Shown: positions 1 to 64,000 of the stretch, one piece after another
Position numbering within the stretch: position 1 is the stretch's first letter
Layout of the letters: the number at the start of each line of letters is the position of its first letter
Notes under the pieces: generated by a model
Seen by the model: the letters and a program-made list of their open reading frames with translations, nothing else
The model's database searches: none
Told to the model about the DNA's origin: nothing
Made by a program: the position numbers and the translations under genes
Assembly: GCA_021806135.1 (NCBI GenBank)
Contig: JAJZYB010000006.1
Span: 7,735-71,734, forward strand
Direction: 5' to 3'
Origin: Thermoplasmata archaeon
Lineage (GTDB): Archaea > Thermoplasmatota > Thermoplasmata > Lutacidiplasmatales > UBA184
DNA length: 64,000 bases

Positions 1-979
1 ACAGGCCTGCCCGGAGGCTGTTCATCGCAGAACCTTGCGACCCTCAACTGCACGCCAACCCAGGGCGGGTTGTTCAACATCACGGTGTCCGTGACCGATG
101 CGGTGGGGGGTTCCACGACGGCGAGCGTCCAATTGACGGTGACCCCTTCCGGGTCCTCGTCCGGTTTCCTCGGGATCACCGGGGGGGACTGGCTCTGGGT
201 GATCATCGGTGTGGCTGCGGTGGTGGTGATCGTCCTCGCGGTGTTGCTCCTGGTTTCGCGCCCGGGCCGGCCGGGACGAACGCCCCCCCCGGCAAGAGCC
301 GCTCCTCCCGGGCCTCGAGCCCCTAGCCCCTCCCCTTCGAACTCCGGGCCCCGGTCTCCGTGACCCGTGGCGGTCCCCGGCCCGGCCCACGCGGCCCCTC
401 TTCCCTGAGGCCCGTCCGAAAGGGTCCCGACGAGCGTTCCGTCGGGGAAACAGACCGATCCGGCCTCCGCCTTGGCAACCTCGGTGGAGTCCCCGGCGGG
501 ACGAGGATTTCTCTACGGTTCAGCAGACCGGCCATTCCCCCACCCAGCGCTACGGATGGGTCTCTCCGGCCAGACAGGCGGGATCGGCGCCGGCGTCCGG
601 AAGCGAGCCCACCTTCCCGAGAGGAGAGCGCCGACTTCGGAAACGCCCTCGCCCTTCATCCGTGGGGCCTTGGACGGGCTCCCTTTCGCCACGGAAGCCC
701 GGGGGCGAGTAGCCGGGTCGCCGCCCAAGAGGTTCCGGCCCCTCCCGGTACGCCAGGTCCCGGAACCAGGGTCGGTCCCTCGCGGGGGAGGGTCTCCCGG
801 CGGGCTCGACCCGTTTGGCCGTATCCGGTAGGGGGGCCTCATCGCGTGAAAGAGCGGGGGGCGGCCCCTCCGATCGAGGACCGGAGGGTGGAGACCTCCG
901 CCAGACCCCGGAATGGACGGGGCGCCTCTCTCCACCGGGCCCCCCTCCTTCTTGCTGAAATCCCTGCCGGAACTTCCGT

Positions 980-2581
980 ATGACCAAGGAAACCCGGGCG
1001 AACCTCGAGGCGCTCGTCTCCATCGGACGCGGGACGACCTGGATGGCTATCGGAAGCTTCCTCTTCCTCATCTTCGGGTTCTTCGGCCGCCTCGGGGTGG
1101 CCCGCATCGTCTCGGTCGGTGCATGGGGATTGTTCAACATCGGGATCTCCCTGGCGGGGTTCCTCTCCATCGTGGCCCTGCTCGGGCTCCCGCAGGCCAC
1201 GGCGCGAGCCCTCTCCTTCGAGCGCGATCCCTGGGTTCGGCGGGCGGTGGTCCGGCAAAGCCTCTTTTTCACTTCGCTCGACGCGGCGGGGGTCTCCATC
1301 GCGGTCTACCTGTTCGCTCCGGCGCTTGCGAGGGTCTTCTCCCCGGCCTCCGTCGGCTCGCTCACCCAGGTTTTCGAGCTCTTCTCCGTGCTGGTGGGCT
1401 TCACCCTGATGTCCTCGTACCTTTCGGCGCTCTTCCAGGGTTTCGAGCGGGCACAGCCGAATGCCTGGTTCACCCAGATCCTCGGCCCCGGCCTGTTCGT
1501 GGCCTTCCTGGCGCTCTCCTTCGGGCTTCGCCTGGGGTTCACCGGGGTGCTCGTGGCCTACGTGGCGGCTGCGGCGATCGCCTTCGTGGCCCTCCTGCTC
1601 TACACGCTTGCCCGGTTGCCGCCAGTCTTCACTCGTCCCACCGGGCCTCCGCCGCTGAAGATCTCCGTCCCGCCCGATTTCTGGCACCTGTCCCTCTCTC
1701 TCTGGGGGGTGAGCTCGCTGGCGTTCATCATGACGTTCGCCGACACGCTCATCCTCGCCGTCTTCTGGCCGGCGACCACGGTGGGCCTTTACTCGGCGGC
1801 CACCACCTTCGCCCGGCTCTTCCTTCTGGTCAATGGCGCGCTGGCGTACATCTTCCTGCCGGTCACGGCGCGGTTGGCCCGGGGGAAGGCCTTCCGGGTC
1901 ATCGAGTGGACCTACGTGACCTCCACCCGGTGGATCGTCGCTCTCGGGATCCCTTTGCTCTTCCTCTTTGTCTTTCTGCCGGGCCAGAGCCTCCGGGAAC
2001 TGTTCGGCGGGAGCTACAAGGCCGCCGCCCTTCCCCTCCAGATCCTGACGCTGGGCGCGTTCGCGTCCGTCGCGGTCGGTCCCGTGAACGCCTGCCTGGC
2101 CGGTTTGGCCCGATCGAGGACCTTGCTGATCACTTCCGTGGTCCCCGCCGGCGCGAACTTGCTGCTCTCCTTTACGCTCATCCCGCGTTACGGAGCGATG
2201 GGAGCCGCGGTGGCGTGGACCGTGGCCCGGCTGGCCAACACCGGTTTCGGGGCCTTGGCCCTGGCGTGGGGGAATGGCATATCTGCGTTCCGACGGCCCC
2301 TCACCCTCCCCCTGGCGGTGACCTTCGCCATCGGGATCCCGGTCTTCGCCGGGATGGCCCTCCTGCAGGTGCCGGGCTGGTCGATCTTCCCCCTGGCGAT
2401 CGGAAGCTTCGGGCTCTTCTTGGGAGCCTCCCTGGTCACCCGCTCCCTGAACCGGGGGGACCTTCTGATCGTTCGAGCGGCGGAGCGGGTCCTCGGGAGA
2501 TCCCTTCCCACGGTCCGGCGCTTCCTCGAGAGGTACATGGCGCCGGACCCCCTCCCTTCGTCCCCTCCCCTGCCCGAATAG
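980..2581 (+). CDS. Polysaccharide/oligosaccharide flippase, Wzx/MOP-superfamily membrane protein
   Basis: 533 aa, ~12-14 hydrophobic TM segments throughout; N-terminal region and overall architecture typical of Wzx/RfbX-type polysaccharide biosynthesis transporters. Confidence 0.6.
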   Translation: MTKETRANLEALVSIGRGTTWMAIGSFLFLIFGFFGRLGVARIVSVGAWGLFNIGISLAGFLSIVALLGLPQATARALSFERDPWVRRAVVRQSLFFTSLDAAGVSIAVYLFAPALARVFSPASVGSLTQVFELFSVLVGFTLMSSYLSALFQGFERAQPNAWFTQILGPGLFVAFLALSFGLRLGFTGVLVAYVAAAAIAFVALLLYTLARLPPVFTRPTGPPPLKISVPPDFWHLSLSLWGVSSLAFIMTFADTLILAVFWPATTVGLYSAATTFARLFLLVNGALAYIFLPVTARLARGKAFRVIEWTYVTSTRWIVALGIPLLFLFVFLPGQSLRELFGGSYKAAALPLQILTLGAFASVAVGPVNACLAGLARSRTLLITSVVPAGANLLLSFTLIPRYGAMGAAVAWTVARLANTGFGALALAWGNGISAFRRPLTLPLAVTFAIGIPVFAGMALLQVPGWSIFPLAIGSFGLFLGASLVTRSLNRGDLLIVRAAERVLGRSLPTVRRFLERYMAPDPLPSSPPLPE

Positions 2582-2942
2582 CGTCGGACCCATCCTCAAG
2601 GATGACGGAAGCCGGGAATCGGCGCGGGCTACACACCCTCGGGCTTCGGGCCCCCCAGGAGCTCTCGTTGCGATGGGTGGGCGCACTCAAACCGCATTCC
2701 CCACCGGGGCCATGGAAGAGGGGGCCGGCGGTACTGGAACCGGTGCCTCGGAGACGTCGGCGAGCTGTGATGGACTCCCTGGGTCATCAACGAGGCCGGC
2801 GCTTGTTGACCCTGGATCTGGACAGTTTGAGCACGAACCCCGAATGGGATGGCGGGGTACGCCCGGTCGCACTTCCCCGAGGGTGGGGGGCGACCCCGTG
2901 AGCGCTCGAGGGGGCAGTGAAAAGGGGGTTGGGGCTGGAAAG

Positions 2943-5585
2943 CTACGGGGGTGGGACACGGTGGGTTCCGTGCTCACGGCGGCGACGCCGTAGCAGCAGG
3001 ACGCCCGCGACGAGGAGACCGGCCGCCAAGGCACCGACCCCAAGGCTCTCCCAAGGCTCCGCGGGGGCACCGAAACGGCCGGTCGGCGTTGCGTTCGAAG
3101 GGGCCAGCGGCAGCGCCACCCCTTGAGAAACCGGCTGCCCGTTGACCACCACATGGAAGACCATCGGAGCATAGCCCGAAGCGTTGGTCTGGACCGTGTA
3201 GGAACCGTTCGCCACCAGGAACGTGTACCCCCCCGAGGGTGAGGTGAGCACCCAGTCGCTGGCCGAGAGGCTGACGTTCGCCGCGTCGATGGGCCTTCCT
3301 GTCGTCTCGGAAGAGACGACCCCCGTCAGGGGGAACGTCTGGGCCAGGAGCGAGAAATTCTCGCTCGCTGCCTCTCCATGGACGACAACGAGCGTGCTCT
3401 CTTCCAAGAAACCGGCCTTCTGTACCGTGAGCGGATAGCTCCCGTTCCCCGCCCAGAACCAGAAGGTCCCGTTGCCGCCCGTGCGGAACGCGCCCGTGGA
3501 GTTCCAGGCGACCGTGGCGTTCTGGACCGGGGACTGGTTGGAGGCGTACCTCACGACCCCCGAGATCTCGTAGAGGAGGGTCCTGACGAGGGAAAAGTTC
3601 TGGTCGACGGGGGCACCCGAGACCGTGATCGAAGCCTCTTGGGCCTGGTACCCGGCCGCGGCGATCGAGACCGAGTAGGTCCCGTTCTGAAGGCCCATCC
3701 CAAACCTTCCCGTGGTGTTCGTCGTGACGTTCCCCGCGCCGCGGACCGAGAGGATGGCGTTCGGGACCGGCAGGCCCTGACCCGCCGCCGTCACCTCCCC
3801 CTGCCACCGGTAGAGAACGGGGGTCAAGGGGACATTCTCCACAAGGTTCGCGCCGTTCACCAGCACCGTGAGATCGACGCCGTGGTACCCTGGGTCCGTT
3901 ACGCGAAGCGCATAGCTCCCATTAGGTGCGTTGAAGGAGTATGCGCCCGTAGGTCCCGTGAGCACCGTCCCCACCCCGGCGAGGGTGACGTTCGCCCCGG
4001 CCACGGCCGTGCCGGCCGTCTCGAAGGTCACGGTGCCCGACACGACGTACGTTCCGAACGATAGGGGAGCGAGGGCAAAATCCTGGGTCTGCGGAGCCCC
4101 GCTCACCCGGGTCGAAACGCTCAATGGCGTGTCCCCCCGGGCGGTCGCCGTGACCGTGTAGGTGCCGTTCGCGAGGGACATGCCGTAGTCGCCCTGCGCG
4201 TTGGTCTCGGTGGACGGGCCGTTGGGAACGGACACGTTGGCGCCCACGATGGCGGCTCCCGTCCAGGCGTTCGTAACGGACCCGGACAGCCCGTAGACCC
4301 GGGGGAGGAGCGTAAAGTCTTGGGTGAGGTTCGAACCCGAGACCTCGGCCGTGACGCTCGAGCCAAGGAAGCCGGCGGCGGAAGCGCTCACCGTGTAGGA
4401 CCCGTTGGTCAGCCTCACCGAATACTCTCCCGAAGTACCGGTCGTGGTGGAGGTCCCCCCCAAGATGGCAACCGTGGCCCCCGGGATGGGCGCGTTCGTC
4501 CCGGAGGTGGTGACCACTCCCGAGAGAGTGTAACCATCCGTGCTCGGAAACCTGAAGAGGCCCTTCATCGCGGGAAATGCTGCGGTGCTGTCATGGCCGG
4601 TCCCAGTGCCCGGCAGCCCAAGGAGCCACTCGATGGTCGACATCAGGTTGTAGTGGGAGGCGTTCGTGGCGTCCACGGCCCCGATGCCTTTCGAGTACGG
4701 GCTCACCGACGCCAGATAGACGGGACCGCCATCCAGGCCGTGGTAGCCGCTTCGGGGCTGGGAACCGAACGACTCATCGTACGTCACGAAGATGGCGCTG
4801 CTGGAGAACCACGTCTGATTCACGAGCTTGGACACGAACCGGGAGAGGAACCAATCCGCCACAGCGGCGGAGGTGTCGTGCCCGTCGTTCCGCAGGTTCG
4901 GTGCGATGAAGGTGAAGTTGGGAGGGGTGTTCCGGAACGGATAGTCTTCCGTGAGGTTCGCGAGAGGGAGGTCATGGGTCCTGCAGATCGAGCCGGAGGC
5001 GTCGCCGCCGAGATTGCCATAGAACGGGACAGGATTGTGGCGCACTGCGTATTCGCCGGAGGATTGGATGTCGCAGGCCGCGGGCATGCTCTCCGCGTAC
5101 GCCGTCCAGGACCGGCCGGCGGTGTCGAGCAGAGTGAAGAGGTTCTTTTCGGTGGTGTAGTTGTGGTAGGCGTCCGAACCGCACTGCAGGGGGTTCCCCG
5201 AGGTCACCGCCAGGTAGTTCGGCGCGGAAGGATGGCAGACCGCGTAGTACCCGGTCATGTGGTGGGTGAGCGCATCGCCCCCCCAGGCGTACGCATTGGC
5301 CAAGTGGGTCTCAAATGGCACTTTGCCGTAGATCTGATCGACCCCTTCGTTCTCCATGTAGATGAGGAACACGTGCCGGATCGGGGTCGGGAGGATGCTC
5401 CCCAGAGCCACCGGCGCGAGGGCCACGCCCGCGCTCGGCGGGCTTCCGCTCCCCTCAACGGTCCCGGTCGTCCCGATCCCGCTCGCGACCACCAGTACGA
5501 CCAGCACCGATATCAGGAGGGATTCCAGGGGCGTGCCAAGGCGCCGTGGCTTGAAGCCCTCCGCGAGGGGTGGGTCCTGCGCCAT
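2943..5585 (-). CDS. Secreted phosphoesterase-family enzyme (phospholipase C/acid phosphatase fold) with tandem carboxypeptidase-regulatory-like (CarboxypepD_reg) domains and C-terminal TM anchor
   Basis: N-terminal signal/TM; motifs HVFLIYMENEG...DQIYG and PNLRNDGHDTS match the phosphoesterase family (ENxxxD, NDxH); followed by at least 5 repeats of the G..V.....G......T...G.Y.....G.Y pattern; ends with hydrophobic stretch plus RRRRR. Confidence 0.65.
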   Translation of the reverse strand: MAQDPPLAEGFKPRRLGTPLESLLISVLVVLVVASGIGTTGTVEGSGSPPSAGVALAPVALGSILPTPIRHVFLIYMENEGVDQIYGKVPFETHLANAYAWGGDALTHHMTGYYAVCHPSAPNYLAVTSGNPLQCGSDAYHNYTTEKNLFTLLDTAGRSWTAYAESMPAACDIQSSGEYAVRHNPVPFYGNLGGDASGSICRTHDLPLANLTEDYPFRNTPPNFTFIAPNLRNDGHDTSAAVADWFLSRFVSKLVNQTWFSSSAIFVTYDESFGSQPRSGYHGLDGGPVYLASVSPYSKGIGAVDATNASHYNLMSTIEWLLGLPGTGTGHDSTAAFPAMKGLFRFPSTDGYTLSGVVTTSGTNAPIPGATVAILGGTSTTTGTSGEYSVRLTNGSYTVSASAAGFLGSSVTAEVSGSNLTQDFTLLPRVYGLSGSVTNAWTGAAIVGANVSVPNGPSTETNAQGDYGMSLANGTYTVTATARGDTPLSVSTRVSGAPQTQDFALAPLSFGTYVVSGTVTFETAGTAVAGANVTLAGVGTVLTGPTGAYSFNAPNGSYALRVTDPGYHGVDLTVLVNGANLVENVPLTPVLYRWQGEVTAAGQGLPVPNAILSVRGAGNVTTNTTGRFGMGLQNGTYSVSIAAAGYQAQEASITVSGAPVDQNFSLVRTLLYEISGVVRYASNQSPVQNATVAWNSTGAFRTGGNGTFWFWAGNGSYPLTVQKAGFLEESTLVVVHGEAASENFSLLAQTFPLTGVVSSETTGRPIDAANVSLSASDWVLTSPSGGYTFLVANGSYTVQTNASGYAPMVFHVVVNGQPVSQGVALPLAPSNATPTGRFGAPAEPWESLGVGALAAGLLVAGVLLLRRRRREHGTHRVPPP

Positions 5586-6043
5586 GGTGCGATGGCATGC
5601 CCACGCCGGTCGAGCGGTGGCACCGCTGCCCGGGGCGTGGCGGCCGTGTCGACAGTGGGCGGGGGATTATAACTAGGCCTCCTGAACTCCTACCCACTTG
5701 AGATACCGGCTCCCCTTTCCGGTCCGGTCCTCGATCCTATTGCATCGGGCGCGGGCCCGGAGCCCGGGCACCAAAGAGGAAAGGGGGGAGAGTCCGGTGG
5801 CAGGGGCATAAGGCGTACCCCTTCCCGCTGGAGAGTTAGCGAAGCGTGGGGAGCCCGCGGGCCGGAGGTTCGGCCCTGCCCCCGTGGGGCGCTCCCCGGG
5901 GCAGGACTGGCCGGGCGGACCTCCCATCGGGGGTGTTCCCCGTGCGGATGCCCCCGTCGAAGTGTGAACTTTTTGAAAAAGCGCATAACATTCTTCTACC
6001 CGCTCCTCTGTAACCATCCCCCCCTCCGGGGTCCAGGTCCACC

Positions 6044-7516
6044 GTGGTCCCTCCTGTGGTCCCTCCAAACCCGGCCCCGGGCGGCTCCCCTCCCCGGCTC
6101 CGACGCAATGTCCTCCACCTGCTCGATCTCATCCCGCTCTCGACGTCCAGCGTCGCCCCCACCTTCAGCCTCGCCGCCGCCTTCGGGGTCATGGTCGCCT
6201 ACGCCGGCCCCCAGGCGATCATGTCCGTGCTGGTCGCCTTTCCCTTCTTCCTCTTCGCCGCGCTGCTCTTCCGTCAGTTGAACATCCACTACCCGCACGC
6301 GGGAGCCTCCTACCACTGGGGAAGCCGCATCGTGGGCCGGCGCTTCGGCGGGCTCCAGGCCTGGATCGTCACCCTGGCCTACTTCCTCTCCCTCCCTCCG
6401 ATCCTGATACCGGCGGGCGCCTACACCCTGAGCCTCCTCTCCTCCTTCGGCCTGGTCTCCTCCCCTGTGGTCTCGAGCGTCTTTTGGCAGTCCATGACCG
6501 GCATCGCCTGGGCCGGGGTGGCCGCGATCCCCCTCATCCTCGGCGCCAAACCCACGGCCCGGTTCACCGAGGCGTTCCTCCTCGTGGAAGTGGTGATCCT
6601 CGGGGTCTTCCTGGGAGTGGGGTTTCTTGCCCTGCCCACCCACACGGTGAACCCCGTGTCGCTCTCCTGGTTCTTCTCCACCCGGGTGAACCCCCTGGAT
6701 TTCGCCCTCGCCTTGGTGGTGGTGGCCACCATCCTCGATGGCTGGGAGATCGACAGCTACGCCTCGGAAGAGGCCCGACGCCCGCGTGACTGGCCCGGGA
6801 CCTCGGGGATTTTGGGGCTTCTCTGCGTCTTCGCCATCTATCTGGTCACCATGCCCCTCATGGTCGCAGAGACCCCCCTCTCGTCGCTCTCCTCCAGCCC
6901 GGACCCGTTGGCCACCTGGATCGGGGGCGTCATGCCCTCGGCCACCTGGGGAATGGACCTCGCGGTGATCATCTCCACCGCCAGTTCCCTCTGGCTCACC
7001 GCGTTCATCTTGAGCCGGGCCTGGTACGCCCTTGGACGGGATGGGCTCCTGCCCGGGGCCTTCGCGCGCCTCCATCGGCGGTTCCAGAGCCCCTGGTTCA
7101 GCGTCGGCGTGATCACCTCGGCGGAGGTGGCGGTCCAGCTCACCGAGCTCACCTCCTCCTCCGTCTTCGCGTTCTTCAGCGTGGTGCTCACCGCCGCCGG
7201 GGTCTTCCTCATGCTCGAGTTCGCCTTGGACGCCATTTCCGCCACCGTGGGGCTCCGCAAGGCCCACCGGGCCCTCGCCCTGGAGCGCGGTGCCCTCCGC
7301 CACTCCCATCCGTTCTACCGGATCATCGCCCCGATCACGGCCGGGGCCATGCTCACCATCGTGGCCATCGGACTGTACACGAACATCACCCTCCTCTACG
7401 TCTCCAGCGCTCTGCTGGTCCCGGCGCTGTACTTTGTCTGGCGGGCCGCTCGGACCCCCTCCATCGCCCCTCCTCTGGAACCGGAGGCCGGAACTCTCCT
7501 GCCAATCCCCCCTTGA
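6044..7516 (+). CDS. APC-superfamily amino acid/polyamine permease
   Basis: 490 aa, 12 TM-like segments; N-terminal ...LHLLDLIPLSTSSVAPTFSLAAAFG... resembles the first TM/substrate site of APC transporters; true start may be a downstream Met. Confidence 0.6.
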   Translation: MVPPVVPPNPAPGGSPPRLRRNVLHLLDLIPLSTSSVAPTFSLAAAFGVMVAYAGPQAIMSVLVAFPFFLFAALLFRQLNIHYPHAGASYHWGSRIVGRRFGGLQAWIVTLAYFLSLPPILIPAGAYTLSLLSSFGLVSSPVVSSVFWQSMTGIAWAGVAAIPLILGAKPTARFTEAFLLVEVVILGVFLGVGFLALPTHTVNPVSLSWFFSTRVNPLDFALALVVVATILDGWEIDSYASEEARRPRDWPGTSGILGLLCVFAIYLVTMPLMVAETPLSSLSSSPDPLATWIGGVMPSATWGMDLAVIISTASSLWLTAFILSRAWYALGRDGLLPGAFARLHRRFQSPWFSVGVITSAEVAVQLTELTSSSVFAFFSVVLTAAGVFLMLEFALDAISATVGLRKAHRALALERGALRHSHPFYRIIAPITAGAMLTIVAIGLYTNITLLYVSSALLVPALYFVWRAARTPSIAPPLEPEAGTLLPIPP

Positions 7517-7626
7517 TGGAGGCATCCTCCGGGAACCCACGACCCATCTCTTGGGCACTGTAGGCACCAGGCCGAGCTGCCCTTCGCGCCGTTCTCCGGG
7601 AGTCTTGTCGAACAGGGCCCACTGCG

Positions 7627-8392
7627 TTAGTCGGGTCTGACGTCCATCAAACGCCCTGTGTCTTCCACCCGGGTCGAGCCTCGGACAGACGGTCTTGTCG
7701 CTGCGAGCACGACCCCTCCTGCGAAACCCCCCCGAGCCCCGTGCCTTCGTAGACGGCACCGTCTTGCTCCTGGCCTCCATCGTCGGGCTCCTCTTGGAGG
7801 CGCTGCAGGACCCCAGCCTTCCCGGTCAGTCGGTCGGACAGCGAGGTCAGGTCCTCCGAAGAGGGCCCAGGAACGAGTTCCTTGGTGACCTTGTTCCTCC
7901 TTTCGGCAGGGAGTCTGGAAGGTCGGCATCTTGCCGTCCTCCCTGGAGCGCTTGCGGGCCGCGGACATCGTCACCTTCTGCGAGGGCCGGTGCTTGGCCT
8001 CCTTCCGGTAGATGGTGAGCGTCGTCTCCGGCCCCGTCTTGAGCATCCGCTTCACCGCCGTGCGGGGGAACGACTTCAGATGCAGGTCCCCTTCAATCTC
8101 GGTCGACCGTTGCCGACCTTCTGCCCGCTGTGCTCCGCTCTGGGCACGGGGCGCGCGTAGGAGGCGAGGTGCCCTTGGTTGGAAAACCGGTTGATGGCTT
8201 CGATCTCCGCGAGGATCCCGTTGGCCGAGTAGAAGTTCACCCGGGGGTGATCATCAGGGAGTTGACATCCTTGCGTCCCTGGGTGGCCTTGGCCAGCTCG
8301 ACCTGCATCGCCTCCTCTCGTCGGAGGAGGAGCTCCAGTTGTTCGAGCTGTGCCCTGGGGATGGCCCTTAGGACGCGAGCATCCGTCTCCAT
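7627..8392 (-). pseudogene. IS110-family transposase relic (C-terminal Transposase_20 domain only; two frameshifts; N-terminal DEDD domain missing)
   Basis: Hand translation of the minus strand gives ...RKDVNSLMITPG / VNFYSANGILAEIEAINRFSNQGHLASYARPVPRAEHSGQKVGNGRPRLKG / ...LKTGPETTLTIYRKEAKHRPSQKVTMSAARKRS in three different frames. This matches the IS110 C-terminal consensus (IPGIG..tAa.llAEIGdi.RF.s...LasYAGlvPr..sSGk...g.isKrGn...YerllakGKpkkvAlvAvARKLL). There is no upstream catalytic domain. Confidence 0.6.
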
Positions 8393-8908
8393 TACCCGGG
8401 CATGAATCGTAAGCTCACAAGACCAAGAGTCTTTATACGGGGTTCCTTTTGCCTGTCATGGCGTAGGGCGGCGTGTCGAGCCTTGGCTGAGGGGAGACCC
8501 ACCCAGGCTGCCCGTCTTGACCGGGAAAGCGAATGGCTGAGGGGAATGGACGAAGGGCGGGACACGGAGAGAGTCAACGGGGACCGCCGAGACGATCCTC
8601 GCTGACAGAGGACCAACGACGACACCGGATCAATGAATTGTTCAGGCTGCAGAGCACCATTCAACGGTGGATAGAGGCCTCAGCGGATCGGGAGAAGGTC
8701 TCCGCCCTCATCGGGGTGAACATGTACGTCCAGGGGAGGATCCGGCTCCTGAGCGGAGGGAGGCCGAGAAGTGCCGAGGGAATGTCTGCGCTGGGAAGCC
8801 AACCTGTGACCCTTACCGTATGTCAAAGTCCTCATGGTCAAGAGGGAAGCGGGCAAAGTGTAGAGAGCGCCGGAATGCCAGGGGAACTTCTTCAACAAGG
8901 AAACGAAC

Positions 8909-11900
8909 ATGAATAGAAAAGCGCGTGTGAGAGCGGCAACAGCGGTACTAGTGACGCTAATCGCCGTAGTGAGCTTTTCACTAGGGGGCATTGCCTTGCC
9001 CACAACAACCTCAGCAAATACGGGCAGCACTTCAGCAAGTTCGACGGGCGCGGCTACCAGTGTAGTCAACACCCCTTTGGCCCAGATCACCCCGGCGTCC
9101 AACACACAAACGAGCGCCAATTCGCCGTACACTGTAAGCCCAGCGGCAACAACCAATTCTGGTCATGTGATGAGCGCATACATAGGGTTGAGTCCTACCT
9201 CCAGTATCAGCGCTTATCAACAAGAGATCAGCAACCCGGCATCTCCAATGTACAGACACTTCTTAACCGCAGCAGGAGTGGCGTCCAACTTTGGAACTTC
9301 GACCACTCAGTACCAAGCGACTGTCAACTACTTTGAAAGCTATGGATTGAGTGTTCAGACGAGCCCTGAGCGGTTGAGCTTGCAAGTGAGCGGAACAGTT
9401 GCTCAAATGGATGCGGCCTTCAACACTCAGATCGGAGCCTACAACATCGTATACAAGTCTGATGGAATATACAACAATCTGTTCGGACAAAGCAGCGCTG
9501 TAAACGGGACAACATCAAACATAACTATTTATGCAAATAGTGTTCCGACATACTTACCATCCGGACTAGACGTGGCAGGGATATCAGGTGTCGGGCAGAA
9601 CCTTGCGCAGGATGCATTAGCTCTACCGTATAACACGTCGGCATCGTCCGACTTCAATGCGTCTCAATACCAGCGTGGCGGCCTTACCGGCAACGTCGGA
9701 TACAACCACGCATTCCAGGTGGACACAAACACAGGTGCAGGTAACTACACCTGGACCAATCCAACCATGTCTCCAGGACTTGGCAATCTGCTGGGCAACA
9801 CGGGCAACTATCAATTCCTATTCCCCAGTTCGATGCCTACGCTGATGGGGGCCAACAACCTGTGGAGCGGTGGCACTACAATAGCCAGTGAGCCAGATCT
9901 TGGACAGGGCGTGACCATCGCGGTGATAGAGGTGGGGTGCCCACTCATTAGTGATCTGCAGCAGTTTGCCCAGATGACATTCAACAATTCTGGGCAGATC
10001 ACTAGCAGACTCAGTATTATTGGTATAAACAATGCACCATCTGGTGTCTCAATGAATACTTACAATCAATGTGTGAACCGGGGATTCGCTTATGGCTGGA
10101 CATTAGAGACCGAGTTGGACATTGAATATGCAGCCACCATGGCCCCTGACGCACACATAGACGTGATTGCATTGCCGACAGCTGACTTCACGGACTTCTT
10201 CCAGGCGTATACCGACATTGCCAGCTATCTCACATCCGGATCAGCCGTGACGCTTCCATCGTCCGTGGGAACGGTCTTCAACAGCCTAACTGGCTCGGCT
10301 GGTCAGGGCGTTAGCGCGGCAGCGGCTTCCATCAGCATTACCAGCAATTCTTACGGGGAAGGGGAGCTGTACGGACTGTTTGCAGGAACGCCAGTTTACC
10401 AAATACTCTCCAATGAAACACTAGGGACTCTAGCCATACAGGGAGTCACAAATTTCTTTGCTAGTGGAGATACATCATCCATAGGGTTCGGCTCAGGAGG
10501 ACCGCTACAGGCGGGGATGTTTGCACAATCCACCGGAGTGACCTCTGTTGGTGGAGGTATGCTCACCGCCGCAGGTTCCAATGGGGAGTATCCAGCCACC
10601 GGAAACTATGTATATCTACGTTCTCAATTTGGTTACATATTCAATGAGACAGTGGTCCCTGCCAGCGCAGTTGCATCGTTTACATACTGGGCTGAGGGCG
10701 TTTCACTGTGCTTCAACTTCATTTACCCGGGCGACTGTTTCCCCATCATCGGGCTAGGGTTCTTCGCTGGTGGAGGATTCGGAGTCAGTACAACTCAAGC
10801 ACAGCCGTGGTGGCAGAACGCACTGGACACCTACTCGACTGGCGCAAAGATCGTTCCAGTGATTGCCGGTTCAGCCGACTTCAACATGTCGGTGTGGGCC
10901 TTTGGCGGGTGGGACCAGCTGTTCGGGGGAACGTCCTTTGCTACCCCCATAGAAGCTGGATCCTGGGCACTCATAGAGGAACAGTCGATAGTGGCGTTTG
11001 GAAACCAGAAGTTTGGTGACATCAATTCATTGCTGTTTGCTGACCACAACGCGCAGCAGGCTGGAGTGTCGTCCATTGGAACAGATGCATTCATACCCAT
11101 GACTGATCTCGGAACGGGCCCAGAGCCAACCGCGTGCAACATCGTGGCGTTTATTGCGCAGTGCATCCAGTTTTGGGCTCCGGGAAATCCGTTCATCACC
11201 GGACTGGCCAACGCATCATCATTCTACCCGGCGGATCCCAACATCCCGTCGTGGTATGCCACACTCAACAACCCAGCTGGGAGTGGATGGAACTTCCTAC
11301 AAGGGCTTGGACTTCCACAGACAGATGTTCTGGATCAGCAAATAATCGGACAAGTACCTAGTTCGCAGCACGCATTAGCTAACGAACCATTCGCTGTTAC
11401 AGAAGTCACTTCATCTGGAGACATTCCGTTCGGACAACTGACAGGGGGGACCAGCTATACTTTCCAGATCGTACAGTCCAATGGGCTCACTGGGGGAACG
11501 TTCAACGTACAGGCCTATGACGGAGGACTGAACGATGGGACTTATGGCGGAGGAACTACAACCACAATGCAGGTCACCAACGGAGAGTTCACGTTCACGC
11601 CAACATACGCAGTAAATGCAGCTATGCCCCCAAGTGCATCTAGCGAATACGGGTACTTCCTAATTGGCGTGCCTGGCAGCAGTGCGTGGGCGTTCCAAGC
11701 ATTTTCCGTAGTACCGTCGGCAGCTAATGGAACGCTGCAACTGGGCGTACAGACCGAGAATGGACTCATCACCTCCGGTGAAGCGATCGTGCAGATGATC
11801 GGGGCATCCGATCCGGTCGTCGGCGGAGGGGGTCCATCCTACGGAGGATTGGACACCGTCACGCTCAATGGGATGCCGGTCCAGGATGCCGTGGTTACAG

Positions 11901-13570
11901 AGACCGCGGTACAGACCAACTTCGCAATCTTCGACCCCACCATAAACCCGACAATGTTCAGTCCAGGAGCTACGGTCGGTTCATTCCTCACGGATTCCTC
12001 AGGAATGTCTGGATTCTGGAAGAACAGTGTGCTAGAGGGACTTGAACCAATAGGGGTTCCTCAGCCCCTGCCGCTGACACCATCTGTGTTCACATTACAG
12101 GCCAGCTACGGGGGCCTCACATCAAACCCAGTCACGGTGGTTGTTGAACCGGAAGGGGGAAACTTCGTGAACAACCTGGCCCTCAACGCTGCTGGTACAG
12201 CTATCACCGGACAGCTCCAATTTGAAGCAATGCCTTGGGTTAGCAGTGTGAATGTTAGCGTAGGTGGTTCACCTGGTCAATACCAAGTGACAAACTTCGT
12301 GGCCAACACTGTAAAGACTGGAGTCATCAACGTAGATCTGACCAGCCTGCCATCGGGCCCGGTCGTCGTCAGCGCCATAGCGACCGGCGCTAACTTGTAC
12401 CCCAGCTTTGGTTGCGGCGGATGGCTGGAATTCCTAACGTGTGGATTCAGTGATACACCAACAAACTACGCGTTACAGTGGCAGGATCCATTGGTGTTCC
12501 TACCAGCAACATTGACTTCTACCGGAACGAGCACGATCGTATCGGGAGACGTAACGCTGTCATACAGTGGAACGGCAGCCGCCCAGGCCACAGGTACATT
12601 GCGACTAGTCTCCGGGCAAGGGACGCAAACCCTGGCCACGGGTATCTCTGGTGCTTACACACTCAATACTGCAACATTGCCTGATGGATGGTACAGCGCT
12701 GTGTATACTGAGACTGGATACGGGACCTCAACTACGAAGACTGTGACATTCTACACGGACAACGTTGCCGAGTCACTGAACTCAACGATCAGTGCTCTAC
12801 AGCAAGAAGTGCAAAGCCAGAAATCTACAATCTCTGACTTGAACGCTGAACTGTCCTCAGACGCTAGCACGATCAGTTCGCTACAAGCGAGTCTCGCATC
12901 TGCGAACGCAAACATTGGAGAGCTGCAAGCCCAAGTGTCCACGCTGCAGGCACAAGTGTCTGGCCTGCAGGGAACCGTCTCTACCCTGAACGGCCAGTTG
13001 GCCTCCGCACAGTCTAGTATCACCTCGTTGCAAGCCCAGGTCGCCTCCCTCAATGTTACAAGTGCGGCCGACGCGAGTTTGATCACACAGCTAAAGGCAG
13101 ATCTGTCTGCGGCTCAGACCACTATTGGGACACAGCGATCCCAGCTGAGCGCTGACCAGGCGACCATAACTTCTGACAACCAGACAATTCAGACACTGCA
13201 GAACGAGCTGGCACAGAGGAAGACCGCAGCGCCACTACCGGCAGCGGCATCCGCTCAGCCCCCAATTTCCATGATGGAGGTGTTGTTAATTGTGATTGCA
13301 GCACTGGCCATTGGTGGTGGAGTTGGGTATGTTCTTGCACGCCGAAGCAAGAAGGAAAACCAGACCGTCGCCCATGCTGGCGAGCCGGTATCTAGGAGGA
13401 TGACGGCGAGCAGCGTTGAGGGGCTCAGCACACTCATGAAGGCGGCCAAGTTACAGAAGACGCTGACATCCCGAGGAAACTACGTCGAAGCGCAAATGGT
13501 GGGGGTTCGTGTCGAGAGCCTCATGAGGGAGATGGGAGTTGACCGGAGCCAGGTTTACAAGACCAACTGA
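8909..13570 (+). CDS. Membrane-anchored sedolisin/kumamolisin-like (S53) serine peptidase with pro-domain, long C-terminal coiled-coil stalk and C-terminal TM anchor
   Basis: Signal peptide; region HFLTAAGVASNFGTSTTQYQATVNYFESYGLSV...LSLQVSGTVAQMDAAFNTQI resembles the pro-kumamolisin activation domain; GGTSFATPIEAGSWALIEE resembles the catalytic-Ser motif; ~300 aa of Q/S/L/A heptad-like repeats (..ISALQQEVQSQKSTISDLNAELSS..LQAQVSTLQAQVSGLQ..) then hydrophobic TM plus RRSKKE; gene is ~50% GC versus ~68% flanking. Confidence 0.55.
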   Translation: MNRKARVRAATAVLVTLIAVVSFSLGGIALPTTTSANTGSTSASSTGAATSVVNTPLAQITPASNTQTSANSPYTVSPAATTNSGHVMSAYIGLSPTSSISAYQQEISNPASPMYRHFLTAAGVASNFGTSTTQYQATVNYFESYGLSVQTSPERLSLQVSGTVAQMDAAFNTQIGAYNIVYKSDGIYNNLFGQSSAVNGTTSNITIYANSVPTYLPSGLDVAGISGVGQNLAQDALALPYNTSASSDFNASQYQRGGLTGNVGYNHAFQVDTNTGAGNYTWTNPTMSPGLGNLLGNTGNYQFLFPSSMPTLMGANNLWSGGTTIASEPDLGQGVTIAVIEVGCPLISDLQQFAQMTFNNSGQITSRLSIIGINNAPSGVSMNTYNQCVNRGFAYGWTLETELDIEYAATMAPDAHIDVIALPTADFTDFFQAYTDIASYLTSGSAVTLPSSVGTVFNSLTGSAGQGVSAAAASISITSNSYGEGELYGLFAGTPVYQILSNETLGTLAIQGVTNFFASGDTSSIGFGSGGPLQAGMFAQSTGVTSVGGGMLTAAGSNGEYPATGNYVYLRSQFGYIFNETVVPASAVASFTYWAEGVSLCFNFIYPGDCFPIIGLGFFAGGGFGVSTTQAQPWWQNALDTYSTGAKIVPVIAGSADFNMSVWAFGGWDQLFGGTSFATPIEAGSWALIEEQSIVAFGNQKFGDINSLLFADHNAQQAGVSSIGTDAFIPMTDLGTGPEPTACNIVAFIAQCIQFWAPGNPFITGLANASSFYPADPNIPSWYATLNNPAGSGWNFLQGLGLPQTDVLDQQIIGQVPSSQHALANEPFAVTEVTSSGDIPFGQLTGGTSYTFQIVQSNGLTGGTFNVQAYDGGLNDGTYGGGTTTTMQVTNGEFTFTPTYAVNAAMPPSASSEYGYFLIGVPGSSAWAFQAFSVVPSAANGTLQLGVQTENGLITSGEAIVQMIGASDPVVGGGGPSYGGLDTVTLNGMPVQDAVVTETAVQTNFAIFDPTINPTMFSPGATVGSFLTDSSGMSGFWKNSVLEGLEPIGVPQPLPLTPSVFTLQASYGGLTSNPVTVVVEPEGGNFVNNLALNAAGTAITGQLQFEAMPWVSSVNVSVGGSPGQYQVTNFVANTVKTGVINVDLTSLPSGPVVVSAIATGANLYPSFGCGGWLEFLTCGFSDTPTNYALQWQDPLVFLPATLTSTGTSTIVSGDVTLSYSGTAAAQATGTLRLVSGQGTQTLATGISGAYTLNTATLPDGWYSAVYTETGYGTSTTKTVTFYTDNVAESLNSTISALQQEVQSQKSTISDLNAELSSDASTISSLQASLASANANIGELQAQVSTLQAQVSGLQGTVSTLNGQLASAQSSITSLQAQVASLNVTSAADASLITQLKADLSAAQTTIGTQRSQLSADQATITSDNQTIQTLQNELAQRKTAAPLPAAASAQPPISMMEVLLIVIAALAIGGGVGYVLARRSKKENQTVAHAGEPVSRRMTASSVEGLSTLMKAAKLQKTLTSRGNYVEAQMVGVRVESLMREMGVDRSQVYKTN

Positions 13571-13583
13571 GTGAACCATTTCG

Positions 13584-13605
13584 GGGGGTCTGAAAAGACC
13601 CCCTT
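13584..13605 (+). terminator. Perfect hairpin immediately after the S53 gene stop (GGGGGTCT-GAAA-AGACCCCC) followed by a T-containing tract
   Basis: Inverted repeat with 8-bp GC-rich stem and GAAA loop 14 nt after the stop codon at 13570. Confidence 0.5.
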
Positions 13606-13882
13606 GACCTTTCCTCCACGGAGGGGTTGAGCAGGGTGGGAGGCGGGTGAGAGCCCGCGTTCTGGTTACTGGGGACCGGGAGGCAGGACCTTGCCGGGAC
13701 CGTCGCGGTGAGTCGGTCGTGGACTCTGAGGGAACCCCTGACTGTGGGGCCCCTCTCTCACTTTCCCCTCCCGGCAGGGGGGAAGGATTGGAGCTTTAGG
13801 CAGATCGCGGGAGGATTCATGGAATGCAGATCCCGTTCAATGGGCAGTCTCCCCGGGAAGCAACCCTTATCCCTGAGGGCCC

Positions 13883-14134
13883 TTGCGCCTTGCTGATATG
13901 GACGGACCCTTGGTCTTCCTCTCCCAGTTCATGGAGCGGAAGGTGGTGGTCCGGCTCAAGGACGCGCGGACCCTGGAAGGCCGCCTCCTGGGGTTCGACG
14001 AGCATCTCAACCTGGTGCTCGACGAGACCTTGGAGCGGAACGACGAGGCGGGTCGCCGTCTGGGACGGGTGGTGGTACGAGGGAACAACGTGCTCGCGCT
14101 GAACGCACCCCCCGGCCCCGGCGCTCCCGCGTGA
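13883..14134 (+). CDS. Sm-like (LSm/SmAP) RNA-binding protein
   Basis: PLVFLSQFMERKVVVRLKDARTLEGRLLGFDEHLNLVLDETLE...RLGRVVVRGNNVLAL matches the archaeal Sm1/Sm2 motifs; start may be the Met at 13898. Confidence 0.8.
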   Translation: MRLADMDGPLVFLSQFMERKVVVRLKDARTLEGRLLGFDEHLNLVLDETLERNDEAGRRLGRVVVRGNNVLALNAPPGPGAPA

Positions 14135-14820
14135 CCCCGTCTCCCGGGAGCCCCCCCCGGCTCCCCCGAGAGGCGGTCTCGCTGGTGAAGTACCTCGCTT
14201 CCCGGGGTGCCCTCTCGGCGCCGGTGGCGGTCTCGAGCCGGGAGGTCGGAAAGTCGGTGGGCCTGAGCCAGCAGGGCGCCGCCAGGCAGCTCCTCCTCCT
14301 CGAACGGGACGGCTTCCTGCGTCGATCGCTCGGGGCCCGCCTTCCCCGGCTCGAGCTCACGGAGAAGACCCGGGGCGCCCTCGCCCTCGAGGTCCAGGAG
14401 CTCACCCGGCTCCTCCAGAGACCTCAGCCGGTGACGCTGGAAGGTACCGTGGCCTCCGGGCTGGGGGAGGGAGGCTACTACCTCTCCCTGCCCGGGTACC
14501 GTCGGCAGTTCGAAGAGCGCTTGGGCTACACTCCCTTCCCGGGCACCCTGAACCTCCGCCTCACCTCCCGAGAGCTCGCCCAGGTCGACGCGCTCCGGAG
14601 CCTTCCCGGCATCCCCATCGACGGGTTCTCCGACCAGGGCCGGTCCTTCGGGGGGGCCCGCTGCCACCCGGCCAGCCTCCGGGGAAGGCGCGCCCACGTG
14701 ATCCTGCCGGACCGTTCCCATTACCGGGACGTCCTCGAGATCATGGCACCGGTGAACCTACGGAAGGCCCTCCACTTAAAGGACGGAGAACGCCTGGCGG
14801 TGAAGGTGCTGAGCCCATGA
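14131..14820 (+). CDS. rbkR: wHTH-fused CTP-dependent riboflavin kinase (RbkR-like riboflavin kinase/transcriptional regulator)
   Basis: N-terminal winged-helix-like segment (VKYLASRGALSAPVAVSSREVGKSVGLSQQGAARQLLLLERDGFL) and C-terminal MJ0056-type riboflavin kinase motifs (YTPFPGTLNLRL, IMAPVNLR); start overlaps Sm stop (ATGA). Confidence 0.7.
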   Translation: MTPSPGSPPRLPREAVSLVKYLASRGALSAPVAVSSREVGKSVGLSQQGAARQLLLLERDGFLRRSLGARLPRLELTEKTRGALALEVQELTRLLQRPQPVTLEGTVASGLGEGGYYLSLPGYRRQFEERLGYTPFPGTLNLRLTSRELAQVDALRSLPGIPIDGFSDQGRSFGGARCHPASLRGRRAHVILPDRSHYRDVLEIMAPVNLRKALHLKDGERLAVKVLSP

Positions 14821-15851
14821 CCCCGGCCACCTCCTCGTTCGCCCACCGGGTGGCGGAGGAACGACGTCCTGCTCCCGGCTCCCCGGCAGATGCCCGGCAC
14901 TACGTGAAGCTCTGGCAGGAACCGGAGTCCTTAGACGGCGAACGGGTCCGCGCCTTCGTGCTCATCCTCCGGACCCGGGGATGCTATTGGGCCGACGTGA
15001 AGGGATGCACCATGTGCGGATACGCCCGGGACACCCTGGGGCGCTCCGCCACCGAGGAAGAGATCGGTCTCCAGCTCGCCCGGGCGCTCACGGCCTACCG
15101 GGACGAACCGTACGTGAAGATCTACACGTCCGGGAGCTTCCTGGACCGCCGGGAGGTCCCGGAGGCCGCCCGCTCACGGGTGGCCGCGGCCTTCGCCGGA
15201 CGCGCCCGGCGCCTCCTCGTGGAGACCCTTCCCGAGTTCGTCACCCCGGAAGCCCTCCGGGAGCTCCGGGACTCCTTCGGGGGGACCCTCGAGGTGGCGC
15301 TGGGGTTGGAGAGCACCCAGCCCCGGGTCCTCGCCAAGGCCGTGCACAAGCACGAGACCCCGACGCAGTACCTCGAGGCGGCGGACCGTGTCCGGCGGGG
15401 CGGCGCCTCCCCCAAAGCCTACCTCCTGCTGAAGCCCCCCTACCTCACCGAGCGGGAGTCCATCGAGGATACCGTGACCTCCGTGGCCCGGGCCAGCTCG
15501 CACTTTGACACCTTGTCGGTGAATCCGGTCCACCTGCAGGGGGGGACCGTGGTGGAGCATCTCTTCCGCCGGGGCCTGTACCGGCCCCCGTGGCTCTGGA
15601 GCCTGGTGGAGGTCCTCTCCCGGGCGAGCCGACTCCGGGCTCCCGGCACCCGTCTGGTGAGCTTCCCCACCTCCGGGGGGAACCCTCGTGGGGTCCACAA
15701 CTGCCTTCGCTGCGATCCGGAGATCCTCTCCCGGATCCAGGAGAGCTCCCTGGCCCAGGACTTCTCTCTCCTCGACGGTTTGCCCGATTGCCCCTGCCGG
15801 GAGACCTGGCGGCATTCCTTGGCCCTCGAGGCGCTTTCGCCGGAGGCCTGA
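14817..15851 (+). CDS. Archaeal radical SAM protein, TIGR01210/RaSEA-like (archaeosine-formation-associated family)
   Basis: Cys cluster RTRGCYWADVKGCTMCGY near N-terminus; ~340 aa; overall similarity to the archaeal-specific radical SAM family as I recall it; overlaps rbkR stop. Confidence 0.5.
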   Translation: MTPATSSFAHRVAEERRPAPGSPADARHYVKLWQEPESLDGERVRAFVLILRTRGCYWADVKGCTMCGYARDTLGRSATEEEIGLQLARALTAYRDEPYVKIYTSGSFLDRREVPEAARSRVAAAFAGRARRLLVETLPEFVTPEALRELRDSFGGTLEVALGLESTQPRVLAKAVHKHETPTQYLEAADRVRRGGASPKAYLLLKPPYLTERESIEDTVTSVARASSHFDTLSVNPVHLQGGTVVEHLFRRGLYRPPWLWSLVEVLSRASRLRAPGTRLVSFPTSGGNPRGVHNCLRCDPEILSRIQESSLAQDFSLLDGLPDCPCRETWRHSLALEALSPEA

Positions 15852-15860
15852 AGGGACCCC

Positions 15861-16673
15861 ATGCCGGAAAGGCTCGCCGTGACCCTCCCGCCCCGGGCCC
15901 GGGAGACCCTCGTGCGCTTCCTCTCGGCCCAGGTGGCGGAGGCCTCGGCTTCCGGGGTCGTAGTAGGCCTCTCGGGAGGGGTGGACAGTGCCCTGGTGGC
16001 CCGCCTGGCGCGAGAGGCCCTGGGCCCGGAGCGCGTCCGGGCCCTCTCCCTCCCGGACGAGAACACCCCCCCGGCGCTCCGGTCCGAGGTGAAGCAGTTC
16101 GCCGATGACCTGGGCATTCCGCTGCGGGAGGTCTCCTTGGAGCCCTGGTTCGCCGCCTTAAAGACGGACCTCCCGGAGCTATCGGACCGGACCGGGGGTG
16201 GGAATGCCCGGGCCCGGCTCCGGATGATCGCCCTCTACGCCCACGCCCGGGCCCACCAGGCCCTGGTCCTCGGCACCGGGAACAAGTCTGAGATCCTGCT
16301 CGGTTATTTCACCAAATTCGGCGATGGGGGCGCCGACCTCCTCCCCCTGGGCGATCTCTACAAGACGGCGGTCTATGCGCTCTCCCGGGACGTGGGTCTT
16401 CCCTCGGGCATCCTCGACCGTCCTCCGTCCGCCGGCCTCTACCCCGGACAGACCGACGAGGAGGAGCTCGGAGAGCCCTATGCCACCTTGGACCCCATCC
16501 TCCGGGGCCTGGAAGAGCTCTGGGAACCGGAGGCCATCGCCCGGGAGCTAAAGCTCCCGCTCCCCCGGGTCCTGGCCGTGGCGCGTCGGGTCGATGCCTA
16601 CCGGCACAAGCGGAGGCTTCCCCCGATCCCGAAGCTGGGTCTGCGTACCGTGGGTCTGGATTGGAGGGACTAG
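15861..16673 (+). CDS. nadE: NH3-dependent NAD+ synthetase
   Basis: PP-loop GLSGGVDSA; conserved LGTGNKSE..GYFTKFGDGG..L.PLGDLYKT motifs. Confidence 0.85.
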   Translation: MPERLAVTLPPRARETLVRFLSAQVAEASASGVVVGLSGGVDSALVARLAREALGPERVRALSLPDENTPPALRSEVKQFADDLGIPLREVSLEPWFAALKTDLPELSDRTGGGNARARLRMIALYAHARAHQALVLGTGNKSEILLGYFTKFGDGGADLLPLGDLYKTAVYALSRDVGLPSGILDRPPSAGLYPGQTDEEELGEPYATLDPILRGLEELWEPEAIARELKLPLPRVLAVARRVDAYRHKRRLPPIPKLGLRTVGLDWRD

Positions 16674-16748
16674 GAGCGTGGGCGAACTCCCCTCCCTAGA
16701 ATCTTATCCACCTCCCCGGTTCCGCCCTCCCATCGAGGACCCTTCGTC

Positions 16749-17663
16749 ATGGTCTTGTTGAGCCGGGAGGAATACCAGGCCCTTTCCCGGGAGCTGGAGA
16801 CCCACGAGGATGTCTCCCGGGTCGCCCGGGAAAAGGGGCTGGACGAGGGCCTCCTCATGGTGATCTACACCCAGCGGATCACCCGGGACGCGACGAAACG
16901 CTTCTACGTGGTCCAGAACCAGGCTCCCCGCCTCGTCAAGCAGTGGCAGGCCGGGGCGAGCTACCTCTCCCTCGCCCGGGAGTGGCGGTTTCCCCCCGTC
17001 CTCATGGCCCAGATGATCGAGCGGCAGAAGAACACGCCCCGGAAGGCGTTCTGGGACGGGTTCCGGAACCCGGCGGCCATCCCGGATGCCCGGATCCGTC
17101 GCGAGGTCAACGAGGTCCTGGCGGAGGACTGGATCTACTCCCCCCGGGGGGGCGAGCTCCAACGGGAGCGGGGGGTCCAGGGCGAGGCGCGCCTGGCCGC
17201 CTGGCTGAACCGCTTCGGCCTCGGGTTCCGGACGGAGAAGGACCTCCGGGGCAAGTTCGCGAAGACCCCCGACGCCTTGCTCGACGAACCGGTCTGGATC
17301 GAGGGCCAGAAGGTCCAGTGGATCGAGTCGAAGGCGAACTTCGGGGACGAAGTGGAGCTCCGGCGCAACCTCCGCAAGCAGCTGGAACCCTACGTCCGGA
17401 TGTTCGGAGAAGGCATCGTGGTGTACTGGTACGGGCACTTGAGAGGGGCCGAGGGGCCCCCCGGTATCCGGATCACCGAGGGCGATGCCTTCGAGTCCTT
17501 GGTCCCCGGCCCAGAGGGCGCCCCGGGCCCATCCGGGAAGCCTACCCCCCGCCCGGAGCCGGCCCCTCGACCCCTTCCCCCGGTGCGGCCGGTGGCCGGG
17601 GCAGGCGGTCCTCCACCGAAGCGAAAGGCACGGCCTCCTGTTGACCGCTCTGCATATTTCTGA
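16749..17663 (+). CDS. TPD-domain protein (C15orf41/CDIN1-like predicted PD-(D/E)XK nuclease)
   Basis: Contains KTPDALLDEPVWIEGQKVQWIESKANFGD (T-P-D motif followed by E-x-K), resembling the TPD family; Pro-rich C-terminal tail overlaps the convergent hisS 3' end. Confidence 0.45.
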   Translation: MVLLSREEYQALSRELETHEDVSRVAREKGLDEGLLMVIYTQRITRDATKRFYVVQNQAPRLVKQWQAGASYLSLAREWRFPPVLMAQMIERQKNTPRKAFWDGFRNPAAIPDARIRREVNEVLAEDWIYSPRGGELQRERGVQGEARLAAWLNRFGLGFRTEKDLRGKFAKTPDALLDEPVWIEGQKVQWIESKANFGDEVELRRNLRKQLEPYVRMFGEGIVVYWYGHLRGAEGPPGIRITEGDAFESLVPGPEGAPGPSGKPTPRPEPAPRPLPPVRPVAGAGGPPPKRKARPPVDRSAYF

Positions 17664-18903
17664 GGATCACGTCCCCGCGGGAGAGTTCGTCCGGGGCGAG
17701 GAGGATCACCGTCCGGGCCTCCCGCCGGGCGGCCTCCTTCATCTGGCGTCCCAGGGGCCGGTCCATCAGGTCGTGCTCCACGCTGAAGCCGGCGCGGCGA
17801 AGACGCCGGACCAGGACGAGGGACCGGGGCCGAAGTTCGGGACTGGCCACCGCCACGTAGGCCTGGGGGCCGGTGCGCGAACTGGGCCAGAGCCCCGCAC
17901 GACGGAGCAAGAGCTCCACGGTGAGGTCCCCGATGGCCAGACCGCAGGCGGGCACCGGCCCACCTCCGAAGAGCTCGATGAGCCGATCGTAGCGCCCTCC
18001 CCCGAAGAGCGCCCGGAGCTCCCCCCGCCGGTCATACGCCTCGAAGACGGTGCCCGTATAGTAGGCGAGGCCGCGGGCGAGCAGGGGGTCGAAACGCCAG
18101 GACACCTCGAGCCCGGACTCCACTCCCAGGGCAAAGAGCCGTTCGAGGGAACCCAGCCCGGCCAGCGCCTCCTCCCCCAGACCCCACGAGGCGGTCTCCT
18201 CTCGTAGCCGGGAGAGCGCGTCCCGGTTGGAGCGTTCCGCCGACACGGCGTCGAGGAGCCCGAAGAGGCGGGCCCGCGCCCCCTCGTCGAGGCCGGCCTC
18301 CCCCAGTTCCTGCCCGAACGCCTCCGGCGAGAGCTTCTCGCGTCGGTCCAGCACTCTTAGCAGCCGCTCCGGGTCCCGGCCCCCGAGCGCCATGCCCAAA
18401 CCCTGGGCCAGCCGTCGGTCGTTCACCCGGAAGACCACCTCCCCGCCCACGCCGAGTTCCTCGAAGATGGCTGCGCTGGTCGCCAAGAGCTCCAGCTCGG
18501 CCTCGACCCCCGGGACCCCGAAGATGTCCAGCGAGCACTGGGAGAACTCCCGGGTCCGGCCCGCTTGGGGCTCCTCGTAGCGCCAGAGCTTCGAAAAGGC
18601 CACCCACTTCACGGGCAGGGGCTCGGCCTTCGCCCGGGAAGCCAGGAGCCGGGCCACGGAGGGGGTGTTCTCCGGCACCAAGGTCACCTCCCGTCCGCCT
18701 TTGTCCCGGAAGGAGAAGGTCTCCTCCACGATCCCCTCCCCGCTCTTCACTTGGAGGAGCTCGAGGCTCTCCACCGATGGGGTCTCCACCTCCTCGAAGC
18801 CCGCCCGCTCCGCCACCGAGCGGATCGTGGCCGTGATCCAAGCGCGGTGGGCCGCATCCGGGGGCAGGATGTCCCGGAATCCCCGGAGGGGCTTCCATGT
18901 CAT
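17542..18903 (-). CDS. hisS: Histidine--tRNA ligase
   Basis: Class II aaRS motifs; MTWKPLRGFRDILPPDAAHRAWI...REFSQCSLDIFG...; HisRS-like anticodon-binding C-terminus. Confidence 0.85.
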   Translation of the reverse strand: MTWKPLRGFRDILPPDAAHRAWITATIRSVAERAGFEEVETPSVESLELLQVKSGEGIVEETFSFRDKGGREVTLVPENTPSVARLLASRAKAEPLPVKWVAFSKLWRYEEPQAGRTREFSQCSLDIFGVPGVEAELELLATSAAIFEELGVGGEVVFRVNDRRLAQGLGMALGGRDPERLLRVLDRREKLSPEAFGQELGEAGLDEGARARLFGLLDAVSAERSNRDALSRLREETASWGLGEEALAGLGSLERLFALGVESGLEVSWRFDPLLARGLAYYTGTVFEAYDRRGELRALFGGGRYDRLIELFGGGPVPACGLAIGDLTVELLLRRAGLWPSSRTGPQAYVAVASPELRPRSLVLVRRLRRAGFSVEHDLMDRPLGRQMKEAARREARTVILLAPDELSRGDVILRNMQSGQQEAVPFASVEDRLPRPPAAPGEGVEGPAPGGG

Positions 18904-19006
18904 GGGCGCCCGGGGGCACCTCCGGGGAGGCCTTTAAGGCTCAGGGGCCGCCCGGGGACTCGCACCTTACGGGGAAGGTTCAAGAGGGACCCTTTCCCCC
19001 TTCCGG

Positions 19007-20905
19007 GTGGGGTCGAACCCTCCCATGGACGCCCAAGTCCTCCGAGAACGGCCGTTCCTCTTGCTCGTGGCCGTCACGCTCATCGCCATCGCCATGGTCC
19101 TTCCCTCCTTCCCGTCAGCGGGCCTCCCCTCTCACGGAATAGGGCCGGGCTCTGCTGCAACGGGGGCCGCCCCCCTCCTGCCGGGGCCGAAGCCCTCGGG
19201 GACTCCCTTACTCTCGCCGCTGCCTGCGCGAAGGGCGCCCTCCCCCGAGCTCACGACCCTTCCCGGGGGCTTTCCCCTCTGTCCGGGGCTCTCCAACCCT
19301 CTCACTGGCTCGTACAGCACGAATGCCTCGGGGGGGCCCTGCTCGGTCGAAACCAACCTGACCGTGGCCCCCACGGGGAGCCTGGTGGTCTGGGGGACCT
19401 CGTCCCTCCTTCTGGTGAACACCAGCCGGAGCGCCACCGACCCCATCACGCTGAGGGTGGCCGGGAGTCTGCGGGTGGGCGGCGGAGGGCTCGTGCAGGT
19501 GGGAACGGGGACCCCCGCCACCTTGGTGCTCGCCGGGACCGTCGGGATCGACCCGGGCAGCACCCTGGCCCTGGACTCCACCTCCCAGCTCGACCTGAAC
19601 GCCAACAGCTCCTTGACCATCGATGGGGGATTCGTCTTCCTGGACGGGGCAGCCGCTGTGGCCTCCGGTGGTTCGGTCACCGTGGCCGGCGGCGGGGTCT
19701 GGGAGGGATCCACTTCCGTCTCCCCCATTCCGCCCCGGGTGGCCCACCTCGACGTGGCGGGCGTCCTCGCCGATCTCACGGTCACCGGCTCCCAGGTGGA
19801 GGGCCTGAACCTGAGCGAGGTGGGGAACCTCTCGGTCGTCGGGGCCGACGTCTCGAACCTGACCATCACCGGGAGCGTCGGGACCATGAGCCTCCTCGGG
19901 TTCTACACCCGGCTCTCCCAGGTGGTGCACGTCACGGTGGCCTCGGTCTCGACGTTCCGCGCCGACGATGTCAACCTCACCGGGGTGCTCTTCGACTCGG
20001 CCGGGAACGTCACCCTGGGGACGGCCTCGACCCCGGAAGACCTGGTCGGGGTCTATGGCCTCACGGTGGCGTCGCCCGGCCTCGAGGACCTGACCATCGA
20101 CCACGCGCAGTTGACCAGCCTCGCCTTGAGCGGAGTGGAGAACGTGAGCGTCTTCTCCTCCACCGTGGGACCGGGGGCCGCCTCGCTGACGGCCGCGAGC
20201 GGGAACCTCACCGTCCACGGCACGAGCCGGTTCCTCGCCCCTCTGGTGATCTCCGGGGGGCCCACCGTGAGCCTGGTGAATGTCTCCGCCCCGGGCCTCG
20301 TGGTCTCCGGCCCGGCGAACGTCCAGGCCGTGAACTGGGCGGGGAACACCACCAACGCGACCGGTCCTTCTCCCTCGCTCCCCTCCATCTCGGTGACCAA
20401 CCACCGGGCCAGCGTGGAGGTCAGCCGCTACGTCCTCCTCCGGGTGGTCGTTCCCGGTGGCTCGCTCCCTCCCCAGGGAAGCTCCGTCCGGATCTGCAAC
20501 GACGTGCTCGCCGGGACCCCCTGCACTACGGTGGCGTTGAACGGGACCTCGGCCGCGGGCATGTTCCTCCTGACGGACCGGGTGACCTTCGGGGGGGACA
20601 CCTTCCTGGGACGCTACACCTTCGCCGCGTCCGGCCCCGGATACCCCGCGAGCCCGGTCAGCGTGTCCATCACCCGGGCGAACACCGTCCTCTCCCTGTC
20701 CATGAGCGCCCCGGTCCTCCCGCCCCAGATCTACCCCTACCTCCTCGCCGAGGGGGCGGCTTTGGTGGTGGTGGCGGTGGGGATCGTCTGGCTCCGGCGT
20801 CGGATCCGCAGCCGACGGGGGGCCTCATCGGAGAGCGGGGCCACCCCCCCGGAGGACCTTTCGGAAGGTCCGCTCGGTCCGGGCGACCTCGTGCCCCCCC
20901 CGTGA
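19007..20905 (+). CDS. Surface glycoprotein, tail-anchored, repetitive beta-rich; function unknown
   Basis: N-terminal signal/TM, >20 N-x-S/T sequons, C-terminal hydrophobic segment followed by RRRIRSRR; supersedes the off-frame Arg/Gly-rich ORF 18565..20964. Confidence 0.55.
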   Translation: MGSNPPMDAQVLRERPFLLLVAVTLIAIAMVLPSFPSAGLPSHGIGPGSAATGAAPLLPGPKPSGTPLLSPLPARRAPSPELTTLPGGFPLCPGLSNPLTGSYSTNASGGPCSVETNLTVAPTGSLVVWGTSSLLLVNTSRSATDPITLRVAGSLRVGGGGLVQVGTGTPATLVLAGTVGIDPGSTLALDSTSQLDLNANSSLTIDGGFVFLDGAAAVASGGSVTVAGGGVWEGSTSVSPIPPRVAHLDVAGVLADLTVTGSQVEGLNLSEVGNLSVVGADVSNLTITGSVGTMSLLGFYTRLSQVVHVTVASVSTFRADDVNLTGVLFDSAGNVTLGTASTPEDLVGVYGLTVASPGLEDLTIDHAQLTSLALSGVENVSVFSSTVGPGAASLTAASGNLTVHGTSRFLAPLVISGGPTVSLVNVSAPGLVVSGPANVQAVNWAGNTTNATGPSPSLPSISVTNHRASVEVSRYVLLRVVVPGGSLPPQGSSVRICNDVLAGTPCTTVALNGTSAAGMFLLTDRVTFGGDTFLGRYTFAASGPGYPASPVSVSITRANTVLSLSMSAPVLPPQIYPYLLAEGAALVVVAVGIVWLRRRIRSRRGASSESGATPPEDLSEGPLGPGDLVPPP

Positions 20906-20921
20906 ACGGGACGGCGCGCCC

Positions 20922-22001
20922 TCAGCGGGAGGCCGCTTCGGCCACCGGGCGCTCCCGGGCCTGACGGAGCTCCTCCCGGAGGCGGGGGAGCCCCTGGGCG
21001 GCCCGAAGCGGCTGCGACTCCCGAAGCTCCTCCGTAAGGTCCCGGGCCAGCAGGATCGCCCGCTCGACGTCGGTCCCCTTGGCCCGCAACGTCCGCAGCT
21101 CCACGCTGAGCCCGTGGAGCTCCTCCACGAGGCGGTCCGTGAGCAGCTCGCCCAGGCGCTGGACCTCCTCCCCGAGCATGGTCTCGGCGGCGGTCCGCCC
21201 TCCGGTCCGGGCCGCTTCCAGGGCCTTTCGTTCCAGCCCGGCAACCAAGGACGGGTCCCCGCCCAAGAACCTCAGCCAGGACTTCAAGTGGGCCATCGAC
21301 CGCAACAGCTCCCCCACCGAGCCAAGCTGCGCTTCCAAAAGGCCCATCTCCCCGTCGAGCCGCCGGAGCGTGACCTGGGCCTGGCGGAGGTCGCCGGAAC
21401 GCAGGGCGTCCCTCAGGGGGTCGAGGTAGCCGAGCGCGTCGTCGATCCGGACGAAGGGGTCGAAGGTCCGCAATTGCGACGTGGCCGCGGTCAGCCGGTT
21501 GGCGAACTCGTTCCCCAGGTGGTCGTAGAGCCGACCGCGAAGGGTGAGGAGCGCTTCCCGGGAGAGCTCCGGATCCATGGAGCGCATGCTGTCCAGGAGC
21601 CGGGCGGTCTCCGGTCCGAAGGCGGAGAGGTTGAACCCCGCCCGCCGCCCGATCTGCAGGAAGTCGCTGAGCTCGTCCACGATCTCCTGGAGGGGAAGCC
21701 CGTCCGCCGAGGCCAGCGGAGGGACCCGGATCTCCTCCTCCCCGAGGGTGGGCTCCGGCATGAGCCGCTCCGTCGCCTCCTCGGGGCCGGTTTCAACGAA
21801 CCCTCCGGCAGCCGGTTGGCGCCGGAGGCCTTCCAGCGCGTTCACCCACTGCTCGTACGGGTCGTCCCCTCCCGGTGACGCAAGGGGGGAACGGGCCCCC
21901 GGCCAGAGCTCCCGCGGGAGCCCACAGGTGGGGCAGACCTTCCCCTCCGTGGGGAGCGGGGCCTGGCAGACGGGACAGACGAAGCGGCCTGATGCTGTCA
22001 T
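20922..22001 (-). CDS. Hypothetical protein with N-terminal double CxxC zinc ribbon and long alpha-helical region
   Basis: Start chosen at MTASGRFVCPVCQAPLPTEGKVCPTCGLP; rest Leu/Arg/Glu-rich helical; upstream part of the long ORF overlaps tiaS and is Arg/Pro-rich. Confidence 0.4.
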   Translation of the reverse strand: MTASGRFVCPVCQAPLPTEGKVCPTCGLPRELWPGARSPLASPGGDDPYEQWVNALEGLRRQPAAGGFVETGPEEATERLMPEPTLGEEEIRVPPLASADGLPLQEIVDELSDFLQIGRRAGFNLSAFGPETARLLDSMRSMDPELSREALLTLRGRLYDHLGNEFANRLTAATSQLRTFDPFVRIDDALGYLDPLRDALRSGDLRQAQVTLRRLDGEMGLLEAQLGSVGELLRSMAHLKSWLRFLGGDPSLVAGLERKALEAARTGGRTAAETMLGEEVQRLGELLTDRLVEELHGLSVELRTLRAKGTDVERAILLARDLTEELRESQPLRAAQGLPRLREELRQARERPVAEAASR

Positions 22002-22126
22002 GCGTCGCACCCTCCCATCCCCGTTCCCTGCCTGGCCCCCTCCCCAGGGAAGAGGGTGCTTTCCGGAGGGCGGGGTTGGTATAAACCTCCGGCGGGAGGC
22101 CTCGGCCCGCTCCCGACCGGCGCCGC

Positions 22127-23446
22127 TCAAGGCCAGGGACGCCCAGGCAAGGGGGCGAGATGGCGGCGGGCGGAGGGCGTGGGATGGGCGGCGCCCTCGA
22201 GCCGGGAGCGCGAGACCCATCTGCCGGGGGCCGCCTCCGGTGGGATCCTGACCCCGCAGCCCCGGCACCGGAACCCCGCCTGTCTGCCGGCACTCGCCGG
22301 ACGTTTTCCGCACCGGGGGCAGCGGGGCCGTCCTGACCGCAGGAACGCAGGACGGGCCGCCAGGACCCTAAGCCCCTCCAGGTTGAGGCTGAGTCCCGGC
22401 TCGCCGAGCGGGCGGGTCCCCCACAGCCGCACCCGGTCCCCCGGCAAGAGCTCCCGGGCCACCGCGGGAAGCGTCTTTGTCGGTTCGAAGGCGTAGGTGT
22501 CGGCCATCGCCTCCCCTTCTCGGACCGTGACCCGGACGTGGCCGCCCGGCAGCCGCTCGGGCTCAGCGGCCACGGAGGCCTCGACCACCCCGGAGGTGCC
22601 GGGGGGCCAGGAGGCCAGCGACCGCGGGACCAGATGGTCCCCGGACGCCTGGTTGGTGAGGAAGACCACCCATCGTTCCGGGCCCTCCCCTTTCACGAGC
22701 TTGGCCGCCCGGGGGAGGTCGTGGGGGTCCTTCCCCCGGATCCCGTAGAGAATGGGGCAGGGGGTGTGGGGGGAGAGGAGCAGCCGCCGGGTCTTCGGAT
22801 CGTAATTGTGGAAGGTGGAGGGGTAGCGACGGGAGATCAGTTCCCCGTCCCGGGGGTCCGGGCTCCGGGGTCCCCCCCAGCGAGCCGGGTGCCGGTACGC
22901 CAGCAGTTCGTAGGTCACCCGGTGGTGGGGCCAGGCCAGGCTTGCCGCTGCCCCCACCAGGCCCTGACCGCTCCCCCGGGCCTCCCACTGGGCGCCGGCG
23001 ATGCCCTGGAGCAGTCGCTCCACCCGGGCCACGGGAACGATCTGCCGGACCGCGCTCCAATACAACGCCTCGGGGAGTGGCCGGGGGGTCAGCACGAACG
23101 CCGGATCCGCGTGGGGGTCCTCCCATCGGGCCGTCCGTCGAAGGAGCTCCCGGACCCGCTCGGGAAGCTCCCGGGCCTCTGGGGGGGTGAGCGGACGGCC
23201 GCGAGGGTAGGCCACGAGGGGCTGCCCGCCGAACCGACCGACCCGCCGGGGCTTGCCGCTACCATGCCCAAGACGCGCCGCCAGCGCCCCGTTCCCCCGG
23301 GTCTTGAACGGGACGTTCGGGTTGAGCCGGACCAGACGGGGGTACCCGATGAGGTCGAGTGGCGCGATCTCCCTCAGGAGCTCGGTGAGCACCCAGGTGG
23401 TGCAGCCGCCGCGCGGGGAGTCGGTGTCGTCGAGGCCCACGTACAC
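22127..23446 (-). CDS. tiaS: tRNA(Ile2) 2-agmatinylcytidine synthetase TiaS
   Basis: MYVGLDDTDSPRGGCTT...YPRLVRLNPNVPFKTRGNGA...HTPCPILYGIRG...YAFEPTK...CPRCGKRPASAGRQAGFRCRGCG...PSARRHLAPLP match the characteristic TiaS kinase-like, OB and zinc-ribbon segments. Confidence 0.85.
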   Translation of the reverse strand: MYVGLDDTDSPRGGCTTWVLTELLREIAPLDLIGYPRLVRLNPNVPFKTRGNGALAARLGHGSGKPRRVGRFGGQPLVAYPRGRPLTPPEARELPERVRELLRRTARWEDPHADPAFVLTPRPLPEALYWSAVRQIVPVARVERLLQGIAGAQWEARGSGQGLVGAAASLAWPHHRVTYELLAYRHPARWGGPRSPDPRDGELISRRYPSTFHNYDPKTRRLLLSPHTPCPILYGIRGKDPHDLPRAAKLVKGEGPERWVVFLTNQASGDHLVPRSLASWPPGTSGVVEASVAAEPERLPGGHVRVTVREGEAMADTYAFEPTKTLPAVARELLPGDRVRLWGTRPLGEPGLSLNLEGLRVLAARPAFLRSGRPRCPRCGKRPASAGRQAGFRCRGCGVRIPPEAAPGRWVSRSRLEGAAHPTPSARRHLAPLPGRPWP

Positions 23447-23486
23447 ACTGCCCCCGTGACCACGTCCCGGGTCCGGCCCCTTCCGG

Positions 23487-24359
23487 TCAGGCGAGGCCGC
23501 TCAGGAGCTTCTCGTAGCGGGCCCGGTTGGCCTCCAGCGAGATCTCGGCGGTCGCCGGGGCGGACTCGACGGTGGGAATCAGGGTCCGGTCCAAGGAGGG
23601 GGCCAGCCGGTCGTCCGACGGGCGGAAGAGCAGTCCCACCGGTATCCTCCCGGCGGCGATGGTGGACAGGCAGCCGGCGATCGCCTTGGTCCGGTCCGTC
23701 CGGTCGTAGCCGGGAACGGTATCCACGTTCTGGACCTGTTCCCGCCACTCCTTGTACGTGTCGTTGTACGTGACACAGGGGGAGAGGATCTCCACGAAGG
23801 CGAACCCCCGCCGCTCCCGGTTGAACTGGATCGCCTGGGTGATGAGCTGCCCCGCCTCCCGGGGCGCCCCAGAGAATCCCCGTGCCACGAACCCGCTGGA
23901 GGGGATGCTCATGGCGAGGAGCGTGGCGTCGAAGGGGGTCTCCACGTTCCCCGAGAAGCCTACCGGCGCCGTGGGAGAGGCCTGGCCCTTCGTCAACCCG
24001 TACGTCTCGTTGTTCATCACCACGTAGGTGAGGGCGGCGTTCTTCTTCAGCGCGTGGACGAAGTGCCCCATGCCGATGGCGTAGCCGTCCCCGTCACCCC
24101 CGATGGCCAGGACCGTGAGCTTCGGGTTGGCCAACTTCACGCCCACCGCGGTGGGGAGAAGCCTCCCGTGCAGGGAGTGGAACCCGTATCCCTCCATGAA
24201 ATTGTGGATGGCCCCCGAGCAGCCGATGCCTCCCACCAGGACGGTCTCCTCCGCGGGGACCTTGAGCTCCGTGAGCGCCCGTTTGATGGCGGCCATCACG
24301 CCGAAGTCCCCGCAGCCGGGACACCAGATGGGCGAGGTGGGCTTGGCGGTCTCGGTCAC
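23487..24359 (-). CDS. korB: 2-oxoacid:ferredoxin oxidoreductase, beta (TPP-binding) subunit
   Basis: WCPGCGDFG...GIGCSG...GGDGDGYAIG motifs. Confidence 0.85.
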   Translation of the reverse strand: MTETAKPTSPIWCPGCGDFGVMAAIKRALTELKVPAEETVLVGGIGCSGAIHNFMEGYGFHSLHGRLLPTAVGVKLANPKLTVLAIGGDGDGYAIGMGHFVHALKKNAALTYVVMNNETYGLTKGQASPTAPVGFSGNVETPFDATLLAMSIPSSGFVARGFSGAPREAGQLITQAIQFNRERRGFAFVEILSPCVTYNDTYKEWREQVQNVDTVPGYDRTDRTKAIAGCLSTIAAGRIPVGLLFRPSDDRLAPSLDRTLIPTVESAPATAEISLEANRARYEKLLSGLA

Positions 24360-26161
24360 GGCCGTCCCTCCGTCACGCGCTTGACCAGTGCCGGGGCCCG
24401 GAACGCGTTCCCATCGTACTGGACGATGCTCGAGAAGGATGACCGGGGGAGCGCCTGGCGGAGCAGCAGGGCGAGCTGGCCGGTGAAGTTATGCTCCACC
24501 ACGAACGCGCGTTCCACGGTGGCGAGGAACTCCTCCACCTCGGCGGTGGGGACCGGCCAGAGGGTGCGGGCCTGGAAGAAGCGGGAAGAGATGCCCCGGC
24601 CGGCGAGCAGGCGCTGGGCCTCCCGGATCGGTCCGTAGGTGCTCCCGTAGCCGACGAACCCAACCTGTCCCCGGGCCTCCCCGTAGATCCGCGCCCGGGG
24701 GAGGTCCCCCCGGGCCCGTTCCATCTTCCCCAGCCGCTTCGCCATCATCCGGCGGCGGTTCTCCGGGTTCACCGAGACGTGCCCCCACTCGTCGTGCTCG
24801 TTGCCGGTGGTCTGGCCCATCCCGCCGCGCTGGCCCGGAACGCTCCGGGGGGAGATCCCATCGTCGGTGAAGAGGTAGCGTTTGTAGACGGGAAGTGCGG
24901 CGAGCGCTTCCTGGCTGAGGAGCTTGCCCCGGTCGATCCGCACCTTGGAGAGGTCGAAGGGCTCCGAGCTCTGGGTGTACTCGCTCAGGTTCTCGTCGAG
25001 CAGCAGGAAGACGGGGAGTTGCCACTTCTCCGCGAGGTTGAGGGCCTCCACGGTCAGCTCGAAGGCGTCGGCGGGAAAGCCCGGGGCGAGGACGAACCGG
25101 GGAAACTCCCCGTGGGAACCGAAGACCACGTGGAGAAGATCGCTCTGTTCGTGCCGGGTGGGCTCCCCAGTGCTCGGCCCGACCCGCTGGCAGTCCACGA
25201 TGACCACGGGGACCTCGGCCTGCCCGGCATGCCCCATCCCTTCCGTCATGAGGGAGAGCCCAGGCCCGCTGGTGGCGGTCATGCTCCGGGCCCCCGCGTA
25301 GGCGGCCCCGATGGTCATGTTGATGGCGGAGAGCTCGTCCTCCGCTTGCCGGACCACCCCACCGAAGGTGGGGAGCCACCGGGTGAGATGGTCCATGATG
25401 GGGGTGGCCGGGGTGATGGGGTAGCCGGCGAAGAAGCGGCCCCCGCCGACCACGAAGCCCAGGGCGGCGGCCTGGTTCCCGGTGGTCAGGATGGACCGGG
25501 TGTTCGTCCCCGGCTCAAGGAGGAAGAGGGGGTTTGCCCCCACCTGTTCCCGGGCCAGCGTGCGGCCCAGGTCGAAGGCGCTGAGGTTCTTCTGGAGCGC
25601 TTCCCCGCCCCGGCGGCCGAACCGTCCCTCGATGACCCCCCGGGCCTTCGTCTCGTCAAAGCCCAACAGATGCGAGAGCGCCCCGTAGGCCACGGTGTTC
25701 TTGTAAAGACCGTTGCCCACCTTGCTGGCCGCCGTCAACGAGAGCGGCAACAGGTACAGCCGCTCGGGGCCCTCGCTCACCCCGCCTTGGTCTCCCAGGA
25801 TGAACCCTTCGGGGTCGAGTTCGGCCTGGCCGATGCGCACCGCCTCGTCATCGAAGGCCACCAGGACGTCCTGGGTGGCCTTCTGGGCCCAGACCGGCTC
25901 CACGCTCCCCCGGGTGGAGGCGTCGGCATGCCCTCCCCGGATCCGGGAGAGCACGTTGCGAGCGGTGTAGACGTACAGGTGCTGCTCGTGGAAGTACCGG
26001 CCCAGGAGGTCGGAGACGGTCAGGGTCCCGTCCCCCCCCTGCCCGCCGATCATCACGGAAAGGTCCTTCCGTGGCCCGGCCCGGCGCGTCGAGGGGGGGA
26101 GCCGCTCGCTCGGAACGGGGGTGGACAGGTCGGTGGCCGGTGTGGTGGTCATGGTGATCAA
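24356..26161 (-). CDS. korA: 2-oxoacid:ferredoxin oxidoreductase, alpha subunit (fused gamma-alpha type of two-subunit OFORs)
   Basis: 601 aa; N-terminal gamma-like domain (MIGGQGGDGTLTVSDLL) fused to the alpha domain; 4-nt overlap with korB. Confidence 0.8.
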   Translation of the reverse strand: MITMTTTPATDLSTPVPSERLPPSTRRAGPRKDLSVMIGGQGGDGTLTVSDLLGRYFHEQHLYVYTARNVLSRIRGGHADASTRGSVEPVWAQKATQDVLVAFDDEAVRIGQAELDPEGFILGDQGGVSEGPERLYLLPLSLTAASKVGNGLYKNTVAYGALSHLLGFDETKARGVIEGRFGRRGGEALQKNLSAFDLGRTLAREQVGANPLFLLEPGTNTRSILTTGNQAAALGFVVGGGRFFAGYPITPATPIMDHLTRWLPTFGGVVRQAEDELSAINMTIGAAYAGARSMTATSGPGLSLMTEGMGHAGQAEVPVVIVDCQRVGPSTGEPTRHEQSDLLHVVFGSHGEFPRFVLAPGFPADAFELTVEALNLAEKWQLPVFLLLDENLSEYTQSSEPFDLSKVRIDRGKLLSQEALAALPVYKRYLFTDDGISPRSVPGQRGGMGQTTGNEHDEWGHVSVNPENRRRMMAKRLGKMERARGDLPRARIYGEARGQVGFVGYGSTYGPIREAQRLLAGRGISSRFFQARTLWPVPTAEVEEFLATVERAFVVEHNFTGQLALLLRQALPRSSFSSIVQYDGNAFRAPALVKRVTEGRP

Positions 26162-26211
26162 GCCTCAGGGCCGGGGTCCCAAGGAACTCGTGGTTTGGCA
26201 GGGAGAAAAGC

Positions 26212-26220
26212 GTATTTAAC
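26212..26220 (-). promoter_or_regulatory. TATA-like box (TTAAATAC on minus) in divergent korAB / leuA intergenic region
   Basis: Only AT-rich element between korA start (26161) and leuA start (26345). Confidence 0.35.
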
Positions 26221-26344
26221 CTTGAGACCGGCGCGGCTCCCCCGATAGCCGGGAAGGGCCGGGAGGGACGGCCCGCCCAGGGCCGGCACGTTAACGTCCG
26301 TCGTGCTTCGCTATATGTGCCTGGGGCCTGGGACCGGCAAGACC

Positions 26345-27646
26345 ATGGCCGGCCTCTCCTCGACCCTGCCCCTGGTGGAAGACCCGCACGAACTGGCCCG
26401 TGACCAACGGCACCTCCCGGACCGGCTCGTCCTGTGGGACGAGACGCTCCGGGACGGGGAGCAGATGCCGGGGGTGCACTTCTCCCCGGCGGAGAAGCTC
26501 GCCATCGCGGAGAAACTCTCCGAGGTCGGGATCCCGCTGTTGAACGCGGGGATCCCCGTGGTGAGCCCCGAGGAGGCCGAGAGCGTCCACCGTCTGGCCC
26601 ACGCGGGCCTGAAGGCCAAGGTCCTGGCGGCGGCCCGGACCGTGCCCGGCGACGTGGAGGCGGTGATCCGCTCGGGGGTGGACCACATCGCCATCTTCGT
26701 GGCCGCCTCCCAGGTCCACCTCCGCTACAAGCTCAAGATGACCGAGGACGAGGTCCTCGCCGCCTCGGTGGCCCAGGTCCGACGGGCGCACCAGGCGGGC
26801 CTCCACGTGGCCTTCGTCACCGAGGACACCGTCCGCGCTCCCTTCCCATTCGTGGAGCGCCTTTACCGGGCCTGCCGGGAAGCGGGAGCGGACCGGCTCG
26901 TGGTGAGCGACACGGTGGGGATCATGACCCCGAGCACCTTCCGGGCTTTCCTCCGAGAGTTCCGGCGCCGGGTGGAGCCGACCGATTGGTCCGTCCATTG
27001 CCACAACGATTTCGGGATGGCCACGGCGAACACCTTGACCGCGCTGGAAGAGGGCGTCCAGTCGCCTCACGTCTGCGTCAACGGGCTGGGGGAGCGCGCG
27101 GGGAACACCTCCCTGGAGGAGGTGGTGATGTCGCTCGAGGCCCTCTACGGCTACCGGACCGGCATCCGGACGGAAGCGCTCTACGAGCTCTCCCGCCTGG
27201 TGGAGGAACTCTCCGGGATCCCGATCCCCCCCAACAAGGCCCTGGTCGGCTACAACGCGTTCGCCCACGAGGCCGGGATCCACAGCCACGGCGTCCTCCG
27301 GCATACCCTCACCTACGAACCGATCCAGCCGGAGCGGGTGGGACGCCATCGTCTGTTCGTGCTCGGCAAGCACACCGGGAAGGCGGCGGTGGTGGAGAAG
27401 CTCAAGGAACGCCGGCTGGAGGCCACCGAGGCCCAGCTCACTTCCCTCCTCTCCCGGGTGAAGGCCGAAGCGGAGCGCAGGGGAAAAGGCCCCTCCCGGG
27501 AGTTCCTCGGCCGCTACCATGCCCTGTTCGAGAACCCGGGGCTCGACGAGGAGGAGTTCTTCTCCTGGGCCCGTGAGGTCGGGATCCATGCCGGCCCCGA
27601 ACCCGCCCTGCTGGCCTCCCCCGGAGCGAAGGGGAGTGGGCCATGA
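26345..27646 (+). CDS. 2-isopropylmalate synthase/homocitrate synthase family enzyme (short form without LeuA regulatory domain)
   Basis: DxTLRDGEQ motif (LWDETLRDGEQMPG), HCHNDFGMATANTLTALEEG; ~430 aa; first gene of leuCDB-like cluster. Confidence 0.75.
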   Translation: MAGLSSTLPLVEDPHELARDQRHLPDRLVLWDETLRDGEQMPGVHFSPAEKLAIAEKLSEVGIPLLNAGIPVVSPEEAESVHRLAHAGLKAKVLAAARTVPGDVEAVIRSGVDHIAIFVAASQVHLRYKLKMTEDEVLAASVAQVRRAHQAGLHVAFVTEDTVRAPFPFVERLYRACREAGADRLVVSDTVGIMTPSTFRAFLREFRRRVEPTDWSVHCHNDFGMATANTLTALEEGVQSPHVCVNGLGERAGNTSLEEVVMSLEALYGYRTGIRTEALYELSRLVEELSGIPIPPNKALVGYNAFAHEAGIHSHGVLRHTLTYEPIQPERVGRHRLFVLGKHTGKAAVVEKLKERRLEATEAQLTSLLSRVKAEAERRGKGPSREFLGRYHALFENPGLDEEEFFSWAREVGIHAGPEPALLASPGAKGSGP

Positions 27647-28965
27647 GCCCGGCGGAGGCCCTGCCTGGGGCGTCCTCCCCCTCGGTCCGGTCCCCCGGAG
27701 GAGGACAGACCCTCGCTGAGAAGATCCTGGCCCGGGCCTGCGGGAACCCTTCCGTGGTCCCGGGGCAGATCGTGGTGGGTCAGGTGGACCTGGCCATGGC
27801 CCACGAACAAGGGGCCCAGGCGATATTGCCCTTCCACCAGATGGGGGCCGAACGGGTCTGGGACCCGGAGCGGGTGGTCATCGCCATCGACCACTGGGTC
27901 CCAGCGTCCACCGAGGGGGCCGCCACGCTGCACCAGATGCTCCGGCATTTCGCGAAGGAGCAGCACCTCCCCCACTTCTACGACATCGGGCGCCACGGCA
28001 TCTGCCACCAGATTTTGGCGGAGAACGGCTGGGTGGTCCCCGGGGACCTGGCGGTGGGCACGGACTCGCACACGAACATGCTAGGGGCCATGGGCGCCTT
28101 CGCCGTGGGGATCGGCCCCACCGAGTACGCGGCGGTCCTGGCCACCGGGAAGATCTGGCTCAAGGTCCCCCCCACCCTCCGCCTCACCGCGGACGGGCGC
28201 CTGGGAAAGGGGGTCTACGCGAAGGACCTCGTCCTCCGTCTCCTCGGCGAGGTGAAGGTCACCGGGGCGACCTACAAGGCCGTGGAGTTCGACGGGGGAA
28301 CCATCCAGGGGCTCTCCATGCCCGAGCGCTTCACCCTCTGCAACATGACCACGGAGATGGGCGCCAAGGCCGGGATGGTCGCCCCGGACGAGAGGACGTT
28401 CCATTATCTGGAGGGCATCGCCAAGCACTCCATGCACCCGGTCGTCCCGGACCGGGACGCCCGGTACGAGCGGGAGGTCCACGTGAATGTGGACGACCTC
28501 GAACCCCAGGTGGCCTGCCCGTACTCCCCGGACAACGTCCGCCCGCTCGCGGAGGTCGCCCGGGAACATGTCCGGATCGACCAGGCCTTCCTCGGTTCGT
28601 GCACCAACGCACGGATGGAGGATCTTCGGGAGGCCGCCGCGATCTTCCGGGGGGAGAAGGTGGCCCCCGGGGTGCGCTTCATCGTCTCCCCGGCCTCCAC
28701 CCGGATCTACCAGGAGTGCCTCAAGGAAGGGCTGGTGGGGGTCTTCACGGATGGCGGGGCCGTCTTCACCAACTCGAGCTGCTCGGCCTGCTTCGGGGGG
28801 AACATGGGCCTCCTCTCTCCTACGGAGGTCTGCGCCTCGAGCTCCAACCGGAACTTCCCGGGCCGGATGGGCGCGAAGGAGGCCCAGATCTACCTCATGT
28901 CCCCCGCCGCGGTGGCGCTCAGTGCGATCCGGGGAGAGGTCGCCGACCCCCGGGAGGTGCTCTGA
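27643..28965 (+). CDS. leuC: 3-isopropylmalate/homoaconitate dehydratase large subunit
   Basis: Aconitase-family motifs (GTDSHT, GSCTNAR, NRNFPGRMG); overlaps upstream stop. Confidence 0.85.
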   Translation: MSPAEALPGASSPSVRSPGGGQTLAEKILARACGNPSVVPGQIVVGQVDLAMAHEQGAQAILPFHQMGAERVWDPERVVIAIDHWVPASTEGAATLHQMLRHFAKEQHLPHFYDIGRHGICHQILAENGWVVPGDLAVGTDSHTNMLGAMGAFAVGIGPTEYAAVLATGKIWLKVPPTLRLTADGRLGKGVYAKDLVLRLLGEVKVTGATYKAVEFDGGTIQGLSMPERFTLCNMTTEMGAKAGMVAPDERTFHYLEGIAKHSMHPVVPDRDARYEREVHVNVDDLEPQVACPYSPDNVRPLAEVAREHVRIDQAFLGSCTNARMEDLREAAAIFRGEKVAPGVRFIVSPASTRIYQECLKEGLVGVFTDGGAVFTNSSCSACFGGNMGLLSPTEVCASSSNRNFPGRMGAKEAQIYLMSPAAVALSAIRGEVADPREVL

Positions 28966-29486
28966 TGGGAACACCGCTCAAGGGCCGGGTCTGGTGCGTG
29001 GGGGATGACCTGGACACGGACCAACTGATCGCCGGCAAGTACCTGACCATCATCGACCCGGAACTGCTCAAGCGCCACGTCCTGGAGAACGTGGAACCCC
29101 GCTTCTCCCAGGAGGCCCGGGTGGGCGACCTCCTGGTGGGGGGGATCAACTTCGGCTGTGGCTCCTCCCGGGAGCATGCCCCGGCGGCCCTCAAGGCCAT
29201 CGGCCTGGGGGCGGTGGTGGCCGATTCCTTCGCGCGGATCTTCTTCCGCAACGCCATCAACCTGGGCCTTCCGGCCGTGGAGGCCCCGGGGGTCCGTGCC
29301 CTCTTCCAGCCGGGGGACCAGGCCGAGGTGGACCTGGAACGCGGGACGGTGGAGAACCGCACCCGGGGGGGCTCGGTCCGTTTCGAGCCCTTCCCGAAGC
29401 ACCTGAAGGAGATCCTGGAGGCTGGCGGTCTCGTGGAGAAGGTGCGGCGGGAGCTCCATCCACCGGCCCCGGGAGCCGCTCCGTGA
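28965..29486 (+). CDS. leuD: 3-isopropylmalate/homoaconitate dehydratase small subunit
   Basis: MGTPLKGRVWCVGDDLDTDQLI...GINFGCGSSREHA swivel-domain motifs; ATG overlaps leuC TGA (ATGA). Confidence 0.85.
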   Translation: MGTPLKGRVWCVGDDLDTDQLIAGKYLTIIDPELLKRHVLENVEPRFSQEARVGDLLVGGINFGCGSSREHAPAALKAIGLGAVVADSFARIFFRNAINLGLPAVEAPGVRALFQPGDQAEVDLERGTVENRTRGGSVRFEPFPKHLKEILEAGGLVEKVRRELHPPAPGAAP

Positions 29487-30616
29487 GTCGGGGAAGCTAC
29501 GACGTGGTCCTCCTCCCGGGGGACGGGACCGGACCGGAGGTGATCCGGGAGGGACGAAAGGTCCTCCAGGCGCTCGAGCTCTCCGGAACGCCCTCCCTCC
29601 GCCTCACCGAGGTGGCCTGCGGGGCCCAGTATTACCAGCGGACGGGGTCGGAGTGGGAGCCCGGGGGGCTCGAGCGCGCGCGGAGGGCCGACGCCATCCT
29701 CCTGGGGGCCGTGGGGTGGCCGGGGGTGAACCTTCCGGACGGCAACATCGCCGGCTTCGGGGTGGTCTTCGGCCTGCGCCTGGGGCTCGACCTGTATGCC
29801 AACGAGCGGCCCTGCCGCCTCTATCCCGGGGTGAAGCACCGGCTGGGAGGGGCCTTCACCCAGATCTGGGAGCCGGGGAAGGTGGACGTGCTCTTCTTCC
29901 GGGAGAACACCGAGGGGCTCTACACCCCGGCCCACGGGGAGCTGACCCGGGGGGGGACCACCGAGGTGGCGATCGACACCCGCGTGATCACCCGGAAGGG
30001 GAGCGAGCGGATCATCCGGCGTGCCTTCGAGGCCGCCCGGTCCCTTCCCCGGGGAGCCCCGGAGGACGGCGTCCGTCGGGTCACCTGTGTGGACAAAGCG
30101 AACGTGCTCCGGGGCTGCCAGTTCTTCCGGAAGGTCTTCGACGAGGTGGGATCGGAGTACCCGGACATCGCCCGCGAGTACGCGTATGTCGACGCGTTCA
30201 CCCAGTGGCTCATCCGCTCCCCCGAGCATTACCAGGTGGTGGTCACCACCAACCTGTTCGGGGACATCGTGACGGACCTGGCCGCCAGCCTGCAGGGGGG
30301 CCTCGGATTCGCCGCAGGGGGGAACGTGGGGGACCACCACGGCATGTTCGAGCCTGTCCACGGCTCCGCCCCCAAGTATGCCGGGAAGAACCAGGTGAAC
30401 CCTTTCGCCACGTTCCAGGCGGTGGGGATGATGCTCCGTTGGCTCGGGCGGGAGCACCAGGAGGACCGGCTGCGGGAGTCGGCCGAACGGTTGGAGCTCG
30501 CCATCTCCCGGGTGCTCGCCGCCGGGAGCGCCCGGACCTACGACCAGGGAGGGCACGTCACCACCGCGGAAGCGGGGGACCGGGTGGTGGAGGCGCTCGG
30601 CGAGGAACGACGATGA
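29483..30616 (+). CDS. leuB: 3-isopropylmalate/homoisocitrate dehydrogenase family
   Basis: Isocitrate/isopropylmalate DH family; VVLLPGDGTGPEV, NLFGDIVTDLAASLQGGLG; overlaps neighbours by 4 nt. Confidence 0.8.
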   Translation: MSRGSYDVVLLPGDGTGPEVIREGRKVLQALELSGTPSLRLTEVACGAQYYQRTGSEWEPGGLERARRADAILLGAVGWPGVNLPDGNIAGFGVVFGLRLGLDLYANERPCRLYPGVKHRLGGAFTQIWEPGKVDVLFFRENTEGLYTPAHGELTRGGTTEVAIDTRVITRKGSERIIRRAFEAARSLPRGAPEDGVRRVTCVDKANVLRGCQFFRKVFDEVGSEYPDIAREYAYVDAFTQWLIRSPEHYQVVVTTNLFGDIVTDLAASLQGGLGFAAGGNVGDHHGMFEPVHGSAPKYAGKNQVNPFATFQAVGMMLRWLGREHQEDRLRESAERLELAISRVLAAGSARTYDQGGHVTTAEAGDRVVEALGEERR

Positions 30617-31797
30617 ACGGCCCGTTGCGCAGGGTGGCCTTGGTCGGGGGGGGCATCACTCCCTTCGGCGTGCGCGCCGCCACCTTCCCCGAGCTCATCC
30701 AGGAGGCAGGCGCCCGGGGGTTCGGGAGCCTGCCGAACCTCGCGCCGGAGGACGTGGACAGCCTTTTCGTCGGCGCCGCCCAGCCCGAACGGCTGGCCTT
30801 CCAGTCCCACGTGGCCCCCCTGGCGGCGGAACTCCTCGGGCTCACCCCGACCCGGGTGATCCAGCGGACAGAGCTCGCCTGCGCCTCCGGCCAATCGGCG
30901 CTGCGCAGCGCCTACGCCGCCATCGCCTCGGGGCTCTCCGACCTGGCCGTGGTCCTCGGGGTGGAGAAGATGAACCTGCCGGACATGGCGGAGGCGAACA
31001 CCTCCATGGCGGACGTGCTGGACCGTCCCTGGGACGGGGTCCACGGGGCCACGGCCCCTCCCTTCTTCGCCATGGTCGCGCAGCGGCACATGCACGAGTA
31101 CGGCACGACCGAGGAACAGCTCGCCTTGGTCTCGGAAAAGAACCACCGGTTCGCGAACCGGAACCCCACGGCCCAGTTCCAGGGGAAGGTCTTCACCCGG
31201 GAGAAGCTCCGGGGACTCCCGGTGGTGGCCCCTCCCCTCCGGCTGGGGGACTGCTCCTCCATGACCGACGGGGCCGCGCTCGCGGTCCTCGTGGAGGGGT
31301 CCCGGGCGCGGGAGTTCACCGATACGCCGGCCTGGCTGGTGGGAAGCGCCCAGTGCTCGACCTTCCACAACCTCGCCCACGCCGGCTCCCTCTCCTCCTG
31401 GGAGGGGCTGCGGAAGGCGGGCCAGGAGCTCTACCGGAGCTCCGGGCTGGGCCCGAAGGACGTCCAGGTCGCCGAACTGCACGACTGCTTCACCATCTCG
31501 GAGATCGTCGAGTACGAGGAGCTGGGGTTCTGCCCGAAGGGAGAGGGGGGGCGCTTCGTGGAGGAGGGGCAGAGCGACCTCGGCGGACGGGTGACGGTGA
31601 ACCCTCGGGGCGGGCTCCTGGGATGCGGGCATCCGCTCGGCGCCACCGGCGTCGCCCAGGCGGTGGAGATCCTCGGCCAGCTCCAGGGAACGGCCCCCTC
31701 CGGCCGACAGGTCCCCGGTGCCGCGGTGGCCCTCCAGCACAACCTCTCCGGTAGCGCCAACGTCCATTCCCTGCTGCTCTGGCGGAGGGAGAATTGA
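30613..31797 (+). CDS. Archaeal thiolase-like protein (acetyl-CoA C-acetyltransferase/ketoacyl-CoA thiolase family)
   Basis: RVALVGGGITPFG..., Cys active-site region ELACASGQSAL, C-terminal GCGHPLGATG; start overlaps leuB stop. Confidence 0.75.
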   Translation: MNGPLRRVALVGGGITPFGVRAATFPELIQEAGARGFGSLPNLAPEDVDSLFVGAAQPERLAFQSHVAPLAAELLGLTPTRVIQRTELACASGQSALRSAYAAIASGLSDLAVVLGVEKMNLPDMAEANTSMADVLDRPWDGVHGATAPPFFAMVAQRHMHEYGTTEEQLALVSEKNHRFANRNPTAQFQGKVFTREKLRGLPVVAPPLRLGDCSSMTDGAALAVLVEGSRAREFTDTPAWLVGSAQCSTFHNLAHAGSLSSWEGLRKAGQELYRSSGLGPKDVQVAELHDCFTISEIVEYEELGFCPKGEGGRFVEEGQSDLGGRVTVNPRGGLLGCGHPLGATGVAQAVEILGQLQGTAPSGRQVPGAAVALQHNLSGSANVHSLLLWRREN

Positions 31798-32357
31798 CGG
31801 CGAGCACTCCTTCTGGCCAGTCGTCTGGGGCTGGGGGGGATGCCGGGACGACCCTCCCCCGGAGCGACGCGCTCGCCTCCGAGCGCCCTCCCCGTCGGGA
31901 GGAGCCCCCGGACCCCTCTCCACTGACGCTGTTGGACTTCTACCCCCCCCAGGACCCGCGATGGACGCGGATCGCCCCGTTCTTCTTGGCCCTCAAGGAC
32001 GGACGATTCACCACCACCCGGTGCACCCGGGATGGGACATTCCACTGGCCCCCCGCCGTGGCCTGCCCAAAATGTCACCGGGAGGAGCTTCAGTGGGTGG
32101 ACCTGCCCACCCACGGACGGCTCTACGCTTTCAGCGAGGTCCGGGGAGGGGCTCCGCTCGGCATGGAGGGGGGAGTTCCTTTCGTGGTGGGCCTCGTGGA
32201 CCTCCCCGGGGCTCCCCTCCGGCTCTTCAGCCGGATCGTGGGCCGGCCCTATGCCGAGCTTGCCCTGGGGGAGCCGGTCCGGTTCGAGACCTTCCCGATC
32301 CGGGACGGCCGCCTCTTCTACCGGTTCCGCGCGGGTGGGGAGCCGGCCACCCGTTGA
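31794..32357 (+). CDS. DUF35-type OB-fold/zinc-ribbon protein (thiolase/HMG-CoA synthase-associated scaffold protein family)
   Basis: CTRDGTFHWPPAVACPKCH zinc ribbon followed by OB-fold-like segment; immediately downstream of and overlapping the thiolase, as in archaeal thiolase-DUF35 pairs. Confidence 0.65.
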   Translation: MTASTPSGQSSGAGGDAGTTLPRSDALASERPPRREEPPDPSPLTLLDFYPPQDPRWTRIAPFFLALKDGRFTTTRCTRDGTFHWPPAVACPKCHREELQWVDLPTHGRLYAFSEVRGGAPLGMEGGVPFVVGLVDLPGAPLRLFSRIVGRPYAELALGEPVRFETFPIRDGRLFYRFRAGGEPATR

Positions 32358-32472
32358 GACGGTGTGGCATACCGTCCAACTTTCCGGCCCGGTTCAGGAA
32401 CCGTCTCTCAAGAGCCCCCGGCCCTCCTCTCGGCCGGGCCCGGGAGGGCCCAGGGAAGGAAGGACCAGGAAC

Positions 32473-33900
32473 ATGAACGCCATGAGCATGCCCAGAACGA
32501 CCACCCTCGCGCTGGCGGGCCTCCTGCTGCTGGGGATCGCACTTCCCCTGGTGTCGGCGAGCCCCGCCCCCGCGCTGAACCCCTCGAACCCGCCGCAGAC
32601 CTGGGCCTATGGGGGCCAGGGAGTCTTCAACGAAAAGATCTCCACCAGCGGGTTGGTGAACGCCAGCTACACCGTCCATGCGTACCTGGCCTTCAGCGTG
32701 GTCCTGACCCAGACCAACACCACCAACCAGACGTTCACTCTCGAGGCGGTCCGGACGGTGGACCTGAGCTTCTTCGCACAGGGATGTTCGCCCAACTGCG
32801 TCCAGCCCCAGCGGGAGCTCAACGTCTCCCTGATCGGGAGCGAGCGCGACCGGCTCTTCGGGAACTTCACGCTCGCGGGGAACGTCACCGAGAACGGCAC
32901 GCAGGTTCCTGCCCTGGCGATCCTGAACGCCCAGGCGCACCTGGGCGCGAACCTGACCGAGAGGGGCCAATGGACTCTCTCCCGGCTGGGATTCGCCTCC
33001 AACGGGAGCGTCTTCCTGAGCGCCCAACGGGCGGCGCAGGGCAGCCTGGTCTTCTCCCCCGGGCTCGGCCTGGTCCCGCTCAGCCTGTCCCCGGACACCC
33101 ACTGGAACTCCACGAGCGAGTACGCCTCCCAGGGGAACGATTCGGTGGCCTGCCAGTGGTCGGTGGTGCTCGGAAGCCGCAGCAACGCCGGGAACTGCAG
33201 CGCCACCCACCAGCTCCTCTCCAACGGGACCGTCCGCCTGAACGGGGAAGACCGGGGGGCCTCGGGCCTCGTCTTCGGCCATGCGCACGCCCGGGCCCTT
33301 TCCCTCGAGGTGGAAGGGCTTGGGGGATGGCGGAGCACCGACGGGCTCCTCTTCCTCCCGGGGTCCGAGGAACTCTGGGATGACAGCAGCCTCGGGCCGG
33401 TGAGCGCCGGTTTCGCTTCCCTCGCCACCAGTCAGGTGGACTACGAAGGCGGGCTCGGGCACCTGGGGATCATTGCGTCCAGTGCGCTCTACCAAGGCAT
33501 CCTCCCGACCGGGATCCCCGGCGGGGGTGCCGGATCTGCCGCGCCCAGCGCCGCCGTGCTCCCTGCGACCTCACCGGCGTGGACCGTGAACGCGACCCCG
33601 GAGAGCGTCCAGCAGGCCCAGTGCGTGTCGACCGGCTGCGCTCAAGGCACCGCCCCCGGGCCCTCCTACGCGGGAGGGTTCGGGCTTCCGCTGGGGCTGC
33701 TCGCGCTGGCCGGGGCCGGCGCGCTCGCGGGGGTTGTGGCGGCCGTCCTCCTGCTCACCCGCCGGCCGCCTCGGAGCCCGATGGGGGCGTACTCCACCCG
33801 CCCGCCCTCAGCCTTCCTGCTGAACGGACGGATAGCCCCCCCCGCACCAGGCTCGCCCGTCCCTCCGCCGGCGGGGCCGGCCCGGGAGGCTCGGCGCTGA
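32473..33900 (+). CDS. Secreted, tail-anchored surface glycoprotein (hypothetical)
   Basis: Signal peptide MNAMSMPRTTTLALAGLLLLGIALPLVSASPA, ~20 N-x-S/T sequons, C-terminal TM (LGLLALAGAGALAGVVAAVLLL) plus basic residues. Confidence 0.55.
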   Translation: MNAMSMPRTTTLALAGLLLLGIALPLVSASPAPALNPSNPPQTWAYGGQGVFNEKISTSGLVNASYTVHAYLAFSVVLTQTNTTNQTFTLEAVRTVDLSFFAQGCSPNCVQPQRELNVSLIGSERDRLFGNFTLAGNVTENGTQVPALAILNAQAHLGANLTERGQWTLSRLGFASNGSVFLSAQRAAQGSLVFSPGLGLVPLSLSPDTHWNSTSEYASQGNDSVACQWSVVLGSRSNAGNCSATHQLLSNGTVRLNGEDRGASGLVFGHAHARALSLEVEGLGGWRSTDGLLFLPGSEELWDDSSLGPVSAGFASLATSQVDYEGGLGHLGIIASSALYQGILPTGIPGGGAGSAAPSAAVLPATSPAWTVNATPESVQQAQCVSTGCAQGTAPGPSYAGGFGLPLGLLALAGAGALAGVVAAVLLLTRRPPRSPMGAYSTRPPSAFLLNGRIAPPAPGSPVPPPAGPAREARR

Positions 33901-33918
33901 ACGGCGAAGGCGTGAGGG

Positions 33919-34016
33919 CCCCGGGCGTCTCCCGGGGCAAACCCTTTCCCTCTTCTTACCTTCCCTTCCTGCCGGGCAGACCCGGGCGATCTGCCCGGGG
34001 AGACACGCCGGGGGGC
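33919..34016 (+). other. Nested inverted repeats (long imperfect hairpin enclosing a 9-bp inner hairpin) between surface-protein gene and aglB
   Basis: CCCGGGCGTCTCCCGGGG ... GCCGGGCAGA-cccgggcga-TCTGCCCGG ... CCCGGGGAGACACGCCGGGGGG; pyrimidine-rich tract between the arms. Confidence 0.4.
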
Positions 34017-34085
34017 CAGGGCCGTTCCCCCGTGACCTGTCGGGACATGGCGTGGTCGCTTCCTCTCGATAAAACAGCTCCAAAG

Positions 34086-34093
34086 TATAAATA
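34086..34093 (+). promoter_or_regulatory. TATA box (TATAAATA) with upstream A-rich BRE-like sequence, ~50 nt upstream of aglB start
   Basis: Only AT-rich octamer in an otherwise ~70% GC intergenic region. Confidence 0.45.
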
Positions 34094-34140
34094 TCGGGTC
34101 GGGTCTCGCGCGCCTCGATCCCCTCTCAGGTTCCAACTTC

Positions 34141-37100
34141 ATGGTCGATTCCATTGATGGCAGCGGGGGGTGGTGGCGACGCCACGGCCTGGTGGTCTTC
34201 CTCCTGGCCCTGGCCGCCTCCATCTCGCTCATCCTCCGGGTCCTGTACTCCTACCAGCTGATCTCCACCTGTGACGTCTACTATTGCTTCGCCGGGGGAT
34301 CGGACTCCTTCTACCACGCCCGGGTGATGCAGTACATCATCACCTACCACACGAACCTCATCCACGACGCGGCGCTGAACTACCCGTTGGGCTACACCAA
34401 CCCCCGGGAACCGCTGTTCGACTGGATGAACGCCATCTTCGGGATCCTGCTCGCCCCGTTCTTCGGCGGGAACGCGGTCCAGGCGGGAATGTGGGTCCTC
34501 GAGATGCAGCCGGCGATATGGGCCGCCCTCGGGGTCTTCCCCGTCTACCTGCTGGGGAAGGAGGTCTCGTCCCGGCGGATGGGGGTCGTCGCCGCCCTCC
34601 TCTTCCCCCTCATCGTGGGGAACATGGAGAGCACGGTGGCGACCTATGCCAATTACCTGTCCTTCTACGCGTTCTTCGTGGTCCTTTCCCTGGCCCTCTT
34701 CATCCATACGGCCAAGCTCGCGGGGACCCGCCGCTGGGTGGAGAGCTACCGGTCCCCCCGGGCGGTCTGGGCGGGGCTGAAGGCGTTCGCCCGGACCGAG
34801 GAGATGTCCGTCCGCTGGGCGGTCCTCACCGGCGTCACCCTGGGCGCCACCATGCTCGCCTGGCAGGGGTATACCTACGTGGTGGCCGTGGTGGTGATCT
34901 TCCTGGCCGTCGTCCTGGTGGTGGAACGCATCCGGGGCCTGGACTCCTTCGGCCTCTACGTGGTGACGCTCATCGTGGGCACCGTGGGCTTCCTCATGGC
35001 CATGCCCTACTACTACATCCAGGGGGACTTCGGGTACTGGTTCACCGTCCCGCTCTTCCTCTGGTTCGGCGGGCTGTTGGTGCTCCTGCCCTTCCTCTTC
35101 CTGAGGAACGCCCCCTGGGTGGTCTCCGTGCCTGCGCTCTTCCTCTCCGTCCTGGCCGCGGCCGGGGGCCTCTACCTGTACAACCCCGCGTACTTCAGCG
35201 CGGTGCTCACCGGGCAGGGCTACTTCATCAAGAGCCTCATCTACTCCACCGTCGCCGAGGCGCAGGCCCCGAGCTTCGACGCGCTCATCGTGAGCTACGG
35301 GGTGCTCACCTTCTTCCTGGCCTTCGCGGGGCTTGCGCTGTTCCTCTACTATCTCTACGCCCACCGGTTCCGCCGGGAGCACGTCTTCATGGTGATCTTC
35401 AGCCTGCTGGGGATCTACCTCCCGGTCTCGGCGGCGAAGTTCTTCCTCTTAGGATCGCCGGTCTTCGCCCTCCTCCCGGCGGAGGTCGTCCTGGTGGGGA
35501 TCGACCGGCTGGGCCTCCCGCAGATGCGCCGGAACTTCGCCTCCCTCGGGGGAAGGGGGAACCGCTGGCTCGCCCTCCGCCGCTCGGTGAAGCTCCGTCA
35601 CGTGGCGGTGGGCCTCATCCTGATCGCGCTCCTGCTCCCGAACGTCTGGTATGCCACGGACGCGGCCATCCCCTACAACGTGAAGGCCCAGTACAACCAG
35701 CAGGTCTACAACTCGCTTCCGCCGGGGCTGAGGGCCTCTCCCGCGAATGCCACCTCCGCCTACTTCGGCGCCGCGGGGATCCAGGTGGACACTCCCACCC
35801 AGTATGACGAGAGCGGGTACAATTGGTTGGCCCAGCAGGATACGAACATCCTGCCGATCAGTTCGCGTCCCGCCTTCATCAGTTGGTGGGATTACGGGTT
35901 CCAGGCGCTGGATCAGGGCCAGCATCCCACGGTCGCCGACAACTTCCAGGATGGGATCGACCCTTCCGGTAATTTCCTGCTGGCCCAGAACGAGTCAGCC
36001 GCCATCGGGGTCATGGCGGCGGACCTCCTCTACGCCGAGGCCCAGACCTCCGGGAAGCCGTACCTCCCGGCCGCTTTGAACGCGCAACTGGCCAACGACA
36101 ACGTGAACTTGACCCTGCTTCACGCCTACCTGGCCAACCAGACCGCCGACGTGAGGATCGTCCTGGGGAACCCGAACCTCTACGGACCGTTCAACCCTGC
36201 CACCATCAGCCCACTGAGCGCCATGTACAACGTGGTCTCCATCTTCCTGGCCTCCAGCCTCTCGGAGAACCAGGTGGTGAAGGTCTACCAGGACGTCCAG
36301 GCCTACACGGGCTGGAGCATCCGTTACGCCATGTCCAACAGCCTGCTCTTCCCCTCGTCCGGGAGCAACACGGGGATCTTCTACGCCCCGGCGGACCTCA
36401 CCGGCCGGGTGATCAGCTCCGGGGGCATCCCCACGGGATTCTTCCAGGTGACGGTCCTCGGCACGGACGGGAACACCTACATCCTCGGCCAGCAACCCCC
36501 CGGCGTGGGCGTGGCCTCCTACAACATCAGCTACGCCCCCTCGTTCTTCAACAGCATGATCTACCGCTTCTTCGCCGGGTACAACGGGACCGACATCGGT
36601 GCCGGGGCCGGCATCCCCGGGCTGTCGAGCTCGCTGTCGAACTACCAGCCCGAGCCCGGCTGGATGATGCAGCACTTCATGGTGGGGTACCGGACGGCCT
36701 ACTGGTGCCCCTACAAGGACTACCAGGCGCATCCCAACTGCTTCGTCGCGGTGAACTACCAGCAGGCGCTGGCCTACCAGACCGCGGGGATCGGGACGGT
36801 GGACCTCTCGCCGACCTCGTATTACAGCAACGGCGAGACGATCATGGAATACTACCCCGGGGCGACGGTGGTCGGGTCGGTCCGGCTGGCCGACGGGAAG
36901 CCCGCCCCGGGTCTCCGGGTCACCGTGCTGGACCAGTACGGCACCCCCCACATGACCGTCACCACCAACGCCCTGGGCGGCTACTCCCTCATCGCCCCGC
37001 CGGGCCCGGTCTCGGTGGTGGTGAGCTACGGGGCGCTCGACCCGCTCACGCAGGAGGGGGCCTACGTGGTGGCGGAGCAGAACCTCACGATCACCCAGGC

Positions 37101-40100
37101 CCAGGCCTACCAGACGGACCCGGCCCCGGTGCCGGTGAGCTTCTCGCTGCCGTCGAGCACGGTGAGCGGACAGGTCTACTTCAACGAGGCCCGCACGAAC
37201 GCCTTCGCCTCGAACGACACGATCCTTCCGCTCGCCCCGGTCCTCCTGGCGAGCACCACCGGCGGGCTCACCTACCGGGGGACGACCGATGCGAGCGGAT
37301 TCTTCCAGTTCGGCGATGTGGCGCCGGGAAGCTACGCGCTCCAGGTGAAGGTGGGCTCCACCCTGGTGAACTACACCACCGTCGACGTGAGCCGGGGGGG
37401 CCCCATCACCGAGAGCGTCGGTCTCGCCCCCGGCCGGGTCATCGGACAGGTGGTCTCTCGCACCGGCCTGCCCGTCGGCTCCGCCACGGTGAGCCTCGTC
37501 TCTGTGACGAATGGCTCGGTCCGTTCGTTCGTGACGAACGGGACGGGCAACTTCTCCTTCACTCCGTTGGCGCCCGGGAACTACTCCCTCCGGGCCAGCG
37601 TCCCCGGGGGTCTCTCCTCGACGCCGTTGAGGCTCTCCGTGACCAAACTGGGGACCAACCTCACGGAGACCCTCACCGTGGAGGTGCCGGTGACCGTGAC
37701 CCTCTCGGTCGACTACCACGGCTTCCCCCTGCCCAACGTGCCGGTCCGCTTCACCCCCCTGGGGACGGTGAGCAATTCCACCAGCACCGCCAACCAGTCC
37801 TACCTCTTCTTCTCCAACGGCGGCGGGACGATCACCGCCCAGGTCCCCGAGGGGAACTGGTCGGTCTACGCGCTAGCGGCCGTGAACGGGACCTACGTGG
37901 CCGGCATGGGGAACCTCCTGCTGACGGCAGGGCCGGCTTCCGGCTACGCTGGGACCCTGTCCCTCCTCCCCGCGGGTCTGCTCTCCGGCTCCACCTATAT
38001 TGCGGGTACGCCGGCTCCCGAGGGAGGGGTCACCCTCCTCATCCAGAGCGCGCAGGGAGCTGTCCTCCCCGCCTACTCGAACGCCTCCGGCCGCTACCAG
38101 CTCTATCTTCCGGTGGGCAGCTACACGTTCCTCGCAAGCTATCCGGGCACGAGCCCCCTGTCCAAGGTGGCCCTGGGGGGAGTGACCCTTGGTACCTCCC
38201 CGCTCACCCTCAACCTGGACCTGGGGAGCGGGTTCTCCTTCGTCCCCCAGGTGGGCTACCTCAACGCCACCGGTGCCTTCTCTCCCCTTCCGGGGGCCCG
38301 GGTGAACCTCACGGCCCAACCGGGCTCCACCCTCCAGCTCCTCACGGGAGGGGCGGGGAACCTGACCGTCCGGCTACCCCTGGGGAACGTCACCTACTCG
38401 GTCAGCGTCAGCGCACCGGGCTTCCTGTCCTACGCGCGGACGGACCTCACTCCCTCCACCCTCAGCGGGATCAGCCGGGTGACCCTCACCCCGGCCCCGG
38501 TGCCGGTGGCGATCTACGGGCCCGGGCTGCCGGCGGGTTCGAGCCTTCCGCAGTTCAACGTGACCTATCTCCTAAGCGGAGCGACCGTCGATGCGCGGGG
38601 GAACCCGGCAAACTTCTCGCTGGCCCCGGGGAGCTACGTCATCAACGGGTACGCGACCGGCCCGGGCTCCAACCGGACGGTCTACCGGCCCCTGGCCGCT
38701 GTGCCGTTGACCGTGCCGCTGGGCTCCCCGGGGATCACCGTGACGGCCTACCTCTACCCCCAGCGGACGTACGTGGGCAACCTCACGGGCACCTCGCTCG
38801 GCAACGGAACGCTCAACCGGGCCTCCGTGAAGGTCTATGGCCAGCCTGGGAACCTCACCTTCAGTGGGGTGCAGTTCCGGACGAGCTTCCTTGCCCCACC
38901 GGGGAACTATACCATCTGGGCCACCACCCAGGGGCTGTCCGGTTCGTACGCCTTCTTCGGGAACGTGACACTCCTGTCGAACGGCACCCTCTCCCCACGC
39001 CAGCTCAACCTCTCCCGGGCCGGGAGCCTGACGGCGAGACTCCAGACGCTGGGGGGAGTCGCCGTGAACCGGAGCCTTTCGGTCACGGTCCAGGACCTCT
39101 CGGGGGGCTCGGTGGACCTCCGCACTACGGGTAGCGGAGGCCTCGACCTGGTCCTGCCGGCGGGAACCTATCGCTTCCGGGTGAATGCCACCGCTGCGTG
39201 GGCCCCTTCCGGCCCGGCACGGAACTTCACGTTCCAGACGGTGGGGAACGTCACCTGCACGGTGGTGGTCGGGGGCCAGAACTCCAATTGCACGGTCCCG
39301 GTCTCCGCCTCGCTTGCCACCACCACGGTGGACCTGGGATTCCGCGTGGGATCGGCGACACCAGCGGGCTACGGCACCCTCTGGGTCTCCCCCCTGGGCC
39401 AGAACGCTTCGGCCCCCCGGCGCTACTCCGTCGCCAGCACGGGGGTCGCCCTCTCCCTGATCCCGGGAACGTATCGCCTCTACGGTGTCCTGGACGCCTC
39501 CGGGGTGCCCTTGGCGGGGTTCGGGAACCTCACCGTTCCCTACTCCCCGGTGCCCGTGGCCTCCACGCTCTCCTTGGGTCCGGGCTGGACGCAGGTGATC
39601 TCGATCTCCTCTCCGTCGGGCCTGCCGACTCCCTCCGGGGTGAACGTCACCCTCACGGGAGCGGGTACGGCCGGAGGGCTGGCCCTGGGGAAGTACCCCT
39701 GGGGCACCCCGGTGACCCTGGTCCTCCCCTCCGGCTCGTTCTCGGTGAGCCTTACCGCGGTGGTGGCCCCCTACGGCCCGGCCGTGAACCTCACCCGGAC
39801 GTTGAGCCTGACGGTGGCGAGCTCCAACGGGGCCGAGTCCACGTCGCTCTCCCCCGACTACTTCCCCTCCGCGAGCCTCACGTCGTTGGGCCCGACGAGC
39901 CTCACCGCGCTCACCGGGAACGCGTTGAGCGTTCCCCTGGTGGTCCGGAACACGGGTAACCAGGTGCTGAACCTGACCATGAACGGGACTCCATCGAACT
40001 GGGCGATCCGCTTCTCCCCGGGCAACTTCACGCTGGTCCCGGGTGGCACCCAGGCCGTGGAGGCAGAGGTCTTAGTGCCCGCCAATGCGCTCTCCACCCA

Positions 40101-40716
40101 TGCACCGGTGATCCTCTCCCTCTACTCCCGCCCGCTGACGAACGCATCCCTGGCCCAGTACACGGTGCCGTTGACCCTGATCCCGGTCTACGCGGTGGTG
40201 GGGGGGGAGGAGCCGGCCTCGGTCACCGTCTCCTCCACCAGCGTCTACCTCCCGTTCTACGTGGGAGGGGCGGGGAACACCCCGAGCACGGTCAGCATCG
40301 CGGTGGCGAACGGGGCGGTCCTTTACCAGGACGGATGGAACTACCAGATCACCACCAGCTCCGGCGGGACCTTGCCCGGCGCGTTCACCGTGACGCCGGG
40401 CGCTTCTCCGCAGCAGGCCCAGTTCCGACTGCTGGCCAGGACCTCCGCTCCCATCCTGCCCGGCGCGGTGCTGCTCTACGTGCAGGACCTCACGTTCCCG
40501 GGAGCCAGTATCACCCTGCGTCTCCAGCTCCCCTCGGCCACTCCCCTGGCGTTGAACAACAGTCTCGCCGTGACGGGGCCCTCCGTGGGCGGTCAGCCGC
40601 CGGCCGCGTACCTGCCCGTGGCCTACGCTCTGATCTCGGTGGCCCCGGCGATCGCCATCGTGGCCCTGGCCCTGGTCTACCGTTGGCGCAAGCACCGGAG
40701 GTGGGTGCGTCGATGA
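34141..40716 (+). CDS. aglB: Archaeal oligosaccharyltransferase AglB (STT3 homologue) with ~1300-aa C-terminal extension of tandem CarboxypepD_reg/Ig-like domains and terminal TM anchor
   Basis: ~13 TM N-terminal domain with DSFYHAR (D-x-x-Y-x-x-R loop motif) and the catalytic WWDYG motif (FISWWDYGFQALD). Then >=8 repeats of the G.V....G.P..GA.V.L........TT...G.Y.L....G.Y pattern. Ends in VAPAIAIVALALVYRWRKHRRWVRR. Confidence 0.8.
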   Translation: MVDSIDGSGGWWRRHGLVVFLLALAASISLILRVLYSYQLISTCDVYYCFAGGSDSFYHARVMQYIITYHTNLIHDAALNYPLGYTNPREPLFDWMNAIFGILLAPFFGGNAVQAGMWVLEMQPAIWAALGVFPVYLLGKEVSSRRMGVVAALLFPLIVGNMESTVATYANYLSFYAFFVVLSLALFIHTAKLAGTRRWVESYRSPRAVWAGLKAFARTEEMSVRWAVLTGVTLGATMLAWQGYTYVVAVVVIFLAVVLVVERIRGLDSFGLYVVTLIVGTVGFLMAMPYYYIQGDFGYWFTVPLFLWFGGLLVLLPFLFLRNAPWVVSVPALFLSVLAAAGGLYLYNPAYFSAVLTGQGYFIKSLIYSTVAEAQAPSFDALIVSYGVLTFFLAFAGLALFLYYLYAHRFRREHVFMVIFSLLGIYLPVSAAKFFLLGSPVFALLPAEVVLVGIDRLGLPQMRRNFASLGGRGNRWLALRRSVKLRHVAVGLILIALLLPNVWYATDAAIPYNVKAQYNQQVYNSLPPGLRASPANATSAYFGAAGIQVDTPTQYDESGYNWLAQQDTNILPISSRPAFISWWDYGFQALDQGQHPTVADNFQDGIDPSGNFLLAQNESAAIGVMAADLLYAEAQTSGKPYLPAALNAQLANDNVNLTLLHAYLANQTADVRIVLGNPNLYGPFNPATISPLSAMYNVVSIFLASSLSENQVVKVYQDVQAYTGWSIRYAMSNSLLFPSSGSNTGIFYAPADLTGRVISSGGIPTGFFQVTVLGTDGNTYILGQQPPGVGVASYNISYAPSFFNSMIYRFFAGYNGTDIGAGAGIPGLSSSLSNYQPEPGWMMQHFMVGYRTAYWCPYKDYQAHPNCFVAVNYQQALAYQTAGIGTVDLSPTSYYSNGETIMEYYPGATVVGSVRLADGKPAPGLRVTVLDQYGTPHMTVTTNALGGYSLIAPPGPVSVVVSYGALDPLTQEGAYVVAEQNLTITQAQAYQTDPAPVPVSFSLPSSTVSGQVYFNEARTNAFASNDTILPLAPVLLASTTGGLTYRGTTDASGFFQFGDVAPGSYALQVKVGSTLVNYTTVDVSRGGPITESVGLAPGRVIGQVVSRTGLPVGSATVSLVSVTNGSVRSFVTNGTGNFSFTPLAPGNYSLRASVPGGLSSTPLRLSVTKLGTNLTETLTVEVPVTVTLSVDYHGFPLPNVPVRFTPLGTVSNSTSTANQSYLFFSNGGGTITAQVPEGNWSVYALAAVNGTYVAGMGNLLLTAGPASGYAGTLSLLPAGLLSGSTYIAGTPAPEGGVTLLIQSAQGAVLPAYSNASGRYQLYLPVGSYTFLASYPGTSPLSKVALGGVTLGTSPLTLNLDLGSGFSFVPQVGYLNATGAFSPLPGARVNLTAQPGSTLQLLTGGAGNLTVRLPLGNVTYSVSVSAPGFLSYARTDLTPSTLSGISRVTLTPAPVPVAIYGPGLPAGSSLPQFNVTYLLSGATVDARGNPANFSLAPGSYVINGYATGPGSNRTVYRPLAAVPLTVPLGSPGITVTAYLYPQRTYVGNLTGTSLGNGTLNRASVKVYGQPGNLTFSGVQFRTSFLAPPGNYTIWATTQGLSGSYAFFGNVTLLSNGTLSPRQLNLSRAGSLTARLQTLGGVAVNRSLSVTVQDLSGGSVDLRTTGSGGLDLVLPAGTYRFRVNATAAWAPSGPARNFTFQTVGNVTCTVVVGGQNSNCTVPVSASLATTTVDLGFRVGSATPAGYGTLWVSPLGQNASAPRRYSVASTGVALSLIPGTYRLYGVLDASGVPLAGFGNLTVPYSPVPVASTLSLGPGWTQVISISSPSGLPTPSGVNVTLTGAGTAGGLALGKYPWGTPVTLVLPSGSFSVSLTAVVAPYGPAVNLTRTLSLTVASSNGAESTSLSPDYFPSASLTSLGPTSLTALTGNALSVPLVVRNTGNQVLNLTMNGTPSNWAIRFSPGNFTLVPGGTQAVEAEVLVPANALSTHAPVILSLYSRPLTNASLAQYTVPLTLIPVYAVVGGEEPASVTVSSTSVYLPFYVGGAGNTPSTVSIAVANGAVLYQDGWNYQITTSSGGTLPGAFTVTPGASPQQAQFRLLARTSAPILPGAVLLYVQDLTFPGASITLRLQLPSATPLALNNSLAVTGPSVGGQPPAAYLPVAYALISVAPAIAIVALALVYRWRKHRRWVRR

Positions 40717-41555
40717 GCTGGCGTCCCGCGCCCGCCCGGGCCCTTCTCGTGCTCAGTGTGCTGCTCTTCGCCGGTCTGGTCCCGGTCGGGCTCGGGGCGG
40801 CCGCCCCCCCCTCTCCGGGGTCCGCTCCGGTCTCCGGGGCGTCGAACCCGCTCACCGCCCATCTGACCGGTCCGTCGGTGCTCGCGCTCAAGGGGACGGG
40901 GGCATTCTACATGGTGGCCTTCAACGGCACCGCCGTGAACACCTCCGGCCTGGTGGGGAACTATACGTTCACCACCCAGCTGCTCGGGCCGAACACCACG
41001 GGAGCCTTCGTCCAACCCCCGTCAGGGGCCTTCGCCACGAACAACCAGACCTTCACGGTCGGGTCCATCAGTTCCACCGGCACCTACACCCTGGCCGTCT
41101 CCCTGACCTCCCACGGCCCGTCGGGGAACGAGACGGCGAACTTCACCAAGACCTTCCAGGTGGTGACCCCTTACCTCCTCACCGCCACGGTGTACAACCC
41201 GGGCAACCGGACCGTGACGGGGGCTTCGGTGGAGGTCCTCCTGGACGGGAACTTCCTGGGCAGCGCCGGGCTCACGTCGCTCGCCCCCCTCACCCACGCC
41301 ACCTTCACCTACAACTACACCACCCTCGGTCTCTCTCCCGGCGAACACACCTTCACCCTGGTGATCCAGTCCGTGCCCGGGCTCCTGGTCTTCTCCGGAG
41401 GGAGCCATTCGGTGAGCGTCAGCTTCTACGTGCAGGCGCCCGCCGCCAACTATACCCTGGACTGGGAGGCGGGGATCGTCCTCGCGCTGCTGGCCATCTT
41501 TATATCGGTCATGATCGTGGTGCCCCGCCGCTCCCGCTCCCGGAAGAATCCATGA
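40713..41555 (+). CDS. Secreted, tail-anchored surface glycoprotein (hypothetical), translationally coupled to aglB
   Basis: Signal peptide, ~10 sequons in 280 aa, C-terminal TM + RRSRSRKNP; ATG overlaps aglB stop. Confidence 0.55.
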   Translation: MSWRPAPARALLVLSVLLFAGLVPVGLGAAAPPSPGSAPVSGASNPLTAHLTGPSVLALKGTGAFYMVAFNGTAVNTSGLVGNYTFTTQLLGPNTTGAFVQPPSGAFATNNQTFTVGSISSTGTYTLAVSLTSHGPSGNETANFTKTFQVVTPYLLTATVYNPGNRTVTGASVEVLLDGNFLGSAGLTSLAPLTHATFTYNYTTLGLSPGEHTFTLVIQSVPGLLVFSGGSHSVSVSFYVQAPAANYTLDWEAGIVLALLAIFISVMIVVPRRSRSRKNP

Positions 41556-41761
41556 GCACCCCGCAGCCTTCTGCCGCCTCCAGCGCCTCCCCGTCCGGGG
41601 CGACCCTCCACACCTGCATCTCCTGTGGAAGGAGCCTGCGGGCCAAGGGCTCGGTGGAGTTCGCCTGCCCGGACTGCGGGGAACCGTTGGGCCGTTGCCA
41701 GCAGTGCCGGGACCAGAGCGTGACCTACCGCTGCCCCCAATGTAGGTTCCTCGGTCCTTAA
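41552..41761 (+). CDS. Small four-CxxC zinc-ribbon protein (HVO_2753/COG2888-like, translation-associated Zn-ribbon family)
   Basis: 69 aa with CISCGRS, CPDCGE, CQQCRD, CPQCRF; located immediately upstream of aEF-1beta as in many archaea; start overlaps upstream stop. Confidence 0.6.
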   Translation: MSTPQPSAASSASPSGATLHTCISCGRSLRAKGSVEFACPDCGEPLGRCQQCRDQSVTYRCPQCRFLGP

Positions 41762-41770
41762 GGGGCGGTC

Positions 41771-42037
41771 ATGGGAACGGTCTCCGTGCTCTACCGGGTC
41801 ATGCCCCAGGACGTGCAGGTGGACATGCGCGCTCTGGCGGAAGGGGCCAAGGCGGCGTTGCCACCGCAGGTCAAGCTACGGGGCCTCCAGGTCCGGGACG
41901 TGGCCTACGGTCTGAAGGAACTGCTCGTCGCCGTCCAGATGGACGATGCCGGGGGTATCCTGGAGCAGGTGGAAAGGGCCCTGGCCGCTGTCCCCCACGC
42001 CGAGAGCGTGGAGGTCCTGGAGAGCTCCCTGCTCTAG
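41771..42037 (+). CDS. ef1b: Translation elongation factor 1-beta (aEF-1beta)
   Basis: 88 aa; VLYRVMPQDVQVDMRALAEGAKAALP...GLKELLVAVQMDD matches aEF-1beta. Confidence 0.8.
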   Translation: MGTVSVLYRVMPQDVQVDMRALAEGAKAALPPQVKLRGLQVRDVAYGLKELLVAVQMDDAGGILEQVERALAAVPHAESVEVLESSLL

Positions 42038-42090
42038 CCCCCGGATGGGGTCGCCAGGGCGGAGCGGAACGAGCGGTCCCGGAGCGGTTC

Positions 42091-43065
42091 ATGGACCTGT
42101 TCACCCACGTCCTGGTGGCCTACCTGGTCTCCTTCATCGCCTTCGGGCCACAGGCGCCCCTCTACATCGCGGCGGGGGCCCTCGCCGGCGGCCTGCCGGA
42201 CGCGGACATCTTGTTCTTCCCGCTCGCCCGGCGCTATCCACTGCTCGGCCACCACGGGATCACCCACTCCCTGGTCGGAGTGACCGTCATCGCGGCCGGG
42301 GGTGCGATCTTCGCCCCCCTGCTGGCCGGCGGGATCTGGTGGATGTTCTTCCTCGCCATGGAGCTCGGGGGGATCAGCCACATCCTCCTGGACGGTTTCA
42401 CGAACTTCGCCGTCCCCCCTTTCGCGCCCTTCTCCGACCGGCAGGTCCACCTGGACGCCGACCGGGCGGTGAACTTCGCCACGCTCGCGATGACCGCGGT
42501 CTCCTTCACGGTCCTCTTGACGGAGCGGAACCGGACCCCGCCGGAGATCTGGGTGGTCACCGCGTGGGTCCTGGCCGGGATCTACGCGCTCTATCTGACC
42601 GTGCGGGGACTCGGGCGGCTCCGGGTGGAGGGGATCCGCAAGCGCGAGGGCTACACGGGGGTCATCCCCAGCGGGAACCCCCTGCGATGGACCCTCATCG
42701 ACGAGCAGGTCCGACCGGAGGGCACCGCGGTGCGCTTCCGCCGTTACACGCTCGGACGGGGTTTCACGGGGCCGGCGCATGAGCTCGAGGTCCACCCGGC
42801 CATGACCGCTTCCGGACCGGTCGTGGGGGGCCAGGAGGCGATGGACCGCTCGTACCCGGCCGCCATGTCCCGGAGCCGGTTCCTCTCCCGGTCCTACTTC
42901 TTCGCCGAGGTGACGCCCGCGCCGGGGGCCTTCGAGGTCTTCTGGTACTCCCTGGAGTTCGAGTCCCTGGGCCGGACGGCGGGGGTGCTCGCCCGGGTCG
43001 ACGCCGCGAGCGGCAGCGTGGAGACCCGGACGGTCTGGCGCCGTCCCCCCGGCGGAGGCCGGTAA
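42091..43065 (+). CDS. Membrane-bound metal-dependent hydrolase (DUF457/YdjM family)
   Basis: N-terminal HVLVAYLV..., HHGITHSL, HILLDGFT motifs and multiple TM segments. Confidence 0.55.
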   Translation: MDLFTHVLVAYLVSFIAFGPQAPLYIAAGALAGGLPDADILFFPLARRYPLLGHHGITHSLVGVTVIAAGGAIFAPLLAGGIWWMFFLAMELGGISHILLDGFTNFAVPPFAPFSDRQVHLDADRAVNFATLAMTAVSFTVLLTERNRTPPEIWVVTAWVLAGIYALYLTVRGLGRLRVEGIRKREGYTGVIPSGNPLRWTLIDEQVRPEGTAVRFRRYTLGRGFTGPAHELEVHPAMTASGPVVGGQEAMDRSYPAAMSRSRFLSRSYFFAEVTPAPGAFEVFWYSLEFESLGRTAGVLARVDAASGSVETRTVWRRPPGGGR

Positions 43066-43066
43066 T

Positions 43067-43075
43067 CTTTTATGG
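43067..43075 (+). promoter_or_regulatory. TATA-like box (CTTTTATGG) ~27 nt upstream of tRNA-His; the T-tract may also terminate the upstream gene
   Basis: AT-rich element directly after the stop at 43065 and at the canonical archaeal distance from the tRNA 5' end. Confidence 0.45.
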
Positions 43076-43097
43076 CCCTTCCCTCTCGCGCGCCCGC

Positions 43098-43204
43098 GGC
43101 CGGGATGGGGTAGTTTGGTTATCCTGGGGGACTGTGGATCCCTCGACCCGGGTTCAAAGGGAGCGGGGGACCACCCCCCGCTCCGGAGAATCTCGGTCCC
43201 GGCC
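43098..43204 (+). tRNA. tRNA-His (anticodon GUG) with encoded G-1 and a ~32-nt intron in the T-loop (between positions ~59/60)
   Basis: Hand fold: G-1, acceptor GCCGGGA/TCCCGGC, discriminator C73. D-arm GGGT-AGTTTGGTTA-TCCT. Anticodon stem GGGGA/TCCCT with loop CTGTGGA (U33, G34U35G36, G37). Variable CGAC. T-stem CCGGG/CTCGG with loop TTCAAA|T, which is restored only after removing GGGAGCGGGGGACCACCCCCCGCTCCGGAGAA (43159..43190), itself a perfect hairpin. Confidence 0.6.
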
Positions 43205-43244
43205 CTCCGGGTCTCTCCTTCGCGGACGCCCGGGTCCCCGGGGT

Positions 43245-44030
43245 TCACGACGACCGGGGGCTCCCGGCCCCGGGGCGGCCGGGGTGCGCGGGGCGCTTGG
43301 GGTGGCCTCTTCCCGCCCCCACTTTGCCGGGAGGGGACGTCGGGGGGCTGGGGGTGCCCAGGATCCCGGGAAGGGCCTCGGGAAGCCCGTCTAAGGCATA
43401 GTCCGCCCACTTGGCCCCCCAGCGCTTCATGTCGGCCGGGGTGATCGACCAACCCGGCAGATGGCATGCCCGGCCCACCGGGACGACCCCGGGTACGGTC
43501 TGCGCGACCTCCATGTCGAACCGGGAGTCCCCCACAAGGACCATGGGCAGGTCCGGCCATCGGGCGCGGTAGGTCCGCAGATGGACATCCTTCGTCCCCT
43601 GGCCGGCCCCCTGGACCTCCTCGAAGAAGAACCCGAGCCCCTCGCGTTCCAGGAGGAGCTCCGCCATCTCCCTCTCACCGCCGGTGGAGACGACCTGGAC
43701 GTACCCCTGGCGGTCGAGGGCCTTGAGAAGCCGGGGGACCTCAGGGAAGAAGGTGGCGTGGGCATAGGCGCCCTTCACCTTGGCCTCGTGGAACTTCCGG
43801 GTGGCGGCCAGCTGTTCGAAGGGGGTGGCCTCCGGGTAGAGCTCCTTGACCTGAAGCTCGAAGGGCTTCCCCGTGGTCCGCAGGTAGTCCACCTCGGCCT
43901 TGGGCCGGGGGGTCCCGAACGCCTCGTTCAGCACCTGGCCGGCGGTGACCGAGACCTGGCGCATATCGTCCAGCAGGGTGCCGTCGAGGTCGAAGACGAT
44001 CACGGCCGGGGCCCGGCGCGCATCAGGCAC
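43245..44030 (-). CDS. HAD-superfamily hydrolase (phosphatase)
   Basis: VIVFDLDGTLLD (motif I), STGG (motif II region), VGDSRFD (motif IV); C-terminal tail of ORF probably over-extended. Confidence 0.6.
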   Translation of the reverse strand: MPDARRAPAVIVFDLDGTLLDDMRQVSVTAGQVLNEAFGTPRPKAEVDYLRTTGKPFELQVKELYPEATPFEQLAATRKFHEAKVKGAYAHATFFPEVPRLLKALDRQGYVQVVSTGGEREMAELLLEREGLGFFFEEVQGAGQGTKDVHLRTYRARWPDLPMVLVGDSRFDMEVAQTVPGVVPVGRACHLPGWSITPADMKRWGAKWADYALDGLPEALPGILGTPSPPTSPPGKVGAGRGHPKRPAHPGRPGAGSPRSS

Positions 44031-44100
44031 GGGCCGTCATGGGGCCGGGTCGGGATAACGGTTTAAGGCGGGCCCCGGGAAGGGGTCGGGGGCCGAGCCG

Positions 44101-44109
44101 CTTAATTAG
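44101..44109 (+). promoter_or_regulatory. TATA-like box (CTTAATTAG) ~26 nt upstream of coaBC ATG (leaderless transcript likely)
   Basis: Sole AT-rich element in intergenic region. Confidence 0.4.
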
Positions 44110-44130
44110 CGGGCCTCCCGTAGGCGGACC

Positions 44131-45411
44131 ATGCATCCGAGCGAGGCCATCCGGGGCCGCCGCTCCACCCTTCTGGAGGGACGGCGCATCGTGGTGGGCG
44201 TCTCCGGGTCCATCGCGGCGGTGGAGGTCCCCCGCCTGCTGAGGGAGCTGCTCCGGCACGGCGCCACGGTGGACTGCGTGCTGAGCCCGGAAGCGCTCAG
44301 GCTCGTGAGCCGGGAGGCGGTGCACTTCGCGCTGGGCCATCCACCGGTGACGGAGCTCACCGGAGCGGTGGAGCACATCCGCCTCTTGGGCCCCGGACCG
44401 GGCCAGGCCGACCTCCTGCTGCTCGCGCCCGCCACTGCGAACACCCTGGGGAAGATCGCCCACGGCATCGACGACACGCCGGTCACCACCTGCGCGGCGG
44501 TGGCCCTGGGGAACGGCCTGCCCGTCCTGGTGGCCCCGGCCATGCACCGGGACATGGGAAGGAATCCCTTCGTTGAGGAGAATATCCATAGGCTCCAGGC
44601 GCAGGGGGTCTCGTTCATCCCCCCCGTCCGGGAGGAAGGGGAGGAGAAGATCCCCGCACCGGAAGTGGTGGCCGCCCATGTGCTCCACCGGATGGCCCGG
44701 GGTCCCTGGGCGGGCCGGTCCGTGGTCGTGGTGGGCGGGGCCTCCGTGGCTCCCGTGGACTCGGTGCGGTACCTGGGGAACGCCAGTTCCGGTCGGATGG
44801 CCCTGGAGCTCTCCACCCAGGCCTTCTTCCGGGGGGCCAGCGTGGCGACCTGGCTGGGCGACGCGAAGGTCCCCATACCCTCCTTCCTTCCCACCGTCCG
44901 CCGCTTCCGGACCCTCACGGACCTGCGGGAGCTGGTGACCACCTACGCCGAGGAGCTCCGGTCGGCTTCGGCCGTCTTCGTCCCCGCCGCGCTATCGGAC
45001 TACGCGGCGGAGGCCCAGCCCGGGAAGATCTCCTCGGAGGAGACCCCCTCCCTCACCTTGAGGCTCCACCGGGAGGAGAAGCTCCTGCCCCGGCTGCGGT
45101 CGGCCGCCCCGCCACCGACGCTCTTGGTGGGGTTCAAGCTCGAACCGGGCAGCCGCGCGGAGCCCCTGACGACCCGGGCCCGGGGCGCGCTGGAGCGGTA
45201 CGGGCTCGACGCGGTGGTGGCGAACGGGCTGGAGGCCGTGGGAGGGGAGGAAACGGTGGTCACGCTGGTCCGGGCGGAGGGCAGGCCCCACCGCTATCAG
45301 GGAACGAAAGGGCTCGTGGCGGGGAAGCTCCTGGACGACCTCGCCGGGGACCTGCTTCCGCCGGTCAGTGGGGGAGCCCCAGGACGATCCCCAGGATCCC
45401 GTTCACGATGA
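44131..45411 (+). CDS. coaBC: Bifunctional phosphopantothenoylcysteine decarboxylase/phosphopantothenate--cysteine ligase
   Basis: N-terminal flavoprotein domain (RIVVGVSGSIAA) and C-terminal DFP/CoaB domain (VGGASVAPVDSVRYLGNASSGRMA). Confidence 0.8.
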   Translation: MHPSEAIRGRRSTLLEGRRIVVGVSGSIAAVEVPRLLRELLRHGATVDCVLSPEALRLVSREAVHFALGHPPVTELTGAVEHIRLLGPGPGQADLLLLAPATANTLGKIAHGIDDTPVTTCAAVALGNGLPVLVAPAMHRDMGRNPFVEENIHRLQAQGVSFIPPVREEGEEKIPAPEVVAAHVLHRMARGPWAGRSVVVVGGASVAPVDSVRYLGNASSGRMALELSTQAFFRGASVATWLGDAKVPIPSFLPTVRRFRTLTDLRELVTTYAEELRSASAVFVPAALSDYAAEAQPGKISSEETPSLTLRLHREEKLLPRLRSAAPPPTLLVGFKLEPGSRAEPLTTRARGALERYGLDAVVANGLEAVGGEETVVTLVRAEGRPHRYQGTKGLVAGKLLDDLAGDLLPPVSGGAPGRSPGSRSR

Positions 45412-46003
45412 ACTGGACGGCCAGGGCCGCGAGGAGCAGCCCCAGGATGCGGGTGATGGCGGTGATCCCCACGCGGCCGAGGCGGCGGAAGAGCCCCTGG
45501 CCATAGCGCAGGATGAGCCAGGCGCTCACCGTGACGATGCCGACGGCGAGGAAGATGCCCAGGAGGGAGAGGACGTCGGTACCGGCGTTCCCCACGTAGA
45601 CCATGACCGTGGCGATGGACCCGGGCCCGGCGAGGAGCGGGATGCCGAGCGGGGCCACGGCGAGCTCGTCCCGCCGTTGGATGGCCTCCTGCCGGGTGGC
45701 GGGGGGAAGCTTCTGCCCCATCTCCCCACGGAACATGTCGTAGGCGGTGAAGAAGAGGAGGATGCCCCCGGCGATCTCGATGGAGAAAAGGGTGAATCCG
45801 AAGGCGGCGAAGAGGTAGCGCCCGAAGATGGCGAAGGCCACCAGGACGCCCCCGAGGACGCTCACCGCCCGTTCGACCATCGTCTGGCGGTCGTGGTCGT
45901 CAAAGTCGTGGGTCAAGGCCACGAAGAAGGGCAGGGTCCCGATGGGGTCGACCACCACGAAGAGGCTGGCGGTGGCGGCGAGGGTGAATTCCAGGGCGGA
46001 CAT
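45365..46003 (-). CDS. MarC-family integral membrane protein (UPF0056)
   Basis: 212 aa, 6 TM; FVVVDPIGTLPFFVALT N-terminal motif typical of MarC family. Confidence 0.65.
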   Translation of the reverse strand: MSALEFTLAATASLFVVVDPIGTLPFFVALTHDFDDHDRQTMVERAVSVLGGVLVAFAIFGRYLFAAFGFTLFSIEIAGGILLFFTAYDMFRGEMGQKLPPATRQEAIQRRDELAVAPLGIPLLAGPGSIATVMVYVGNAGTDVLSLLGIFLAVGIVTVSAWLILRYGQGLFRRLGRVGITAITRILGLLLAALAVQFIVNGILGIVLGLPH

Positions 46004-46045
46004 GGGCTCGATCCCGCCCCGGCGGGCGGTCCAGGGAGGCCCGGG

Positions 46046-46053
46046 GAACCGGG
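46046..46053 (-). promoter_or_regulatory. TATA-like box (CTTAAAAG) 43-50 nt upstream of marC start; possibly bidirectional with sucC
   Basis: AT-rich element in GC-rich divergent intergenic region. Confidence 0.35.
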
Positions 46054-46146
46054 CTACTTAAAAGCGCGCGTCTGGGGCCCGTCCCGGCTCCCCGGAGCAC
46101 GCAAAGGAGAATACCCCGAACCGGTTGGGCGGCCCGAAGGGATACC

Positions 46147-47316
46147 ATGGTCCGGCTGGAAGAGTGGCGAGGCAAGGAGATCTTTCGACGCTATGGCCTG
46201 CCCCTCCCGAAGGGCGTCCTGGTGCGGTCCTTGGAGGAACTGGACCGCGCCTTCGAGGGAAACACGGTCCCGTTCCCCTGCGTGGTGAAGGCCCAGGTCC
46301 TCGCCGGGGGCCGCGGGAAGGGGGGAGCCGTCCGCTTTGCGGAGACCCCCGTCGCGGCCCGGGAGGCGGTGGCGGCCCTCCTGGGGACGGAGTTCAAGGG
46401 GGAGAAGGTCAGCGCCGTGCTCCTGGAAGAGAAGCTCGGCATCTCCCGGGAGCTCTACCTCTCGGTGACCCTGGACCGTTCCCGCCGGTTGCCCTTGCTG
46501 ATGGCCTCCTCCTCGGGTGGGATGGAGATCGAGAGCCTCCCGGACGAGGCGATCCAGAAGACCTGGATCCACCCGATGAGCGGACTGGTGGCCTACCAGC
46601 GCCGCAAGGTGGCGCGGACCCTCTCGCTTCCCGGCCCCGCCCAGATGGACCTGGAGCGGATCTTGAACCTTATCTGGCGCATCTTCCGGGAGGAGGATGC
46701 CGAGCTCGTGGAGATCAACCCCCTGGCTCTGGTGGGGGACCATCTCGTCGCGCTCGACGCCAAGATGGTGGTGGAGGACGACGCGCTCTTCCGTCATCCC
46801 GAGTACGAGGGGCTGCAAGGGGAGCTCACCCCCCTCGAGGAGAAGGCCCACGAGAAGGGCATCGCTTTCGTGGAGATCGGGGGGGACATCGGGGTGATCG
46901 CCAACGGGGCCGGGCTCACCATGGCCACCCTGGACGTGCTGCTGCAGGAGGGGGGAAAACCCGGGGTCTTCCTGGACCTGGGAGGGACCGACGATTCCCG
47001 GAAGGTGGCCGAGGCGTTCCTTCTCATGACCGAGGCGCACCCGAAGGTGGTCTTTGTGAACATCTTCGGGGGAGTGACCCGGTGTGACACGGTGGCCAAG
47101 GGGCTCTTGGAGGCCATGGCGCGGGCCCCTCCCCGGTTCCCGTTGGTGGCCCGGATCCGCGGGAACAACGAGAAGGAAGGGGTGGCCATCCTCAAGGCGG
47201 GTGGGGTGGGCTCCTACACGGACCTTGCGGAATCGGTCCGCCACGTGGTGGCCCTCGAAGAGGGCCGCGAGCAGGCTACGCCCACGGTGGGGCTCAGGAC
47301 CGGAGGATCCCCATGA
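46147..47316 (+). CDS. sucC: Succinyl-CoA synthetase beta subunit
   Basis: ATP-grasp N-terminus ([16 protein letters not shown]...[15 protein letters not shown]) and CoA-ligase C-terminus ([17 protein letters not shown]). Confidence 0.85.
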
Positions 47317-48197
47317 GCGTCCTGGTCGGGGACGAGACCCGGGTGGTGGTCCAGGGGATCACCGGGCACCAGGGGACCCTTCACACCCGGGGCATGCTCG
47401 CCTTCGGCACGAAGGTGGTGGCCGGGGTCACTCCGGGGCGCGGGGGCGCGACCGTGGAGGGGGTCCCCGTCTTTGACGCGGTGGAGGACGCGGTCCGGGC
47501 GACCGGGGCGAATGCCGCGTGCATCTTCGTCCCGGCCCCGTTCGCCAAGGATGCCCTTATCGAGGCCGTGGACGCCGGCATCCCATTGGCCGTGATCATC
47601 ACGGAGCACATCCCGTTCCACGACATGCTGGAGATGCTCTACTACGCCCGGGCCCAGGGGACGCGGATCATCGGTCCGAACTGCCCGGGCCTCGCGAGCC
47701 CGGGGAAGGCGAAGGTGGGCATCCTGCCCAACGTGATCTTCCGCCCGGGGCGGGTGGGGGTGGTGAGCCGGAGCGGCACGCTCACTTACGAGATGGTGAA
47801 CTCGGTGAGCGAGGCCGGGTTCGGGCAGTCCACCTGCATCGGCCTGGGGGGGGATCCGGTGAACGGCACCACGTTCGTGGACGCGCTGGAGCTCTTCCAG
47901 AGGGACCCGGGGACGGACGCCATCGTGATGGTGGGGGAGATCGGCGGGGTGGCGGAGGAGGAGGCGGCGGAGTTCATCGAAGCGAAAGTGACCAAGCCGG
48001 TGGTCGGCTACATCGCCGGGCGTTCTGCTCCGCCGGGGAAGAGGATGGGCCACGCCGGGGCGATCATCACCCGGGGGCGGGGGACGGCCGAGAGCAAGGT
48101 AAAGGCCCTCACGCGCGCCGGGGTACGGATGGCCCGATTCCCCTATGAGATACCGGACCGGGTCCGGGAGGCCGTGGCCTCCCTGGGAGGCCGGTAG
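47313..48197 (+). CDS. sucD: Succinyl-CoA synthetase alpha subunit
   Basis: [23 protein letters not shown], phosphohistidine region GHAGAI; 4-nt overlap with sucC. Confidence 0.85.
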
Positions 48198-48198
48198 G

Positions 48199-48423
48199 AT
48201 GCCCCCGGGGGACGAGCAGCGTCCCCGGCCCCCGACCGAGGAGCCTCCGTGCATGGTTCCGGGCTGTGGGGCTGTCTCGGAGCGCTCCCTGGCCCTGGCG
48301 GAGGCCCGGAAGGTCTTTCCAGCGCTGCCAGAGGGCCGTCGGGCCCACCTCTGCCGCGCGCACTACAAGGAATGGAAGAAGGGGACCAAGAAGGACCGGG
48401 AACTCCGCCGGCTCGGCTGGTAG
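48199..48423 (+). CDS. Small basic Cys/His-containing protein (hypothetical; CxxxxC...HxCxxH), coupled to sucD
   Basis: ATG 2 nt after sucD stop; 74 aa: CMVPGC ... HLCRAH motif and Lys/Arg-rich C-terminus. Confidence 0.35.
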   Translation: MPPGDEQRPRPPTEEPPCMVPGCGAVSERSLALAEARKVFPALPEGRRAHLCRAHYKEWKKGTKKDRELRRLGW

Positions 48424-48473
48424 GCGCCTTCGGGAAAGGGTTGGCCGCGTGGGCGGGCCAGGGGGATCCTCCC

Positions 48474-48581
48474 TCACTGGGCCCGCATCTTCTGGGCGCG
48501 CATGCGGCGGCGCATGCGCTTCTTCCGCCACTTCCAGCGCATGTGCCCGCGCTTCTTCCACACCCGGGAGCTGCGTTTCAT
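48474..48581 (-). CDS. rpl41e: Ribosomal protein L41e (35 aa; not in the >=60-aa ORF track)
   Basis: Minus-strand ORF [35 protein letters not shown]; closely resembles eukaryotic/archaeal L41e ([22 protein letters not shown]); TATA-like GTTAATAAC 42-50 nt upstream. Confidence 0.7.
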   Translation of the reverse strand: [35 protein letters not shown]

Positions 48582-48622
48582 CCAGGAACCACCGATAGGG
48601 CCAGCGGCCCTACCGACCTCCC

Positions 48623-48631
48623 GTTATTAAC
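48623..48631 (-). promoter_or_regulatory. TATA-like box for rpl41e
   Basis: TTATTAA element at appropriate distance upstream of the L41e start on the minus strand. Confidence 0.45.
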
Positions 48632-48737
48632 GTTGCGGCCCCCCGGAGCGCGAGTGGAGCAGAACAACTCTTTCCGGTCCAGGAGGGGGGGCGGGGGAAG
48701 GAGGATGGGTTAATCGTCCCGGACTCCTCGTCCAGGC

Positions 48738-49181
48738 ATGCTCTCCGATGAGGAACTCCAAGGGCAGGTGCTGACCTTCCGGGGAACGGCGTTCTCCTAT
48801 GAACGTCAGCTGGAGGGGCCTGGGGGGCCCTGGGCGCTCTTCCACCGTCGGGAGACGGAGGCCAAGGCGAAGCTTCGACCGAAGGTGATCAGACGGTGGG
48901 TCCTGGTCCCGCTCTCCTGGATCTTCGAGGAGCGGGGTAACGGTTCGCTCGTCCTTGGAAAGGGAGGCCGCCGCCCCCCGTCGGTGCTCTCCCCGGGCCC
49001 CATGGTCTCGGAGGAACCCCTCCCGCTGCCGGGGTCCTCGTTCGAGGAGCAGGGAATCCCCTTCCACACGTTCCACTTCCCGTCGGGGGAGGAGCTCTAC
49101 GTTCCCGAGGAGCAAAGGGGGACGTGGGTCGAGAGCACGAACCTCGCCCGGCTTGGACTGTCGGCTCCCCGGGAGGGCTGA
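48738..49181 (+). CDS. Hypothetical protein
   Basis: 147-aa ORF with balanced composition in a non-coding-looking gap; no recognisable motif. Confidence 0.3.
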   Translation: MLSDEELQGQVLTFRGTAFSYERQLEGPGGPWALFHRRETEAKAKLRPKVIRRWVLVPLSWIFEERGNGSLVLGKGGRRPPSVLSPGPMVSEEPLPLPGSSFEEQGIPFHTFHFPSGEELYVPEEQRGTWVESTNLARLGLSAPREG

Positions 49182-49229
49182 CCTCCGGGGGAAGAAGGTT
49201 TAGGAGCTCTACCCGTCCTCTCCGGCACC

Positions 49230-49550
49230 ATGCTCCTTGAGGAGGGGACCTCCCTGGGCCGGGCCGAGCTCGAAAGGCTTCACCGGGAGCTCCAGGAGGA
49301 GCTGAACGACCTGGGGGAGCGGATCCGGTCCCCATCGGCGGAGGTGTTGGAACCGGGTCTCCTCTGGTCGGCCCGCGAACTGTCCGAGGCCTTCTCCCAT
49401 GTCCCCGGGGACCTCTCGCTGGGGTCGACGGAGGATCTTCGCCGGTGGGTGAACCTCGAGCATGCCCTCTCGGTGGTCCTCCTCGAGCACTTGAAGCTCG
49501 CCACCGCGCTACCGCGGGTGCCCCGCCGGCGGGCGACCTCCGCGCCGTGA
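49230..49550 (+). CDS. Hypothetical protein
   Basis: 106-aa ORF, helical/charged; no recognisable motif. Confidence 0.25.
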   Translation: MLLEEGTSLGRAELERLHRELQEELNDLGERIRSPSAEVLEPGLLWSARELSEAFSHVPGDLSLGSTEDLRRWVNLEHALSVVLLEHLKLATALPRVPRRRATSAP

Positions 49551-49600
49551 AGGGCGGGCCGGTAACGCGACCCCTTCCCTGCCCTCCGGGCACGGGGGGA

Positions 49601-50737
49601 TCAGAGAACGCCCATCTCGGTGAGCTTCTGGGGCAGGTAGGTCTGCGTCACGTAGTTCAGCCCGTACTTCGCCAGGGACTGCTGCTCGGCCTTCTTCCCG
49701 TTCTGGAGCATGAGCTCGATCTCGGCCCGCCACTGCTCGGTGTTGAACCGGGGGTCCGTGAGCTCCGCCCGGAGCGCCTGCACGTCCTGGACCGTGAGCT
49801 TGTCGCTGGGGAGCTTGTAGTTCTCGATGTCCGAGGCCGTGACCCCCAGGAACTCCGCTCCGGGGGTGGCCAGGTAGTGGGAGATGTGGGCGGTCTTGAT
49901 GGCCCCGAAGGCCACCGACGCATAGATCCGGAACGACCAGGGGTCCCCGTCGGTGAAGACGACCACGGGGAGCTTCAGTTCCTCGTTCAGGCGTTTGACG
50001 AAGCGGCGGGTGGAGCGGGCCGGCTGGCCCTTCAGGTGGACGAGGAGGGCCCGGTTCTCCTCGTCGAACCCGTTCTCCGCGAGGCGGTCGACCATTCCCC
50101 CGCACTCGATGGCCAGCACGAACTTCAGGTTGTGTCCTTTGAAGGTGATCTTCTCCTTCTCCACGTTGGCGGGAAGCTGGTAGCCCCCGTCCCCCACGTC
50201 GTCCCGGCAGTTGATCTTCTTCTTCTGGCCCTTCCGGTTGATCTCCTCCAGGGTGAGATCCCCGATGACGGAGGCCCCGTTCTCCTCCGGCTTCAGCCGG
50301 AAGTCCTCCCGGAGCGCGGTGCAGAGGACCTCCAGGTCCTCCACCAGGAGGTTCGACTCGTTCTCGGAGTGGAACTTGGCCTCCTCCCACTGTTCGGAGA
50401 TGTAGTAGAGCTCCCTCAGGGTGGAGGTCTTGTGGTCCCTCGCCATCTCGTTGATGAACTCCACCAGCCAGAAGGTCCGCAGGAGCATGAGGGCCCCATC
50501 CAGCTTCCGGGCGGAACGGGTCCCGGACTGCTTCCCCAGGCGCCAGACCCCTTCCCGGAGGTTGAACTGGATGTTCTGCTTGGTGCGCAAGGGGAGCTTC
50601 ATCCGGGGGATCTCCCCGCGTTCCAGCTGACGGTAGATGTCCCGGGCCAGGTCCCGGGTGGGCTGGAGGGCTGCCGGGATCGCTCCCACCGGGTCAGTCT
50701 TCGTCCGAGGCGACGGATTCCTTTCCTTCTGCGGCAT
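49601..50737 (-). CDS. top6A: DNA topoisomerase VI subunit A (Spo11 homologue)
   Basis: Start chosen at MPQKERNP...; winged-helix region with catalytic Tyr region and Toprim domain ([13 protein letters not shown]..., [11 protein letters not shown]). Confidence 0.85.
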
Positions 50738-52736
50738 CGTAGTCCACCTCCTCCGGCTCCGTGCCGGTCGTCGGCCCCGTCTCGGCCGCCTCCACCAGGG
50801 CAGCGGGGAGACGCACGTCCCAGTCCCCGGGGAGGGGTTCTGCCCCGAGAAGATGGGATTCGTCCACCCCGGCCACGTAGACGTCGACGTCCTCCGGGTC
50901 GAGCTTGACCCCCCGGGGCCAGCGGAGAGTGAGCTCCAGGTGCCCGTTGGGGGAGAGCTCGGAGAGGGGGAAGGAGACGCGCCCGAGCTCAGGTTGGACA
51001 AGCTCGGGGGTGGGCTCCGCCTGGAAGCCCTCCTTCAGGGCCTCCAGGGGGAGTTCGAGGAAGACCTCCAACCGGCGCTTCCGGTCCGTGTAGTTCACCA
51101 GGCTGAGGGTGGCCAGGGGAGCGGGGTCTTCCGGGGCCTTCGGGTCCCCCCGGATCTCCACGGCCACCACATCCATGATCTTCGTGATGACCCGGGTGAG
51201 GTCGGGGATGGGTCCCTGGACGATCTCGCTGGCCTTCTCGGCGATCCGGGGGAGGATCCGCTGGATGATCCGGAACTTCTCCTCCGCGAAGGACCGGCGG
51301 ACCTGCCGGGAGAGGTGGACCTTCATGCTCCGGGCCGCGGCCTGGACCGCCAAAGCGATCTCCCGGGTGATCTCCTCCGTCTCCGCGACGGCCTCCTTGG
51401 CCTCGGAGGTGTAGGGGATCTTCGTCGAGGCGAGATGGACCAAGAGGATCACCGGGCCCACGGGGAGCGCCCCGCTCTTCTGCTCCAGCCCATAGCGGTG
51501 CCAGTCGAGCTCCGAGACGGTGCTGGTGATGGCGCAGGCGCCTTGCTGGAAGAGCAGCGGCACCCGGTTGGCGAACCTGAGCAGTTGGATGGGTTGGTCG
51601 GACGGGAGGTCGCCTCCGTAGACCAGCCCCACCTCCACCACAAAGGGGCAGCCCGCATGGACCTTGGGAGGGCGGGTGACCGGGGGTGCGTAGAAGTCCG
51701 GTCGCATGGTTCCGAGGACGTTCTTCAATCCCCGTTTGATGAGCAGGGGCCCGATGGGGGAGAGGCAATCCGAGGAGGGAGGTGCGAGCGGGGTGTTCTT
51801 CAACGCGGTCAAGAGGCTCTCCACCTGGGGGCCGGTGACGCCGCCCGGGGGATCCTTCGGTCCGATCCCGGCCGCTGCGAGTACCTCGCCCGCAGCCCGG
51901 CGGGAGAGCCCGGAAAGGTCCTCGGTGAGGAACTGCATCATGGCGTTCGACCGGCTCTGGTGGAGCCGTTGGTCCAGCTCCCCCAGCTCGAGCCCGTGGG
52001 GGTGGGGGGGGATCTCCCGCGGCAGGACGGGAAGTTCGGTGCTCGCCCGTTCCCAGGTGGTCCGGGTCCCATCCGGTTCCACGAGGGTGAGCCGGGCATG
52101 GGGGTTCACGATCGCCGTGCCACGGAGGTATTCGTAGGGGGACTGGCGCCCTCGCTGGTAACGGGCCTTCAGGGTCAGTTCCACCCGGGTCCCCTGGGGC
52201 CGATCCCAAGCGAGCGCGTCCTCCCGGAGGATCCGGGGCTGGTTCTTGGCGGTGTCGAGGAGGATCTCCACCTCGTAGGCGGCGGGGGCTTCGGCCACCT
52301 TGGAAACGATCCGGGTGGGATTGGCGGTGGTCAACCCGGCGTAGAGCACGGCCGCCGAGATGCCGATCCCTTGCTGCCCCCGGGCCTGCCGGTTGGCATG
52401 GAAACGGGAGCCGTAGAGGAGCCTACCGAAGACGTTGGGCACCTCCCTCCGAAGGATCCCCGGGCCATTGTCCTCCACCGCCACCGCGAGCCGGTCCTCT
52501 CCTGCCTTGCGGATCTCCACCAGGACGTCCGGGAGCACCCGGGCCTCCTCGGTGGCGTCCAAGGCGTTGTCCACGGCCTCCTTCACCGTGGTCAACAGGG
52601 CCCGCTGGGGGTTGTCGAAGCCGAGGATCTGGCGGTTCCGCTCGAAGAACTCCGCCACCGAGATGGAGCGCTGACGGGACGCCAGTTCCTCTGCCAGCGT
52701 CCGTTTGGGGGGCATCTTGTGCACGAGGAACGGCAC
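50694..52736 (-). CDS. top6B: DNA topoisomerase VI subunit B (GHKL ATPase)
   Basis: Bergerat-fold motifs (EAVDNALDA; DNGPGI; GQQGIG), transducer domain; 3' end overlaps top6A start by 44 nt. Confidence 0.85.
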
Positions 52737-52767
52737 GGCTTAAAGAGTCCACCGTTCACTGCGGCCC

Positions 52768-53529
52768 GTGGTGCGTGTCCCCCCAGCGCTGGGCGACGCC
52801 GACCGGCTCCGGCTCGAGGGAGAGAAGTCCCGGCGGCGTCGAGAGGTCTGGGAGGCCCTCCAACGGGAGCGGGTGGCCCGGTTCCCCTTTCCCCCCCAGG
52901 ACCGAATCCCCAATTTCGAGGGGGCCCTGGAGGCGGCCAAGGGGCTGGCGGCCACCCCCGAGTTCCAGGCGGCCCGCGTGGTCAAGGTCAACCCGGATGC
53001 GCCTCAACTACCGGTGCGCACGGAGGTCCTGCGCGGCGGGAAGCTCCTGGTGATGTCCGTTCCCAGGCTGAGGGACCCCCGGTGCTTCCGTCTCCTGAGG
53101 CCAGGGAGCGCGGTCCCCCCCACCATCGAGCGGGGGATGTCCCGGGGGGAGGCGCTCCTCCCCGAGGAGGTACCCTTTGTGGACCTCGTCGTGGCCGGGA
53201 GCGTGGTGGTGGGTCCCCGGGGCGAACGGCTGGGGAAGGGGGGAGGGTTCTCGGACCTGGAGTGGGGCCTCCTCCTGGCGGGGGAGCGGGTGGGGGTGGC
53301 CACGCGGGTGGCGACGACCATCCACCCTCTCCAGCGGAGCGAGGTGAACCTCCCGGTCCTGCCCCACGACGTGCCGCTCGATCTCGCGGCCACTCCACGG
53401 GGGGTGGAGCGCTTTCCTGCCTTCCTTCCCCGTCCCCCCGGGATCCTCCCGGAGGAACTCACTCCGGCGACCCTCAGCGAGATCCCTTGGCTGAAGGAGT
53501 GGCTGGCCCGTCGCGCCCGGCGCCGGTGA
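52768..53529 (+). CDS. 5-formyltetrahydrofolate cyclo-ligase family protein
   Basis: PQDRIPNFEGA and GERLGKGGGFSDL motifs typical of MTHFS/5-FCL-like proteins. Confidence 0.6.
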   Translation: MVRVPPALGDADRLRLEGEKSRRRREVWEALQRERVARFPFPPQDRIPNFEGALEAAKGLAATPEFQAARVVKVNPDAPQLPVRTEVLRGGKLLVMSVPRLRDPRCFRLLRPGSAVPPTIERGMSRGEALLPEEVPFVDLVVAGSVVVGPRGERLGKGGGFSDLEWGLLLAGERVGVATRVATTIHPLQRSEVNLPVLPHDVPLDLAATPRGVERFPAFLPRPPGILPEELTPATLSEIPWLKEWLARRARRR

Positions 53530-53646
53530 GGAAGGCCGCCCGGGCATCGGCTGGGGTGAGGCTGGCCGGGGATCTCCCCGGTCCGTCGGGACCGGGGCCG
53601 GGGGGAAGGTGAGGCGCCGGGAGACCTCGAGGCGAAGAGGAACGAA

Positions 53647-53655
53647 TGCTATATG
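53647..53655 (+). promoter_or_regulatory. TATA-like box (GCTATATGG) ~30 nt upstream of membrane-protein gene start
   Basis: AT-rich element in GC-rich intergenic region. Confidence 0.4.
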
Positions 53656-53681
53656 GCCCGGGTCCCCGATAATCAATCCCT

Positions 53682-54374
53682 ATGCCGCTGGTCCTGCAGT
53701 GGGACAACCTGGGGGGAGTGATCCTACCCTTCCTCACCTGCGCAAGTCTGGCCGCCTCGTTGGCCGCGCTCCTCTGGAAGGTGGGGGAGCGAGGAGGGTT
53801 GGTCCATCGGCGGGAGGCGTGTCTGGGCTGCACGCTGGAAGCGGCTTTGCGGAAGCGGGGGACCTGCTCGGAAGCCTGCGCCGTGAACTGGATCCCGGCT
53901 CTCCCGCTTGGCCTCTTCTTCGTGACCACCACCCTTCTCTTCCTCACGGTGGGGTTTCCGTGGGTGGTCTTGGACTACGTGATCCCCTTGGGAGCGAGCG
54001 GGAGTTCGAGCCTCGCCCTGGTGGGTCTCGTGGCCGGTTCCATGGGCGGAGCCGCCGTGGCCCTGGCCGGCTACTTTGTCCAGGAACGGGCCCGTAACCG
54101 GGAGATCTTCCTTCGTATCGGGGTCGGAGCCACGTTGGTGGGCGGGGTCGGGAGCCTGTTCCTGCCCGCTCCGCTGAACCTTTCGGCAGGATTGCTGACC
54201 CCTCTCGCCCTATGGATGCTTCTCCTGGGGCTGGGGCTCGAACGGTGGGCCCGGGAAGGCCGGGCGACCCTGGGGATCCGTGCCCTGGCCCTGACCCTGG
54301 TCCCCCTGTTCGTCCTGGTGGTCATCGCGCTGACCCGTCTCTTCCTGCTCTTGAAGGGCTCCGGGGCGCTCTGA
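53682..54374 (+). CDS. Integral membrane protein (hypothetical) with N-terminal Cys cluster
   Basis: 230 aa; CLGCTLEAALRKRGTCSEAC followed by ~6 TM segments. Confidence 0.45.
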   Translation: MPLVLQWDNLGGVILPFLTCASLAASLAALLWKVGERGGLVHRREACLGCTLEAALRKRGTCSEACAVNWIPALPLGLFFVTTTLLFLTVGFPWVVLDYVIPLGASGSSSLALVGLVAGSMGGAAVALAGYFVQERARNREIFLRIGVGATLVGGVGSLFLPAPLNLSAGLLTPLALWMLLLGLGLERWAREGRATLGIRALALTLVPLFVLVVIALTRLFLLLKGSGAL

Positions 54375-54672
54375 GGGCCAGCGGGGCAGGCGGGAGCGGA
54401 GAGGGGTCTGCCGAGGGGGGAGCGGAAGCCATGGGCAGGGTCAGGTGGACGACCGGAGCCCTCAACGAGGGGGGATCCCGAACCACGGTGAGGCTGACGA
54501 TGAGGAGGATGGCGGCGGACCCGAAGCCTGCCAGCACCAGGGCAGGGGCCCCTCCGTGGCCGGCCAGCAGGTAGTAGGCTGCGACCCCGGCCGTTCCCAG
54601 GGCCAACGCCACGAGTCGGTGGCGGAAGCGGACGGTTGCCTGGCGCTCTGGCATGGCTCCTTCCCTGGTGGA

Positions 54673-55785
54673 TCAATCTGGGGACGGGTCCCAGGGTCTC
54701 CGGAGCACCGGGGTCGACGGGGGAGAGGTACCGGATCGGAGACGCTGCTCAAGGGCCGAGAGCATCCCCTGCAGGTCCTCCTCGGAGACGTGGGGGTCGG
54801 GAGATGCCAAGGGGTCGGGTAGGGACGTCTCCCCGCTTGCGGCGGTCGGGCCGTGGGCTCGATAGGGGGAGGAGGAGCCGCGGCCGCTCCGGCTCGAAGG
54901 GCTCCGGGGGCGGCGTGGGGCATGCCCGGGGGGCACGGGAAGAGCCCGACGGAAACCCTCCAGACCCGCGCGGAGGGACCTCTCTTCAAGGGACTTCCCC
55001 CCCCCGGCTTTCTCGGGATCTGGGATGCCGTCTGGTCGGGGCTCTGTGAAGCCAGGGATGGCCCGGAGAAGCTCCTCTTCCGTCGGGAGCCTCAGGGGTC
55101 CGTTTCCCTTGGTCGTTTGGTCGGTCCCCGGAGGGCTGTCGGGGGGGCTGCGGGCGGGAACCACGGGCCGGGCCAGGTCCTCCTCGTCAACGGGGGCCGG
55201 AGCGGGGAGGGATGGCTCGACCCCAGGGGGGCCTGGTTCGTGAGGGGGGAGACCGGGGATGGGCCTGGTCAACTCTTCGGCGAGGCGGTCGAGTGTTGCC
55301 AGGACCCCCTCCGGGTTTCGGGGTAGGGTGAAACCGCCGCCCAGATCGGCAGGAAGAGGCCGGACCTGCCAGGGCCGATGAGGCGCGGGGTCCGTCCCTG
55401 TCTGGGCAAGGGCACCCGGGGGACCCGGGCTAAAGGACGGGCTGGAGCCGAGCGGTCCGGCCGCTGGTGACCGCAGGTGGGCCGATGGCTCTTGAGGTCC
55501 CGCCACCGCTATGGGGGGGGTGCGCCCGGTAAGGGGATCCGGTAGGTCGCCCGAACCGGCCTCCGGACCGGAAGCGGGGGCGGGGGAGATGGGGTTGGGA
55601 ACGAGGAAGAGGACGGAGACGATCAGCACCGAGGATCCTAACGCCACGTTGAAATATGGTCCGGGTCCGAGCTGTCCCAGGGCGAAGAGTTCGACCAGGC
55701 CGGCCAGGAGTGCCGTCGCCCCGGCGAGGATCAGCAGATAGAGAAGGGTCCGCCTTCTTTCCGGCAGGCCCGAGGTCTTCGTCAC
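54673..55785 (-). CDS. Membrane-anchored Pro-rich protein (hypothetical)
   Basis: Two N-terminal TM helices then ~300 aa of Pro/Ser/Gly-rich low-complexity sequence. Confidence 0.4.
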   Translation of the reverse strand: MTKTSGLPERRRTLLYLLILAGATALLAGLVELFALGQLGPGPYFNVALGSSVLIVSVLFLVPNPISPAPASGPEAGSGDLPDPLTGRTPPIAVAGPQEPSAHLRSPAAGPLGSSPSFSPGPPGALAQTGTDPAPHRPWQVRPLPADLGGGFTLPRNPEGVLATLDRLAEELTRPIPGLPPHEPGPPGVEPSLPAPAPVDEEDLARPVVPARSPPDSPPGTDQTTKGNGPLRLPTEEELLRAIPGFTEPRPDGIPDPEKAGGGKSLEERSLRAGLEGFRRALPVPPGHAPRRPRSPSSRSGRGSSSPYRAHGPTAASGETSLPDPLASPDPHVSEEDLQGMLSALEQRLRSGTSPPSTPVLRRPWDPSPD

Positions 55786-55871
55786 GGACCCTCCTCCTCG
55801 TTTCGCATGCTCACGGGGGCCGGGGTTTCCCTATGCGCCTGCCGGAGGATAATCCTGTTCCTTGGTGGGAC

Positions 55872-56549
55872 CTACCCACTGGTCGCTTCCAGGGTGATAC
55901 TGGCTGCGGTGGTGGTGGTGGCCCCGGTGTTGGTGACGGCGACGGCGAAGGAGAAGTAGATCACGCTGGTCCCGGAGGTCAGTCCGGAGAGGGTGAGGGG
56001 GGTCCCGGACCCGCTCGTGAGGAGCGAGAGGGAGGTCTGAGCTCCCGGGCAGGTGGGAGCGTAGACGGCCCAGGGGTTCCCATTCGCATCGGTCCCGGAA
56101 GCCAGGGGAGTTCCCGTGAGGGCGACCCCGGTGGGGGCGGCCGTGCAATAGAAGACGTAGGCCGAGTTGACGCCCGTTGCGGTCAGGGGGATGGAAACGG
56201 CGATGCTGACGGTCCAGGTGGCAGTGGTGGTGACCGTGGAGGCCACCTCTAAGGTATCGAGAACGTAGGTGCCGTAGGCCCCGTCCGCTCCGGAGACCGA
56301 GGTGGCCACCGAGGCCTGTTGACTGTTGGGGTAAGTGTTAACGCTGAAGCCCTGTCCGTTGGCGGTGGCGTAATTGGCCCCGTTCACGAACTCGAAGGGC
56401 GAGGTGGTGCCGGAGACGGACGCACTACCGTGGTAGGTGAGGATAACGTCGGCGTAGCCCACCGAGGCGATGGCGCCGGCGACAAAGATCCCCAGGAGGA
56501 GGGCCAGGATCCTTCGACTCAGCCTTCGGCGTGGGGACGGTCCGTTCAT
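55872..56549 (-). CDS. Secreted Thr/Ser/Gly/Ala-rich protein, paralogue A (hypothetical cell-surface protein)
   Basis: Sec-type signal (RRRLSRRILALLLGIFVAGAIASVGYA|DVILTY); shares ADV(I/V)LTY...SPF...G.NYATA.G.GF block with the next gene; TTCTTAAAGAA TATA-like element 36-46 nt upstream. Confidence 0.5.
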   Translation of the reverse strand: MNGPSPRRRLSRRILALLLGIFVAGAIASVGYADVILTYHGSASVSGTTSPFEFVNGANYATANGQGFSVNTYPNSQQASVATSVSGADGAYGTYVLDTLEVASTVTTTATWTVSIAVSIPLTATGVNSAYVFYCTAAPTGVALTGTPLASGTDANGNPWAVYAPTCPGAQTSLSLLTSGSGTPLTLSGLTSGTSVIYFSFAVAVTNTGATTTTAASITLEATSG

Positions 56550-56668
56550 ATGGGTCCTTCCTCCTTCATGGGGGTTCTTAAAGAATGGGTTGGAGGGAGG
56601 CCGGTACCGGATGGGTGCCGGCCCCCCTCGACGTGACTCTTGGTTAGCCTCCTCGCGGTTCGGTGGTC

Positions 56669-57406
56669 CTAGCTGATGGCCACGGGCACCGAGAAAGAGG
56701 CCATGCTGGCGCCGGACACGGTCCCGTCGGTGTAGATGGCGAAGCTGACGTACAGGATGGTGGCGGGGGCCGATGTGCTGGAGGTGAGGCTGCAGGCTCC
56801 GCCGATCGTGTCCGTGCCGATGGCCCCGGTAAGGAGGTTCACCACGGCGTAGGGGGTCCCAGTGCATCCGGCCCCAACGGTTCCGGTGCTAGTGGGCACG
56901 AAAGCGCCACAACCGGCCGGAGCGCCCGATACGGACGTGCCCGAGGTGGCAGGGACGTAGGCGGTGATGATCGCGTAAGCGCAGACGACGTTAGCGACCG
57001 TGGTCGGCGCGCCGCTGGTGAGCATCCCGCCGAGGACGGCGGTGTCGCCGCTGGGCAGGGTGCTGGCCAAGGTGAAGGTGTTGATGTTCACGAGTTCGAC
57101 GTTCACATCCTCGACCCCGGCGAGGGTGGTGGTCATGCTCGGTCCGGAGGTTCCGCCTCCGGGGAACGAGGTCGTAGCGAAGCCGAAGCCCGCGGCCGTG
57201 GCGTAGTTGCTTCCCTCCGCCCAGGCGAACGGGCTCGTCGCGTTGGCGGCGACTCCCGTGTTCGCCACGTAGGTCAGGACCACATCGGCCACGACGGACC
57301 CTGAGACGAGGACCACCGCCACCCCGAGGAGGAGCGGGAGCCATCGGATGCGCTTGTGCTTTCCGGCCTTGGGCGTGCTCTGGGATCGGACTGCTTCGTT
57401 GACCAT
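56669..57406 (-). CDS. Secreted Thr/Ser/Gly/Ala-rich protein, paralogue B (hypothetical cell-surface protein)
   Basis: Signal (KHKRIRWLPLLLGVAVVLVSGSVVA|DVVLTY); paralogous to 55872..56549. Confidence 0.5.
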   Translation of the reverse strand: MVNEAVRSQSTPKAGKHKRIRWLPLLLGVAVVLVSGSVVADVVLTYVANTGVAANATSPFAWAEGSNYATAAGFGFATTSFPGGGTSGPSMTTTLAGVEDVNVELVNINTFTLASTLPSGDTAVLGGMLTSGAPTTVANVVCAYAIITAYVPATSGTSVSGAPAGCGAFVPTSTGTVGAGCTGTPYAVVNLLTGAIGTDTIGGACSLTSSTSAPATILYVSFAIYTDGTVSGASMASFSVPVAIS

Positions 57407-57489
57407 GGGGGATTGCCTCCTGGCGCTGGCTGATATGCGAAAGGTCGAAAGATAAACCTTGTTGCGGGAGACGGTTTCCGAAATAGCCG

Positions 57490-57506
57490 ATGTTTATTTA
57501 TACGTA
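57490..57506 (-). promoter_or_regulatory. AT-rich box (TTTATTTATACGTATTAG) between rnhA 3' end and upstream surface-protein gene; candidate terminator/promoter
   Basis: Most AT-rich 18-mer in the window, located in a 100-nt gap between two minus-strand genes. Confidence 0.35.
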
Positions 57507-57986
57507 TTAGTGCGCGCCTCTCCGGCGGGGATCACGGGCCCCCTCAGACAGCCCCGTGGGGCCGGTGCGCCGGGCCCGCCGGAGCGCCTCCTGGGTGAGC
57601 TCGTTCGCGCGCTCGTTCTCTTCCCGAGGCACCCAGCGCAGCTGGAACGATTGGAAGCACGCCAGGGCCGAGCGGACCCGGTCGTTCAGCGGTCTCAGGT
57701 GAGCGGCCCGTACCCGGTATCCTCCTTCCAGCTGTCGGATCACCAGCTGGCTGTCCCCTTGGAGCACTACTGGCCCCCGGTACCCCCGCTGGAGGAGGTA
57801 CTCCAGGCCACGGAGGGCCCCGGAGTACTCGGCCACGTTGTTGGTGGCCTCCGGCGAACCCGCCGGCGCGGCAAGGCCGGACCCCTCGGTGTCCAGGCCT
57901 TCTCCCTCCACGACAAAGGCCCAGGTGGCAATCCCGCCTCCCCGGGCCGGCTGGCAGGCCCCGTCAAAGCTCACCCGCACTCCCAT
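57507..57986 (-). CDS. rnhA: Ribonuclease HI (type 1 RNase H)
   Basis: VSFDGACQ..., TNNVAEYSGALRGL, LQGDSQLVIRQL motifs (DEDD catalytic residues of RNase HI). Confidence 0.7.
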   Translation of the reverse strand: MGVRVSFDGACQPARGGGIATWAFVVEGEGLDTEGSGLAAPAGSPEATNNVAEYSGALRGLEYLLQRGYRGPVVLQGDSQLVIRQLEGGYRVRAAHLRPLNDRVRSALACFQSFQLRWVPREENERANELTQEALRRARRTGPTGLSEGARDPRRRGAH

Positions 57987-58162
57987 CCGGCTCCTGCCCT
58001 CCCCTCTGTGAGGAGGCAGCCGGCTCCCCCTGCAAAATGGTTCTCTCCGGCGGGCCCGGGCCCCGGGCACGGCCCCGGCCGTCCCCCCACGCCTCGCTGG
58101 CCCCCTGGAGCGGAGGTCTCTTAAGCGAGGTCGGATGTGTCCCGGCAGGGGTTCTGCGGGTC

Positions 58163-58588
58163 ATGCCAAGTCGACAAGAGACCCGATTCCGGGAACACCT
58201 CGCCCTCCTGCGTCAGGCGGCGGGTGGCCTGGGACGGGACATGGAGAACGAGGTCACCCAAATGGAGCGAAAGATCGAGCAGGGGGCCAAGCGGATGGGC
58301 TGGGAGTCCCAGGACCTCGCTCGGGAGATCGAGTATGATTTCGCGGTCATGGGGGTCAAGATCCAGAAGGGCCTGCGATCCCTTCCTGGCCAAGTGAAGA
58401 AGGGGAGCAAGGCCCTGGGAAGCGCGGTGGCCCGGGGAGGCGCAGCCGTTGGGAACAAGACCGCCGATGCGTCGGTGCGCCTCGGGAAGGCCACCAAGAA
58501 AGGGGTCAAGAAGGAACTGGCCCGGGCCGCTGGCACCTGGCACGAGCCACTCCGTCAGTGGTCTGCCGACGGCGACCGCGAAGATTGA
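58163..58588 (+). CDS. Hypothetical helical Lys/Ala-rich protein
   Basis: 142-aa ORF from Met at 58163; repeated KKG..K..A segments. Confidence 0.35.
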   Translation: MPSRQETRFREHLALLRQAAGGLGRDMENEVTQMERKIEQGAKRMGWESQDLAREIEYDFAVMGVKIQKGLRSLPGQVKKGSKALGSAVARGGAAVGNKTADASVRLGKATKKGVKKELARAAGTWHEPLRQWSADGDRED

Positions 58589-58634
58589 CCTCCGAGCCCT
58601 GGCCCCAGCCAGCGGCCCCACCGCCCCCGGGAGG

Positions 58635-59396
58635 TCACCGGAGCGCGACCAGGACCTGGTTCTCCATATGCTGCCAGAGGACGGCCACTTCCCGGAAACC
58701 CGCCGCCCTTAGCCGACGGGCGTGCTGCCCGGGGGTCAGGTTGGATTCGGCGGAGTGGTGCGGTGGGTAGCGGCGTTGGTGTTCCTCCCATTCGCGTTTG
58801 AGCGAGGTGGATCGGGCAACGCTTCGCCAGAACTCTTCCCAGGTTTCCCCCCGGACGCCCGAGTCTCGCCCCTCTCGCGCCCGACGGCGCCAACGGTGGG
58901 TTGCAGCGCGTAACCCGGGGCTGTCCGGAGGCAACGGCATGTGGTCCCCGTTCAAGAACAGGCCCCCCGGGCGGATCCGGCGTGACAACCCCCGGTAAAG
59001 CCGGGTAAGATCCCGGGAAGGGAGCCAGTGGAGGGCGGTGGTGGAGAGTGCCGCATCGTACCGTCCCGGGCCGAGGTCTGCATCCCACTCTGACGTACGA
59101 AGGTCTGCGTCCACCCAGCGCAGTCGGCCCCTCACCGTCCCCGCCGCCTTGGAACCGATCGTGAGCAATACCGGATCGTGGTCCACGGCCGTCATCGAGA
59201 GCCCCGGGAACCGGTTCAAGAGGCGTAGGGAAAGGGAACCGGGACCGCAACCGAGGTCCAGGACGCGACGAGGAGATCCCAACACTGCTTCCAGCGCGTC
59301 TCCCATGGCCCGGAACCGTTCCTCCCGATCAGGGAGATAGTGTTCCTGTTGTGCATCCCAACGACGGAGCCATCGGGCAGCCTCCGCTCGGTCCAC
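58635..59396 (-). CDS. Class I SAM-dependent methyltransferase
   Basis: VLDLGCGPGSLS (motif I), LHWLP region. Confidence 0.7.
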   Translation of the reverse strand: MDRAEAARWLRRWDAQQEHYLPDREERFRAMGDALEAVLGSPRRVLDLGCGPGSLSLRLLNRFPGLSMTAVDHDPVLLTIGSKAAGTVRGRLRWVDADLRTSEWDADLGPGRYDAALSTTALHWLPSRDLTRLYRGLSRRIRPGGLFLNGDHMPLPPDSPGLRAATHRWRRRAREGRDSGVRGETWEEFWRSVARSTSLKREWEEHQRRYPPHHSAESNLTPGQHARRLRAAGFREVAVLWQHMENQVLVALR

Positions 59397-59510
59397 GAGC
59401 CCGCCATCGCGCCCGGGCTAAGAGGGCTTTCCACCGGGCGTCCGCCGGGCGCGGGCCCAGCGCCGGGCGGGTCTCGAATGACTCATTAAGCCATTTCCCA
59501 TGGGACGGGC

Positions 59511-59945
59511 ATGGTGCTCTTGGCCAAGGACCTCATGGACCGGGAGGTCTTGGTCCTGGACGAAGCGACGGATGTGCTCTCCGCGGCGGCGACCATGGTC
59601 CAGCGGCGCAAAGGCTACGTCATCCTCACCCGGCACCCCGGGAGGGAACCAGTGGGGATCGTCACGGAATGGGACCTCTTGGAGAAGGTGCTGGCCCCGG
59701 GCCGATCGCCGCGGGAGGTCCGGCTCAAGGACATCGCATCCACCCATCTTCAAGAGTGCGGCCCGGAGACCCCCACGGACGAGGTGGTGGCCCGGATGGC
59801 TGACCTGGGAGTCCGCCGGATCGTGGTCCGTTCGGGAGACCAGGTCCTGGGCGTGATCACCTCCCGGAGCGTCCTGGCGAACTTCCGCAAGTACGTGGAC
59901 CGGGTGAGCGCTGGAATTGCGGGCTTCCAGGGACCCACCGGGTGA
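59511..59945 (+). CDS. CBS-domain pair protein
   Basis: Two CBS repeats (LAKDLMDREVLVLDE...; GIVTEWDLLEKV; VARMADLGVRRIVV...GVITSRSVL). Confidence 0.7.
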   Translation: MVLLAKDLMDREVLVLDEATDVLSAAATMVQRRKGYVILTRHPGREPVGIVTEWDLLEKVLAPGRSPREVRLKDIASTHLQECGPETPTDEVVARMADLGVRRIVVRSGDQVLGVITSRSVLANFRKYVDRVSAGIAGFQGPTG

Positions 59946-60039
59946 TGCCCCTCCCTTTGCCCCTCGGGGGACCAGCCCGCTGGAGTAAGGGGGCCCCCCT
60001 GTTGTTCCGGGGTCCATCGGACCCGGCGAGGGGGCCCGC

Positions 60040-61482
60040 ATGAAATACAAGTGGCTGGTCCTTTCCAACACCACTGTGGCCACCCTCATGGCGGCCATCG
60101 ACACCAACATCGTGCTCATCTCGCTCCCGACCATCGGAAGGGAGCTTCCCGATACGAGCGCCACCCTCCTTCTCTGGATCCTCATCGGGTATTCCCTGTT
60201 CACGGCGGTGGTCCTGCTCAACTTCGGACGCCTCTCCGACATGTACGGGCGGGTCCGCCTCTACGTCCTCGGATTTGCCGTTTTCACCCTCGGTTCGCTG
60301 CTCTGCGGCTTCTCCCAGACCGGGCTCGAGCTGGTGGGATTCCGGTTGGTCCAGGCGGTGGGGGCCGGTTTCCTCTTCTCGAACTCTGCGGCCATCATCA
60401 CCGACGCGTTCCCCCCCAACGAACGGGGTCGTGCTTTGGGCATCAATCAGGTCTCCATTGTGGCGGGGGCCGTGGTGGGCCTGGTCCTGGGAGGGATCAT
60501 CACCTCCACCATCGGTTGGCGCTGGATCTTCTTTGTGAACGTCCCCATCGGGCTCGTGGCCACGATCCGGGCACGCACAGATCTCAAGGAGCTTGCCCCG
60601 CCGGAGGTGCGCCCCCAACTGGATTGGGCGGGGAACCTGGTCTTCGCCGGGGGTTTGACCGCCCTCCTGTTGGGTATCACCCTAGGTGCCTTGGGAGAGG
60701 CCCCGGTCGACTGGGCCCTGGGCGGAGTCCTGCTGGGGTTGGGGCTCCTCGTGATCTTCCCCTTTCTGGAATTGCGAAGCGCGCACCCCATGCTGGACCT
60801 GACGTTGTTCCGGAACCGGGTCTTCGCGGGTTCCACGGTGGCGATCCTGTTGAACGCCCTCGCGAGAGGGGCTTTCACGTTCATCCTGGTGTTCTATCTC
60901 CAGGGCCCCCCCCGGTTCCTGAGCCCATTCACGGCGGGGCTCTTCCTGATCCCTACTTCCGCCTCTCTCGCCGTGCTGGGTCCGGTGAGCGGCTGGCTCT
61001 CGGACCGCTTCGGCTCTCGGGGATTCCTCGTCCTGGGACTCCTAGTGTCCTCCTCCGGTTTCCTTTGGTTGACCACCATCACGGACCACGCCACTTTCCT
61101 CCAACTCACCCCTCCCCTGGTGCTGGTGGGAGCCGGGATGGGCATGTTCGCTGCCCCGAACCGGGCGGCCATGATGACCGCCGTTCCGCCCACCCGACGG
61201 GGTGTCGCCTCGGGGGTCGGCACCACTTTTGTGAACACCGGGGCCACGGTGAGCCTGGGGCTGACCCTCCTCATCATGGCCTCCACCCTTCCGCGATCCC
61301 TGATCGATGGGATCTTCCTGGGAACCGCTACCAGCGGCGCCGCCGGCCGGGGTTTCCTGGATTCGATCCACCTCATCTTCCTCGTTTCGGCAGCCCTTTG
61401 TCTCGCGGCGTTGGTCCCCTCCATCCTGAGGGGTACCGCGCCTCCGTCCTCCACGTCCCCCTCGCTTCCCGTCGGGCGTTGA
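60040..61482 (+). CDS. MFS transporter (DHA2/EmrB-like, 14 TM)
   Basis: 480 aa; GRLSDMYGRVRLY (MFS motif A region), 14 hydrophobic segments. Confidence 0.75.
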   Translation: MKYKWLVLSNTTVATLMAAIDTNIVLISLPTIGRELPDTSATLLLWILIGYSLFTAVVLLNFGRLSDMYGRVRLYVLGFAVFTLGSLLCGFSQTGLELVGFRLVQAVGAGFLFSNSAAIITDAFPPNERGRALGINQVSIVAGAVVGLVLGGIITSTIGWRWIFFVNVPIGLVATIRARTDLKELAPPEVRPQLDWAGNLVFAGGLTALLLGITLGALGEAPVDWALGGVLLGLGLLVIFPFLELRSAHPMLDLTLFRNRVFAGSTVAILLNALARGAFTFILVFYLQGPPRFLSPFTAGLFLIPTSASLAVLGPVSGWLSDRFGSRGFLVLGLLVSSSGFLWLTTITDHATFLQLTPPLVLVGAGMGMFAAPNRAAMMTAVPPTRRGVASGVGTTFVNTGATVSLGLTLLIMASTLPRSLIDGIFLGTATSGAAGRGFLDSIHLIFLVSAALCLAALVPSILRGTAPPSSTSPSLPVGR

Positions 61483-61716
61483 GAAGTTCAGGTCGTGGCC
61501 CCCCTGAACTCCCAGGAGCTTTGACCCTGCCCGGAAGTGGGCGGCCTCGGTCAAAGCCGAGGTCCGCCATGCCGACTACCAGCAGGTGGCGGTAGGGGAC
61601 GGGGCCCTCCACCATCGGCCTCCCCGCGAGAGGGGAGCCCGGGCGCCACCTCGATCTCTCCCTGACAGAGCCGTGAGTCCCGAAATTTCCATAAGTCCTG
61701 GCGCCCAGGCCAAGGC

Positions 61717-62238
61717 ATGCAGGTCCGGAACGTTGCCTGGACGGACTTCACCGGGATCGCCGCTCTGCGAATGGGTCGGTACGATGCGATCGCCAATGAC
61801 CCCAACTACGGGATGGTGTCGAATCCCTCTAAGCCGACGGAGGCTGAGCTCGCGGCATGGTTCGGGGAGCTCCAACGCGGGATCCTGGAGGGCAAGCGGG
61901 TCTGCTCCGTGGCGGTGGAGGACGGCCACATCGTGGGTATGGCCGGGGTCACCCCGGAGGGACGGAGCGTCGAGACCCGTCACGTCGGGGTCCTCGGGAT
62001 CGAAGTTCTGGCGGGCTACCACGGCAGGGGGATCGGTTCCGCCCTGCTGGCCCACGTGCTCGAGGCATGTCGTGGAAGGTTCGATAGCGTTGACCTCGCA
62101 GTCATTCCGGAGAATCCTCGGGCGGAGAAGCTCTACCGAAAGTTCGGATTCGTAGAGTATGGTCGGCGACCCCGCGCGTTCCAACGAGGAGGAACCTATC
62201 ACGACTTCATCCTGATGCGCAAGGCCATCGCGCCTTGA
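61717..62238 (+). CDS. GNAT-family N-acetyltransferase
   Basis: VLGIEVLAGYHGRGIGSALL acetyl-CoA-binding motif. Confidence 0.7.
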   Translation: MQVRNVAWTDFTGIAALRMGRYDAIANDPNYGMVSNPSKPTEAELAAWFGELQRGILEGKRVCSVAVEDGHIVGMAGVTPEGRSVETRHVGVLGIEVLAGYHGRGIGSALLAHVLEACRGRFDSVDLAVIPENPRAEKLYRKFGFVEYGRRPRAFQRGGTYHDFILMRKAIAP

Positions 62239-62570
62239 GGGTTCTTAGCAGCCTAGCCCCTGCGCCCTCGCTTGTGTTCCATCCCCCCTTCCGCGCGGAG
62301 ACCCCCGTGGTGGCGACCGGGCAAAGCGCGCCAGATGACCGAAGGGTGTTCCCCGCGCGCCCTTGGCCTGAGGGCCTGGAGCCGACTTCAGGCGCAACCT
62401 ACGCGGCTTGGGCCGTCGTCAATCCGTTCCTCGCGGCCCCCTGAGGTGGGAGGGTCGAGGTCCTGGCGGGGGGAAGCGATGCTTCCGCGCTCGGAGCGGG
62501 ACGGCGGGTAGGCTCCCTCTCTCCCCGGTGCGCGTCCCCGCTCCCAAGTGGAGGCTGAAGAGTCACCGTC

Positions 62571-63101
62571 TCAGGCAGATGGTTGGGGTAGCGGGCGCCA
62601 CATCATCACTTGGTCCATGTACCGGTCTCCGCGCTTGATTGCGCGGGGGAGCCGTCCGCACTCCACGAACCCGTGCTTTCGGTACAACTTCTGGGCCCGT
62701 TCGTTGATGGACCACACCGTGAGCCGGACCATTTCGAACTTCCCCACGCAGAGTTTGAGCACCTCGTTCATGAGTTGCTCCCCGATGCCCTTCCCGCGCG
62801 CGCCAGGGAGGACGTGGATCGCCAGCTCACCCCCGTGCCTGTGCTCTGCGTGGGAGTTGAGCCGCCAGACGGTCGCCATCCCCAAGAGCTTCCCCCCCTC
62901 TTCCGCCACCACGGTGACCCGGTTCCCCTCGAGGATCTCCTTCTGCTCCCGGCCGAACCATTCGGCCTCCTCCCCCAGGGTGGGCCGCTCCGGAGGGACC
63001 GGAAGGCCCAGGTCGGGGTTGGTCGGGATCTCATCAAATCGGCTGAAGAAGAGGTCCGCCACGCCGGGAAAGTCGGTCCATTGGAGGGTTCGAACGATCA
63101 T
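62571..63101 (-). CDS. GNAT-family N-acetyltransferase (paralogue of 61717..62238, convergent)
   Basis: Start at MIVRTLQWTDF; HVLPGARGKGIGEQLM; ~40-45% identity by eye to the neighbouring GNAT (WTDF.G.A.L....D.I..P..G.........EAE.WFGE...ILEG.RV.VVAE.G..G). Confidence 0.65.
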   Translation of the reverse strand: MIVRTLQWTDFPGVADLFFSRFDEIPTNPDLGLPVPPERPTLGEEAEWFGREQKEILEGNRVTVVAEEGGKLLGMATVWRLNSHAEHRHGGELAIHVLPGARGKGIGEQLMNEVLKLCVGKFEMVRLTVWSINERAQKLYRKHGFVECGRLPRAIKRGDRYMDQVMMWRPLPQPSA

Positions 63102-63565
63102 GCCAGGAGGCTGACCGCGAGGATACTTGATGGTTCTTCCGCGTCTCGGGCGGGTAGTCCCTTGACAGTGCAAGGGGTCCGGCACGCGGGAGGTACGTCT
63201 GAGGGGCTTGGATCTCTGGAGCAGGCTTCGGGGACTGGAACGCCCTTGGACCGTCGGACGGGACACCTTCAGTGACAAGGGGCTGATGGTCGGAATCCAC
63301 ATGGAGCACGAGGAAGGCCCGCTTTGGGCCTTCCCCGAGTGCGGGACGAAGTTCCTCGCCTGCGACCACAAGGAGGAGAGGGTCTGGCGTCACCGGGACA
63401 CGATGACCTCCCAGACCCGGACCCAGCACCGTCCGATGTTCTGTCGGCTCCTGCCGGGGGCCACGAACGGCGTGCGGACGGTGTCGGAGACCCCGGGCCT
63501 CCTGAAGGAGGTGGGGGAGACGGGTCGGGTGAGCCTGGATGGGATGACCGTTCTCCTGTACCTAC

Positions 63566-64000
63566 TCATACGTGGACACGTACGATGACAGGTTCCTGAT
63601 TCACTTGGCGGCACCTGCCGTTGCCGGCATGAACCTCCGCCATCCGCCAGGCGTTTAGGCTCTCCGCCGAACTGGCGGCGAGCATCGCAAGATTGCGACT
63701 GGCATTCAGGTCCCGGTCCATGACGAGGCCACATCGCTCGCACCGATAGGTGCGCTCGGAGAGCGACATCGCCGCCTTCGCGTTCCCGCATCCGGAGCAC
63801 CGCTTCGTGCTCGGGTAGAATGGGTCCGCCTTGACGAGGCGCGACCCATACCACCGGCACTTGTACTCCAACTGCCGAACGAACTCCCCGAAGGAAACGT
63901 CCGAGAGGGACCGGGCAAGGGCGTGGTTGCGGAGCAGGTTCGCAGGACGCAGGTCCTCGGCTACGATGATGGGCTTGGTTCTCGCCAGCATCGTCGTGGC
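63566..64000 (-). mobile_element. tnpB: IS200/IS605-family TnpB (OrfB) transposase-associated RNA-guided nuclease gene, C-terminal part only (runs off window end)
   Basis: KPIIVAEDLRPANLLRNHALARSLSDVSFGEFVRQLEYKCRWYGSRLVKADPFYPSTKRCSGCGNAKAAMSLSERTYRCERCGLVMDRDLNASRNLA has the RuvC-II/III and CxxC..CxxC zinc-finger signature of TnpB. Confidence 0.7.

Follow-up and report, generated by a model that had tools for sequence, protein, structure and literature searches.

Can a tRNA gene whose T-loop is interrupted by a hairpin be the working gene of its organism, and if so, in which lineage and by what kind of processing? This question is raised by the locus 43098..43204 (+) of the window, as we call the whole 64-kb stretch of DNA that was analyzed. 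The locus is a genuine tRNA-His(GUG) gene, the T-loop of which carries a 32-nt bulge-helix-bulge (BHB) intron. We assign a probability of roughly 0.9 to the reading that it encodes the functional tRNA-His(GUG) of a high-G+C Thermoplasmata archaeon, with its own BRE/TATA promoter, a precursor tRNA of ~107 nt, and a 32-nt intron at position 59/60.

Structure of the tRNA-His gene

When the segment 43159..43190 is taken out, a perfect 75-nt cloverleaf is obtained, which ARAGORN identifies in the in silico spliced sequence as tRNA-His(gtg). The additional nucleotide G-1 (43098) stands opposite the discriminator base C73 (43204), and this G:C pair is present in 98/98 sequences of the alignment described below. 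The acceptor stem is formed by 7 bp between 43099-43105 and 43197-43203, and in the D-arm G10-G12 pair with C23-U25, with A14, G18, G19, and A21 in place. The anticodon stem (43127-43131 with 43139-43143) closes a 7-nt loop, C U G U G G A (43132-43138), that contains U33, the GUG anticodon (43134-43136), and a purine at position 37 (G37); the variable region consists of 4 nt. The T-stem is formed by CCGGG (43148-43152) and CUCGG (43192-43196), and a normal 7-nt T-loop, UUCAAAU, arises only after the removal of 43159..43190, upon which all of the tertiary bases U8, A14, G18, G19, A21, G53, U54, U55, C56, A58, and C61 are present. Both the assignment as tRNA-His(GUG) with G-1:C73, a D-arm, and U33/G37, and the dependence of the T-arm on splicing had been put forward in a preliminary description of the locus; the former agrees with the sequence and with the ARAGORN result for the spliced form, and the latter with the restored UUCAAAU loop and 75-nt cloverleaf.

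The 5' exon (43098..43158, +) comprises G-1, the 5' strand of the acceptor stem, the D-arm, the anticodon arm, the variable region, the 5' strand of the T-stem, and T-loop positions 54-59, and its columns are invariant or nearly so in the 98 aligned sequences. The 3' exon (43191..43204, +) comprises U60, the 3' strands of the T-stem (43192-43196) and of the acceptor stem (43197-43203), and C73. The CCA end is not encoded at the 3' end of the gene.

The intron and its bulge-helix-bulge motif

The 32-nt intron, GGGAGCGGGGGACCACCCCCCGCTCCGGAGAA (43159..43190, +), the excision of which restores the cloverleaf, can be drawn together with the T-arm as a BHB motif with flanking helices on either side (the hBHBh' form). 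The outer helix H1 is the T-stem itself, with positions 49-53 (CCGGG, 43148..43152, +) forming 5 bp with 43192-43196. In the central helix H2, the exon strand U54 U55 C56 A57 (43153..43156, +) faces the intron strand GGAG (43185..43188, +), and in the window this helix consists of U·G, U-A, and C-G pairs plus one A·G mismatch at pair 57 (3 pairs of 4). The remainder of the intron forms the hairpin H3 (43160..43184, +), in which 43160-43169 make 10 bp with 43175-43184 around the 5-nt loop ACCAC (43170-43174). Two 3-nt bulges lie on opposite strands, with the 4-position central helix between them: the 5' bulge AA|G (A58, A59, and the first intron base; 43157..43159, +) and the 3' bulge AA|U (the last two intron bases and U60; 43189..43191, +).

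Archaeal BHB motifs are cleaved after the second nucleotide of each bulge. From this rule and the geometry of the motif, the splice site is predicted at 59/60, with cuts at 43158|43159 and 43190|43191, and such cuts give exactly the T-loop UUCAAAU and the 75-nt cloverleaf. Because of an A-run, shifts of 1-2 nt yield an identical spliced product in the window, and the intron boundaries had initially been left ambiguous by 1-3 nt; this ambiguity is now settled at 59/60 by the BHB geometry and by the relatives, most of whose introns end in AC rather than AA, so that only 59/60 restores UUCAAAU there.

The motif has the geometry of a canonical intron, since within its 7-base loop, closed by 5 bp, position 59 occupies the sixth place, the one taken by position 37 in the anticodon arm. 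The likeness to the canonical 37/38 intron includes the four loop bases that pair with the 3' end of the intron, the hairpin formed by the intron, and the two 3-nt bulges cut after the second base; the difference is that the T-arm, not the anticodon arm, is the host. The T-arm with its intron would hence be a structural copy of the canonical intron-containing anticodon arm.

Minimum-energy folding recovered the BHB in just 2/98 structures, and therefore the motif was judged by register and covariation. The fold constrained to the BHB lies on average 3.8 kcal/mol above the minimum across the 98 sequences (4.9 kcal/mol for the window). This low thermodynamic preference is a caveat rather than a refutation: the enzyme recognizes the motif, and such a preference is not among its formal defining features.

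Gene neighborhood and orthology

The tRNA-His gene is preceded by a gene for a YdjM-family membrane protein (42091..43065, +) and followed by a HAD hydrolase gene (43245..44030, -) and by coaBC (44131..45411, +), past which lie a MarC-family gene on the minus strand and the genes for SucC/SucD. Syntenic contigs were reached via CoaBC homologues. The homologues of HAD, CoaBC, and SucC adjoin a tRNA-His gene in ~90 loci as they do in the window, with CoaBC proteins 53-68% identical to that of the window; since this order (tRNA-His / HAD / CoaBC / SucC) is kept, the tRNA-His genes are regarded as orthologues.

One relative with a 68% identical CoaBC (L010:1-1100) shows no tRNA between the upstream gene and the HAD gene. 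In another one of similar divergence (L066), the tRNA gene is found beside the YdjM gene, with the HAD and CoaBC genes ~5 kb away, and therefore the former case looks like a local rearrangement in a sub-lineage rather than a loss of the tRNA.

Conservation and covariation of the intron

To find further carriers, one genome per species was scanned with a pattern composed of the anticodon loop, the T-loop sequence GGTTCRAA, a gap of 12-42 nt, and the acceptor end CCGGCC. At least 119 loci matched. Species-representative genomes yielded at least 95 additional distinct sequences with the same intron site, and nearly all carry the title "Thermoplasmata archaeon". In the archaeal matches listed, the gap is always located inside the T-loop; the bacterial matches listed are tRNA-His genes of the usual type, which lack an intron and by chance have CCGGCC downstream. 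Three "bacterium" bins were counted as mislabelled among the intron-carrying matches listed.

Matches titled only "bacterium" include L039, L115, L098, L107, and L122. In two of them (L039 and L115) the tRNA-His is the archaeal one with the intron, the L039 copy being identical to that of a Thermoplasmata bin, and both are probably mislabelled archaeal bins. The other three contain true bacterial tRNA-His genes matched by chance.

The alignment comprises 98 distinct pre-tRNA sequences (the window and 97 other relatives). Relatives whose CoaBC is 81-84% identical have a 107-nt unit with 97-98% identity and exons without any change; all substitutions fall in the intron hairpin and its loop, and the flanks diverge except for the upstream TCTTTTATGG box. 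The exons stay near-invariant down to 53% CoaBC identity. The intron length varies between 28 and 37 nt, with 32 nt in 72/98 sequences; 32 nt is also the commonest length among the 185 distinct introns obtained when metagenome loci are included (139/185).

Each helix of the motif is retained. All H1 cells (100%) are paired across the 98 sequences, and the exon strand of H2 is UUCA in every one of them. The facing intron strand is most often TGAG (54 sequences) or GGAG (25), followed by GGAA and TGAA (4 each), TGGA and GGGA (3 each), AGAG (2), and CGAG, TGGG, and GGGG (1 each). The G opposite C56 is invariant and only purines occur opposite U54 and U55, so that pairs 54, 55, and 56 are formed in 98/98 sequences; pair 57 is formed in 62/98 and mismatched in 36/98. 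Pairs 54-56 of H2 are likewise formed in all 185 distinct introns, and 4 pairs in 122 of them. When the intron strand is slid by -4 to +4 positions, 3 or more H2 pairs are obtained in no more than 37/98 sequences. The 5' bulge is AA|N in 98/98 and the 3' bulge A[C/G/A/T]|T in 96/98 sequences. In H3, the first pair is unpaired in 25/98 sequences, and 7/8 proximal pairs show compensatory changes on both sides.

Pairs were also counted over the whole structure, which was specified as the cloverleaf plus the BHB, with 500 shuffles as a control. A total of 95.8% of cells are paired, versus 90.9% in shuffles and 25-67% in slid registers, and 155 cells are changed on both sides, versus 47.8 in shuffles; 0/500 shuffles reached any observed score. 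The BHB at the junctions can be drawn with both of its 3-nt bulges, is conserved, and covaries, in line with the original proposal of a 32-nt hairpin intron at a non-canonical T-loop position.

The distal four pairs of H3 (GGGG/CCCC) are G-C in 83-95 of the 98 sequences, whereas the proximal pairs covary freely. The GGGG/CCCC cap and the 32-nt length represent more constraint than the BHB motif needs.

A recent gain of the intron by transposition, as opposed to ancient inheritance, has a precedent in Thermoproteales, where transposition between tRNA genes was inferred (Fujishima 2010, as cited in PMC4090602), and independent gains are made plausible by a tRNA-His of Aenigmatarchaeota (L057) with a 59/60 intron of unrelated sequence. 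Nonetheless, the intron is present in orthologous syntenic genes of Thermoplasmata at CoaBC identities between 53 and 92%, its modal length staying at 32 nt, and no second copy of the intron sequence was found within the 64-kb window. We consider recent transposition to be very unlikely; one old gain followed by vertical descent within Thermoplasmata fits the data.

Promoter and evidence for a working gene

An element (43062..43073, +) consisting of a BRE-like part and the TATA-like box TCTTTTAT (43066-43073) precedes the gene, with the box ~25-32 nt upstream of G-1. Its BRE-like part is purine-rich, and the whole element is identical in close relatives. Among ~100 distinct upstream sequences, A is dominant at -36..-34 and T at -31..-28 (TTTT) against a G+C-rich background; the TATA-like box of the window sits 1 nt nearer to the gene. 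Archaeal promoters are typified by a well-established BRE/TATA consensus, and by comparison with it we infer that the element is the promoter of the tRNA gene. The position of the TATA box implies that transcription would start at G-1 or a few nucleotides from it, with a very short 5' leader or none.

In the 50 nt upstream of the gene at ~100 loci (43048-43097 in the window), T is also present at -12 in 86/100 and G at -2 in 94/100 sequences.

Among 241 million metagenome records, exact intron-less exons, searched as 41 nt across the junction, were matched 0 times; with a gap of 20-45 nt between them, they matched at least 120 metagenome contigs, in which the gene neighborhood is usually that of the window. 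ARAGORN found no second tRNA-His gene in the window or in any fetched locus, although one with a different body sequence may exist elsewhere in the genome. We argue that the locus is the working tRNA-His gene of its clade, since the exons are invariant, the intron covaries, the promoter is conserved, and no intron-less allele was found; it would be transcribed and spliced.

The opposite reading, a dead tRNA-His pseudogene broken by the insertion of a G+C-rich palindromic element, would explain why the insert is a near-perfect 10-bp G+C-rich hairpin and why neither Rfam nor ARAGORN recognizes an intact gene. It is highly improbable and effectively already refuted by the conservation pattern: the exons are invariant over ~100 species-level genomes, the insert evolves by compensatory changes and always occupies exactly the same site with the BHB register kept, and the promoter is conserved. 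The metagenome records contain no intron-less copy with the same exons, and the window has no further copy of the hairpin sequence.

Taxonomic assignment

The intron in the T-loop had at first been taken as a phylogenetic clue to Thermoproteales or another TACK lineage. The present data contradict this view. The nearest species representative among the matches listed is Thermoplasmata archaeon YP4.bin26 (L124), with 92% identity for HAD, 89% for SucC, and 82% for CoaBC. The archaeal matches listed are almost all titled "Thermoplasmata archaeon", with one each from Methanomassiliicoccales, Methanobacteriota, and Aenigmatarchaeota and none from TACK, although the scan pattern fixed the acceptor end CCGGCC of this lineage and tRNA-His genes with other acceptor stems (e.g., those of TACK) lie outside its scope, which limits claims on where else such introns occur and leaves the identification of the window unaffected. 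The G+C content of the window is 67.7%. Upstream of the tRNA, at 34141-40716 (+), the window encodes a 2191-aa AglB/STT3 oligosaccharyltransferase fused to many CarboxypepD_reg repeats, and close relatives keep the same protein with 2190 aa; AglB/STT3 oligosaccharyltransferases are a hallmark of archaea. Since the syntenic relatives and nearly all intron carriers are titled "Thermoplasmata archaeon", the lineage of the window is Thermoplasmata, not Thermoproteales/TACK.

In full, the earlier reading would make this a Thermoproteales/TACK genome with a relaxed non-canonical intron processed by a heterotetrameric (alpha-beta)2 endonuclease. Its background is sound: non-canonical introns, those at 59/60 included, are most abundant in Crenarchaeota and Thaumarchaeota (PMC8450103; PMC4090602), and the tRNAscan-SE 2.0 census lists 531 of them in Crenarchaeota and 107 in Thaumarchaeota versus 25 in 144 euryarchaeal genomes (PMC8450103, Table S7). 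For the window, however, it is hardly credible, given neighboring genes with 82-92% protein identity to the Thermoplasmata bin, the lack of TACK genomes among the archaeal matches listed, and the form of the motif itself. Relaxed introns (hBH, HBh', or BHL), the single-bulge type of which is typical of Thermoproteales, have one bulge lost or looped and hence need a broad-specificity (alpha-beta)2 or epsilon2 endonuclease; here both 3-nt bulges are kept in all 98 sequences, and the single-bulge hBH and HBh' forms do not occur.

Performance of gene finders

The expectation that standard scans may miss the gene proved correct. With the genomic sequence, ARAGORN reports a wrong 90-nt model (43099..43188), and over 107 related loci it missed the gene in 56 and gave a wrong span in the remaining 51. 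The Rfam tRNA model has no match in the whole window at the gathering threshold; at E<=10, the region 42950..43350 likewise contains no tRNA, just chance matches to FinP and DUF3800-XI. The Rfam covariance-model result on the unspliced gene is uninformative. The Thermoplasmata group, which is widespread in soil, peat, and acid environments, may seem to be without tRNA-His unless an intron-aware archaeal search is used.

The 90-nt model that ARAGORN reports on unspliced DNA, in which a tRNA-His at 43099..43188 has an extended variable arm and uses the hairpin as its T-arm, can be dismissed as practically impossible, because its acceptor stem has 2 mismatches and a G·U pair and lacks G-1:C73, its "T-loop" is ACCAC, without UUC, the true T-loop sequence GGTTCAAA falls in its "variable arm", the near-invariant downstream TCTCGGTCCCGGCC is ignored in favor of a hairpin whose loop and stem vary freely among relatives, and the reported span shifts from 74 to 94 nt between relatives when the locus is not missed altogether (56/107).

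Proposed processing of the precursor

For the intron-containing tRNA-His, the following pathway is proposed. Transcription from the BRE/TATA promoter would produce a precursor of ~107 nt, in which the T-arm and the intron would form the BHB, with the T-stem as the outer helix, U54-A57 and the 3' end of the intron as the central helix, and the remainder of the intron as the hairpin. The splicing endonuclease EndA would cut both bulges, and the ligase RtcB would join the exons into a 75-nt tRNA from G-1 to C73 with the T-loop UUCAAAU; the spliced tRNA-His is predicted to read ...GGGUUCAAAUCUCGG... across the junction. CCA would be added afterwards, giving a predicted mature end ...UUCAAAUCUCGGUCCCGGCC(CCA). 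U54-C56 are engaged by the intron until it is excised, and therefore T-loop modification and tertiary folding would have to follow splicing; before that, the precursor presumably cannot make T-loop/D-loop contacts.

An EndA gene was searched for in the window and in the 240 fetched loci (~1.7 Mb), with a regular expression for the catalytic motif and by tblastn with five EndA sequences, each of which had been checked against a PDB alignment or derived from one, and none was found. According to reviews, the alpha4 and alpha'2 enzymes that are typical of Euryarchaeota need a strict BHB at the canonical position, and non-canonical introns are cut only by the (alpha-beta)2 and epsilon2 enzymes (PMC4090602, PMC3239211, PMC5829648). 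We expect that a strict enzyme would accept a BHB with both bulges kept, although the A57·G mismatch in about a third of the sequences is a counterpoint.

Comparison with known introns

The site 59/60 is on published lists of non-canonical intron positions (PMC4090602), and the kind of intron described here is already known, with a mechanism that is not new; the novelty lies in the present member and in how far it is conserved. Our literature search found no description of a T-loop intron in a Thermoplasmata tRNA-His.

The closest structural parallels come from ARMAN-2, where pre-tRNA-Cys contains a 59/60 intron and pre-tRNA-Pro contains 53/54 and 59/60 introns with strict BHB motifs (PMC3239211). 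In both systems the intron is located at the T-loop site 59/60 with the T-stem as a flanking helix, and the tRNA-Pro case is a strict hBHBh', as here (PMC3239211). ARMAN-2, however, belongs to DPANN and carries these introns in tRNAs other than tRNA-His, whereas the present case concerns tRNA-His of Thermoplasmata; moreover, 56% of its tRNA genes are disrupted and it has a broad-specificity epsilon2 endonuclease (PMC3239211), whereas a single gene was examined here. The intron of the window is conserved over ~100 species-level genomes.

The introns of Thermoproteales and Thaumarchaeota (Sugahara 2008; Fujishima 2010; PMC8450103) are alike in their non-canonical positions, which in PMC4090602 include 59/60. 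They differ in being numerous per genome, often several per gene and often with relaxed motifs, and in showing signs of transposition, whereas we describe a single, stable, vertically inherited two-bulge intron in a euryarchaeal class.

Within the same class, the tRNAscan-SE 2.0 census gives 6 non-canonical introns in 3 Methanomassiliicoccales genomes and 1 in 5 Thermoplasmatales genomes, as counts without the tRNA or position in the table cited (PMC8450103, Table S7). Among our matches, the Methanomassiliicoccales locus L094 has a 37-nt intron at 59/60 of tRNA-His.

This locus (L094:1067-1178, +) and the Aenigmatarchaeota locus (L057:3779-3889, -) both have tRNA-His introns at 59/60 that are 37 nt each and unrelated in sequence to that of the window, although they share the UGAA/UGGA strand of the central helix. 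They suggest either that BHB introns tend to be held at the 59/60 site or that the origin of the intron predates the clade studied.

Possible role and significance of the intron

The group provides a clean, deeply conserved example of an intron at a non-canonical position with a canonical-looking BHB in a euryarchaeal class; in reviews, Euryarchaea are described as having introns at the canonical position only. A further step would be to regard the 59/60 intron as an old, obligatory feature of the only tRNA-His of the whole Thermoplasmata clade, kept by selection rather than inertia. We hold this only tentatively and consider it rather unlikely; the idea comes from the absence of an intron-less allele among the sequences seen, the 32-nt length in about three-fourths of the variants, and the conserved GGGG/CCCC cap. 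By the fixed length and the invariant GGGG/CCCC, an extra function of the intron is likewise conceivable, at odds clearly below even. Candidate roles may include ordering T-loop modification or folding, providing a stable (circular) intron RNA, and keeping integrating elements out of the 3' half of the gene.

If the obligatory feature is real, splicing at a non-canonical position would be routine in a euryarchaeal lineage whose endonuclease is presumably of the strict alpha'2 or alpha4 type, which would contradict the textbook rule that links the type of enzyme to the position of the intron. Two questions find a natural test case in this group: do strict-type splicing endonucleases act at any site where a BHB is formed, and why are certain tRNA introns never lost?

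Other features of the window

Between 8900 and 13600 of the window, the G+C content dips to 50-57%, versus 65-73% elsewhere in the window. The dip coincides with a single ORF of 1553 aa (8909..13570, +), the product of which has a Pro-kumamolisin activation domain, with coiled-coil-like matches at its C-terminus; it may be a secreted protease of the sedolisin type that was acquired horizontally.
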